A DNA stretch of 62,981 nucleotides, counting the filler, from Dugesia japonica (taxonomy: Eukaryota): the NCBI GenBank assembly GCA_001938525.1. It is 6 parts of 6 records of this genome, joined end to end, with 100 filler letters (N's around TTAATTAATTAA, not from the genome) between each part and the next. Parts side by side here need not be neighbours in the genome. Positions count along the whole stretch, not along the records: positions 54,734 to 62,981 come from MQRL01643052.1; 5 more parts are not named here. One strand, given 5' to 3'. The notes below the pieces were generated by a model. The model did no database searches, was not told the DNA's origin, and saw nothing but the letters and a program-made list of their open reading frames with translations. Below are positions 1-62,981 of this stretch, one piece after another (positions within the stretch are counted from its first letter, which is position 1; each line of letters opens with the position of its first letter). Position numbers and translations under genes: made by a program.

Positions 1-95
1 TATTTATTTATATTTATATACACAATAAATATAGAATATATATACAATATATACACAAAATAATTCCAATCTTCCACTTTTTAAATTATTACCAT

Positions 96-315
96 TTAAT
101 ATTCATTAAAATAAAAGCTTCGATCAAAATTTGTCTTTGATGATAATTTTAATTTATCGACTTTGTCTTCGTCAGGAATTGACTTTTCTCGAAAATTAGA
201 ATTATTATCAAAAACAAAAAATGAAATTTCGATCGAAACTTTTATTTTAATGAATTCTGAAAAACGATCAATAGCTTTGTCCAACAATTATTCTCGCAAC
301 AATTATTGCAATTTT
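96..315 (-). repeat. Fold-back repeat (Penelope pLTR-like) with degenerate minimal hammerhead ribozyme on the minus strand (~146-180)
   Basis: Inverted arms ~102-160 / ~188-257 followed by the family tail GTCCAACAATTATTCTCGCA; minus strand reads AATTC-CTGACGA-A-GAC-AAA-GTC-GATA (GAAA mutated); opposite arm keeps GAAA-AT-TA-GAATT. Confidence 0.7.
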
Positions 316-1499
316 AAAATCCATTTAACATATTTAAACAAAACTTATTATTCTTAAATCTTAACTTGAAAAAGTCTAATAAACTAATAATCTACAAATT
401 TTTCCTTATACCAATATTATAACAATAAAATTTAATTATACAAATAAAAATTCAATCACAACATTACTCGTTCATAATACTCTTCAGAATTAATTGCTTA
501 ATTAGAACAAAATTTTGAAAATAAACAATAGATTTCAATTGATAAAAAATGTTACGAAAAATAATTTTTCTTCAAAAAAGCGCCATGGTAACAATGGAAA
601 TGTTTTGTAATTTAATTGTAACGGGTAGATAATAATAAAATGGAATTTCTTTCTAGGAATTTTTTTTAATATTAAAAGATCAGATATTAAGAGGATTCGC
701 ATTTATTATATCATATTCTAAGATAAAACAATTCGCCGACATATTTTTAAAATATGTTTTAAAATATTTTTTAAAATGTTTTCATATTGAACATAAACAT
801 TGCAGGAAAATTTGTAATTTTTCCTTATATTTAAAATTTTACATATTTTATCAGCACATTGACAATGTATTTTTCAAATTTACACAAACCGAATAGAATT
901 TTAACACTAATTATTTTCAATTAAATTTTTTTCTACTAATAATATTTAATTAAAATATAAAGTAAATAGAATTAAATTTATTAAAAATACTAACCACTTT
1001 ATATGATTTTTATTTTCTGATTATTTACCAAACAAACTTTTTATTTGAAAATCTGTTAAAACAAATAAATATAAAATATTTCAAGAGCTAATAATTTATA
1101 GATATTTAATAAATAAAAATATTTTCAAATAATTATTAAAATTTTTTATTTTAATTTAATCTAAATAATTTCAAATTATTTAAAAAAATTTTTAAAAAAC
1201 ATATTTTCGTTTATATGAGACTAAAAATAACTATTTAAATTTTTTAGAAAGATATCTGACAATTGTCGACATCAAAGTAACTAATTCTCGACAGTATTAA
1301 AACAGAATAAAACAAGAAATAAGTAAAATATGTGTCATATATATATAAGGAAAAATTCAATTTTTAAAAATTTTTATTCGTAAGACATGATTCGGAAAAA
1401 ACTATGTCAATCATCAGTTACTGCGGTAAAATAAGACGGAAATTATTTATATACTTGCAATAAAACCTGTTATGTATTCAATCCAATAAAATACTATTA

Positions 1500-2940
1500 A
1501 AATAAATTTAAACGTGTATGTGTGCCAATCCGAGTAATAAAAATTAAATTATGCAACCCAATTCTTAAAGCCTCGTAAGCAATTCTTTCAAAATAGTTAC
1601 CAAAGCCACTGTTATTTTGCCTTTTCTATTTTTTCAACAACAGGCATAATCTCAAAGCGAACTTTTTCTACTCAATTACATATACTCACTAATCCGTGTG
1701 TGAAGATGACATTTTGTTTCTAAAATGTACGTGGCATCAGACCCGTTACAATTAAATGATAAACAAGATTAGCAAGCAAAGCTTTTGGTGTGGTAAATTT
1801 GTTGTTTAAGTAACTGGAAGTATTTTTTGAAATGAAAATTAGTCTAAATTTATTATAATCAAAATTTCTTTGTGAGTAAGCATTTTAATGCTTTAACTGT
1901 TTTCGAGAATCGTAGTTTTATAGTTATTTTTCTGGATTATTTTTAATATTTTCTTCTTGGTTGTTATTTTTCGTTAAGCACAATTTGTTTAGAATACTGC
2001 GCATATTATAATAAATCGTTTTTTGGTTAGCTCGAAGACTACTATCTAATCTACTAATACCATCTTCATCAATCTCAAAACTTGATGATATACACTACAC
2101 TCTATGAACTAAACCTTTTATTAATCCATTTGTATATCGATCATCCAAAATCTTTTAGGAGTGGTTTACAATCCTGTCGGTTGGTGTTTTATATATTTCA
2201 GTATTATAGTTACGATTGTGTCTGCAAACGAGAACATCTAAGAATGGGAGTTTACCCTCTTTTTAAATTTCTATAGTAAATTTTTATTTTGATGAAGACT
2301 GTACATATAATACAGAAAAGTTAGTGTATCAGGTTTATCTTTAAAAATAAGAATGATATTATCTACTTATCTTTTGTATTCTATTGGTTGATTACCAGAA
2401 AACTTAGTAAATAGTAACTCATTTTTGAAGAACATAATGATTCTAATGTTGGTGCCAACAGAGAACCCACTTCAACACCATTTTTCTGAGAGAGTCAATC
2501 ATTATTGAATAAAGGATTAACATCTTTACAACAAAATATCAATAGTTCCTTCATAGCTCTTTCATCAAATTTATATTTTACATTCGTGTAATGATTTACC
2601 CAGAGATCAACGCATGTATCAATAGTCTCATTTATAGGAACTTTTGTGAATAGACTAACTATATCAAAAGAAATCATGATTTCCATATTGAAATCAGTTG
2701 TTTTTTTTAAAGTAATTTACGAATTCAAAAGTATTTTTACATTCTCTATAATTGCATATTTATGTTTGAAGCATTTTCTCATAGATTTTAGCAACTTCCT
2801 AAACCTGCAAGAATAGTAATTAATAATGCACCAGTTGTAATTCCTAGAGAACTCAAACCTAACGAAATTCCCAATAGTTGATCCCATAACAATATCTAGA
2901 TATCTTACAGAAGAATAAAATTTTGCCAACGCTTATATAA
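1500..2940 (-). mobile_element. Decayed Penelope-like retroelement (RT + GIY-YIG endonuclease)
   Basis: Minus-strand peptides SFDIVSLFTKVPINETI, NGVEVGSLLAPTL, KFTIE..EGKLPFLDVLV and NLVY..NCNGSDATYI.ETKCHLHTRISE (GIY-YIG); many stops and frameshifts. Confidence 0.85.
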
Positions 2941-3789
2941 TTTTTAATAATGTCCTATCTTTTCATATAATCATTGTAAATCATTCTCAAAATCCTTTAA
3001 TCTCATTCTATCTAATCTGTATTCTAGATTCCGAAAGTAAGGATACTCATTATCATTAGTTGTATAAATTTCATCATGTATATTAGGATCATCATGTACG
3101 AAGTTTCCCTCATGCCCAAATTTTGGATGAATTCCTTTATTCATTTCTTTGAATAATATTTAGATGGCTAAATTAAAAGAAAATGGAGTTGGAAAACGAA
3201 TTAATGAAGAAACCTTTACCAGATATGTATGGTGTAATGCGAATAGTAAATGGGGACAAAATACTAAAAAATTTCTTATATTTCTATTTTTTACATTATA
3301 ATGGAAGTAATGGTTAAATTAAAAAAATTATATTAAATATGAATTGTAATACAATGTCTAAACTTTATCTTGACATTAATAATTTAGAATTTTTTCATGC
3401 ACATGTAAAATTTTAATATTGTTTAATTGAATCAACTATAAAAAATTATTTAAAAAACTGCATTTTTCAAATTTAGTAACATTGAAAATAGAAGATAATA
3501 AAGAACATTTTAGACACATCATGCTGTATTGTTTCCAAAGGGACAAAAATATATCGCAGACTTATAAAAACAGATATATGCTTTTTGCACGTTGAGAATG
3601 CTGTTGATAATTTTTTTTTAAAGAATTTTAATCTTACTGATGCACCGCTTTCCAAACAAGATATTCATACCATTAACAACCAGTTATAGACCCAGAAATA
3701 CTTTGTATTAACTATCCAACAGTGTCCAAACGTTTAGATCAACTTAAAGTAACTACCAGAGCAGATATATAGATACCAGATCAATTGAT

Positions 3790-4230
3790 GGAGAAAGTGT
3801 TACAAGATGGAGTTTTTTCATGCGATTCTCTATTAAAGAGTAACAAAATCGATCCATTTTTAAAGCAAATAAAAAGGGGAGTAAAAAGAGGATCAAATAT
3901 AATAAATCTAAGACTAACAAATTATGGTGTTATCCAAGAGATTTTTCAGTAACCGTAAAAAAATGTCAATCTACATCCAACGCAGACAATGCCATGAAGT
4001 TGATTGGATTTCAAAGAAATAATTTATTCTGAGCTTTTGCCTCAAAAAGATTATTAATTCAATGAAATAATGTTGTCAAATAAATAATTTAAAGAAAGCA
4101 ATCAAGCAGAAGCGGCCTGAACTAACAAACAGAAAGAGTATTGAGTTTCATCAATTCAATGATAGACCCAATTCGTCTTTGGCCACTGAAACTTCAACAA
4201 CTAGACTTGGGTATTCTTATCCATCTACCG
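3790..4230 (+). mobile_element. Decayed mariner transposase fragment
   Basis: CDSLLKSNKIDPFLKQI, DFKEIIYSELLP and LKKAIKQKRPELTNRKSIEFHQFNDRP follow the mariner catalytic-domain consensus. Confidence 0.8.
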
Positions 4231-4649
4231 TGTTAAAAGACGAAAACATGATCAGACAACTTCTTGAAGTAATTTATATGCCAAAAAAAGGTTTATCAGA
4301 AAATCAAAGTGAACAGGAAAAATGAGAGCATGTAAAATGCACTGATGTCTAAAAAATTTAGTTTCTTGATTAAGTCTTGAGCAAATGAACGAATAAGAGT
4401 AAATGAGGTGCCTTTCAGTAAACCTCATTTGCAGGCCACATATAACGGTAAGTATGTATTTTTTATCTTTACTTTTGTGTAAATATAGTTATGTACAAAT
4501 AAAAATCAATTAAAAATATTTTTTTTCTATGCACATTCTTTGTCGCTCATAAACCAGTTAGTTATAAACTATTAGTGTACATAAAATAGTTCACAAAATA
4601 CCTACTTAGATAATAAGGATAGTAAAGTCACAGAAGAGAAATCATTATT

Positions 4650-5085
4650 TTACAATTATTGCGAGAATAATTATTGGACATAAACATTGATCTTTTTTAC
4701 AGAATTCATTAAAATAAAAGCGTCGATTAAAATCATCAGATAAATAGGTTAGAACATATATATTAGTAGATAGTTTATATTTTATATTTTCTGTTTAATT
4801 AATAACCTGTTTGTTTATCTGATTCAATTCTTAAATTGAATAAATTTTATTAATCAAAATTAAAATAAACCAATTAAATTTCAATAAAATCTAAAGAATT
4901 GTGTAAAGAAGATCTATTGTATTGGATCTATAAAAAAGTCATTATGTTCCCGAAGAAGACTTTTGTCGAAAATTTGAATTTATAAACAAATAAATTTTTT
5001 GATCGAAGCCTTTTCTTTATTTTAAAGAAATCTCAAACGCGATCAATGGTCAAGTCCAACAATTATTGTAATTATAATAATTAAA
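4650..5085. repeat. Two opposed fragments of the hammerhead/pLTR repeat family; hammerhead-like core at 4946-4979 (+)
   Basis: 4652-4730 ATTATTGCGAGAATAATTATTGGACATAAACATTGATC; 4946-4979 GTTC-CCGAAGA-A-GAC-TTTT-GTC-GAAA-AT-TT-GAAT followed by the family tail. Confidence 0.7.
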
Positions 5086-5149
5086 TTATTTAAATAAGTA
5101 TTCATTTTTTTAATTTAATAATGTAAATTAAAATAGTTTAGATAGAGCA

Positions 5150-5659
5150 GTTAGATGAAATTATATCACTAACAAAGTTAAATGTTTTTAAAAAAGGACG
5201 GATTGTGGAATATGCAGATTGAAAATTATCTGGCAGACTAATCGCAAAGAAAAGTGGGAGAGCTCAATAGACAGTCACTAAATTTTTTCAAGATTACTAA
5301 TCGACTTTGAAATATGAACGGAAAAATGGTAATGGAAGATAAAACAAACAACCAATACTGATGATCGAAATATTATGTCTGTGGCAATAAATGCTCGTAT
5401 CATTTCAGCGAAACAAGTAAAAAGGTATCTAAATATGGAAATTTATCCACAAACTATGCGCAACAAATTACACGAAGCTGAATATTATTTACATAAAAAT
5501 TATTTGAACAGAAATCCACAAAATGAAAATGAAATATTTCAAATTTTATAAGTTATGTGGAAAAACTTACTAACAACTTTTCTCACTAACTTTGTTGAAA
5601 GCATGGCACGCAGATATCAAGCTGCTAATAACAATGACAAAATGCCAACGAAATATTAA
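5150..5659 (+). mobile_element. Internally deleted Tc1-like transposon remnant
   Basis: N-terminal HTH-like KKGRIVEYAD*KLSGRLIAKKSGR and Tc1 C-terminus NFVESMARRYQAA...MPTKY*. Confidence 0.7.
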
Positions 5660-5754
5660 AATTAAGTGTCTCTGAGAAATAATTAGTTATGGACATATCA
5701 CAATTCAAACCGCAAATAATTTTACCAACATTATTCTAGTTCAGAGAATTCAAA

Positions 5755-6280
5755 AGGATTCACGATATATGTCGCGCTGGAGTAAAACCAACAACAAAAC
5801 TGGTGGTTGAGAGGTATGCTTAGTCAAGAAGTTGATCAGATATTTGTGATTGATGCAAATTATGTGATAATTGCTAACGTTGAAAAATTTCAAAACATAC
5901 TAAATCTCAACTAGTGACATTTCCTGACGCTGGGAGATTTAAATATTTAATTGTTGACTTAGTAGAACCACTACCAGCAATAAACAACAAACAGTATCTA
6001 TTAACAATGATCGACAAAAAAACCTCATGGATCGAAGCAATGATATGTCAGGACATTACATCCAACTACGGGATTAACCTCTTATTTAGCAAGTGGATCA
6101 GTCACTTTGAATCTCCAGATGTCACTGATCAAGGACAGAAATTCAAATTTCAAGGCTAGCGAAAAATTTTGTAAAGATATTAGCGTCGAACACCGAAGAA
6201 CAACGGCATATAACTCGCAATCAAATGATAAGATTGAAAGATAACACAGAATCCTAAAGAGTGCACTTCAGACCGCGTCA
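5755..6280 (+). mobile_element. Gypsy LTR-retrotransposon integrase remnant
   Basis: RFKYLIVDLVEPLP..KQYLLTMIDKKTSWIEA, VTDQGQKF, HRRTTAYNSQSNDKIER. Confidence 0.85.
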
Positions 6281-7254
6281 ATATGTTAGGAAACATCAAA
6301 CCTACATATGCAACAAGCACACAAACATCAACTACAAATTTACATAACAAAATAAATACACAAAACCATAATACAGAACCAGAAACTCGAGATCAGATAC
6401 ATCCAAAGCAATGCAGATATTCGCTCAATCCAATCAACCAACTCATTAGGAACTTAATCAATCGACATATTATTTAATCGAATTTAATAATTTTTTTTTT
6501 CACTGATACTGTATAATTATTATTGCCTTTGTGTTTTGTTTTATAACAATTTTAATACTATCCAATTTATGCCTGGAATTATTATTTAATTTATTTGGTG
6601 AAACAATTGACAGTATTTTAATAAATTTTTTGACATTTGTTTTCTATTGAAAAAAAAACCGAGGTGTTTGTTTTTGTTAAGTTTATTGACATTTGATTTT
6701 ATTGGGAAAAATAATCGAAATTATTGTTTTTATTTTCACGAAAAAAATAATTGATTTTTATATTTTTTGTAAGTATTTTATTATTTATTTAGAAAAATCT
6801 GTTTACTGGCCTAAAAAACAATAAATACTAGCACCAAATATTATTTTTAATACTTTTTTGAATTCACAAAAAGAGTTGAGGGTTACTGAACCAACACTCG
6901 GTGAAAAAATAATAACTCAGAAACGGTTTATAATTGTAAAAACTTTTGTTGTTTAAATGTATATATATTTCAAAAAGTCAATATTTCTATTTCTCATAAG
7001 GTCGACTATATAGTCTATATATAATAATATTCATTATCTATAACAAAAATATCTAAGATCATATAAGAAAACCATATAAGTGTAATATACGATATTTAGA
7101 TTATCTTGTCTTTCTTTAAATAATCTCACAAATTCATTTCAACAAATAAATGCAAAAAATAAGTGGATCCAAAGACCACCGAAGACATTTTTATTTTTAG
7201 GAAACTGTAAGTGCTGTGACACCAAAGCGTCACCATCACAACTTTGAATAAGCC

Positions 7255-8225
7255 TCTTACTTACGAAAGATATGTTGACTATGTTTTCCTTATTTTTGGT
7301 AATCGTGAGAATCTTTTACCTTTCTAGAGTTTTATGAATTCGTTACATCCTAATATTAGATTTACTGTAGAGGAGGAAAGAAATGATATTTTGCCTTTTT
7401 TAGATATTTTAATAGAAAGAAAATCAACACATTATGAGATTGAAATCTACAGAAAGAAAAGTGATACTGGCTTGTATGTTACCCCAAATAGCTTTTGTGA
7501 TCCTGCTTATAAAAGGAACATGATAAAGGGCTTAGTATTTCGTTCTTGATCGTTGTCCTCAACTTATTCAAAATCCATTAAAAGCATCAAACAATTATTA
7601 AAGTTACTACAAGCAAATGGATATAATAAACAATTTCTAAATTCATTAAATTTGCAGACAATTGACAAAATATTGGTTAGTAATAATATTGATTTCGATA
7701 AAAAGACTGAAACTGTATTGAATAATCCTGAACTTGGTAACATTTTATCAAATTGTATTGGGCCATTTGTTTTATCGATTCCTTATTCTGAAGGTTTTAA
7801 AAAGTTTAAGAATTCAATTATGAAAGCTGCTAAGGATCTCCATTTATTGTCTCTACTTCACATAAGATTATTAATAGCTTTGTTAATAAATCCCACACAC
7901 CAAGTGGTTTGTGTTCTAACATTGTTTATCAATTTAAATGTAATGGGTGTGATGCCACATACATTGGAGATACTCTCCGTCATCTCTGTACAAGGGTTTA
8001 AGAGCATAATCGTTTTAGTGGTGGTGGTAATATTGCTCAACATAAAAATAAAAATAAAAGTAATTGCAATGCGAATGTTAAAATTTCAAATTTTAAAATT
8101 TTGTCTAAGCAATTTAAGAATTACTGAGAGAAAGTGTTGTATGAGGCGTTAATGATTAGATTTCATAATCCAAGCATTAATGTACAGGCAGCTCATTCGA
8201 CAAAATTAATTAAAAAATTTTGAAA
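7255..8225 (+). mobile_element. Penelope-like retroelement 3' portion (RT C-terminus + GIY-YIG), pseudogenised
   Basis: RYVDYVFLIF, MNSLHPNIRFTVEEE..ILPFLDILI..EIYRKKSDTGLY and NIVYQFKCNGCDATYIGDTLRHLCTRV*EH. Confidence 0.9.
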
Positions 8226-8414
8226 AACGTTTTGGATATAAAGTAATTTTTCAATTTTTATTGAAATCTTAATCTTTTTTCAAAACTTTTTTAGGTTTTG
8301 TATTTTTTTTAAAGTGAGTTGTAAAAATTTTATTACTTCATAGGTTTTCTATTTTATTTTTTGAACGAAATTTCTATTTTCATAGGTTTTAAAAAACATT
8401 TTAATATAATCTGA

Positions 8415-8897
8415 AATTGCAAAGCTTTGTTTTAATTAGACAGCCGGATTCCTCTAGTCCATGCCAGTTCTAGATTGATCGTTTAGTGCCGAGAGACCAT
8501 TACAAATCCCGAAAGATTCGATCGAATCAATAAAGTGCTTTGTTCAATCAAGTTCAAGTTGCCTTAAACTCAATAAATTACAGCTCAATTCCATTTCAAT
8601 CGACTTCTTAATAAAGCTCACCATGCTTGATCTATGGATCCAATACTTTTACCGAATGTACGGATCTAATTTGCCAATTTCCCTTACCTAGATTGTTCTA
8701 AGACTATAAGCTGCTCAACTTGGACACCTGCTGCGGATATCGGTACGGATTAATATGAAATTTATAACTGCTCCCTCAGATTTACAAAGAAAAGAGAACT
8801 CTTCCCAAAACACATGATGACGTCTCTGAGATTGCTTGTGTTGCAACCTTGTGTTTGCCAAAACAACCAAATTTCCATATTCAAGTTCAGTAATATA
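8415..8897 (-). pseudogene. 28S rRNA fragment (diverged, internally deleted)
   Basis: Plus strand matches antisense LSU landmarks TTAATTAGACAG.CGGATTCC, TACGGATCTAATTTGCC.ATTTCCCTTACCTA, ACCTGCTGCGGATAT.GGTACG and AGAAAAGAGAACTCTTCCC; no flanking rDNA. Confidence 0.85.
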
Positions 8898-9239
8898 CAA
8901 ATTTATTTATTTCTTGTAAAATATCTAAAAGATTGTTTAGTAACCACAAGAAAATTGATTGTAATAACTGAAAAAATAAATTTCGAAATTTGCTTTTTGT
9001 TCCATATTTTGTTATTTATTCTTTACTTGTCATTCTTTTATTTGTCTGATCATTGGAATGATTTTTATATTTATTTATTCATTCTATACTTTTAACTAAA
9101 TTTTGTATATAAGTGCTATTCTATTAATTTAGAAAAGCTATGATTGTTTTTTTTATTAAATATAATTTTAGTTTATGACATATTTACATTAATATTAGAT
9201 ATTCCTAAATATTTGCAAAATGTTTTTAAAGTTATTAAT

Positions 9240-9646
9240 TGTGAGCGGTTTTGAAAAGTAAGTTGAAATTTTCGTGTGATTGATGATATTATTTTTTAAA
9301 TATTTTGTTTAAAAGAGAGATTTAAATTATTGATGAAAAATTTAAATAAAGAAATATTTGGTTTAAGGATAAATTAAAATTATTGAATAATGAAGTTTAA
9401 CTTTTAAATAAATAAAATTTTAAAAGTGAGCAGAAGTTTTAAATGAAAAATAAATAAAAAGTTTTTAAGTAAATTAAATTAAATTAATTTTAATAATTCA
9501 AATTTTAAAAATGAGTGAAAATTTTGAGGTAAATTTTAAATGAAAATTAAGTAAATAAATAAAATGTTTTTTAGTGAATTAAATTAAATTAATTTTAATA
9601 AATAAAAAGTTTCAATTTTTAATTTTAGAAAAAAGATCACCAATTA
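9240..9646 (+). repeat. AT-rich dispersed repeat, homologous to 36410-36795
   Basis: Shared GTGAG..TTTTGAAAA..AGTTGAAATTTT.GTGTGATTG, TTTTGTTTAAAAGA.AGATTTAAATT and GATCACCAAT. Confidence 0.65.
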
Positions 9647-9929
9647 NNNNNNNNNNNNNNNNNNNNNNNNNNNNNNNNNNNNNNNNNNNNNNNNNNNNNN
9701 NNNNNNNNNNNNNNNNNNNNNNNNNNNNNNNNNTTCGATGAGTTTTCAAAACCCAACTAACATTCATATTTATAATTGATTTATAATTATTATTATTTTC
9801 AGCAATACTAATTCAATTACATACTCGATAATTTCTTTACATTTCTCAGCTATTTAAGTCTATGAATAATTCTTACAAATGTAAACAAATCGCCGTAAAT
9901 CCTTTCTGAATATGTAGCATAACAACACT

Positions 9930-11250
9930 CAGTGGTGGCTCAAAAATTTTTTAACCATCGCGCCCTAGACAGATGTAATTTATATCCCCCNNNNNNNNNN
10001 NNNNNNNNNNNNNNNNNNNNNNNNNNNNNNNNNNNNNNNNTTTATATTAAACATACATTACATTAATTAAATTTTAAGAATTACATAAATACCATATATT
10101 TCTGTAAATAAAAAGGTTAAACAATTATTTCAACTCATTTTGATAAATCTAAAAATATTTGTTAATTTTAATTTTATGTTTTACTTAAAACTTACTATAT
10201 TTAGATTGTTGTTTTTACCTACATTATGTAAAAAACAATAAATAATTTTTTTATAACGTTTTTTTCATTTACTTACATTTTTATATTTAAAAAAGTTTAA
10301 GTTTTCTAGCCTNNNNNTTAGCAAAGTCAGCAACGCAATCTTCAGCATTAATTATTTGGGGTATTTCATCTTCAATTGACAGTGTCGCCAAGCCTACAAG
10401 CCATTTTTGAGTCATTTTTAAACGATGATAAGTTTTTATTAATTGAAGTTCTGAAAAACTTCTTTCGCAACTTGATACTGTAACAGGTAGCGTTAAAAGT
10501 ATCCTTAAATTAATAAAAATATTTGGATAAATATCGAACACTTTTTTTTCACAAATAAAATATAGGACATCTTTCTGTGACGAATTTTGTTCAACGCGTA
10601 TTGAAATATCCACTGCTTCAATGTTCTTGGAGACTTTGCAGCCTAATGTTTATTCAAGTTTAGTACACAACGCATAAAATTCCTATGCTGTTGCTTTTTG
10701 TAGGCTGTGAATGTCAAAAATAAATCCAAACACTGATTCAAGATTTTGCATCGGTTCAAACAGATTGTTAACAGAGTTAATTTCAGTATCAAGGACTACA
10801 AAATAAAAATCAACTTTAAAATAAAAGGATCGCGGATATATTTTTCTAGTCACTGCAACCATATTCAGCGACGGATGCAGACTTTTTATTCTCCTTCTCA
10901 TATAGTTTACGGCAAAAGAAAAACCACGAATCTTAAGTAAGTGAATATTGTAATTAATTTCAATTTGTTACTTCACCATTAACAAGTATTTTTCTATGAT
11001 GGTAGTTGAAAAATATTCAATTATTAAAGTCACTTGGATATGAAATATCATGAATTGTTTGCGACCAACTTTGAATAATCATGCAGCGTAATGTGCCACT
11101 GCATTTTATTGGCCATATACCAGGATCCGTGTAGTCATAATCTAATGTTAAGTTGTTTTAACATTCCTTATTATTTTCATTTAAGCATCCATAGAAGATT
11201 CCAGATTCTCTGAATTGCAGATATTGTTTTGGTGTAAGCATGTATTAGAG
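9930..11250 (-). mobile_element. hAT transposon remnant (ZMYM1/Tip100-like) with one terminus
   Basis: hAT dimerisation domain YPNIFINLRILLTLPVTVSSCERSFSELQLIKTY at 10287-10613; terminal CAGTGGTGGCTC at 9930. Confidence 0.85.
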
Positions 11251-11350
11251 NNNNNNNNNNNNNNNNNNNNNNNNNNNNNNNNNNNNNNNNNNNNTTAATT
11301 AATTAANNNNNNNNNNNNNNNNNNNNNNNNNNNNNNNNNNNNNNNNNNNN
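11251..11350. other. Artificial scaffold linker
   Basis: 44 N + TTAATTAATTAA (six-frame stops) + 44 N. Confidence 0.95.
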
Positions 11351-11990
11351 AAAAATAAGGTGCATAAATGAAATTTAATTCAAAAAAATTTTGTTTTTCT
11401 ACAGACATTCTTTGATCACGGGACGGCTTGTCGCTCATAAAATACCTAGTAAATAATCAATAAAATGATTTGAAGAGCGATGTTGAATCCGTCAGCTTAT
11501 TCTTCTCAGATCACTCTCCCCAATGATTGCAAAATCCACTGAACTAGATCTAAAAAATTCAGAAAACTAAATCGAATTTATAAATTTTCTGCGATGCTCA
11601 ACAATATTTCCACTATTTCGACTATGCTNNNNNNNNNNNNNNNNNNNNNNNNNNNNNNNNNNNNNNNNNNNNNNNNNNAAAAATAAGGTGCATAAATGAA
11701 ATTTAATTCAAAAAAATTTTGTTTTTCTACAGACATTCTTTGATCACGGGACTGCTTGTCGCTCATAAAATACCTAGTAAATAATCAATAAAATGATTTG
11801 AAGAGCGATGTCGAATCCGTCAGCTTATTCTTCTCAGATCACTCTCCACAATGATTGCAAAATCCACTGAACTAGATCTAAAAAAATCAGAAAACTAAAT
11901 CGAATTTATAAATTTTCTGCGATGCTCAATAATATTTCCACCATTTCGACTATGCTCTTGGACTGTGGCGTAGAGATAATGGAAAGTCTC
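11351..11990 (-). mobile_element. Penelope-like GIY-YIG/3' fragment, duplicated across an N gap
   Basis: Minus strand VQEHSRNGGNIIEH is homologous to 7995-8043 and 12345-12390; 11351-11628 recurs at 11679-11956. Confidence 0.6.
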
Positions 11991-12179
11991 TCCAATATTC
12001 ACTCCTTTTAAGTAGTTATAGATTTATTATTGAACATACAACTTTTATATTTAAAATATTCTTAAGAGCATTTTCAATTGAAAGTTTACATTTTTCTAAA
12101 GCCTTCGGAGTAAGGTAATGGTAAAGGTAAATGATAAAAACAATTTCAAGATTTGTTTGTACAACCTCACACATGTCAG

Positions 12180-12939
12180 AACGAGACAAATCAATATTTA
12201 GTTTATTCAAGTTCTTTCATAGACTAATTTGTCTGTAAACTATTTAGAATACATATTCTATGAAGTACTTCGATCTTTAAATTCTCCATCAATTTAAATG
12301 TAATGGCTGTAACACGACACACATTGGATAGACTTCGCTTCATCCAGAGTTTAAGAGCAAAGTCGAAATAGTAGAAATAGTAATATTATTGAAATGTATA
12401 AATTCGATATGATTTCCTGATTTTTAAGATTTTGTGCGGTGAATTTAATAATTATTAGGAGAGAGTGATGTGTGAAGATTTGTTGATGAGGGCATTATAT
12501 CCTGAAATTTATGAAATAAGTTTATTTAAGCAAATCTCAGATAAATCATTTCTTGGGCAAAATTAATAAACCATTATTATAATTTTTCATCAAAATTTTA
12601 TTCAATAAAATTNNNNNNNNNNNNNNNNNNNNNNNNNNNNNNNNNNNNNNNNNNNNNNNNNNGGTAAAGGTAAATGATAAAAACAATTTCAAGATTTGTT
12701 TGTACAACCTCACACATGTCAGAACGAGACAAATCACTATTTAGTTTATTCAAGTTCTTTCATAGAATAATTTGTCTGTAAGCTATTTAGAATACATATT
12801 TTAAATCGTCTATCAACTTAAATGTAATGGCTGTAACACCACATACATTTGATAGACTTCGCTTCATCCAGAGTTTAAGAGCAAAGTCGAAATAGTAGAA
12901 ATAGTAATATTGTTGAGAATCGAAGAAAATGTATAAATT
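12180..12939 (+). mobile_element. Penelope-like GIY-YIG fragment, duplicated across an N gap
   Basis: HQFKCNGCNTTHIG*TS at ~12287-12340 and a second copy at ~12810-12860. Confidence 0.65.
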
Positions 12940-13342
12940 NNNNNNNNNNNNNNNNNNNNNNNNNNNNNNNNNNNNNNNNNNNNNNNNNNNNNNNNNNNNN
13001 NNNNNNNNNNNNNNNNNNNNNNNNNNNNNNNNNNNNNNNNNNNNNNNNNNNNNNNNNNNNNNNNNNNNNNNNNNNNNNNNNNNNNNNNNNNNNNNNNNNN
13101 NNNNNNNNNNNNNNNNNNNNNNNNNNNNNNNNNNNNNNNNNNNNNNNNNNNNNNAATTAATTTATTTTATGAAAATCTATGAATAAATGTTTAAAATATA
13201 AAACTTAAATTAAAACAATTAGTTGTCAACTGAAGTTTTCAAATATTCAAATTAAAATTTAATTCTTAATAATTTAACAAATTTGTAAAATTCAAAATTA
13301 TTAGCAAAAGATAACAAAAATAGAAAACAATATTAAAACTAC

Positions 13343-16300
13343 CTTGTTGAAAGTTGGAACCCAAATCTTGAGAAAGATAATATGGAGTAAATGGGGTATT
13401 AATGGCATTGCGTGCCATTACCATGAGTTTTTGTATTCGAGATTTAATTTCATTTTCCGGATCAGGTGAACATCGGATATCGACTCCGATCATTTGTCCC
13501 AATGAGTTGCGGAAATCATTCAACTTGAAACAATAATTTAAACTGGATTTGTTAATTAAAACTGAAAACTACTTTCATTTCTCGACGCCTCATTTCTTCC
13601 AATAATTGTCTAGCTTGTTTGAATTCAGTATCGCGTTTTCCTTGATGTGCCAAAATATGACTCTTCTCTTCGACTTGTGATTTTAGACCAGCAATTTTTT
13701 TTGCTTGACGCTGACGAACTTTATCCAATTTTTCCACAGTTTCTGTTAATTGTTCTAATTCTTCTTGTTGTTTATGCTTGAATTGTTTATGGATTTCAAA
13801 ATCTGCCGACTAGAATTGAAATTTCCAATAATTTTCAATCAATACTTTGCTAAACTCACTTGACTTCTAACAAGTGCTCGACGCAACTCTTCAATTTCTA
13901 ATTGTGATTCTTCCAGTTGATGCTGTAATCTATGAACACGATCTCTATTGGTTTCGTTTCCCATGGAACATGGCATTGTATTTCCGGATTTTGAATATTC
14001 TAACAATCGTTTGTCTAACAATTGAATATGCAATTCTTTTGCTTCTAATTCTTCTTTTAAAGCTGTAATTCGCTTTGATTGTTTCTGTGAATCACTATTT
14101 GGGTTATTTATTGAAACACATCTCGGACATTTCCATGAGCCACCAGATAATTTTATCATCAACTCTTGACATCGACCTAACAATTATCATACATTTAGCC
14201 AATAGAAGTAAAACTGGAACACAAACAACTTATTGATCAATTTCCCCAATTNNNNNNNNNNNNNNNNNNNNNNNNNNNNNNNNNNNNNNNNNNNNNNNNN
14301 NNNNNNNNNNNNNNNNNNNNNNNNNNNNNNNNNNNNNNNNNNNNNNNNNNNNNNNNNNNNNNNNNNNNNNNNNNNNNNNNNNNNNNNNNNNNNNNNNNNN
14401 NNNNNNCTTAAAAATCCACTCTAAAAAATCAATTAGTCATTGGATAAATTGGGAAAAATATTGGTGAATCATACTAATATGACACAATTTTTCAACAATT
14501 AACAGTATATTTCAATGTACAAAATTCATCAACGCGAAGAACTGGATATTTTCTAAATATGTTATTTCAAATCTCAAACTGAGAACATACAAATATAAAT
14601 AATTTATAATTTATTAATACAGGGTTATGAAAGGTTATAGTTACATGTATGCAAGCTTATATTTACATATATACAAGGTTATATTTACATTTATGCAAGG
14701 TTATATTTATATTTATTAAAATAATAATTAAAAATTAGTGAAATAACAATTTAATACAGCACATTAATTGGTACATAACAATAAAAACTAATCAATTAAT
14801 TTTTATATAAAATATTCTTTGCGATTTGATTTTTCAATCTAATTTTTCATGTTGCTGTAGAGACGGTTGATGTGTACAAATAGCAGGGACGTAATCAGTA
14901 CAAGCTAGTAAGCTGCACTTACTAGGAATTCCTCGTTCATGTGAAATAATTAAAATTCACAATCCCTATTACGACAGTATTTCACAAAATTGCCCAACTA
15001 TTTCTAGTAAGGTATACTCATTGAAACTGGGATTGTAGCACGAGGAGGCCCCGAACATCTAAGGGCATCACAGACTTATTATTATTGCTCTTTTTCATTT
15101 AGCTAGAACCTATTTATTCTTCTAAGAAGTGATTATTTACGAATTAAAATAAATACACTATTTATCAAGTTAGAGTCTCGTTCGTTATCGGAATTAACAC
15201 GAAAAATCGTTCCACCAACTAAGAACTGCCATGCACTACCACCCACTGAATCAAGGAAAGTTATCATCTGTCAATCCTCATAGAAATAACATTTCTTCCG
15301 TTATGAATATTTAATAGATTTTTAAATGCCATCCGTCTAGTCGCTTTTGTCATATGACATTTATCATTTAATACAGAGCTGTAAAAAACGCGGCACATGA
15401 ATCATTTTTCGATCATACATATATTATTTCAGGAAAAGTTAAATATTACTTCCCATCAAATAATACATACGTTATCTGCTTGTCACCAAGATTCAAGGGA
15501 AGACAAGCGGCCAAGCTTCAAAATGTTTTTCTCCGAAAACTAATGAACGGTCGTAAAACGTACGCGCCGATGACTTTTGCTTGAATTTTCGTATCATCAG
15601 CTCAACAATTCAATTGACAGTTTCATTTCAGCAAGGCTCTTGTTCTTCAATTACAAGGTCTCAGATAGTGTCGGTAAGTTCAATTACCGTAGCCGTTTTA
15701 ATTCCAGTTATCAATTATAATTATGTTTTTTAATTGGGCAAATTTACACAATGAAAAAACACAATTAGAGTTTCTTTTCGAGAATTCTTTCTCGAGAAAT
15801 TTTAACTCAGGAAATCGCGAAATTCGAGAAAGTCAGAAAACAAATTTTCTTAAAATATTTCTTATATTCTAACGAGTTATTGTGCTTTCTAATATAATTT
15901 TAAAATTTTCTTAGCCTACGTACTATAAAGAGACTTACTGTAATGAATAATTTTTAAAATTTTTATTATATTAGTCTTTTCAATTACACACACACACATA
16001 TAAATATATATATATATATATATACATTCCTACATATATTATATATTCCTAAAAATCCCTCTAATGTTATGGAATTAATTTTTGCATGTTACGAGAAAGT
16101 TAAATTGGAGTATATAAACCAAAATATAAAATTGAAAAACCAAAATAAGAAAACTAATATTTCAATTGATGGATGGAAAAGTTTGAGAAACCTTGATACT
16201 TGAATGTGCATTTATATAATAATGAAAATTCACTTGATTTGAGACTGGCAAGAATACATGGCACTTGCCCGGCCGAAAAAGCTTTAAATTTAGTTGACGA

Positions 16301-19300
16301 AATGTTAACAACATTTAAATTATCATTCGAAAAAGACGTAGTTGTTGTACCAAGTAATGCCGCAGCGGTAATGGAGAAATTCAGAAAATTATCTCCTTCC
16401 ATTCAACAACTCTGTTATAATCACGCAATCCATCTTGCGGTTATGAAAGTTTTTTAGACTAGAAAAGCCAACATTGAATCATTTTCTAAAGATGAAGATG
16501 ATAATAATATTGAAAGTGATTCTATATAAGATAGTGAAGAAGATGTCGTTGAGTCAGATGTAAAACTAGTTTTAGCACAATCTGTTCGTGAAACCATTGA
16601 TGCTGTCTGGAAATTTGTAAAATTATTCAAAATCTCACCAGTGAGAAATTCTATTCTTCAAAAAGAAGTTGTTGCTGTTGAAAAAAGAGAACTACAGTTA
16701 ATTCCCGATTGTAAGACTCGCTGGAATAGATTAATAAATACGATTGTCCGATTTATGAAGCTTGTAGAACCTATCATTAAAGCTTTAAATGAAATAAAGT
16801 TATCGTATCTGTTGAAAAAAGAAGCCTGCTGTAGAGGAGCTCAGCAAACATAATGCAAATCTATTGATCAGCGAAGGTATACTTCATTTTTTATTTAATA
16901 ACTTAAAAAATCAAAATAGAAGCATGGCCAATGAGTTGTTAGATGAATTGAAAAATTGAATTTAAACGTCGTAACATACCTTTAATTTCACTAATAAAGT
17001 TCTTAAGCAATCCAAAATTCAGTCAAAAAATGACGATTTTTTTAAATCATCAAAAAAATCAGAAATGTTAAAACTAGCAAAATCACTAATGATAAGACTT
17101 TTTAGTAATAAAATTAACGATGGTGTTTGATAAAGTTGAATTAGAATTTATATCTCAAATGGAAACTGAAAATGCTATTGCAAAAACTTTGCACGACCAA
17201 TTAAAAAGTTCAATATCTATGTATAAAGACACGACAAAGCCTCACGAAAATAGTGAAACATTTTGCTCAATGACAAAAGAATTTAACATTTACGAATGTA
17301 CTGGAGAAATTACTCAAAATTTGCAACAATTATTTAATGTGCTACTAACAATAAGATCTACTTCAACACAAAATGAACGTAATCTTTCAACTTCTGTAAC
17401 GTTTATTACGAAACTTCGAACTCGGTTATCGGACAAATCAGCAAATATCAGCAAATTTTGAAATATCATTTTAAGAAATGAAATATTTTTAAAAATATTC
17501 AAACAAATCGACTTGTATTTATTTTAAAATTGAAAATTTATATTATTCTCAAAATTCTCGAGAATTAAAATACTACGAGAAATGAGAAACCCTATTCAAG
17601 ACCATCAAAAAAAAAACAAATAAACCACAAAGTTACTTGCGTTTATTGGGATTTTGTACGCTAGGGGAGCGTATGTAGCAAATTCGCTAAATGCTTTTTA
17701 TTTATGGTCCAAGGAATGGGGACCAGCTTTTTTTTCTAATACGATGCCCAGGGATGAATTCATGCAAATTCTTCGATTTGTCCGATTTGATAATAAAAAA
17801 AACGGAACGATCTAAACGTTTACACACCGACAAATTTGCAATGATTTCCGAAATATGGAATCAATTTATACACAATAGCCAATGCTGTTATAAACCTCAC
17901 GAGAATATTTCAATAGACGAGCANNNNNNNNNNNNNNNNNNNNNNNNNAAATTCACACAATATATGCCAAATAAGCCGCACAAATTTGGCATAAAGTTTT
18001 GGTTGGCAGTAGATGTTCAATATAAATACCTTATAAATGGGTTTCCTTACTTAGGTAATTATTGTCTTTAAACTTAGTTCTCCAGTAGATAGAGATAGAT
18101 TTTCTTCTTGATTTTACTGGAGGAGTTCGTTCAACTTCTAGCACAATTGAGTCGGAACTATTATTCTTCTTCATTTGTAGATCTTTGAATTTCATAGGTT
18201 TGATAGATGAGGCCTTCCTAGTGATGATTTGTTTGGTAAGTTGATTCAGAATTGCAGAATCTGAGCCACCTGATTGGGACAGATTTAGAGTCTAATGTTC
18301 CTTTACTACTGCTTCTTGACGGTCTGCCGGGAGAAGAAATACTAGTTTTTGAATTATTGATATTTTCCATTTTACGCGAAACTATTTTGGGTTTCGTAAC
18401 ATTTTCCTTAGATTTCTTTATCTCAACTGATACTCTAATACTGTTTCTTGATTTACGAGGAGAATTTTCGGTCTTCAGATCATCAGTTTTTTTGTCAATG
18501 ATGTTTGATAATATTTCCGGTGAATTCACAATAACAACTTTCTTTTTCGACTTTTTTCTCTCCATTTCCGATTTTTCGTTATTTTCCGGAATTTTATTTT
18601 CGATAACTATTTTCTCTTTTGATTTGTTGGAGACAACTGATTTTCGAACATTTTTAATGGGTTTGCTCGTTTTTGTAAACTTCTTCCAATAAATTTTTCA
18701 CATGTTTAAAATGTTGGCATTCTTCAATAAAGTTATTTTCTAAATCTCTCTGATACATTTGGCACAACTTTGCAGCACGCTTTCTAATTATACCTTTATT
18801 TATATTTTTGAAAAATTACCGTCCCAAAAGGCTTGCTTCCTGCGGCTCATTTAGTGCTGTGGTTAGGGCGACCCTTGGGAGGTTCCTAGAGGTTGAACAA
18901 TCCTGATTTAATGTTTTAATGATTATTGATTATATCAAAAATTTTATCATTTTTGTCATTTTCAACATATTTTCAGATATTTTAATTATAAAAGATATTC
19001 AAAAAATAATTGTAATAAAAATCATTAAAAATAATTAGAAAAGGTAAATATTCGATATAAATCAGTAACAAAATTAATTAATTCATTAAAATAAAAGCGC
19101 CGATCAAATTATATTTGTTTTTGATAGTATTTCTAAATATTTGAAATACTATCAAAAACAAAAATAATTTGATCGAAGCTACTACTTTATATTAATGAAA
19201 TCTCAAAATCGATAAATGGTTAAGTCCAAGAATTATTCTCACAATAATTCTAGCAATTGTAAAACTATTAAAATCGAATTTTAATGAATCCTTTAATTAA

Positions 19301-19676
19301 TTGAAAAGATAATTAACCTTCTAAAAGATCCAATAATCCAAGAGTATCTTTATCACTAGGAAGAAAATCAATTTGAAGCAAGTCAGCCAATTTTTGCACA
19401 TAACGAATTATCTAAATAAAGAAAACAGTTTTTTTGTAAAATAAATAATAAGTAGCAATGGCTATCATAATATACTCTATCTTTTTCACATTTGATATTA
19501 TCCCGTAAAATTTCCTGAGCTCCCAATTCATCTTCGAGTGATTTTATTTTATTTAATAATTCTTGTTTCATATTATCTGAATCTTTCGATTTATCTTGTA
19601 ACTGTTTACCAGTTTCATATTGAGACTCGAATTGTTTTTGCAACATCAACACTCGTTGATCAAGTATTTCGGCAGC
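13343..19676 (-). CDS. CCDC170: Coiled-coil domain-containing protein 170-like (partial; exons 19676-19476, 19411-19318, 14176-13860, 13809-13573, 13523-13343)
   Basis: Phase-compatible GT-AG exons; SLEDELGAQEILRDNIKCEK, ELEAKELHIQLLDKRL and EEMRRREMKLNDFRNSLGQMIGVD..PENEIKSRIQKL parallel the CCDC170 C-terminal half as recalled; 5.1-kb TE-filled intron 14177-19317. Confidence 0.75.
14631..14717 (+). repeat. 22-bp tandem repeat x4
   Basis: Unit about CAAGGTTATATTTACATWTATG. Confidence 0.8.
14856..15281 (-). pseudogene. 18S rRNA 3'-region fragment (diverged)
   Basis: Antisense SSU landmarks TGTGTACAAA..GCAGGGACGTAATC, CTTACTAGGAATTCCTCGTTCA, CATCTAAGGGCATCACAGAC, GTCTCGTTCGTTATCGGAATTAAC and CCACCAACTAAGAAC.GCCATGCAC. 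Confidence 0.92.
15766..17594 (+). mobile_element. hAT transposon with both termini and a disrupted transposase (~16150-17480)
   Basis: TIRs TAGAGTTTCT / AGAAACCCTA; subterminal (C)TCGAGAA repeats; motifs LCYNHAIHLAV (CxxH), DCKTRWN and TSTQNERNLS; no matching 8-bp TSD seen. Confidence 0.85.
17630..18057 (+). mobile_element. piggyBac (PGBD4-like) transposase fragment
   Basis: TMPRDEFMQILRFVRFD, DKFAMISEIWNQF..YKPHENISIDE and QYMPNKPHKFGIKFWLAVD..YLINGFPYLG. Confidence 0.9.
18070..18785 (-). mobile_element. Lys/Ser-rich ORF remnant (probably TE-derived) preceded by a short hAT-like segment
   Basis: Open K/S-rich frame 18218-18690; AAKLCQMYQRDLENNFIEECQHFK at ~18700-18775 resembles ZMYM1-type hAT transposase; lies in the CCDC170 intron. 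Confidence 0.35.
19078..19260 (+). repeat. Fold-back copy of the pLTR/hammerhead family with its axis on the AAATATTT palindrome
   Basis: TTTGTTTTTGATAGTATTTC-TAAATATTT-GAAATACTATCAAAAACAAA followed by the family tail. Confidence 0.75.
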
Positions 19677-19954
19677 CTGTGTCAAGAATAGAAATGTAAG
19701 AGATTTTTTCTAAACTTTTTATTGAAAAATATTGAAATCAAATTGACAGATATTCTATATATAATTTACAGGGGTTTTCATTTGAAACTAATGACTTTTG
19801 AAAGAGGTATGTGATGATCAAAGTATCCATTGGAGGTCGATATACAAATAAGCAAAGACAATCAAGAGCAAGACTCCATTGAAAAATGTCATAAATAAAA
19901 TTGATAATTAATAATATTCTTTAAAATATAAATTATAAAGACATATAATAGTAT

Positions 19955-20170
19955 TATAATTACAATTATTGTGAGAATAATTGTTGGACATAACCATTGA
20001 TCGCATTTGAGATTTCATTAAAATAAAGAAAAAACTTCGATCAAAATAAAATTTATTTGTAAAACAGTTCAAATTTTCGACAATAGTTTTCTTCAGGAAC
20101 ATCTGGTTTTTGGTTCTATTGTCGAAAATACATTTTATTTTGATCGAAGCTTTTTCTTTATATTTATGAA
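19955..20170 (-). repeat. Fold-back copy of the pLTR/hammerhead family
   Basis: Arms CTTCGATCAAAATAAAAT..TTTTCGACAATAG / CTATTGTCGAAAA..ATTTTATTTTGATCGAAG plus the family tail. Confidence 0.75.
20067..20100 (-). ncRNA. Minimal type-I hammerhead ribozyme-like motif
   Basis: GTTC-CTGAAGA-A-AAC-TATT-GTC-GAAA-AT-TT-GAAC: both core boxes intact, stem I GTTC/GAAC, one stem-II mismatch. Confidence 0.6.
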
Positions 20171-20855
20171 ATATATAATAGTAGTACTTATATTATGTAG
20201 TAATAAGGAAATCTTATGAAATAAATTTAAGTGAAAAAGTATATTAAATTCAAGTAATATTTTTATGCAAAAACTATAATATTAAAAAGTTAAAAGTGGA
20301 ACAATAATAAACACAGTTAAGAAATACAAAGAATGAAAAATTAATGAATCACATCTATTAGTTAAATTCAAAACCTCACAACTCTTCATAAATTTTTATT
20401 TATTATTACAAGTTTTTTTGAATAAAGTAAAAAATGATGAACAATTCATAGTATTCAAATAAATAATCTGAGAAATTTCCAATAAAATATTATAAAAATA
20501 TCGATTTTAATTCTACAAAAATATTTATACTTTACATATATTTTTTAATTATTTTTCTACATTATTTCTTTAAAATAATTTATACTTTTATAATTTTGCC
20601 TAATATAATATATACAAATTATCTAAATTAATTTGTATTTAAAAATGTTTTATATTTTAAAAATCTCTTAAGTACATTTTTTACAATAATATTTGAATTA
20701 AATTTTAATATAATATATATAAAAATTAAAAAATCTCACAGATATTTAAAATCTATGAATCATTACATAAATCAATAAATATATTTTCGTTCTCGACAGT
20801 TGTTGAAACTTGTTAAAACAATTTCTTATAAAATAATAATAGTACAAAATATAAT

Positions 20856-20955
20856 NNNNNNNNNNNNNNNNNNNNNNNNNNNNNNNNNNNNNNNNNNNNT
20901 TAATTAATTAANNNNNNNNNNNNNNNNNNNNNNNNNNNNNNNNNNNNNNNNNNNN
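20856..20955. other. Artificial scaffold linker
   Basis: N44-TTAATTAATTAA-N44. Confidence 0.95.
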
Positions 20956-22189
20956 TTTTCGTTTAATATTTCCGGTGTAAGGTGTTTATTAAATAATTTA
21001 TTGAAATATTATTCTTTTTATTTCTGAATTTATTATTTGAGTTTTCTTTAATCGGTTCATCATCTTCTTGAGCATTTTCAATTATTAATTTCCTCTTTTA
21101 TTATATTTTAATTTAATGACCACTTGTTTCTGAGTTTATTTAATTCGTTAACAATAATTAAATCTTAACATTTCGTTGTATTTTTGAGCTTTTAATTTAT
21201 TTCGATGATCAATTTACTTGTTTCTTTTATTCTGATTATCATTTTCTCTTCAATTCTCTGATTTTCATAATCTTTAATTTACCGATTTGTTAAAACCGTT
21301 ATTTTTTATTCTTTATTATCGCTTTTCATTTTCCTATTTTACTTTTATTACTTTTCATTTATTCTTGATCATCATTGTCTCTTCTTTTCACTGGTTTGTT
21401 TGGGTTTCCCATTTATTATATTAATTGGCCTGTTTCAGCCCAACAAATTTAATCTAAAATTTTAAATTTATTTAAATGTGATTTCCAATTAGAGCATAGA
21501 GTTTTAATTTGTTTGAATTAACAAATGGTGATGGATATAGTTTTGTTTTGTGAATAAATGAAACATGTATAACCACGTTTGCTAGGTAATTTTAAAAATT
21601 CGTAAATATTTTTAAAATTTAATTCAATAAGGTTTTATTATATCAATGTTTATTAGTTTAAATTTTTTAATGTAAATTTGAAATTTAATTATAAAGTCTT
21701 ATTTAAAATATTTATTTACAAAAGTTTAAAATGTAAATATTTAGTGAAAAGTTTAATAATTAGATTTTATCGCTTTATTTTTTAAATTATTTCAAATTAG
21801 GAAGTTTTATATTTGCAAAATAAATATAATAAATTTGTTTAAATTTATTATTATTTAAAAATATAAATTAGGAAAGGCAAGTTTTGAAAGAAGCGTTCAA
21901 AAAGTAAGAAGAATTTCAAAGAAGAATTATTTGTATTTTAAATAAAGTATTGAATCAAAAGTCTTATTTTAGTTGATTTAAATGAAGAAGAAAACAAATT
22001 AAACTAACAACGCTAATAAGACTTAAAAGAAATCTTATATAGAGTGAAGTTTTCAAATATTTTTAACGAACAAAAAAATTAAAGAGAGTTACATCCTATA
22101 ATATTGAAAACACTGGCTACCATCTATATTTCTACTCTTAACATGAAAAAACATAAAGAAATATTGTTAAAATCATTGATTACGCTGAG

Positions 22190-23830
22190 AGTTTCTGTTA
22201 ATTAGACTCCACTCTATCTATCTTGATGAGGACAAACTCTTCCACTTTGAATTCTGTATTAGTAGTAACTTTTGAAATTTCTTTTTAGTTTTATCTGAAA
22301 CTTCTGACTTGTATCACTTTTCTTTGCTAATTTTCTTTCCAAATACGTTCTCAGCTGTGATCTTTCCAGTTGTCTTCTTCCTCATAAATTCTATTTCCGG
22401 TAAAAGATCTGCTCAGTCCGTTGTCTTTCTCTTCCGAAGTGTTGTATTAAGTAAATCTCGAATTGTCCTGACCTGTTTTTCATTTTCTCTGCTTGAAATT
22501 TGATGACAGATACTCGAAAAGCGAAGTTTAATATCTAGCTTCTGTGCAAACTCTCTCTGGAATTTTGATAATCGAGTCTTATTTCACTTTGGCATCCAAC
22601 ATTTAATATCCAATTCTCAAAAATAGTTTTCATATTGTTTTCTCACCTTGTCTAGGCAGTGTGCTATAATATCTAGATATCTACTGAACTGGTCTATTAT
22701 TCAAAGAATGTATTTTTTCATCTAGTAATTTCCTGCATTGGTTCACATATATATGCGAATATAACTTCAAACAAATTGGTAGCTTCTAATCTTTTTATCT
22801 TCTTACTACTTCTTCTGACAAGTTTCATAGGTGCAAACTATCACATTTATTTGGCTCCACAAATTCTTTGCTATGTATTTGTCTCTCATATATTCGTACA
22901 CCTTTTCAACTTTTGCATGACACAATATTTTGTGTATTTCTTCTATTGTTTTATGTATTTTGTAAACCAGATTTTTTGTTCTCGTGATTAAATCTTTTTC
23001 TTCAGAAATGTTTAATTGATAATCTTTTTCTTTTTTGATTTTGCGTTCTATACTCTTGTTTTAATCTTTCATTTTTTAGCATCTTCATGTGACATTTGAC
23101 ATTGNNNNNNNNNNNNNNNNNNNNNNNNNNNNNNNNNNNNNNNNNNNNNNNNNNNNNNNNNNNNNNNNNNACCATGTCTAAACTAGTGAGATGATTAATT
23201 CATGTCTGAATTTGTGACGTAATTCGTTTCTTCATCGCCATCATGATTGTTAGAGCTTTTTAATTTGTCCTAAGAATATATCTTCTACCGTATAAATAAT
23301 GTTTGAAATGGATGCAGAAATAATAAACATCCAATAACTCTTTCAATGTGACGCAGTATCCCTTTACATGACTCGTCATTGAGTGTGATCCATAAGCAAC
23401 AACTCTGTAACTCCCTTCATCATCTCTTTAAGAGAAAACTGCTTCAAATGTATTGAAACTGACATCCATATTTAATATAAATTCTTTGTTTGCGTCTAAA
23501 AAACACAATACTAATACCGTCATTAAAGATTTCTTCACGATACTACACGAAAAATTTCCCATTTTACCCATCAAATGTTTGATACCAACTGATAGAAAAT
23601 GAATATTAAAATATATCTCACTTAAAAATTTCAAATACAATAGTTTTCCTAACAATGATATCGAGAAATGAAATATTTAGCTCTACGGGGACGGTTAAAA
23701 TTTTTTGTTTTAAAACCTCCATCATCAAGAAAAGAATCAAAAAATATCTATACATTACCCAAAAGTGGTTATTATGCATTAGACCTCGTTCTCTTTGGAC
23801 ACTGTCACTTACCCTGATCTCTCAATAAAA
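22190..23830 (-). mobile_element. Decayed Gypsy pol (RNase H, integrase)
   Basis: FLDANKEFILNMDVSFNTFEAVFS, VVAYGSHSMTSHVKGYCVTLKELL and TIRDLLNTTL..D*ADLLPEIEF. Confidence 0.8.
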
Positions 23831-23971
23831 GATGATATCTAAATACGTTGAAGCAATTTTCCCTTAAATATTTATTTAATTGTTATATTTCCGTTATTTA
23901 TAATTCATTTTTAAACGATATATCATAATTATATACTATAAAATATTATATTTTGATAATGATAAAATAAT

Positions 23972-24605
23972 GAGGCTAATGTTGGTGCCAACCGAGAATC
24001 CATTGCAACACCATATTTCTGGAGAACCAATCATTATTGCATTAAAAATTAACATCTTTACAACAAAATGTCAAAGTTCTCTTATAGCTGTATCATCAAA
24101 TTTATAATTTAAATTCGTGTAATGATTTGCCCAGAGATTTACACAGGTATCGGTGGTCTCATTTATAGGAAAGTTTGTGAACAGATTAATATATCAAAAG
24201 AAACTATAATTTCCTTATCTGATATAAGTTGTTTATTTTTTTAAGCAATTTACGAATTCAAAAGTATCCTTACATTCTCTATCATTACATATTAATGGTT
24301 TAAGTATTTTCTCAAGTATGTTAGCAACTTTGTATTGTGCTGTATTTATCATTGATTAACCTGTATTAAAGGAATGTCAGGTTTATGTACTTTTAGTAGG
24401 CTATAAAACTTTGCATACTGACTTCCATAGCATAACATAGAATTTAAAACTAAACTTTTATATCTGATCTCCTTTTTTAAAATTTATTTAGAATTTTTAA
24501 TAATCGATTTTCATCATTGATTGGGGGTTTAAGTATTTGTATTCATCATTTTACTTTTATAATCGTTCTTGATCATGATCATTAGTCCATTGCCTTTTAT
24601 CAAAT
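23972..24605 (-). mobile_element. Penelope-like RT fragment, paralogous to 2450-2790
   Basis: FYSLLKVHKPDIPL, VSFDILICSQTFL region and GVAMDSRLAPTLA; clear nucleotide similarity to 2446-2780. Confidence 0.85.
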
Positions 24606-24624
24606 TTACAAATGCTCAAAGATC

Positions 24625-25100
24625 AATTTATTCTATTATATACCTAGATATATCTGAAGCATTCGATCATATTAACTGTTAAAGTTTTTAATTCAAACTT
24701 ATTTTATTTCTTAAACTTATTTTGTCTAAGAAAATTCTAACTTAATATTAAAGAATTAACTGTATACAATCTATGACTCAAACGGCAAATGTTATTAATA
24801 AACTTATTATATTAATTATTCCAGTACTGATTTAAACGACTAAACTAAAAGCATTAACTAGAATTNTAAAAAAATTTAATAAAATACAATTTGAAATAGT
24901 CAGTATAAACACTAATATAAAAAACAATCAAATCATCAATCATTACCATTTACTTCATTAATTAATTTATTATGGAAAACCTTTAATTATTTCTCGCTAG
25001 CAATATGTGACGCACAAGCACCACCGAAACTTATAACTCTTCAGACCAATTCATTATTGGATTTGCAGACGGATAAATTTAACTCTTTCAACAGATCTTT
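24625..25100 (+). mobile_element. Possible CR1/L2-type LINE RT remnant
   Basis: IIYLDISEAFDHI at ~24634 and an FAD-like motif at ~25062; heavily decayed. Confidence 0.35.
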
Positions 25101-25230
25101 TATCATTNCTATTATATAACTATTATATAACATTAAATAAAAATTATTATGGTTCATATGTTTATAATTCTTTAAATCAAATAAATTCCATGATAAAATG
25201 TGAAATTATAATTATCATATTAGTAATTAC

Positions 25231-25322
25231 ATTAACACTAGATTTACAGAATGATTCAATTTGCCATGTAAATATAAAGCAAATTGAGTCAAATTGATTC
25301 AGTCTGTAAATCAAGTGTTAAT
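25231..25322. mobile_element. ~90-bp palindromic MITE flanked by TTAA
   Basis: TTAA-CACTAGATTTACAGAATGATTCAATTTG ... CAAATTGATTCAGTCTGTAAATCAAGTG-TTAA. Confidence 0.65.
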
Positions 25323-25437
25323 AAGTTAAATTATTGTTATTGTATTAATAAATTAAAATTAAATAACAAAATAACAACGTAAACTGAAGTTAAAAATGCC
25401 AATTTGTCAATTGATATTAAATTGAATGTTAAAGTTT

Positions 25438-25666
25438 CAATTGCAATTATTGCGAGAATAATTGTTGGACATAACCATTGATCGTTTTATAGAATTAATT
25501 TAATATAAAAGCTTTGATCAAAATTTTGGTTTTTTACTGATATTAGATAACAAATCGATATTTCGACTTTTTAGTCAATTCCTGACGAAGACAAGGTCAA
25601 AATATCGAATTGTTATCTAATATCAATAAAAAAACCAAAGCTTTGATCAAAGCTTTTATATTAAAT
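25438..25666. repeat. Best-preserved fold-back copy of the pLTR/hammerhead family
   Basis: ~70-bp inverted arms 25499-25568 / 25596-25665 plus the family tail at 25438-25497. Confidence 0.85.
25576..25612 (+). ncRNA. Minimal type-I hammerhead ribozyme-like motif
   Basis: CAATTC-CTGACGA-A-GAC-AAG-GTC-(A)AAA-TA-TC-GAATTG: 6-bp stem I, 3-bp stem II, palindromic stem III; G of GAAA is mutated here but retained in the inverted arm. Confidence 0.65.
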
Positions 25667-27073
25667 ATAAGTTAAAGTTTCAGTTCATAATCAAAGTTTA
25701 TCTATTAGGTTCCTAAGCAAATTGAAAACATTTAATTCCATAAAACTAATTCTTCAGCGAAAATCAAACTAAAGTTTAATGAAATTATTACACGATAATT
25801 AAAATGATCATTAATCTAAACCAAGAAACTGTAAACTGGAAACTTCAAATAAAATTTAAAAAAATTATTAAACCAACATAAGACTAATTAAATAACAAAA
25901 CTAATATAAAAAATATATAAATGTGGAATAAAATGTTACAAACACCACAATAACAATACGAACATCCAGACCATTAGGAAATATCAATCACTAATTATCA
26001 CCAGATACTTCACTAATTATTTTATTTTTAGAAATTCTTATTGTTTCTTCTTTCGTTAGCCATTTGCGATGCATAAATACTACAAACTTAGAACAAACTT
26101 TTCCGCCTGGGGATGAGAGTTATGAAGTATGAGAAGGAAGCGTTTTTCGATAGTAGTCTTTTAGACAGTGTATAGATAGATTAAGATTCTTATTCCAATG
26201 ATTCCAAAATGTTTTAAGTATCATTATTATTTTTTAAAACTATAGATATAATTGTTAAACGTTTCTTGATCTACTTAAACTATAATTATTATCATAATAA
26301 ATGTTCCGATGCTGAACACTACTTCTAGCAAGAACGAAGCATTTCTCGGTAGTAGTCATTTAGGCATTGTATAATTAGTTTTTAATTATAAGTCGAATGG
26401 TACAAAATTTGTCACTGTACGCTAAGTTTGACAAAAATATTTTAAACCAAAATTCAAAATCGAAACCAATCGAAATTCTTTCTACTAAAATATATTGACC
26501 AATCAAATTGCATGAATTTTCAGAACACCAAATTCTTAGAGTACTTTATTGACGGGGGAAGGGTTTCGTGCGAATGTATCTACCTACTTTCGTTTCCATA
26601 ATGGTCTTATGTCTACCATCATTTGCCTGTGCATAACTGTTAGTTGTTTGATTGCTTGCTACAACACTTGCTGATATAAGTACTAATTTCTTTTTTTCTT
26701 TTGACAAATATCTTTTAATTGACCATACTAAGTATCAATTCCAACAAAGTAAAACACCGTATCCACAAAGTGATTTTTTAACCTTCCCTACTTTAGAGGT
26801 ATATAAACTGAATAAACGGTGTTAGAAGATTGAAAGTGTTAAGTTAATAGTACACGTAATCTACTGTAGAACCCAGAAAAACTCATCCATCACGAACGCT
26901 TATGAAAAATGCAGGTGATCACATTATTTCAAGCGCGGTTTCAGAATTATTGGTACAAAAGTACTAATAATGGCATATAACAAAAGTTCTATCGCAGTTA
27001 CTTATCTCATTACCGAAGATCCCAAAGGGAACTTAGACTTTATAGCATTGTAAGTCATATGTGGTGATTAGTG

Positions 27074-27366
27074 CAGTGGTTCCCTAACCTTTAATAAATC
27101 TTAATAAATTTTTCACGGCATCCCAAATCAAAATATTGGTCTATTATTAGGTAAGTTTTTAATCTATGGGTTAAATATATCAAATTATTACTGCTATATT
27201 ATTAAAAAATTATATAGTTTATGGTTTGGTGTCACAATAGATTGCAAACATAAGTTAATGGATTTTTATTGGTCCTTTGGATTTGCTACTTTTATAGAAG
27301 ATATCTAATATTGGAAAGATTTAATGGCTTCTAAATGCACTGCAACACAAAATTCGAGAACTACTG
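27074..27366. mobile_element. hAT/Charlie-type MITE
   Basis: CAGTGGTTCCC ... GAGAACTACTG; flanks GATTAGTG / GATTAATC (6/8 match as TSD). Confidence 0.6.
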
Positions 27367-28994
27367 GATTAATCGGATAATATGCATACAGAGAATTATG
27401 AAAAGAACCGAAATTTAAAGAGGACACCGTTTCACTCAATCTACAGAGCAAATCACTGGCTTTCCTTCAAAGGCTGAGTCGGAAAACAAGTGAAAAATCG
27501 ACATATTCATTTTAACTTTTTTTTAATAAATCTGGGAAATCACAACATTATTGATATTTAAAAATTTTGGCACCTACTTATAAAGATAAAAACCAACCAA
27601 GTTTTATCTATTAAAAAATTAAGACGATCTACTACTGACATTTAACAGTAACCAGTTTTTCTAGATTCATTTTAATGAAACTTTTAGATAGAAAAAGAGA
27701 AATAGGAAAATATCCACGAACTATCTCAACAGGAAATTCACAAATTAATTCATAAAAACCAAAAAGAAATTATTAAAATTTCATTTGAAATTCAATATGA
27801 ATTAAAACTTAGGTTGATAACGTTCAATTTTTTATTTGTTAGTAACATAATCTACAATGAAAAATATAAAAAAAACCTTAATTTAATGTATTATCTTTTT
27901 TTTATGGTTTTGGTTCTTCTGCTCTCAATGATTATGATAATAATAGATATGCTATGAATACACATTATCCATCACAATGAGTGATATACACTCGATGATA
28001 GTTATAGTTTTTTTTAATAATTAAAACAAATAAATTATAAACCATTAATATTTAAATTTAGATATAATCTTTACAAAATAATAGATCTTTCAATCAATTA
28101 TAAAATTAAAAATAATAAATTAAAATAAATAAAATAAATAATCAAATTAAATTAATATTTAATTAAATTTTAATGATTTAGAAATTTAAATTAAAAGTGA
28201 TAAAGTAAATACAATTAATAATTAATATAAAAATTGAATAATATAAAATAAAACAATACGAAGTAAATTTATTATCAAAGAGTTTTATAATACATTTTAA
28301 AAATTATTTTGAAAATTATTTTAATAAGTTCAAGTTTTTACGTTTTGAAATTTTTTTCTCCATCTTATGACCTTTTCAAATTAAATATGAAACTTGTATA
28401 TTAAAATAAAGAAATAAAATTACAAAATTGCATTTAAACTTTTTTCACTTTCTTTTTTTTTTAATTTTAAATTTTTTTAAATTAATAAACTTAAACCAAT
28501 TTTTAAAAATTGACAGTTAACCTCATAATAATATTAACTGGAACCTATAGGAAATCACAAAGCTTCACAATTACATAATTACACAAAAATATAATAATTA
28601 GTTTAAATCAGCTAAAAAANTTTTTCGAATTATCTACTGATTCGTGTGTGAATACTAACAAATATTACCATAAAATACATGCTTGGTTTGATATATAATT
28701 TTTATTTTACTAAACACAACTTAGCATTAAAAAGAAAACTAGTTTTTAATTAAATTAAACATATAATCTACATTTTAAAGTTGATTATTTGTTTTATTGG
28801 TTTACAATTTTCTTGTGAAATATTTAGGCTTTTTTAAAAAGTATATTAATTCAAATAATACAAAATGAACCAATTAAACATCAATATTTTATTAATCACC
28901 ATTTTAATTATTATCATTTAATGTTACGCTTATCAACAAACTTTGTAAGTAATCAACCGTAAAAAAGAAAAAAAAATAATCGATTTTTTCATTA

Positions 28995-29702
28995 ATGGAT
29001 TTTAAGTATAAAACGTGCAAAAAAATCGCTGAATTAACACAAGTGATTAATATACTATTTGTTCAGAATCATGAAAAAGATTTATTGTTGAACGAATTCA
29101 AAAATCTTACAGAACAATTTGAAATCGATTGTACTAAAAAACTTGAAAATGCCATATCAATAAATTCTGGAATTTCTGAAAATGATCGCCAGTTAATTGC
29201 TAAAGAATTGGAGAAAAGATTTTTCGTCGAAGAAAATCAAATTCGAAATCATTATGAATTGTCTTTAAATAATGTAAAATCACAAATTGCTAAACATCTT
29301 GCCGAACTTGCAAAATCGGAAAAATTAAATACCCAATTGAAAAATCAATTGGAAGAATTATTTATAGAAAAATCTAAATCTGAAACTCAATTTACAGATA
29401 AAATCCAAACATTAATTAAAGAAAATCAAGAACTCAATGAGAAATATTTAATTTCTGAACAGAACTATCAAAATATTATTAAAAATAAAGTCAATAAAGA
29501 TAATGAAAACAAAATTAAAATAGAGAAATTGAATAATGAAAATATTAAATTAAATAAAGATATTTCCCAAATAAAAGAGAAAAATTTTTCTTTAGAAAAT
29601 AAATGTAAAGAACTAGAAATAGAAATTATGAGTTTAAATGAAGATTTATTAAAATTTAAACAAAATCTTCAAAGGTCAAGAAGTTCGAATAATGTAATTC
29701 AA
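28995..29702 (+). CDS. FAM184-like coiled-coil protein, first coding exon
   Basis: N-terminal KTCKKIAELTQVINILFVQNHEKD resembles the FAM184 motif MSKKIAQLTKVIYALNTKNDEH; long heptad-rich frame; donor CAA|GTAAAT at 29703; downstream exons not found. Confidence 0.65.
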
Positions 29703-29971
29703 GTAAATAGTTATTTTTAATTGTAAAACTCATTGAAAATTATTCTATATTTCATATTTCAAAAATATTTAAAATTTTTTTAATTAACGAATTATTTATA
29801 TTTTGATAATTTTGTACCAATAATGATAAAAATAAATAACTTATTGTTGTTAAATTTATGAAAATTTAGTCAAATTAATTTTTAATGAGATGAGAAAAAT
29901 TGTGAATTTCTAAATTATTTGACGCCGTTTTTGTTGGTATGTATAGTTAGTAAAAATAATTTATTTGATAA

Positions 29972-29972
<1 letters not shown>

Positions 29973-30036
<64 letters not shown>

Positions 30037-30086
30037 NNNNNNNNNNNNNNNNNNNNNNNNNNNNNNNNNNNNNNNNNNNNNNNNNN

Positions 30087-30133
<47 letters not shown>

Positions 30134-30158
30134 TTATTAATATTATTATTATTATTAT
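29973..30158. repeat. (ATT)n microsatellite spanning a gap
   Basis: Direct reading. Confidence 0.95.
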
Positions 30159-30649
30159 TTGACTTAAAACGTGAATGCTATTTGCTAGAGGTATAGAATT
30201 TCTGTTTAACTAGAGTTTCTAAAAATCCGCACTTTTTCAAAACAACGGTTTTCGGTTTTTAAGAACTTTTTATAAGAACAACAGTCAACTATCTGGGGGA
30301 CTATAAATTTTTGTTCTAGTATTTTATTAATACCAAATTATAGTGGTAGTATTGATTCGTGAAAGTTTGAGCATATTATTGTTTACCTTTCTTTTCGTGC
30401 AAACTCTTGAAAAAGTCTAAACATTTGTAATTCTAATCTATAATTTCTATTATAAACGCTATAAAAACGTTTCTTGGGATTTTAAATTATTGAAATATTT
30501 CCGCATAAATCTAGTTTCGGACATTGTCTCAAGGAAACAATTTAAAATATTATTTAACAGTTCAGATAATGTTACTGTATTAAAATTTACAAATTAATTA
30601 ATTTCTAATTTTAAAATAATAAAACCTAATTCTGCTTTTACGTAATAGA

Positions 30650-31503
30650 TAGGTTCCGCAGCACTCTTATGCTTTATATGTACAATTACTACATTGTGTA
30701 CACCTCACTTCTCGACACAACCTTCTAATATTGCCATCCTTTTCACAACCAAAACATTTTGTTGGTTTTTTATTTGGACAATCTCGACTTATATGTCCGG
30801 TTTTATGACCACTCCAGCACCCTATCACTATTTTGTCGGATAATTTGCTTTAGTATGACAGATCTTATGACATAACCAACATTCGAAATTTTGTTTTTCT
30901 TTTCTTTGATCCACATGTCTATTCACTGTATGATTTACAGGTTTCTGATAATTTCGACGTTTAACTCGCGCTTAACTTCTAACTGCATAAATTTGATCTC
31001 TATTTTTCTCTACTCGATCTACTAACGTCATTGTTTCTTCAATTTCTTTTATATTCTCTCGTTTCCGCAGTCACTTCTTCTTCAACGTTTTGTTATCTGA
31101 ACAATATACTAGAATCTTTGCTACCATTATTTCCTCAGTACAATCTTTATTTGTAAATAATCTTTTTACTAAATTTTTTACATTTTTAAAATAAACTTGA
31201 ATCTTTTTCATTTCCACACCTGTGCTTAATCACATTTTGAAAATCTTTGATAACATCTTTCTATTTCTCAAACATCATACGTAAGCTAGTCTAAAAACCT
31301 TCAACTTTTTTCAACGTCTTTACATATTCTTCCATCAAATCATCATCTAGCATTCAAGAGACTAATCTCTCCTGTTGTTTCATCTAGTTGATGTTTCTTA
31401 GTTTGCACCGCTTGATGAATTTCTCAACATCATCTCCTCTGCAGAACACATTCGGCAATAACCTCTCTGTAATAGAACCTGTATTTACCGCTGCCACTAT
31501 GTT
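30650..31503 (-). mobile_element. Gypsy gag remnant with zinc knuckles, primer-binding site and LTR 3' edge
   Basis: CWSGHKTGHISRDCPNKKPTKCFGCEKDGNIRRLC (degenerate CCHC x2); minus strand AACA-TAG-TGGCAGCGGT (31487-31496), complementary to a tRNA-Leu-like 3' end. Confidence 0.8.
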
Positions 31504-32599
31504 AGGTAAATCTTCAATTGGTAATTCATTTTTCAAATCACAACCAATATTTTGAGGCATCATTTATTTTACTACTATACATGTTTGATAGAATAAATAT
31601 AAATGATTACAATACTTTCAATATTAATATTCAGTTTACTCGAGTAAAAAAGGATAGCGTATCCACATAAAAAGAGAGGTTGGGTTCTAAATTTTAAATA
31701 TCAGCTAGAATAAAATGAATAAAGAATAATATAAATTCATGATTCTTATATGCTTTATACACANNNNNNNNNNNNNNNNNNNNNAAAATAAAAGAAACAA
31801 TTCATTTAATAATTATTTTATAAAAAGTATAATTTTAGATAAAAAAAACAAAAGCATTCATAATTTCACAAAAATTACGAGAAAAATCAATAAAATATTC
31901 GTAGCTCAGCGAAATAAAAACATTAATAATTTCACCATAAAGTTAAACTATGTAAAAACTGTGTGCAATATTTTTTTGGAATTGCGTAAAACAAATTCGC
32001 GTCAAAACAGAATCAGAAGTATATGATGAATGAACGTAATATTTTCTGAAATAATTTTTTATATAAATATATTTATTATTCAATCAATATATGGCAGCAG
32101 TTACGTTTATTTAATGAATTATATTTTCTTTAACAATTTTCCAATAAATAGCGTTAAGTATATCTTAAAGCTTTCAGATAAAAAATTAAAAGCTACGGTT
32201 TAAAATGTTAAATGAATATTTTAAATAAGAATGTATTAAATAACCTTAAATCTTGCCTATGATAATTTATAATTTAAACCCTTTATTCTCATTTATGTAC
32301 CTAACGAATAATTAAGCAAATTTAACTTTAATAATTGAAATGATGAAAAAACTTAAAATATTGAATTTACTCTTACAACACTAACACAGACAATATATAA
32401 GAAGCAAATCGATACAAAGCATAACAGATGCTTTTAGAAAAATACATAATTCCGAGGACAAGGAACATTTTTCAAACAGGTGTTTTCAATGATACTTTCA
32501 TATGCAGACGTGGTAACTAGCTTCTTATTTCTGGTAAGGTTTATGGGAGTGCAATTTGAAAATCGCAATTGCGTTAAAATGGGTGCAATAAATCCCTGT

Positions 32600-32699
32600 N
32601 NNNNNNNNNNNNNNNNNNNNNNNNNNNNNNNNNNNNNNNNNNNTTAATTAATTAANNNNNNNNNNNNNNNNNNNNNNNNNNNNNNNNNNNNNNNNNNNN
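32600..32699. other. Artificial scaffold linker
   Basis: N44-TTAATTAATTAA-N44. Confidence 0.95.
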
Positions 32700-33281
32700 T
32701 GCAAAACAAAAACACAATATTTAATTCAATTTTTTCCAATTAATTATTTTTACATAAATTAATTCTTTTAAATTATATTCGACTCGGGTATTGGAGATTC
32801 TTAGAAAATGAATAACAAGTGTTATTGTTTTGCATTTAATGTCAATATTAAAACACGAATTTTCGGAAATTGAAAATCGATTTTATTTTCTCAAAATAGA
32901 TTGTTACAAAATATGTATTTTTTATTTTAATCACATTGGTAATGGCCGCACATAAAAGTAAAAGTGGCAACATACGGCCAGATTGCCGCATTTTGGGCAA
33001 CTCTGATTTAGACTAACCAACTTTTAAAACTGAGTAGTTGAGGTTTGAATATTCTTAAGATTTTAAAAAAAGTAGAAGNTAGACTACAGGCCTTTCAGTA
33101 ATAGATAAAATATGACAAGTGATGTTGAAAAAATGTAGTTTTTAATATTTTAATAAAAATTCTTGAAAGTTTGAATATAAATTATATGCTGATTGCATTT
33201 CTAAAATAAAAATTTCAAAATATTAGGTTTTTTCTAATTTTCATAGTTTAAATTCAATTTTGACTTGGGAATAATATATAA

Positions 33282-33533
33282 CAGTGGTTCCTTATAAAGT
33301 TGGATCGCAAAATAATATACAAATCAATATAACATATTTTACATAAAAAAGGAATATCAAATATTAAAACCAATAAAAATCTAATATATTGGTATATATA
33401 TCCATTTGTGTTAAAACGTATTCTGATTGCGACAATATTTAAACTTATTGAAATTGTGGATCTCCTTTATTTTATCCCCACAAAGAGTTATAATATAGAT
33501 GATCCGCGGAACAAAAATGTTTAAGAACCACTG
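33282..33533. mobile_element. hAT/Charlie-type MITE
   Basis: CAGTGGTTC ... GAACCACTG with flanks ATATATAA / ATACATAA (7/8 match as TSD). Confidence 0.75.
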
Positions 33534-34384
33534 ATACATAATATAAACTAAAATATCACCTAGCATAATAGGCAAGACATGAAAAATTTTAAGTGAATCA
33601 AAATAACTTAGTCATACATTATACACGGTGAATATTAGAAAATATTTTATTAAATGTACTTTCAATTAATAATATGTAGAGAAATTCAATATATTTTCTA
33701 TTAAGTTAAAGAAAAATGTCAAGTTTGACCAGAAATTAATTCAAAAAAATTCAGTTTTCAAAAATATTTCATTTTTAATTCGAAACCAGTTTTTCTGTCC
33801 TGAAATAACCAGACATATTCAGTGCATAGCAAATTAGTTTCGGGTTTATATTATTAACAGTTATGTTTCAAAATTTCAAAATTTGTTTATTTTTTGTAGA
33901 CTTCTTTTAAGTGGATTTTNNNNNNNNNNNNNNNNNNNNNNNNNNNNNNNNNNNNNNNNNNNNNNNNNNNTTTTGTAATAGAATATCTTATCAAACATGT
34001 ATAAAAATCATAACATCGAATATTATTCTTAAACACTTTCTATTATTATAAATATATTGTAAAATCTCTAATAATTTTTATCTAAAATTTTGAAGATTGA
34101 AAAATAATCCATTTTCAATAAATCTTCTACTTCTATTAAAATTTGTTTGGTTTCTCAATTTCATTTTTTTAGTTAAACATTAATCTAGATTTTTTTCTGA
34201 TTTGGCTTGTTTAGTAGTAGAAAACATTATTTAATAAGAAACAACAATGAATTCAATTCTTAAAATAAAGCGATTTTTATTGTAGAATTAAATTGATTGA
34301 ATTTTCTAAATCTAAATATTTCGACATGTTTAATAATACAATAAAATAATTATTGTTTCGGAAAATATTGATTTATAATTNACT

Positions 34385-34562
34385 ATCATTACTAGAATAG
34401 TTGTTGGATTTAACCATTGATCGCATTTTTAAAGTTTCAATAAATTAAAAAGCTTAAATCAAAATGTTATCCTTTGAATTCTTATAAGCGATCACTTCTT
34501 GTTAGCTAACAAGAATTCAAAAAAAATCATTTTGATCTAAGCTTTATAATCTATTGAAATTT
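34385..34562. repeat. Variant fold-back copy of the pLTR family (no hammerhead core visible)
   Basis: Tail GTTGTTGGATTTAACCATTGATCG; arms AAAGCTTAAATCAAAATG / CATTTTGATCTAAGCTTT; internal perfect palindrome TTCTTGTTAGCTAACAAGAA. Confidence 0.65.
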
Positions 34563-35712
34563 GATTTATATTTGAATTTTTCATTTTGCATTTTGAAAAC
34601 TGTAAATTACATTTCGAAATTTTTTTTTGAAACATAATAAAAAGTATACCCCATTGGGAATTATTGGATATTTTGCTAAAATGTTTATTTATAGATATAC
34701 TGTTACTTTTTTAAATTATTACTATTTTCGAAAAGGCTTTATTGTAAAATTGAACGAAAAATGTGTCATATAAAATGAAATCATACATGCATTCGTTGAT
34801 ATTACAGGTTTTTTTTNNNNNNNNNNNNNNNNNNNNNNNNNNNNNNNNNNNNNNNNNNNNNNNNNNNNNNNNNNNNNNNNNNNNNNNNNNNNNNNNNNNN
34901 NNNNNNNNNNNNNNNNNNNNNNNNNNNNNNNNNNNNNNNNNNNNNNNNNNNNNNNNNNNNNNNNNNNNNNNNNNNNNNNNNNNNNNNNNNNNNNNNNNNN
35001 NNNNNNNNNNNNNNNNNNNNNAGAGTAATAATTAAGAGCTAAATTTAATTTTGGAATTTACATTATAATAATTGAGTGAAAAGTGCAATGATATGATTAC
35101 TTGTCTAAAATGAAATTCACTGAAATTACATATTTTTTCAATACATGTTTCCTAAATAAATAGACTTTTGAAAAGATATCATCATATAAAAGTTGTTTTC
35201 AAATTAAAACCATTAATCGATAGGAATAGTTTTGAAATAAAGATTTAATAGTTAATCAATAATTTTGTGTTTGCAATAGTTTCTCATTATTCATCGACTT
35301 CTAATGATTAAATTCATGGGAACTCGAATGATATTAAATAATTAAAACTATAATTAAATTAAACTTTTATAATATATCCAAAACTTTTAAAAAATTATTA
35401 TTCAAATTCTAATTAGTATTCAAATTTTAATTAATTTCAATTTTTCTTTAAACTTTTCACTCATACTTTTCAATGATATACCATCAACTATATCTTTATA
35501 CATTGATTTTGAAATTACTGCTTTTGAATTTTTTTGAAATTTCCAAAATTCAAATAATATAATAAATGTTTTATTGAAATTTATTAAATTATTATGATAG
35601 ATTTTATATCCAAAGTTCCATTAACATTTTCAAATAACGATTTTATTTCAATTTTTCATTTGTTTAATAATATTTTGATTTTAGTTATTAAATTTCATTT
35701 TTAAACTTAAAG

Positions 35713-38700
35713 GATTTAGCTCAACGAATCAGTGCAGAATTGAAACGCTACAGTATCCCACAAGCAGTTTTTGCCCAAAGAGTATTATGTAGGAGCCAAG
35801 GAACTTTATCAGACTTATTAAGAAATCCGAAGCCTTGGAGTAAGTTAAAATCGGGTAGAGAAACTTTTCGACGAATGTGTAAATGGTTAAATGAGCCAGA
35901 AGCAAATCGAATGGCAAGTTTAAGAACTGCAAGTAATATTTTTGTGCAATTTATCTTTTAAAATTTAATTATTAATTACAATTTGATATTTATTATATTA
36001 AATTGTAACATATTATTTAGAAAATTTAATCTTTAATTATAAAATTGCAAAATTTATTTAAGGGAAAATTATTTTCTCGAACAATTAGAAATGGTTTTCT
36101 AATTGATATATTTCTCTACTTTTAATTGTCAAATTTAAAAAAAATCATAAATGTTCAACATTTAGTAGCAAAACAACCAATGATTAGTAAGCTTAATGTA
36201 GAAAAAGAAGTGATTTGAAAAATTATTTACAATAATAAAATACAATGAATTTGAATAATTATTTACATAAATTTAATAATATCATTATATATTTGTTCTG
36301 TAAGTTCTCCACTNNNNNNNNNNNNNNNNNNNNNNNNNNNNNNNNNNNNNNNNNNNNNNNNNNNNNNNNNNNNNNNTTAGAAATTTAACCGTAATCGAAT
36401 GCAGATTATGTGAGTGTATTTTGAAAACCGAGTTGAAATTTTTGTGTGATTGGTGATCATATTTTTGAAATCTTTTGTTTAAAAGAAAGATTTAAATTTT
36501 TGATAACAACTTTAAATAACAAATATTTGGTTTAATGATAAATTAAAATTTTTGAGTAAACGAAATTTGGTTAATTAAATAAAGTTAAATTTTTTAATAA
36601 ATAAAATTTTTAAAGTGAACGAAAATTTTGTCTTAAATTTTAAAAAAATAAATAAAATGTTTTTAAATAGAATAAATTAAATTAATTGTAAATAAATAAA
36701 ATTTTCGATTTAAGATTTTAAAAAAATGATCACCAATGATAACACGGGATTTTAATTTGTTTGATTAAACAAATAGTGTTAAGCATAGTTTTGTTTTAAT
36801 AAATCTTGTAATGAATTCGAGTTCTAATGTTGATAATCCGATGTGTTCTCAAAAATAATCTAACAGTAATTAAGAAATTTTAACTTTGTTTTAAAATTAT
36901 CCAATAATCTGTTGATTAAATATTTTTTTGGTTCATGTAATTGTGTAGATTTTATTTTTCATTTATTTTATAAAACTTGAAAATTCCGCTTTGATTCAAG
37001 TCACGGAATCGGAGATAATAGATTTCACCAAGCGTTTAGCTCCATTTCAGTCAACCTATTATTGCGTATCCTATTTTTTTGCGAAATATAGTTAGAAATA
37101 ACATCAAAATGAAAGAAAAAGTTAAAGAAACATATTAGCAATGAAATATGCTTTATTTAAAAAAATATATTTTCAACACTTTTTATCGTCAGATTTTAAA
37201 ATATTCAGTGAAGTAGTTCTGAATTTTTTAACTTTTAATATTATTTCAAATTTAATTATTTGGTAAGATTGGACTCAATTAAAACAAGTTCATGAAATAT
37301 AAAATTATATTAAGATACCGATTATTAAAATGGTNNNNNNNNNNNNNNNNNNNNNNNNNNNNNNNNNNNNNNNNNNNNNNNNNNNNNNNNNNNNNNNNNN
37401 NNNNNNNNNNNNNNNNNNNNNNNNNNNNNNAGATAATACTATCAAGGAAAAAATGAGTAATAGATTATAAAAATGTATAGTTAAAGCCATGTAACTTTAA
37501 CCCTTTAAGTACTATTGATAATTTTACTTGTAGTTGGAGTTGAACGTTCGATTTATAACTTCCAACATTTTCCAAAACAAACTTACGAAATCTTTACTTA
37601 TATTTTTATTTGATCAAATAGCGTTTCTGCATTTAGGTGCTCATTATCAAAGGAGTTAAAATTGTTGATACACATTAAATATTGTCACAATATTAATTAT
37701 AAGCAATTGAAATGGATTCAATACTCAGGAATTTTATATTTATCCAATGAAATATAACAGTAGATGGATACATGCACATGGGAACAGTTGAGAATTTTGT
37801 TTACATAGAAGTATCACAAAATTTAACGAAATTGTATAGACATCATTGAATATTTTATAAAATTGAATAGAAGTCACCAAATGTCTTATGAAATTGCATA
37901 GAAGTCGATAAAGTTTTTAAAATCCTTTGTAAAACAATGGGAAAATAATTAAATAATTGCATAGAAGTCATTTAAAAGTTTGTGAAATTTCATAGAAGTC
38001 GCTAAATATTTCATGAAATTGCATAGAAGTCATAAAAAATTCCTAAATGTTCTCGTATTCATCTACTAAAACTTTATATGAAAATTTGCGAGCCTTTTTN
38101 NNNNNNNNNNNNNNNNNATGATAAATAATAATAATATTGTAATAATATTATAGTGTGAGAAATCAACTATCGGTAAAAATCGAATAAGCAAGGAATACCA
38201 TTGAATAGAGTAATATTAAGAAAATTAAAATGAATTAAATATGCATTGTTTGAATGTGTAAACAAAAAGATTGTTGATATAATCGAAATTATGTTGTGAA
38301 TTAAAACCAGTGGTCATCAAAGTATATGTTGAGACCTTTTTGTGTATTGTGGAAAGTTTTCACAAGCTCTACAGTGTAAACATAAGTTAAATCCTGACAT
38401 TTTTTATATTGATTAAAAATTCTCCGATTTATAAATTTAGTGCTGAATTTACTAACAGTAATGAAATCAAATAAGAGAGAACAACTGTTAATGTTGGATA
38501 AGGAAATAATAGTAGTATATTTATTCATCATTAAACCTCACTTGGATTTAATCTATAAAAAATCAAGCTCGTTTTCCGCACGAAAATAGAAATTGAAATA
38601 ATTATTTTTGATATAAAAAATAAAAGTAAGTGGTTGTTGCAAGGTTTTCTGTTTTTTGATGACTACGACTGACCTAAACATTTGATAAGTTTCTTGTTTT

Positions 38701-39286
38701 AAATTACTACAATGAATCCTTGAAAAATATGTAATCAGTAATTGATCATTTATATTATTTTCTTTTTAAAATATCGTTATGAAAACGCCACTTTCAACAA
38801 AACAGTGTTAATTTTAAATTCTTTGCATAATTTGATATTTAAGATGAAATGAATTCAAATTCGCTGACGTTATTAATATCATTTAATGAACTTGCGCCAA
38901 ATCCAAAAATCTTAGAATTTAATTTTTAAGTTTTGAATGAAATTCTAATAAAAAAAAATTGGAGCAGTGGAGCACAGCAAATTTCCGTCCTACGGCTCTG
39001 CTCTTTCTCCTAGCAAAAGCTAGTTGTTCCGCTCCAAATCTCGGATTTAAACAGAAATTACAACTAAAGTGTTAATAAATTTTACGAATTTTTTTTAAAA
39101 AATAAATTCATATTTTAAAATTATACATGCTTTACTAAATTTTATGTGATTGATTTTAGTAATTTTTCAAAAAATATTAGTAGTTTCATTATTTTGTAAA
39201 TTAATAAAGATCGACGTGTCTAATGTAATAAAATATTTTTCATTTTAATTTTGACAAAATATTTCTTTCAATTCTACTAATGTTGA

Positions 39287-39325
<39 letters not shown>

Positions 39326-40383
39326 NNNNNNNNNNNNNNNNNNNNNNNNNNNNNNNNNNNNNNNNNNNNNNNNNNTATGATTATGATTATTATTATTAAA
39401 TACACTTTGAAGTAGGTTGCAAACGAAAAGATGATTTACCAAAGACTCCCGAAGACCAAAAACAATCAAAAAAGCCTAGATTGGTGTTCACAGATATTCA
39501 AAGAAGAACATTACACGCTATTTTCAAGGAAACAAAGCGACCAAGTAAAGAAATGCAGACTACAATTGCACAACAATTAAATCTTGATGTGTCGACTGTT
39601 GCCAATTTTTTTATGAATGCTCGTCGAAGATCCGTTGATAAATGGCAAGAAGATATTACAGGTGATGGTACAGATTCTATACTTGATAATAACAATTCAG
39701 AATCTATTTATGATGTAAGTGGTAGTCCACAAACAGATCATTTGTTGAGTAACTATTCTATTTTAAATAGCAAACATGAATTGTTAGATCCTGTTGATAA
39801 ATCTATTTTAAATGACAATTGTTTTTTGAATTCACCAACAAATTTTTATGATCACAAATCTCTTCAAGATCTCAGTGGAAATGAATCTATCCAATCAGTT
39901 GCTAAACGTCAGAAGATAAAGGGTACAGACAACACATTACTACTGTCAGCAGTTAATGAAACTAAATCCATTGTGGATTCTGTCATCTCAGATGCCTTGT
40001 CGGATTCTGTTACCAATTCATCGATGATTAATACTTTGCCTTTTAGTAGTAATAATAGTAGTAATTCAACCAGCCAATCAGATGTAAATCACACTAATAC
40101 CGATCTTTATCATTATCAGCAGAAAACTTCCAATTCTCATTTGTCAGATGATGACGAGGATGACGATGTCGGTACAGAAATCAGAGACGACAATGATGGA
40201 AATGATTCACTTCAGCCAGTTGATGAGATGCTCACAGATCTGACAAACAATTCCGTAACGGAATTTTTCGATTCCACCAATCCACGAACTCCATCATTTG
40301 ATGATGTCTATGAAGATGTCGATGAAACAGAATTAGATGTGTCGACATCGCATTTTTCTAAATCTTGTAACAACAAACTTTAG
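35713..40383 (+). CDS. onecut: Onecut (HNF-6 family) CUT-homeobox transcription factor; exons 35713-35932 and 39416-40383, 5' exons not seen
   Basis: CUT domain ELKRYSIPQAVFAQRVLCRSQGTLSDLLRNPKPWSKLKSGRETFRRM; phase-1 splice to SCKRK...KKPRLVFTDIQRRTLHAIFKETKRPSKEMQ..NFFMNARRRS (F48/M50 Onecut signature). Confidence 0.97.
36410..36795 (+). repeat. AT-rich dispersed repeat with internal inverted ATTGGTGATCAT/ATGATCACCAAT and a 3' hairpin
   Basis: Homologous to 9240-9646 and, at its 3' end, to 21495-21550 (TTTGTTTGA.T.AACAAAT). Confidence 0.6.
37797..38035 (+). repeat. 31-bp-period minisatellite with conserved core GAAATTGCATAGAAGTC
   Basis: Cores at ~37797, 37828, 37859, 37890, 37953, 37984 and 38015; one slot degenerate. 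Confidence 0.85.
39287..39398. repeat. (ATT)n microsatellite spanning a gap
   Basis: Direct reading. Confidence 0.9.
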
Positions 40384-42219
40384 GAATTTTATCATTTCTT
40401 TGGTATTTTTTAAGAAAACTGATATGTGCCTCTAACTTGTTTATGTTGCCGAATTTTATGTACAGAGAAAAATTATTCAACTGTTTGTCTGTACCTGAAT
40501 GTCGTTTTTTTTAATTTTAAGCTGTGTGTAAATTATTATTTAAATGGTGCTGTGCTTTATTGTTATTTGAACAACTAGTGTTGCATGACAAATATTTATA
40601 CACAACCACATGAAACATTTAGTTGACAATCTTATTTTGCTGCTTATATTTTTCAACAATTTTTTTTGTAATAATTCAGAAATATTTGCAGATTTTATTG
40701 AAGAAATTCTATATATAATTTCTGGTTATAGTGACAAGCCACTTTACTTAACACACTCGTCCATTCACTCACTTCTATCTATCTCTGTCTTTTTTTCTAT
40801 CTGTCATTTGTTGGTTTTAGTTTTAATTTTATTTGAAATAATGTTTTGTTATTCTTTTGAAAACAAAAATTTAATTATATGATGATAATATATTAAATTT
40901 TATCATTTCATTTATAAATATTGTGATATTTGTGGTCGTTTTTTTTGGATTTGTTGAAAGATCTCATTGTTTCGAGCGCATGCAGTTTATATAATTCAAT
41001 CATCGTGGTTAGATGATAATTTATGTATATTGTTCAGACTTTGATATGAATATTTAAATACATTTGTTATTTATTGTAATTCGGCTTTTAAGAAATGTAT
41101 TTATTTGTCTAAAAATCTTTAGTTAATATGTACAAAGAAACTATTAAAAATTATCCAATTAGTGAATTACAATATAATAAAATTTTATTGAGGTTGATTT
41201 AATTTAAAATGGTTGTGAAATTTGATCCGTCATTTTAATTATTATTAACACATTAATTTAATTTGTAAAAAGGAATTTATAAACTTAAAAATTCTTGATC
41301 AAGGAAAAATTTGATTCCAGTATTGTTTTGTTTCGTGCATGGTTTATTTTACTGGACAATAGTAGGTCATTTAAATTAAAGAGCTACAGATTTAAAAATC
41401 TAGTTTTTAAAAATAATAAATTCTACCAAATAAGAAATAAAAAGGCAACTCAACACAGATACAAGTGTTTATTGACTTTTAGAGATTTAGGTTAAATATA
41501 AGGATAAATAGTATGAATTATTACTACAAGATAACGAGAAATCTTCGTTAGAATTTGACAATAGTAAGAAGCATCTATCTTTAGAATTTACAATTTAGTA
41601 AGCATTTTTTGGCTAATAAAATTTGTTTTAAGTACTGAACTTTAATTTTATTTTGTAAAAAGGTAAACAAAATATAATTTATTTACATAATTCGACATTA
41701 CAAAAACAATACTATTTAAGTAATTAAATTCAACAACTTCTTTAGTTAAACCGTGTTGTTTGTTACCAAAAGTATAATAATTAAATATTTTCGCTGACCT
41801 TTAAAAATTTTCTTCGGACCATTAATGGTTCGTGGATCATGGGTTGAGAAACACTGCTCTACTGGACTTACTTTGAAACATTTTAATAGCGATATAAAGA
41901 AGATTAAGCATGTTTGTCTGATTTTAAATGAAAAAAAATGTTTACAAACAAGATCATACTTCGTGTGCAATGATTCTGGGAAAAATTTCTGGATCCTCAA
42001 TGAGAAATCCGTTGCTGATAATAATACCGGTATAAAAGCTTAACTAAACATCTTGTTTGAATTTTTGTATNNNNNNNNNNNNNNNNNNNNNNNNNNNNNN
42101 NAATACTGATCATTTTGCGTTTTTAATATTAGTGGAGATGATCTTTATTAGTTTTAGTTAAAGTATTCTATTCTAGTTTTAAATGTAAGAATAATTTGGG
42201 GTTTGATTTTAATTTTTTT

Positions 42220-43580
42220 GAACAAGGACTAAAACTGGTTATTGTCCAACGCCATGGATACGGGTAAAATGATGTAGAAAGCATTCGGTCATCAGTCACT
42301 ATCGAGAAAAATTGTATTCAAGTGGTATAAGCTCATCATAGAATGTTATAAATCAATCGAATATGCATATTATTCTGGTCATTCATCAACTTCAATAATT
42401 AAAAAAATGTAAAAAGAATTAAAAACAAAGTAATGAAAAATTGTCATTTGGCTATGAGAAAGCCTGCTAAAGATGTTGACATATTAACAGGTTCAGTAAT
42501 ATGTCAAGTAAACATAATTGTAACTGATGTTTTCGGCTTGAAGCGTTTGACAGCAAAACATATTCCAAAATCATTGAATGTTTTTTGTTGATATTTATTC
42601 CTAAAGATGTATTTCAAAGAGTGAATACTGATCTAACATTCATTTAAAGTATTATTAGAGTTTCCTGTTGTTTTATTAACATATCAAACTTGTAAAGTGA
42701 ATTGCGTGCTTCAAATGAAGCAACAATAAAAAGTTTCGTTAAACTCAATCTGAAACCTCTGTTTTTGGATTATCAAGATATGATGCATCATATAATTTCT
42801 GGAATAATGTAAAACAGCTAATAAAGAGTATTACTTAAAAGCTGTGAGTGAAGTCATTCGTTAAAAAAACCGGATTTATGGGCAAAAANNNNNNNNNNNN
42901 NNNNNNNNNNNNNNNNNNNNNNNNNNNNNNNNNNNNNNATATTATTCTGGTCATTCATCAACTTCAATAATTAAAAAAATGTAAAAAGAATTAAAAACAA
43001 AGTAATGAAAAACTGTCATTTGGCTATGAGAAAGCCTGCTGAAGATGTTGACATATTAACAGGTTCAGTAATATGTCAAGTAAACATAATTGTAACTGAT
43101 GTTTTAGGCTTGAAGCGTTTGACAGCAAAACATATTCCAAAATCATTGAATGTTTTGAAAAACAACATTGTGTTGATATTTATTTCTAAAGATGTATTTC
43201 AAAGCGTGAATACTGATCTAACATTCATTTAAAGTATTATTACTGGAGATGAAACTAGAGTTTGCTGTTGTTTATTAACATATCAAACTCGTAAAGTGAA
43301 TTGCGTGCTTCAAATGAACCAAGAATAAAAAGTTTCGTTAAACTCAATCTAAAACATCTGTTTTTGGATTATCAAGATATGATGCATCATAGAATTTCTG
43401 GAATAATTTAAAACAGCTAATAAAGAGTATTACTTAAAAGCTGTGAGTGAAGTCATTTGTTAAAAAAACCGGATTTATGGGCAAAAAATTCATGCATTTG
43501 GCACCATGATAACTCACATGTTTACAATGCAATCATTCGTAAGTTTCTCGTCAAACATTCAACAAATATTGGTTTGCAAG
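42220..43580 (+). mobile_element. Decayed mariner-family element, partly duplicated across a gap
   Basis: DVLGLKRLTAKHIPKSL, SIITGDET and KKPDLWAKNSCIWHHDNS; 42367-42888 recurs at 42939-43488. Confidence 0.85.
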
Positions 43581-44287
43581 NNNNNNNNNNNNNNNNNNNN
43601 NNNNNNNNNNNNNNNNNNNNNNNNNNNNNNNNNNNNNNNNNNNNNNNNNNNNNNNNNNNNNNNNNNNNNNNNNNNNNNNNNNNNNNNNNNNNNNNNNNNN
43701 NNNNNNAATTCATAAAGTGAATCTTATTTTAAAACTGGTGTTATCTTAGTTTATATTTGGAATTTATAAAAAAATAAAATTTAATACCTTCGTTCTAAAT
43801 AATTCAATATAGCTCGTTAACTTTACGGTTGTCATAGTCTTACATCCTACTAACATATTATCAAAAATAATGTACTAGTAAGTCAAGACTCCTTTCAATT
43901 CGGTTGTATCAACCGTAAAGTCAAATTTACGGACAGTATGATGCATAACAAATACAGAAGTGATGCGTTTTATTTTTAGAGGACACTGTTCACTTAATAA
44001 TATATAAACATAAAATGAAAAGAAATTTTCTTCCGTCTACCGAGCAACATATTTTCAATTAAGATTTCATTTTTCAATTGGAATTGAGCAAAATTCTACT
44101 CAATTAAGATCGATAATATAGATGCCATATTACAACAAAAGATTTTTAAATTGGCCACCTAGACTCCAGAAATTGAACCTAAATCCAATGAAAAAATAAA
44201 TGGAAGATAATGAAGAAAAAATAACAAAACAAGCGGCTGAAATATAAGCCGAGATTAAAAGGAAATCTGTCGAAATATTTTGGTGAA

Positions 44288-44387
44288 NNNNNNNNNNNNN
44301 NNNNNNNNNNNNNNNNNNNNNNNNNNNNNNNTTAATTAATTAANNNNNNNNNNNNNNNNNNNNNNNNNNNNNNNNNNNNNNNNNNNN
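44288..44387. other. Artificial scaffold linker
   Basis: N44-TTAATTAATTAA-N44. Confidence 0.95.
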
Positions 44388-45230
44388 TATATAAATAACC
44401 AATAAGAATACTTTGAATAAATTTATTTTTGATGTATAAAAAATATAACTATAGTGTTACATCTATAAGCAAAAATTTAGAAACAAACTAGAGATGCCTT
44501 ACCAGAGAGGTCGGATTCTAGCTTAATCAAAAGTCACTACAAATTAGCCAAAACTGATCAGTATTTATACTGATTTTACATACGTAGGCTATACACACAT
44601 CAATGATCAAAACTAATAGATATATTTTTATAATAAAATAAACCGTTAAAACAAAATTAATTTTTCAGATAAATAAAATTATTATTTACAACATAAAACG
44701 TTTGAGATAAAATAAATGTTCAAAATAAAATTAATCACAAAATAAAAATACCTCATAATTAAAATAATTGTTTAAATATCATAGAGTTATTATTTACATC
44801 AAGGATAAATAAATCATTGTTTAAATATCATAGAGTTATTATTTACATTAAGGATTCTCATAAACAAGATAACAATAGAAAGTTCATCGATCTGATCTTG
44901 AGTTGGATTGCATTGAATGTTGAAATCGAATATTCATTTGACTCTTCCAGATGTTGATTCGAAATTGCTGTTTATATTATATTTATTTTTGCCTGCATGC
45001 TATGTTATGTATATATTCAGACCTCGAATGATGTCAATTTTCAAATCGAGATTTATATGCATCTTTATGATATTTTTAATAAATATTATTTAAACAAAAT
45101 CTTATTTAATAAATTTATTATAAATGTTTTAAATTTAAATAAAATAGAATATGCTACAAAACTGATAAGCAAAACAATTTCTTCCTTGGTTTTGGAAAAA
45201 CCTGTATATTAGCATCACAGTTAGTTAATA

Positions 45231-46240
45231 ATGACATCGAATAATTTTTATACACTTTTATCTAGTAATAACTGTCCTCATATTCATCCGGATAATAATT
45301 CTAGTAAATTCATTTTTGAGTTTCAAAATTCGATTTATAGGGATGGACAGTGGGGAGTAGCAGTGTTGGATTTACCTTTGTATATCAAACATTTCGATTA
45401 TATAACAAGTCTAAAATTCAATACATGTTTACAAAAAATAAATCATATGAAATAACTGTTACAATTCATCACAAAGAACAATACTTGAGTGTCAATGAAA
45501 ATGATAATGTTTATAAATCACATATGGAATATTTAACTTTTAATTGTGAATATCCATAAGTTGTCATATTTAAAAATGAAATAATTGCAAATACATTTAG
45601 ATTCAAATATAAGACTAACAAAATTTATCCTGAATATTATCGTATTAGGTATAAAATATTTAAAGAAGATTATCCAATAAAATATGTATAATTTAAAATA
45701 GAATATTCTTAAGTAANNNNNNNNNNNNNNNNNNNNNNNNNNNNNNNNNNNNNNNNNNNNNNNNNNNNNNNNNNNNNNNNNNNNNNNNNNNNNNNNNNNN
45801 NNNNNNNNNNNNNNNNNNNNNNNNNNNNNNNNNNNNNNNNNNNNNNNNNNNNNNNNNNNNNNNNNNNNNNNNNNNNNNNNNNNNNNNNNNNNNNNNNNNN
45901 NNNNNNNNNNNNNNNNNNAATTGAAGAATGGTGTATTACAAGGTATTAGAAATCCAAAAGTAATTAAGTTACGTCAACAAATGTTCATCTATAGTAGTAT
46001 TGTCGAGCCTATAATTGTAGGAGATGTTAAAGTTCCTCTTTTGAAATCTGTATTGATAGAAAAATATGAAACTGATGAAGTAGCACAAATAATAGTTGAT
46101 AATCCAATGTATTTACCAATTGCAACAACATTTTATAAAAAATATAGAGAGTAATATACGTGATGTTAATGGTAAATTAATCAGGTTTCCAAAAGATTCA
46201 AAAACACATTCAACTTTACATTTTAGAAAACCTAATGTCT
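45231..46240 (+). pseudogene. Polinton/adintovirus minor capsid (penton), disrupted
   Basis: N-terminus FYTLLSSNNCPHIHPDNNSSKFIFEFQNSIYRDGQWGVAV; C-terminus MFIYSSIVEPIIVGDVKVPLLKSV..NPMYLPI..IRDVNGKLIRF..TLHFRK. Confidence 0.8.
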
Positions 46241-46610
46241 AATTCCGATCTTATATCATTGTATATTAACAGCCAAGAAGGTAGAGAATTGCCTTAATTT
46301 GTAGGAAAACAGTATGGTTCCGACTGGTTGCGAACAATAGGTAGATTTGCGCTTATTATTTTTAAGCTTATTAGTTAATTTGGTATGAAAACTGCTCAAG
46401 ATGTAATAGCCAATAATGGAAAAATATTACCAACATTGAAATATAATGCATAGGCAGAACTTGATAATGTATTGTAATGTATCTTCGTTACCTAGTGAAG
46501 TAACTAATATGATAGCAAAAGTATCAAACATGTTACCATCCAGTATAATAAATAGAATTCCATCAGAAATAAGTAATATGATAACAAAGCAATCGCAAAA
46601 AAAATAATAA
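46235..46610 (+). pseudogene. Small conserved Polinton ORF between penton and hexon, disrupted
   Basis: LYINSQEGRELP*FVGKQYGSDWLRTIGRFAL fits the recalled Q.G..LP.F.G..Q.G.G pattern and the expected position. Confidence 0.55.
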
Positions 46611-46659
46611 AAACCGTAAAAAATCAAATGCATCACGAATGTGAGAACATGGAATAATT

Positions 46660-46975
46660 TTTGAAAATGATTTGCGGAAAAAAACTGAGTTGAATTTTTG
46701 ATAGTCCATCACCTCAAAGTGTTATTGAAAATTAATTCAATTTCTGAATCAGAAAGTGATGTAGAGTTTTGTATAAATGGATCACAAACTGAATATTTGG
46801 ATTTGAATGATGCTTTATTGTATATTAAAGTAAAGGTAGTTGATAAGACAGGCAAAGGTTTGACTGATAAACATAATGCAATTCCTAGTAACTATATGTT
46901 GCATATGCTTTCTAAGGATCTAACTCTTTCATTCAATAATTTCAAAATTGAAGGTGGAAATGGAATTCAAAAAGC
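46660..46975 (+). pseudogene. Polinton/adintovirus major capsid (hexon) N-terminal fragment
   Basis: DVEFCINGSQTEYLDLNDALLYIKVKVV..IPSNYMLHMLSKDLTLSFNN matches the MCP start pattern IEF.I.G..YIDL..LY..K..P.N..LHSLF..V.LN. Confidence 0.8.
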
Positions 46976-48059
46976 AATGTATTGGATGAAAATATTTATT
47001 TGCTTTTATTTATTTTTATTTAATTTTATTTAGAAAAATCTTCAAATACATTCGCTGAAGGTTTGATTGAATTTCATTTTAATTATATTATTTTGTCTGA
47101 GAATTGTTTATAGAATTACTTAGACTTCTTTATCCATGCCTTGAAGATGAAATACTTTATTGTGCACCAGAATTGATTTGGTGCAAAATAAAACGAATGG
47201 ACGGAATCGATATCGAAACGGTTATAAACTTATTCAATGAATATCATAACGAAGACATTGATTGTGAATATTGTTATGAAAAGAATAAAGATTTGAAGAG
47301 ATAATGTATCTACTCTGAGTCTAATAAAATACAATGTTAATAAATTTATGTTAAAGTTAATTTTGTTTGGTATTAAATAAATTTTAATTTAAGCAGACTT
47401 TATNTTTTCTTTATTATTGAATTAAATACTTTAAATAATAAAGATTTTCTGTTATACTTTTTATTTTTGCTGACTTAATTATGTCGAAACAAAACACTTT
47501 ATATACTATTTGTTAATGTAATCTATAGTTAGTTTTTAATTCTTTACAAAATTGTACAAAAATTAAATTTTAAAAAATTAAAAATGGCGACATTTATCCT
47601 CTTTTTAAAATTTCTTTGTTTAATATGTATGATTACGTCACTTGGTTTTTTTTCATACATCAATACAGAGCTAATACAGAGGTAGTCGTTCAAAATCAAG
47701 TTCCGTGAGATATCATGTTTTTTTTTTGAATCTGTGGTCAAAAAACTAAATTTCTTTATTTCCATTTTTTGGCAGGAAGACAGCATTTTAGAATAAAAGC
47801 TTATGAGACTTTCCTATCTTACTTTTTAATATCGTTGCGTGGCTTTACTTTGCGTGTCTAATAATACCTAATTTGTTTTTAAATGATGGAAATAACGCAC
47901 AGGAGAATCAAAGAAAATCGTGAAAACGTTTTGAAAATTGATTAAGTAATTAATTTAATTATTTTGTAATCGATAATGTAATCAGAAATAATTAAATTTT
48001 CTAACGTGATTTTAGTGGGAAAGGATGCTTATTAAGAATCGAGTTCATGATTCATATAT

Positions 48060-48447
48060 ACTATACTACATATACTAAAATTTTCGTCGTGATCGATTGT
48101 CATCAGGGGGTGGTTTCATGCTAACATACATTTTGTATGAACTGGAGCATTTTTCGGTACAAATACTTTAGGTGATGTATAGGTAGTTTTTAATTTTACG
48201 AAAAATGGCACAAATTTCCATGCGATATCTTTCAAAATGGCAATGTTTTTAAATTTAAATTTATTCGATGGTTCTACTCATAAACTTGGCAAAAAAAAAT
48301 TTTAATGACCTTAAAATTTAAAGAAAATCGAGAATAAAAATCAAAAATAAAAAATTGAAAAAAAAATCGCACGAAAAAACATTTTACCGACGGTTGGGGG
48401 GTAGGTGATTTCAAGCTGACATATCTCACTACTATATATAAACTACT
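48060..48447 (-). mobile_element. Putative Polinton terminal inverted repeat remnant
   Basis: Minus strand begins AGTAGT-TTATATAT-AGTAGT..AAATCACCTACCCCCCAACC; same scaffold as the penton/hexon remnants. Confidence 0.45.
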
Positions 48448-48826
48448 CTATAAACATAGGTAACATAAATGAAAGACAAAATTTTATTTAACTAGATTTC
48501 ATACTTTCGAATAAAAGCCAATAAATAGTATTAAATAAATTGTATATATTGAAACTAAAAGAATCATTTAAAGTTTAAAAATAGTTCGTCAATTTATATT
48601 CATCCTAAATTAGTAAATAATTAAGAAACATTAAAATAAAATTAATAGATTACCACAAGTGACAGCTTTTAGAACGGTTTTCATGTTTTTCTCTAGTCGA
48701 TCAAACGAATTTACAGTTAACACTTTATCATTCGACGAAATCGCTTTTAATTCATTTCTACAAAATGAATTACGTTAACTTTTATTGGTCTTATTCAAAT
48801 TAATTAATTTTAATGTAATTTTAATA

Positions 48827-49963
48827 TTGTTTGGAAAGTAATTTCGTTTTATTCAAGTGTACATTGTTTTTCTAGTTTAAGGCATTAAATATCATTTGAA
48901 ATTAATGATTTAACAATTGATATTTTTAGTGTGATCTTTTTAAGAATTTTTTTAATATAACGAACATTATTTTAGGTGACATATTGAAATGAAGGTTGGA
49001 AAATTGCATTATTTATTTATATATTATTGTTTATTACCAAAAAGATAAAAATGCAATTAAGTCGAGAAAGAAATTGGAAAACATCTATTGAAAGGATTCC
49101 CTTACAAAATACCGATTCCAAAACTGGTTCAAAACGTCCTGTAATTTCCGTATTGAAAACTTTCAGAAAGACTCATTGAAACTAATTAAGAGAAAATATA
49201 GGTATTGATTGAAACAAACCTTAAAATAAAGACACAAAATGTTGCTATGAGATTATATAATTCAAATTCAATAATTTATAATTACGTGAAATGGCATAGT
49301 TTTGTTTCAAAGCTCGACATATGGATACCTCACTTTCTAAAAGAACGAAATTTACTCTGTCAAATTGAAATTTGTGATTTGCTTCTGAAAAGTTAAGTAA
49401 ATGATTCATTTTTTAAGCGATTCATTACCGGTGAAAAAATAGAATGTTTACCATAATTCGAAGAGCAATCATGATGTAGAGAAGATATATATTTATTTCG
49501 AGCTTATATTATACAATTCAACAATTGAATCGAAAGTGTACTGCAATCAATTCGACAATTTTAATTACATTATAAAACAGAAAAGAATAGAATTGATTAA
49601 CAAAAAATGGTGTGATGTTCCACAAAGATAATGTCAGACCTAACATAAATTTGGACACTCGTCAGACATTGTTATAGCTTAGATAGGATATTTTAGTACA
49701 TATCAAATATCACCCAGATCTGACCACTTCCGACTATTACTTGTTTCGATCTTTAGACGGTAAAACATTTAGTTCTAATGAGATTTCCAAAATATCCTAG
49801 ATCAGTTTTTTGCAAGTAAATATCAGACCTTCTATTAAGGCGTCACTAATTAACATGTCACTACCAGAAAAATGGCAAAAGGTGTTTGATTTATATCAAA
49901 ATGCAAGTCAAATTGATTTTTATCTTTTATAAGAAAATTGAAATTATTTTTCCAAAAAACCAA
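48827..49963 (+). mobile_element. Near full-length decayed mariner element with TIRs and TA flanks
   Basis: TA-TTGTTTGGAAAGTAATTTC ... GAAATTATTTTTCCAAAAAACCAA-TA; VSKLDIWIPHFL (WVPHEL-like), FHKDNVRP and YHPDLTTSDYYLFRSL (YSPDL-like). Confidence 0.88.
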
Positions 49964-50923
49964 TATTAAAAACTTTAAGCCACTTTTTACAAGAACTATT
50001 GAAATTATTTGGTTGAAAACAAAGTTGCAATAAATCTTTTTGTGATAAAATACAATGAAATAAAGAGCACATCAGTCACCAATGTAATAATCGTTTTGCT
50101 GAATATTATGCTTTCACAGACAGTTTTAGGGCATTTATGTTTTTGTTTGATACGTTGATTGGTTGACTTTCAAAAATGTATAAGCTGACAGATTTCAATT
50201 CGATATCAGTTAAAAATGTTTTGCAATTAAGACAATTAGTACTTCAGAATAGATAATAATCCATTGGTGTTTGAAAGGAGAATAAATGAGAATAAAGAAA
50301 AACTTTCAACTCCAACTCCAGAAGTTTTTCACGGGTAAAGTATACAATGTGTTTGTCCGGCATGATCTTGAAAAAGCTTTTAATCAGATTGCATCCCAAC
50401 ATTTTTCAATGGATCATACCTTTCATATTCCAAAAATCACAAATTATTAACGGTAAACTTCTTAGACAGCGTGACAGAGGTAAGATGTGGATTAAATTAG
50501 ACACGTGCAGAAATGTAATTGTCAATAAATTATGCCGGACGTTTACTAGGCTTATGTGAAGCTTGAAATTTCACCTTGATTTTCATAAGTCTCTCAAATG
50601 CTAGTTACCAACCAAAAGTGCCTTTTCTTAAAGTTTTATCAATAAGGCGTTCGTATTACTCTGTCTTAAGACCGGATTTGAAATGATACATTAATAGAAT
50701 GCGTTAATCTACTCGTAAAAGACTGGATTTATTAGAAATTTTATTTACTCTAATTATCGCAGAAATATAAAGATTATTTAAACAAAATATTAATATATCT
50801 AATAACGTAATTATAGACATTAATAAATACAAAACAGTTAAATTCGTGAGGCAAATAAATTTTGTTCATTAACTTTGTTTATGTACTATATTAATCTATA
50901 TTTTAAAAAATATTATAAATTAC

Positions 50924-52657
50924 ATCTTAATATTTTGTCCAATACCTACGCAAATAATATTGGCTCCATCTCGTTTTAATTTGTTTGCAATGTCATCCGG
51001 TTTTGGGAAAACATTATTGAAGCCATCAGTTAATATTAATACATTAAATGGAACTCCAGATCTTTGTTGGGGTTTAATTTTTAATTGGACTTCCCGTAAT
51101 GCTAATCCTAAACCAGTAAGACCTCCTAATTTTTTTATGTGTGTTATTTTCGAAAGAATCACTAAACATTAATTAAAATAGGTTTAAATTAATAAAACAA
51201 AATAATCAAACCATCTCGACTGGTTATACTAAAACCGAATTCATACTTTACAACGTCAGAAAATTGTATCAAAGCAACTTGAGTACTCTGACCACTAATT
51301 TCGAATTTCTTTATCAAATTTTTAATGAATCCTTTCGCTAGTTCAAAGTCTCTATGTGAAATTGATCCGGATGAGTCAAGTAAAACAACTAAATCTTGTT
51401 GTTTTAAATGACATGGTTCATTTGGAATTGGATCTAGCAAATAATATTATGATTTCAAGTTTAAAANNNNNNNNNNNNNNNNNNNNNNNNNNNNNNNNNN
51501 NNNNNNNNNNNNNNNNNNNNNNNNAATTTCAAATAATTAAAATATAAAAATCAATATATTTCAATTTAATAAAACAATAATTAAAATTAAAACAAAATAA
51601 TTTACGGGTAACAAATTGAAATCCCGTTCATTTTTCGAAATTAATTTGTAATTTTACAAAAACCAATAGCATGTTTGTCATTTAAATTAAACAGTCAATT
51701 TCTTAAGTTTTTATCATCAAAATTTAGATAGGAGATTCTTTCAGTATAGAAGTTGACAAATTACGAGATTCACTGACTTAACCAGTAAAGGAGGAGCGGT
51801 ATGAGCTGTCCTATGGTAATGGTCTTTTATACTAACTGAAAAAATATTTTAACGGATTTCTGGGTAACAAGGAGAAAGGAATACCAACTAATCGCTGAAA
51901 AGGCAAGAAAATGTTTAATACTATTTAGTGAAATATACTTATGCAAAATTTTCTTCAATGCTGTATATAAATAATAATCTACAAAACAAAGTAAAATTTC
52001 TTCAAATACTTAAAAGCTGTGTTTAGATGGACAAACACATTGTTCACATTAAATTCATTTATTAGTTAATACATACACAAAGATTTAAATATATGTAATA
52101 AAAGATTAAATAAATGAAAAAATTATTAATAAACACATTTTTTGTTTGTTATGCGTATTGTCTTCTTTTTTATTCAAATTCTAAGGTTGAGGTTACTCTA
52201 ATTAAAGTAGCTAAGGAAGATTGGAAAAATAATGATAAAGTTTGGAAACCACTGGTGTAGAAGGTTTAGGTTAGTAGATCACATAAAATATCAGATAAAA
52301 TAAAACTTTAGAAAGTATGGAAATAATACAAAAGTAGATTGCTAGTTTTCAAAGGTTTGCGATAAAATGTATAATGATGGGTTACATAACGAAGATGTAT
52401 GAAAAATAATAAAAATAAATAATAAATTAATAAATTATTCCACAGAAAAATATATAAATAAATATTAAAATAAATAAGTTAATAATAATTAAACTAGTAT
52501 ATAATATATCTTTAAAATATAATTAATAGAAAATTATTAATTTTTACCTACAATTGCACAAACATGATGAACAATTTTCCTCATATTTTCCATTAAATTT
52601 GGAAAATTATTTACAGTGATTGCTAAATTCGGTGAAGCAATATTTGTCAATTCTTTC
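50924..52657 (-). CDS. Multi-VWA-domain protein (collagen VI/matrilin-like), partial; exons 52657-52548, 51433-51212, 51161-50924
   Basis: End of one VWA (KELTNIASPN..VNNFPNL..IVHHVC) is spliced in phase to a second VWA with MIDAS DLVVLLDSSGSI, QVALIQFS, VLILTDG and IICVGIG. Confidence 0.88.
51750..52254 (+). mobile_element. hAT/Charlie 3' remnant in a VWA-gene intron
   Basis: FWVTRRKEYQLIAEKARKCLILFSEIYLC; ends GTTTGGAAACCACTG. Confidence 0.65.
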
Positions 52658-54633
52658 CTAAAAGCATTTAAATTTTATCAAATCTTTTAATGAACATTAT
52701 AAAACCTCATTAAAACTCTAATTAAAATCTAAGTACAAAAATAAAATAATTGCAGAATGAAANTAATAAATTTATTAATATTTTCCCCCCATAAATGAAA
52801 TTAATTATAATAACTGTTTAATTAAATTAATAAATATATTTGTATTGCCAGAGAATTACAATCAAATTTTTCATATTTTCTTTTATATTATAAAATAAAA
52901 ACAGATGATGCGTGAATATATTTATCTTTTTATTATCTATTTGCCCCCTTTTTAAAAAAAAACTTTTGATATGTATAATATAATATATTGTAAATATTGT
53001 TAAAATTACACCTGAAAATTCATAAATGCGTCCGACACCGTCAAACTGAATTGTTTATGCAAATCATATAGAATTATATAACTAATTTTTGGTACCAGTG
53101 TGATTCAGTTGCACGGATTTATTTATTTATTTATGATTATAACAATAATTTTAGTAAGGCGGCAAAAAGTAACAATTTGATTATTTTATGAAAAATATAA
53201 ACGAATATAAAAAATTAATCGTTAATTTCGATTAGTTATTTCGAGAGTTATTTCCAAAACTTCGATAATAATTCAATTATACGTAAAAAATAAATTAATA
53301 TCTTTCCAAAATTTTTAATCGGAAATAATTTTTAAAATCCCAAGAATAAAAAGAAATAAAAATTATCTATATTTTTTAAATATTTTATTTTCAATCTATT
53401 TTTTTTATTTTTAAAAAACCAACAAATCAATTTAGTTTTCGGATTTTTTTTCTTTTAAAAAAATATTAGCATTTCATTTTAAATTATTTCAGACTTTAAA
53501 TTAAAGCACTTTACAAATAATGATTTGTTAAATATAGCTAAAATTTTAGTGCATTTTAATGATCAAGAATTTTTTTTGCAATTGCAATTATTGCGAGAAT
53601 AATTGTTGGACTTAACCATTGATCGTTTTATAGAATTCATTTAANNNNNNNNNNNNNNNNNNNNNNNNNNNNNNNNNNNNNNNNNNNNNNNNNNNNNNNN
53701 NNNNNNNNNNNNNNNNNNNNNCAGGATTTTACTTTTTAATTTATTCAAGGTTTATAATAGTAATAATTTTAGAAATAATTTATTTTTATTAAATTAAGAA
53801 TTTTTTGTAAAAAATTTTTATAATAATTAATAAAACTAAAATTTTTACGTGAATTATAATGTTTATTTGATGTAATCAAAGAAATCTTTTTATATTTACA
53901 ATACTAACTTCTTTCTTACAATCCCATAAAATAAATAACTTGGAAAGTATTAAGTTTATCTAATTAACGAATAAACATCAATCAATATTGGTTTTTAAAA
54001 TCTTCATTGTTAACCTTCTAATTTAAATTAATAAATTTACTTTTAACATTCTTTAAAAATTAAGTAAGTATAAACTTAAATAAAATAGTTAAACGTAAGG
54101 AAAATTATGTATCTTTTAACAATGATTACAATACGAAAATTTCATAATGAAATACATGTTTTTGTTTAANNNNNNNNNNNNNNNNNNNNNNNNNNNNNNN
54201 NNNNNNNNNNNNNNNNNNNTATTAAGTTTATCTAATTAACGAATAAACATCAATCAATATTGGTTTTTAAAATCTTCATTGTTAACCTTCTAATTTAAAT
54301 TAATAAATTTACTTTTAACATTCTTTAAAAATTAAGTAAGTATAAACTTAAATAAAATAGTTNNNNNNNNNNNNNNNNNNNNNNNNNNNNNNNNNNNNNN
54401 NNNNNNNNNNNNNNNNTAATGAAATACATGTTTTTGTTTAATCGAACAAACAATTCTTAATCAGTGCCAACCCTTATTTTAGTAATTTATATATAAAATA
54501 CTTAAACAAAATTTGGTTATATTCCTTTGATAGTTTAAAGTTTTATATGAATTATTAATTCATTGGTAAAGTAATGGTGGATTTCAAATTTGAACTTTAA
54601 ACTGCTCAATACAAAAGAAATTAGTAAAAATAA

Positions 54634-54733
54634 NNNNNNNNNNNNNNNNNNNNNNNNNNNNNNNNNNNNNNNNNNNNTTAATTAATTAANNNNNNNNNNN
54701 NNNNNNNNNNNNNNNNNNNNNNNNNNNNNNNNN
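54634..54733. other. Artificial scaffold linker
   Basis: N44-TTAATTAATTAA-N44. Confidence 0.95.
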
Positions 54734-55390
54734 GATCAAGGAAGACAATTTTAATCTGAATTGTTCAAAAATCTGTGCAACAAATATGAAATTAAAAAGA
54801 ACAGAACTACTAAATATAACCAGCAATGTAACGGGAAAATAGAGAGGTTGCACAGAACATCAAAAAAAAGTCTGCGTACAATCGCAAACAACAGGACATG
54901 GCTTGAGAAATTGCTACAAACATTAATAGGGTTACGAAACAACCCAAACTCGACTAATAACCAAAGCCCGAGTCAAATGATATGGGGAAATCCTACAATT
55001 ATTCCTTACTTGAAAGAAAACAAAACAACAAAAACCAAAGAAAAAATAGAAAACTACGATAATAAAACAAAATCAAATAAACTAAAGAGCATCTTAAAAG
55101 AGAATAAAATACAACCCCGAATAAAATTGTGCTTACAACAGACTATGCACTTGTAAAAAAAACCTTTCACAAAAGGCTTTAAATCAAAATATTTGGGCCC
55201 ATACAGACTTTTAAAAGTCAACAAAAATTTCACAACTCTAATCATAAATGAAAAGGAAATGAAAATAAACGTCAGGAGAACCAAACCATACCATATACAC
55301 AAAAAGACAAAATCCGTTATATTCAGCACACAAAATCACACAAAACTCTTCTTAAAAACACAAGCAATACAAACAAATAACAAATAAAAT
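54734..55390 (+). mobile_element. Gypsy integrase C-terminal remnant
   Basis: DQGRQF*SELFKNLC..RTTKYNQQCNGKIERLHRT and GPY module KYLGPYRLL. Confidence 0.85.
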
Positions 55391-56172
55391 ATCAAACAAA
55401 TACAGGCATATTGTGTTGTAAACGTTTTATAAATTTTACGTCAGATATGCTCCACTATACATTTTTTTATTTTATCTTACGTCTAATATATTAAGTAAGA
55501 ATGTCTCGATGTAAATCGTCAATTGTAAATTTTTGATCATTTTTATTTTTCAATTGTTGTATATACCTCCGGTTTTAAATGTGGAAGTTTTATGTAGTGT
55601 TATTGTTTTTATTATTATTTTTTTAGGGAAAAAAGTGTATGTATATACGTGTGTGTATATGCATACACACACGTATAATTATAATAGTATTAAAAATATT
55701 ATTAAAGAATTATAAAGGTCAATAAATAATATTGATAAAAAGAAAAATTTAAATTTTGAATTAAAAATATAAAAACTTTGCAACCGCTTAAAGCCGAAAA
55801 TCACACGAAATTAAATTTTAAAAAAAAGAAAAGAAGATTTTAACGAATTTAAATTGGAATAAAAAAATGATTCAAAATAAAATCTTGGCAACAGCTGAAA
55901 ATTTCAAATTAGCAATTCTTAACAATACTGTACTAGTATTAATTGTGCAACAATCTATAAAGCATACATCCCGGTTGTCCCAACATTGAGACAGGAGACT
56001 CTGCTGGGCTCGACAAAATTCCTTTGGTAATAAAATAATAATTATAAGAATAACAAATTATACAGTGTAATTAAACAGAATAAATAGAAAATCATAGATC
56101 AGGAAAACGCCCAACCGTTTATTTATTCTAGCTATTAACTTAACAAATAACTGAGATTAAGTTAATAATCCT

Positions 56173-56929
56173 TTACATATAGATTAACATTTGATCATGT
56201 AACTTCATGATTTTTGATTTGGTAATAGCTTTGAACAAGCCTCCCTTCATATCTGTAGGAGAATATTGTTGTTTGTCTAATCTCAATGTTCTTGTCAAGA
56301 CATTATCAAATACAACTTTTTTGACATCATCTTGTAGCTCAAATTCAAAATATTTTCCCGCATTTATAAGACATTTCTTAAACATTTGAGTACAATTTTC
56401 GGTCAAATATTTACTTAACTGTTACAATACTGATATGTATATATCATCTTTTAACTGAAAAGTTCTATAATTCACCACTGGATAAGCCACTTTAATTTTA
56501 ATTTTTTGTACTGTGACATCATTTTTAAAGTTTGTATAGATATGACCAAATTTCTTTGATAATTTGTTAGATTTAAATCCTAATCCAAATGAGTGTACGA
56601 TATGTGCATCTTCAAATATGACAACATGTCGAAAATCGCAATAAAATCTTATGAGATTCTTTTCAAATATTTGCAAATTTTTATTTTGATCCACACTAAG
56701 GGTTTTTTCCTTGTTATTTATTGTTACAGTTATTTCATTCAATATATTTTTTGCTGACATGTATTTTAGACTTGCTTTATACTGGAAATGGCGAATATAG
56801 TAAAGTAAAGTCCATCATGGCAACGTCCCAACTACCATCCATATAAATTGGATTTTTTAGCTCGACAATGAATTTACTAGCATTATTTTCAGGATGAATA
56901 AGTGTACAGCTACAATTACTTGATTTCAT
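56173..56929 (-). pseudogene. Polinton penton (N-terminal and middle part), disrupted; paralogue of 45231
   Basis: CTLIHPENNASKFIVELKNPIYMDGSWDVAMMDF aligns with the 45231 ORF; continues through ORFs 56422-56760 and 56173-56406. Confidence 0.75.
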
Positions 56930-56939
56930 CTGAATTTTC

Positions 56940-57783
56940 TTCTTGATTGACTATTTGTGATGCTAATATCCAACTTAATTTTTCGTATCCGTGCCACTTT
57001 ACATAGTATTGTTTATTCCTGATCCTTTTAATTTGATTATTGTTTCTATTCTATATATCTCTGGTGGTGGAATGACTTGTAATTCTTGCTCATAGAATTG
57101 TTTGTACTTACATCCACCGGTTTTGCTCCATTTAATCCCTTATGACCAGAATGATTATAACTATTAATAAGTTTCGGTAAAACATTTATCCAAGTCTTAT
57201 TACCAACATGTACAAAGAATCTTTTCAATGCATCTTTCAGTGTACGATTAAATCTCTCTACATGTTCAGGTATATACTGAGAGAATACACTATACTGGTT
57301 TATAGATAGATGATCTATAAGTTGCTTGACCTTGGAATTGTAAAATTCTTTACCTAAATCTGTTTGTAAATTATCTGGATGTTCATTTTTAAACATTGAC
57401 TTGATTGCTGGTTCCATATTATTAGCAGATTTTGATTTAACAGGAACAGCTCTCGCAAATCTACTGAATACATCGATACATGTCAAAATATACTTGTACA
57501 CTTTATTAATTTTTGAATATGGCATCATCTCCATTAGAAAACATTTGAAACATTTTGAAAAAACATTAGAATACATTTGCCATAAATCATCAATACCATA
57601 TGTTTTATATGCTCTTGTTGAAATTCTTTTCAACATTGGCTTGTTTAGACTGTACGCTAGCTGCCCAGATAACCATGTTTTCGTCTTTCTTTTCGTTTCT
57701 GGAGCTGCTTTCATCAATTTTTCTACGTCTCAAAAACCTGCTGGGCTTTTTGGATCCGTTTATATTGTCTTTAGTTTCCCCAT
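56940..57783 (-). pseudogene. Polinton retroviral-like integrase with C-terminal chromodomain, disrupted
   Basis: YTDPKSPAGF..WLSGQLAYSLNKP..GIDDLWQ, YILTCIDVFSRFA, LQTDLGKEF, VERFNRTLK; chromodomain KQYYVKWHGYEKLSWI. Confidence 0.9.
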
Positions 57784-57889
57784 TACAACAGTTTAATGCA
57801 AAGTTTAAGTCAAAATTAGGTAATGATTGAAATCCACCCATTGTTTATTAATATATTGGTCAAAAGCGTAAATTGTTTATTTGAAATGA

Positions 57890-58205
57890 GTTAAGCCTCA
57901 TGCTGCTAATGCAATTGGTAGTAATGCTGCTATAAATCCAACACCTTGATTGTCTCGTATTACTTTCCTCATCAATCTTCCACGTTTTGTATTTACAAGC
58001 GATAGCAAGATTTTTTATGTTTTTTCAATGTTTCCTTTTTAGCTTTGCTCAAATTTACATTACCACGAACAATATTTATAATAATCTTAAGTAAATCATC
58101 CATAACATATGGTGGAAATGATTACATAATGCTCATTCTCATTGGCTTTGATGATTTAATCAAAGCAGTAAAAAACGGAATACTTCTTTCTAATTTCAAT
58201 TTTAT
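57890..58205 (-). pseudogene. Small conserved Polinton core/membrane-active-like protein, disrupted
   Basis: INIVRGNVNLSKAKKETLKKHKK..NQGVGFIAALLPIALAA fits the recalled N.L.GNV.L..K..L..HK / Q.GGFL..LLP pattern. Confidence 0.65.
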
Positions 58206-58524
58206 TTCAATAACAAAGAAATACCAGTTAATTGTTTATAATGATATCTATTTTCCAGTCATCAATTCCAGTTTCTTTCCGTTACTTTTTGAAAGTTTTT
58301 TAAACTTATTCAATTGATTTTTCTTATTTGCATACGTTTTCTTATGATATTGTTTCTAGTGGGATTTTTTTCTTATAAGATTGTTTCGTCTTTTTCTTCA
58401 AAACTAGCTTTTTTCGTAGTTTAACAACATCACCATCAGCAGCTGAATCAACTACAATTTTCTTAAACTTTGCATTTTATATAGTATTATGAAAATTACT
58501 TATTTTATTTATATACTGCGATAC

Positions 58525-58832
58525 TATTATGGTTGAATATATTTGTTCTCACCCTATAATCCTCTGGACATTGTTGTGTAAAGTCGAAAATTAAATATCC
58601 ATGTCGTTTTTCTGTTGCATCTTTAAATGATTCAATAAGAAATTGTCTGTTATTTGGATATGCTTGTCTTGCTAGAAAATCANNNNNNNNNNNNNNNNNN
58701 NNNNNNNNNNNNNNNNNNNNNNNNNNNNNNNNNNNNNNNNNNNNNNNNNNNNNNNNNNNNNNNNNNNNNNNNNNNNNNNNNNNNTCACAGTCACATTACG
58801 ATGTCTCGATATCTTTGTGAATAAATTATTGA
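58525..58832 (-). pseudogene. Polinton A32/FtsK-like packaging ATPase, C-terminal part
   Basis: NLFTKISRHRNVTV (gap) FLARQAYPNNRQFLIESFKDATEKRHGYLIFDFTQQCPEDYRVRTNIF. Confidence 0.85.
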
Positions 58833-60173
58833 AGATTATTATTATTATTTAAAGATAAGAATGGCATTAGTACGCCTGTAAATATGCATAAAAGGAACAT
58901 AAGATTGAGGACAGGATTCACACGAACCCTCACAGTAAGGAGGAAAACTGTTGCATAAGTATGGTGGCGGAGAACACAAACAGCTTCTTTATAAAGGTTT
59001 AAAATATTAAATTAGATAAATTATTGAGTTTAATTGTGAGAGATAATCTGTTTTAGACTAAAATTACAAAATTTAAACTTTTTTTAAAAATAATTTGACT
59101 TGACAAGTTTTACTGCAAATATTCTTGAAAAAAGCAAACGTTTTAATCGAATAGTACATGAATCAATAAATTTTGATGAAAATTAATAATTTTTTATTTA
59201 TGTCGGTTAGAATCCTCGGGATTTTTAACATGTTTTCTCAAATTTTCTAAGTCAAGTTTGATGATTTTAGGTGTTGATTTTTTTGACCAGTGAAAAATTC
59301 TCTTTAAAATAATGTTAGTTTCGTTAGAATAAGAGAAAAAATATTTTCAAAATTCTCGAAAAATCAAATACTTTACTTAATTACCTCAGCACACAAAAAA
59401 CGTTTGTCGACTTTAACTAGGTAGTCATGATGAGCGGAAATTTCTCTATCAAATTAATTAGTTTATATTTAAATTCGAGAACAAAATATTTTTCGAAAAA
59501 CAGGCTAACCCGAGGAAATTATTGCCCAAAATCATAGGAAATTGACCTTTGTTAGTAAATAATAAACTAAGTTTGAACTTCATGAGGAAATTTCTTACAA
59601 AATCACCCAAAAATCAACCTTCTCGAAGAATTTTTTTATCAAATCGTTTAAATAATAATCAATTCACATTTATCTATCTTGTAAGAACTGAGAAATTGCA
59701 TCATTTAATAAAAAATCAGTTTGTATAAAAGTTATATTTTGGAGCATATTATTTTGTGAAACAATAAATTTAACATTGGCTATATGCATTATTAAAATTG
59801 TTTAAAAATCATTTTATAATTTTAATGGTCAATCAGAACAAAACATTTAAGAATAATAGCCGTTCCCAACATTATAAATAAATACAGATTATACAAAAAT
59901 AACATAATTATAATATTAAATATCAAAATTTATAATTCCAAATATATTATTTAAAATATTTACAATAAAATAAACATAAATAACATGATTTCTTAAAATA
60001 AAACAGATAAATGGTAAAGAAAATATAAAATATTAAAATAAATTCTACTTTTAAAATTGTTTATTTATTTAAATTATTCCAACAAAAACCAAACTTATCA
60101 TTGTTTGAATAGTTTATTACCTAAATAATAATTTCTTTAAAACAATTCTATTGCACGTGAATATATTTCGTTT

Positions 60174-60532
60174 ATGGATAAAATTATTCACAGAATTGTT
60201 AAATACCAAAAGATTGGTCGTAAATCTTTTGATGTTTATAAAACTAAGGAGCCTGAAGTGGTATGTCAATTAAATCATCTAAAAATGTATTTACTTTAGT
60301 AATTTAGACCGATTACATAATCTTTTCATGTATTGATAAGAGAATAATACCAAATGACTTCACAAAAGTACCAATTGGCCATTTGTTTGTTGTGAGAAAT
60401 GCTGGAAACTTTATTCCAACATATGATCATCATAATTTTCAAGAAATTTCCAGTGAAGGTGGTGCTATTGAATTAGCTGTTAAAAGAGCTGGGATCAAGG
60501 ATATCATAATTTCTGGACATTCGGATTGTAGA
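60174..60532 (+). CDS. Beta-class carbonic anhydrase, exons 1-2 (60174-60260, 60308-60532)
   Basis: Spliced MDKIIHRIVKY..EPEV|TDYIIFSCIDKRIIP..LFVVRNAGNFIP..EGGAIELAV..IIISGHSDCR| with CxDxR and HxxC zinc motifs; 47-bp GT-AG intron. Confidence 0.92.
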
Positions 60533-60895
60533 GTAGGTTAATAAATTTAATAATGCTAGAATTTTTATTTATGATTATGATTAAATTTAAATATTTTAAT
60601 GTACTTATTTATTAAATTTTTCATTTTTTCTACTAAATTTAGGGTTACAGTTTCGAATATACAAATTTTGAATTTAATATTTTACAAACTTGTAATGTAA
60701 TTGCAAATTTGAAATGATTAATTATCGAAACGAATCAAGTTAAAATGGTTGCCTTTTAATGGAAATGTCAAATAACGGTTTAATATTTAATTCTAACTTG
60801 GATCGTTTTTTTTTTGAGTATATAGATGCATAATTACAGAAAATTAGTCAAGCTTAGATAAAAATAATTTTTTTAAAATTGTACTAGATTTAGCT

Positions 60896-60916
60896 CAGTG
60901 GTTCTCAAACTATGCT
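60896..60916 (+). mobile_element. hAT MITE terminus interrupted by the downstream element
   Basis: CAGTGGTTCTCAAACT, same terminal type as 27074, 33282 and 52254. Confidence 0.55.
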
Positions 60917-61029
60917 AGTAGATGATGAAAGGCGCGACAAGACACCCACCCCCCCCTACCATAAAAAATCATAAATTTTTTTTCAGACACCCCCCCCTAC
61001 ATAAAATAAAAAATGTAGTATGTCTAGAT

Positions 61030-61355
61030 AGTATGTAGACTGGCTCATAAAAGTTTGTAGTTTGCAGACTGGCTCATAAAAAGATAGACCAACACATAAA
61101 AGTTTGTAGTTTGCAGATCAACACACTGAAAAAGATAGACTGGGCCCATATAGTTTATAGTAAGCAGACCAAAAGTATTTAGACTAAAATAACTGGTAGG
61201 GAGTTGAGAGACTGTAGATTATTGTGAAAAAAAAATAGTTTTACCATGTTTTACCACGTTTTACCATGTTTTTCTTAGTTTTACCAACTTTACCCAAGTG
61301 TTACCAATTTTCGCTCGCTGACACCCACTTTCGACCGCTGTCGCTCGCTGTCGAC
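61030..61355 (+). repeat. Modular subterminal repeats of the element
   Basis: AGACTGGCTCATAAAA, GTTTGTAGTTTGC and AGATAGAC modules at 61030-61190; 10-bp TTTTACCAYG-like units x7 at 61239-61310; TCGCTCGCTG x2. Confidence 0.85.
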
Positions 61356-61387
61356 TCTGGGTACTTTGAAAAACCTGTTTTTTAAAA

Positions 61388-62098
61388 ATGAAAAAAATGG
61401 AAAAAATGAAAAAAAATGAAAACCCTAAATTTTTCCCTTATAAAATGGAGATTGAATACAAAATAGATATAAATAAAGATTGTGAAAATTTGAACATGAA
61501 AGAAAAGATTATTATAACTAAATATTTAGAAATTGTTAATAAAAATTTATCATTAAAACCATTTGAAATATCTAAAAAGATTGGAGTTAGTACAAGAGAA
61601 ATGAATATTGTCCTGAGAAAAATGGGNCTAATAGATGAAGCAAAAAAGAAAAAACCTGTTATCAAGAGATTTACTTATGAAAATGAATTATTTATACCAG
61701 ATAAAGAAGGTGTATACTATAAAAAATCAGCAAATAGTTTAATAGAATATAAACCTATTAAAGAAAAGAAAACAGAACAAGAAAAGATTATAGAAAATAG
61801 TAATAAAATTAAAACTAAACTAATAAATGGTTTTAATGATAGGAAAAATAATCCCAAACTAAAGGTGGAAGATTTTAAAGGAATATTTAAACATGGTAAA
61901 ACTGTTGTAGAAGATGTAAAAGGTGGTAAAATGGAATTGGAAGATCTTGGAAATTATAATGTAATTGGAAATGGATTACCAACCGAAAACAATAATACAG
62001 TTGAAATAACAAGTTCTTTTATTGAAAAGTATGCAAGAAATCCAACTAATTTAAAAAGAAATACAAGTCAAGTAAGTTTATCAAATGAATTTAAATAA
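61388..62098 (+). CDS. Element ORF1, 236 aa, putative helix-turn-helix DNA-binding protein
   Basis: Intact ORF; LKPFEISKKIGVSTREMNIVLRKMGL has an HTH pattern followed by a KKKKP basic stretch. Confidence 0.6.
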   Translation: MKKMEKMKKNENPKFFPYKMEIEYKIDINKDCENLNMKEKIIITKYLEIVNKNLSLKPFEISKKIGVSTREMNIVLRKMXLIDEAKKKKPVIKRFTYENELFIPDKEGVYYKKSANSLIEYKPIKEKKTEQEKIIENSNKIKTKLINGFNDRKNNPKLKVEDFKGIFKHGKTVVEDVKGGKMELEDLGNYNVIGNGLPTENNNTVEITSSFIEKYARNPTNLKRNTSQVSLSNEFK

Positions 62099-62119
62099 AC
62101 TAAAAAGTTACTATAATAA

Positions 62120-62485
62120 ATGGATAATAATAATTTGAATTCAATTACAAAAGATAAAATATTTGTTAATGAGATATTTAAAGGTTTAGAGGAAGTTGTA
62201 GAAAAATTGGATAGTGAAGAGAGAATGAAAGATACTATTGAAAAATTATACATTAGTTATCGAACTTATAAAGAAGCATACGAGAGGGAGATTAAAAAGA
62301 AACAAAAGAATGTAAGTTTTGATATTGATGCAGAAATACAAAATATGCAAGAATTATTCAAACATAAAGAAGCTATTAAAATTAAATACTATAATACAAA
62401 GATTAAAAAAATTAAAGCTGATAGAAAAAACTATTTAATAAATAGTTTAAAAGAAGATGAAGAGTTTTTCTCAAAAAATAAGTAA
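62120..62485 (+). CDS. Element ORF2, 121 aa charged helical protein, unknown function
   Basis: Intact ATG-to-stop ORF, tightly packed between neighbours. Confidence 0.6.
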   Translation: MDNNNLNSITKDKIFVNEIFKGLEEVVEKLDSEERMKDTIEKLYISYRTYKEAYEREIKKKQKNVSFDIDAEIQNMQELFKHKEAIKIKYYNTKIKKIKADRKNYLINSLKEDEEFFSKNK

Positions 62486-62490
62486 AAGAA

Positions 62491-62775
62491 ATGGATCAAA
62501 TAAAAGAAGAAGAAATAATAAGTATTCCTACAGACACAAGTGAAGGGACAGTAAAATTAATAAAAAACAGTCAAAGCAATAAAAGTAAATATCAAAACAT
62601 GATTGTTGATTTAAAAGCTAAAGTAAAAATTTACAAGTACATTATTATTTTTATATTAATAGTTGTAATAGTTGTAATTATTTTATGTTACATCAACAGA
62701 GTAAAAATAAAAGAGTGGTTAAAAGAAAAATTCCAAATGAACCATACCAAATGCAAAATGAATCATACAAAATGA
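62491..62775 (+). CDS. Element ORF3, 94 aa single-pass membrane protein
   Basis: YIIIFILIVVIVVIILCYI hydrophobic run flanked by basic residues. Confidence 0.6.
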   Translation: MDQIKEEEIISIPTDTSEGTVKLIKNSQSNKSKYQNMIVDLKAKVKIYKYIIIFILIVVIVVIILCYINRVKIKEWLKEKFQMNHTKCKMNHTK

Positions 62776-62832
62776 AGTAGACCAAATGAAGTAGACCAAA
62801 AGTATTTCTAAGAAAATATCTGATACAGAAAA

Positions 62833-62981
62833 ATGGATCTAGATTTTAATATTAATTTTACACACAACCAAACTAAAAATGATTTATTGAAAATATCACC
62901 TACAGCAGGGTCAATAGTAAATTTAAACAAGAATGGTGATGTATCATTTCAATCACTACAAAATACTAATCCTTTAGATAT
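62833..62981 (+). CDS. Element ORF4 (truncated by the window), possible major capsid N-terminus
   Basis: Open to the window end: MDLDFNINFTHNQTKNDLLKISPTAGSIVNLNKNGDVSFQSLQNTNPLD; loosely resembles hexon starts (P..G..LN..G.I.F). Confidence 0.4.
   Translation, partial: MDLDFNINFTHNQTKNDLLKISPTAGSIVNLNKNGDVSFQSLQNTNPLD

Follow-up and report, generated by a model that had tools for sequence, protein, structure and literature searches.

A putative Polinton/Maverick-type terminus and accessory-gene arm in a beta-carbonic anhydrase intron of Dugesia japonica

Polintons of planarians and other animals

Polinton/Maverick elements are described with TIRs of 100–1500 bp and TSDs of 5–8 bp in the available part of PMC10748475. 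For vertebrate Mavericks, the accessible sections of PMC8097293 give AGT or AG end motifs in the forms (AGT)2 or (AG)3, TIRs of 46–1447 bp (mean 402) and 6-bp TSDs, together with intronless ORFs and accessory regions that flank the core; according to the abstract of that paper, no Polinton virions have been observed in animals. Four S. mediterranea Polintons of 11.6–15.9 kb are catalogued in the portion of PMC4028283 that includes its Table S1 (Polinton1_SM, -1_SM, 2_SM and -2_SM), and that table also holds the Hydra elements Polinton-2_HM and -3_HM, which measure 39–43 kb and are without MCP, penton, ATPase and protease. Polintons of S. mediterranea are silenced by piRNA, according to the available text of PMC8532177, and a Maverick expansion in Dugesia is reported in the accessible part of bioRxiv 10.64898/2025.12.11.693146. 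The available part of PMC6431247 describes other large repeats: giant Gypsy elements of S. mediterranea that carry accessory ORFs and number in the thousands, and Burro, in which multi-kb LTRs precede a single polyprotein of 4,873 aa.

We analysed a stretch of D. japonica DNA of 62,981 nt, filler included, with 25% GC (hereafter the window). Two pieces of decayed canonical Polintons lie within it, at 56000-58800 (minus strand) and 45150-47030 (plus strand), and are 70% alike over 437 nt. They hold an ATPase end, an rve integrase (E=1.3e-8) and penton-like and MCP-like remnants. By eye, the ATPase and integrase remnants match ATP-1_SM, ATP-2_SM, Polinton1_SM_2p and INT-2_SM in supplement S3 of PMC3671162, the part of that source compared, and the capsid remnant matches the S. 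mediterranea 'Polinton-1' probe in one supplementary row of PMC8532177. A further stretch at 48385-48447 (minus strand), 1.4 kb beyond the MCP remnant, has AGTAGT twice followed by a C-tract; its layout of AGT and C-tract is that of the element described below, and it may represent the decayed end of a Polinton.

That element occupies the last 2 kb of the window, in an intron of a beta-carbonic anhydrase (beta-CA) gene. It likely belongs to an already known kind, the Polinton/Maverick transposons, and we think it probable that the visible part, with its accessory genes, forms the left arm and terminus of a young virus-like element of this type. This reading draws on an AGT terminus, a 470-nt repeat leader, intronless packed ORFs, multicopy spread and the fit to vertebrate Mavericks. 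The S. mediterranea Polintons are probably from the same host group and share an AG(T) end, intronless packed ORFs and multicopy occurrence with the element, and decayed relatives of theirs lie in the same window; unlike them, the visible ORFs match no published core protein in trimmed alignments. No description of the intronic element was found among the papers searched.

Insertion site, terminus and repeat leader

Contigs or reads from 4 of the 24 listed sequencing runs (X1, X3, X4 and X22) were compared with positions 59982–62981. The first coding exon of the host gene lies at 60174..60260 (plus strand, ATG at 60174) and is spliced in X1 to position 60308 over a 47-nt GT..AG intron. Exon 2 (60308..60532, plus strand) matches Pfam Pro_CA (E=1.5e-17) and ends at a donor GT at 60533, where contigs have loose ends. 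Splicing from exon 2 to a further beta-CA exon was seen in one X1 contig and in 41 X22 reads, in transcripts that are not tied to the insertion-bearing allele. The element begins 384 nt after the end of exon 2, within intron 2, close to the approximately 385 bp given in the first-pass annotation. A second beta-CA paralogue is also expressed, as a diverged contig over 60329-60480 (X1 depth 579) with matching X22 reads.

Immediately before the element stands a 21-nt hAT-type repeat end, CAGTGGTTCTCAAACTATGCT (60896..60916, plus strand), which is interrupted by the insertion and of which the last 6 nt are a candidate left TSD. The element then starts with its left terminus, AGTAGATGATG (60917..60927, plus strand). 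The annotation had described a hAT-MITE end cut abruptly at 60917; the abrupt end of a repeat, here given the provisional label 'hAT', is there. Since six look-alikes of the first 16 nt of CAGTGGTTCTCAAACTATGCT start elsewhere in the window, with 2–3 mismatches each, CAGTGGTTCTCAAACTATGCT is a common repeat end. In X1, a 442-nt contig (depth 62) spans 60504-60943, including the junction, with zero differences, although 27 letters fall on the element side where our bridging rule is 31. One X3 contig (depth 5) joins at exactly 60917, preceded by 11 other letters. Both contigs favour 60917 over 60896 as the element boundary.

The same contigs bear on two other explanations of the junction. In one, the true end would be the hAT-type end at 60896, which abuts the element and faces into it, and the whole would be a hAT-virus composite or a gene-capturing hAT moved by hAT transposase, in the manner of Teratorn. 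We consider this very unlikely: the X1 contig is unbranched over 60896-60943, so that no other X1 copy shares both the hAT end and the terminus, the X3 contig has unrelated letters up to exactly 60917, where it joins the element, and six more such ends occur in 61 kb, although the evidence against a composite is thin, at two contigs. In the other, the assembly would have produced a chimeric join at the end of a scaffold, or the ORFs would have arisen by chance. Gaps are frequent in the assembly (2455 N in 44 runs across the window, filler included), with near-identical duplications beside them, the scaffold ends in a very high-copy repeat, and the X1 bridge has the short element side given above. 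Nevertheless, the X1 contig crosses 60916/60917 without a difference, which also answers the annotation's own concern about a chimeric join, and none of 2000 shuffles matched the ORFs, leaving this explanation the least probable of all those we weighed. Among 16 X3 and X4 pieces listed (1467 more exist), none crossed the junction, in a host flank of patchy coverage, and no loose end at 60916 was present among the 24 rows listed of 403. We conclude that the element has a sharp end at 60917 in beta-CA intron 2 and that the junction is no assembly chimera. Elsewhere in the window, near-identical duplications at 11351-11956, 42367-43487 and 53948-54362 lie beside N gaps and point to scaffolding artefacts.

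The terminus reads AGTAGA at the one end seen, and therefore differs from the exact (AGT)2 or (AG)3 forms; its first five letters, AGTAG, occur 84 times in 121 kb counted over both strands. Behind it, a repeat-rich leader at 60917..61387 (plus strand) is a candidate left TIR. It contains twin C-tract modules at 60940 and 60985, followed by 49-nt, 10-nt and 9-nt repeats, in line with the twin C-tracts and roughly 470 bp of modular repeats that the annotation had reported. Seven AGAC[CT] motifs fall within its 471 nt, against about 0.4–0.6 expected (P about 2e-6). A 15-nt sequence before ORF4, AGACCAAAAGTATTT (62793..62807, plus strand), is an exact copy of leader positions 61166-61180, and these are its two exact copies in the window; it is a candidate promoter motif. 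From the recurrence of such motifs, the AGACC box appears to be an element-specific candidate promoter. The leader did not fold stably, as 99 of 100 shuffles did equally well, and had no Rfam match. To the left of the element, no inverted partner of the leader was found in the window (best E=0.023), and its absence there is expected. The terminal DNA pattern recovered 44 loci in viral contigs, none related beyond the seed; a single metagenome match was rejected as chance, since it lies within unrelated coding sequence.

Compared with the vertebrate Mavericks, as far as the accessible sections of PMC8097293 describe them, the element has an AGT-type end, a leader length within the TIR range and an accessory region near its end. 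It is unlike them in its AGTAGA end, in its unrelated accessory genes and in the suggested exchange of arms between subfamilies.

Four intronless ORFs and their composition

Four co-oriented ORFs follow the leader on the plus strand. ORF1 (61388..62098) encodes a basic protein of 236 aa, or 217 aa from the ATG at 61445, which is the likelier start because 61388 falls in a 9-nt repeat. ORF2 (62120..62485) encodes a charged orphan of 121 aa, ORF3 (62491..62775) a 94-aa protein with one membrane helix at residues 50-68 (Kyte-Doolittle 19-residue maximum 3.56), and the start of ORF4 (62833 to 62981, where the window end cuts it) encodes 49 aa. The spacers between them are 21, 5 and 57 nt, within the 5–57 range given in the first-pass annotation. 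In dinucleotide-matched shuffles, 0 of 2000 reached either a 236-aa ORF or the same-strand total, and the same-strand coding content of the element is 451 aa, compared with 346 aa in the best of 108 windows elsewhere. Among the 15 joints listed of 26, none was a GT..AG joint at depth within the ORFs. Thus, the ORFs are intronless, tightly packed and adjoin the element end. The annotation had called the element intact, which holds for the visible 2 kb, to which we limit the claim: the four ORFs are unbroken, except that ORF1 carries one N (61627).

ORF1 is predicted to contain a three-helix HTH at residues 37-87. The single-sequence AlphaFold2 model reached a pLDDT of 70-88 over residues 31-80 (mean 47.9 overall) and had little structure besides the three-helix bundle. 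Its VIA matches reached Z values of up to 6.4, tied between generic HTHs and within the range of common arrangements; the tied rows included the Z-alpha domains of ZBP1 and PKZ (Z 6.3, rmsd 1.9 over 50; Z 5.5) alongside TetR, AraC and sigma domains. ORF1 had no Pfam match at E<=1, and the Tyr and Trp positions among the Z-DNA-binding residues of the Z-alpha winged helix are not evident in it. The HTH-like character that the annotation had assigned to ORF1 is therefore borne out by prediction, but as a generic fold rather than a specific one. The annotation had proposed structure searches for viral hallmarks; Foldseek with the ORF1 model gave no match at E<=0.001 in BFVD and PDB, and only the generic HTH was seen. 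Weak Foldseek rows for a lentiviral integrase (E 0.5, rmsd 12) were rejected.

Homologues of the ORFs were not recovered in the collections searched: 0 of 383 candidates and none among 1.84 billion representatives for ORF1, 0 of 11 candidates for ORF2 and 0 of 8 longer candidates for ORF4. An exact protein look-up returned 0 of 5 (one query had no Met start), the Atlas gave no usable match for ORF4 or ORF2, and Pfam, PHROGs and NCBIfam gave no ORF match above cut-off. The PDB sequence search and tblastn against phages returned nothing, and IMG/VR was blank where tested. No related loci were found in viral contigs for ORF1-4, nor in metagenomes or prokaryote genomes for ORF4. No virus hallmark gene is present among the four ORFs of the 2 kb seen: MCP, penton, A32 ATPase and protease are not in this stretch, a protein-primed PolB or rve integrase is not in ORF1-3, and the 49 aa of ORF4 had no match, with the POLB-1/2_SM reference rows being without N-termini. 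The endogenous DNA virus that the annotation had proposed is accordingly a hypothesis. Within the ORF4 fragment, a short and weak model predicts one beta-hairpin (62905-62955), which may be reminiscent of fibre-shaft repeats. The starts of ORF1 (ATG 61445) and ORF2 stand in TAAAATG and TAAATG contexts (61437-61445 and 62112-62122), which may be chance in A-rich DNA; we take these contexts to recall the late promoters of large DNA viruses.

The ORFs also stand apart in composition. Over the ORF block (61388-62981), CpG observed/expected is 0.16 (3 seen versus 19.3 expected), compared with a median of 0.96 and a minimum of 0.56 in 62 other windows and with 0.59-0.65 in the decayed Polintons. Tested against a ratio of 0.6, this depletion gives P=0.003, and it contrasts with a host that has no general CpG loss. 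The coding DNA of the ORFs is 50% A.

An integrated linear DNA virus, or a giant self-synthesizing element outside the canonical Polintons, would be another source of such genes. It could be a Polinton-like virus, adintovirus-like, or a capsid-less giant resembling Hydra Polinton-2/3_HM, and would have entered the host recently and multiplied to hundreds of copies. Each of the four ORFs is an orphan, the CpG ratio of the ORF block is far below that of the decayed Polintons, and the Hydra giants show that atypical elements with Polinton ends exist and that large ones from AT-rich freshwater invertebrates are classed as Polintons. However, the orphan status is uninformative, because accessory genes are usually orphans and the searched collections are likely without a RefSeq-type host proteome, and low CpG can stem from A-rich coding for K, E, N and I. 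We regard this source as doubtful, if clearly less so than the alternatives above. The annotation had argued for a separate lineage from the fact that the ORFs resemble none of the decayed Polinton family. That lack of resemblance was confirmed, but the argument built on it fails: the decayed remnants are core genes (ATPase, integrase and capsid-type), whereas the new ORFs are at an accessory position, and since accessory genes were being compared with core genes, no resemblance is expected either way. The strong CpG depletion of the ORFs, by which the element differs from the decayed copies, is the sole positive hint of a different origin.

Copies, expression and place among Polintons

In the DNA runs, family contigs numbered 652 in X3 and 691 in X4 and were spread over 85-100% identity, which indicates a diverse multicopy family. 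Mean summed depth in X3 and X4, respectively, was 5.6 and 18 over the host flank, 314 and 573 over ORF1, 138 and 222 over ORF2-3, and 5080 and 6187 over the last 100 nt; summed depth is no copy number, and we use its order of magnitude alone. The start of ORF4 was 16-fold (X3) and 11-fold (X4) deeper than ORF1, and contigs covering it had other DNA before 62829, seen as loose ends. In all three of the long alternatives listed, AGACCAAAA occurs about 20 nt upstream of 62829, compared with 40 nt upstream for the window's copy. We infer that a body common to a far larger family begins at ORF4 and that the left arms are interchangeable. The depth jump at ORF4 would also explain why the scaffold stops at the window end. 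The leader was less deep than the ORFs in the DNA runs, where a conserved TIR would give double depth. These data support a real, young, dispersed multicopy mobile element with a fixed end, which the X1 and X3 contigs put at 60917.

The very deep ORF4 region would also suit a family of a thousand copies, and hence the end of some other large host repeat with the small ORFs as passengers, for instance an unclassified transposon or a giant Gypsy LTR element of Burro type. Some Gypsy LTRs begin with AGT. Giant Gypsy elements with accessory ORFs reach thousands of copies in S. mediterranea (available part of PMC6431247), and Burro and GYPSM1 resemble the element in that they are present in very many copies, contain tandem repeats and accessory ORFs, and tend to break short-read assemblies. 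Unlike their single giant polyprotein and long LTRs, however, the element has four small packed ORFs that start 470 nt from its end (in the 2 kb seen), and its leader is far rarer than its body, the reverse of an LTR. This makes the large-repeat explanation improbable, little more credible than the hAT composite, and the arm of a Polinton/Maverick-type element is still the preferred reading.

Differences between copies gave a mixed picture of constraint. Twelve of 30 indels were listed, eight in ORFs and four outside; some of them may be one event or repeat slippage. The eight listed within ORFs keep the frame, as six multiples of three and one +1/-1 pair 12 nt apart, while the four outside are all single bases. 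Among the 21 rows of ORF substitutions listed (190 further rows exist), 17 were non-synonymous, 4 synonymous and none a stop; with a random expectation of 18% synonymous, these 21 carry no purifying signal.

Several features of X1 make it look like RNA. The intron-1 bin was at 68.7, compared with 68.6 expected from the spliced contig alone, with no unspliced intron-1 contig; the excess over ORF4 was absent (1.3-fold ORF1); and at 62901, the majority letter of X3 (87%) and X4 (86%) made up 7% of X1 depth. In addition, most of 61206-62858 was covered by X1 contigs without differences from the window, at depths of 139-520, compared with 62 for the host intron. The RNA status of X1 is a guess of the tool, and its contigs are without strand. 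From these observations, the window's own element subtype is probably transcribed in the X1 sample. In X22, which consists of poly(A) raw reads from a strain with six fixed beta-CA differences, exon depth was 23-57 and element depth below 1.1.

If the element is a Polinton/Maverick, as we favour, a retrovirus-like rve integrase would have put it into a short repeat in beta-CA intron 2 with a short duplication, and a 6-bp TSD would flank it. The leader would be the left TIR carrying an origin for protein-primed replication, and a protein-primed polymerase would copy the element from its ends. The genes for pPolB, integrase, ATPase, protease and capsid would lie rightward, past the window end. 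The AGAC(C) boxes would serve the element as a promoter motif of its own, which the HTH protein of ORF1 may recognise. Some animals would transcribe the window subtype, whereas others would silence it, probably through piRNAs.

If the element proves to be one of the catalogued Polinton_SM elements, it would amount to a commonplace insertion in an intron, useful for some details, namely the promoter box and strain-limited expression. A bolder reading, which we hold tentatively and think unlikely, is a family of planarian DNA viruses that has not been described before and has no relation to the catalogued Polinton_SM elements, with a conserved body in hundreds of copies, interchangeable CpG-poor left arms of orphan genes, a shared AGACC promoter box and one subtype transcribed in a laboratory strain. 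If that were true, the life cycle of an animal 'polintovirus' could be followed in a regeneration model. The exchange of accessory genes would be illustrated by the arm-and-body pattern, and a young, apparently transcribed Polinton in a stem-cell model with piRNA control, as documented in the available text of PMC8532177, would give an observable case.
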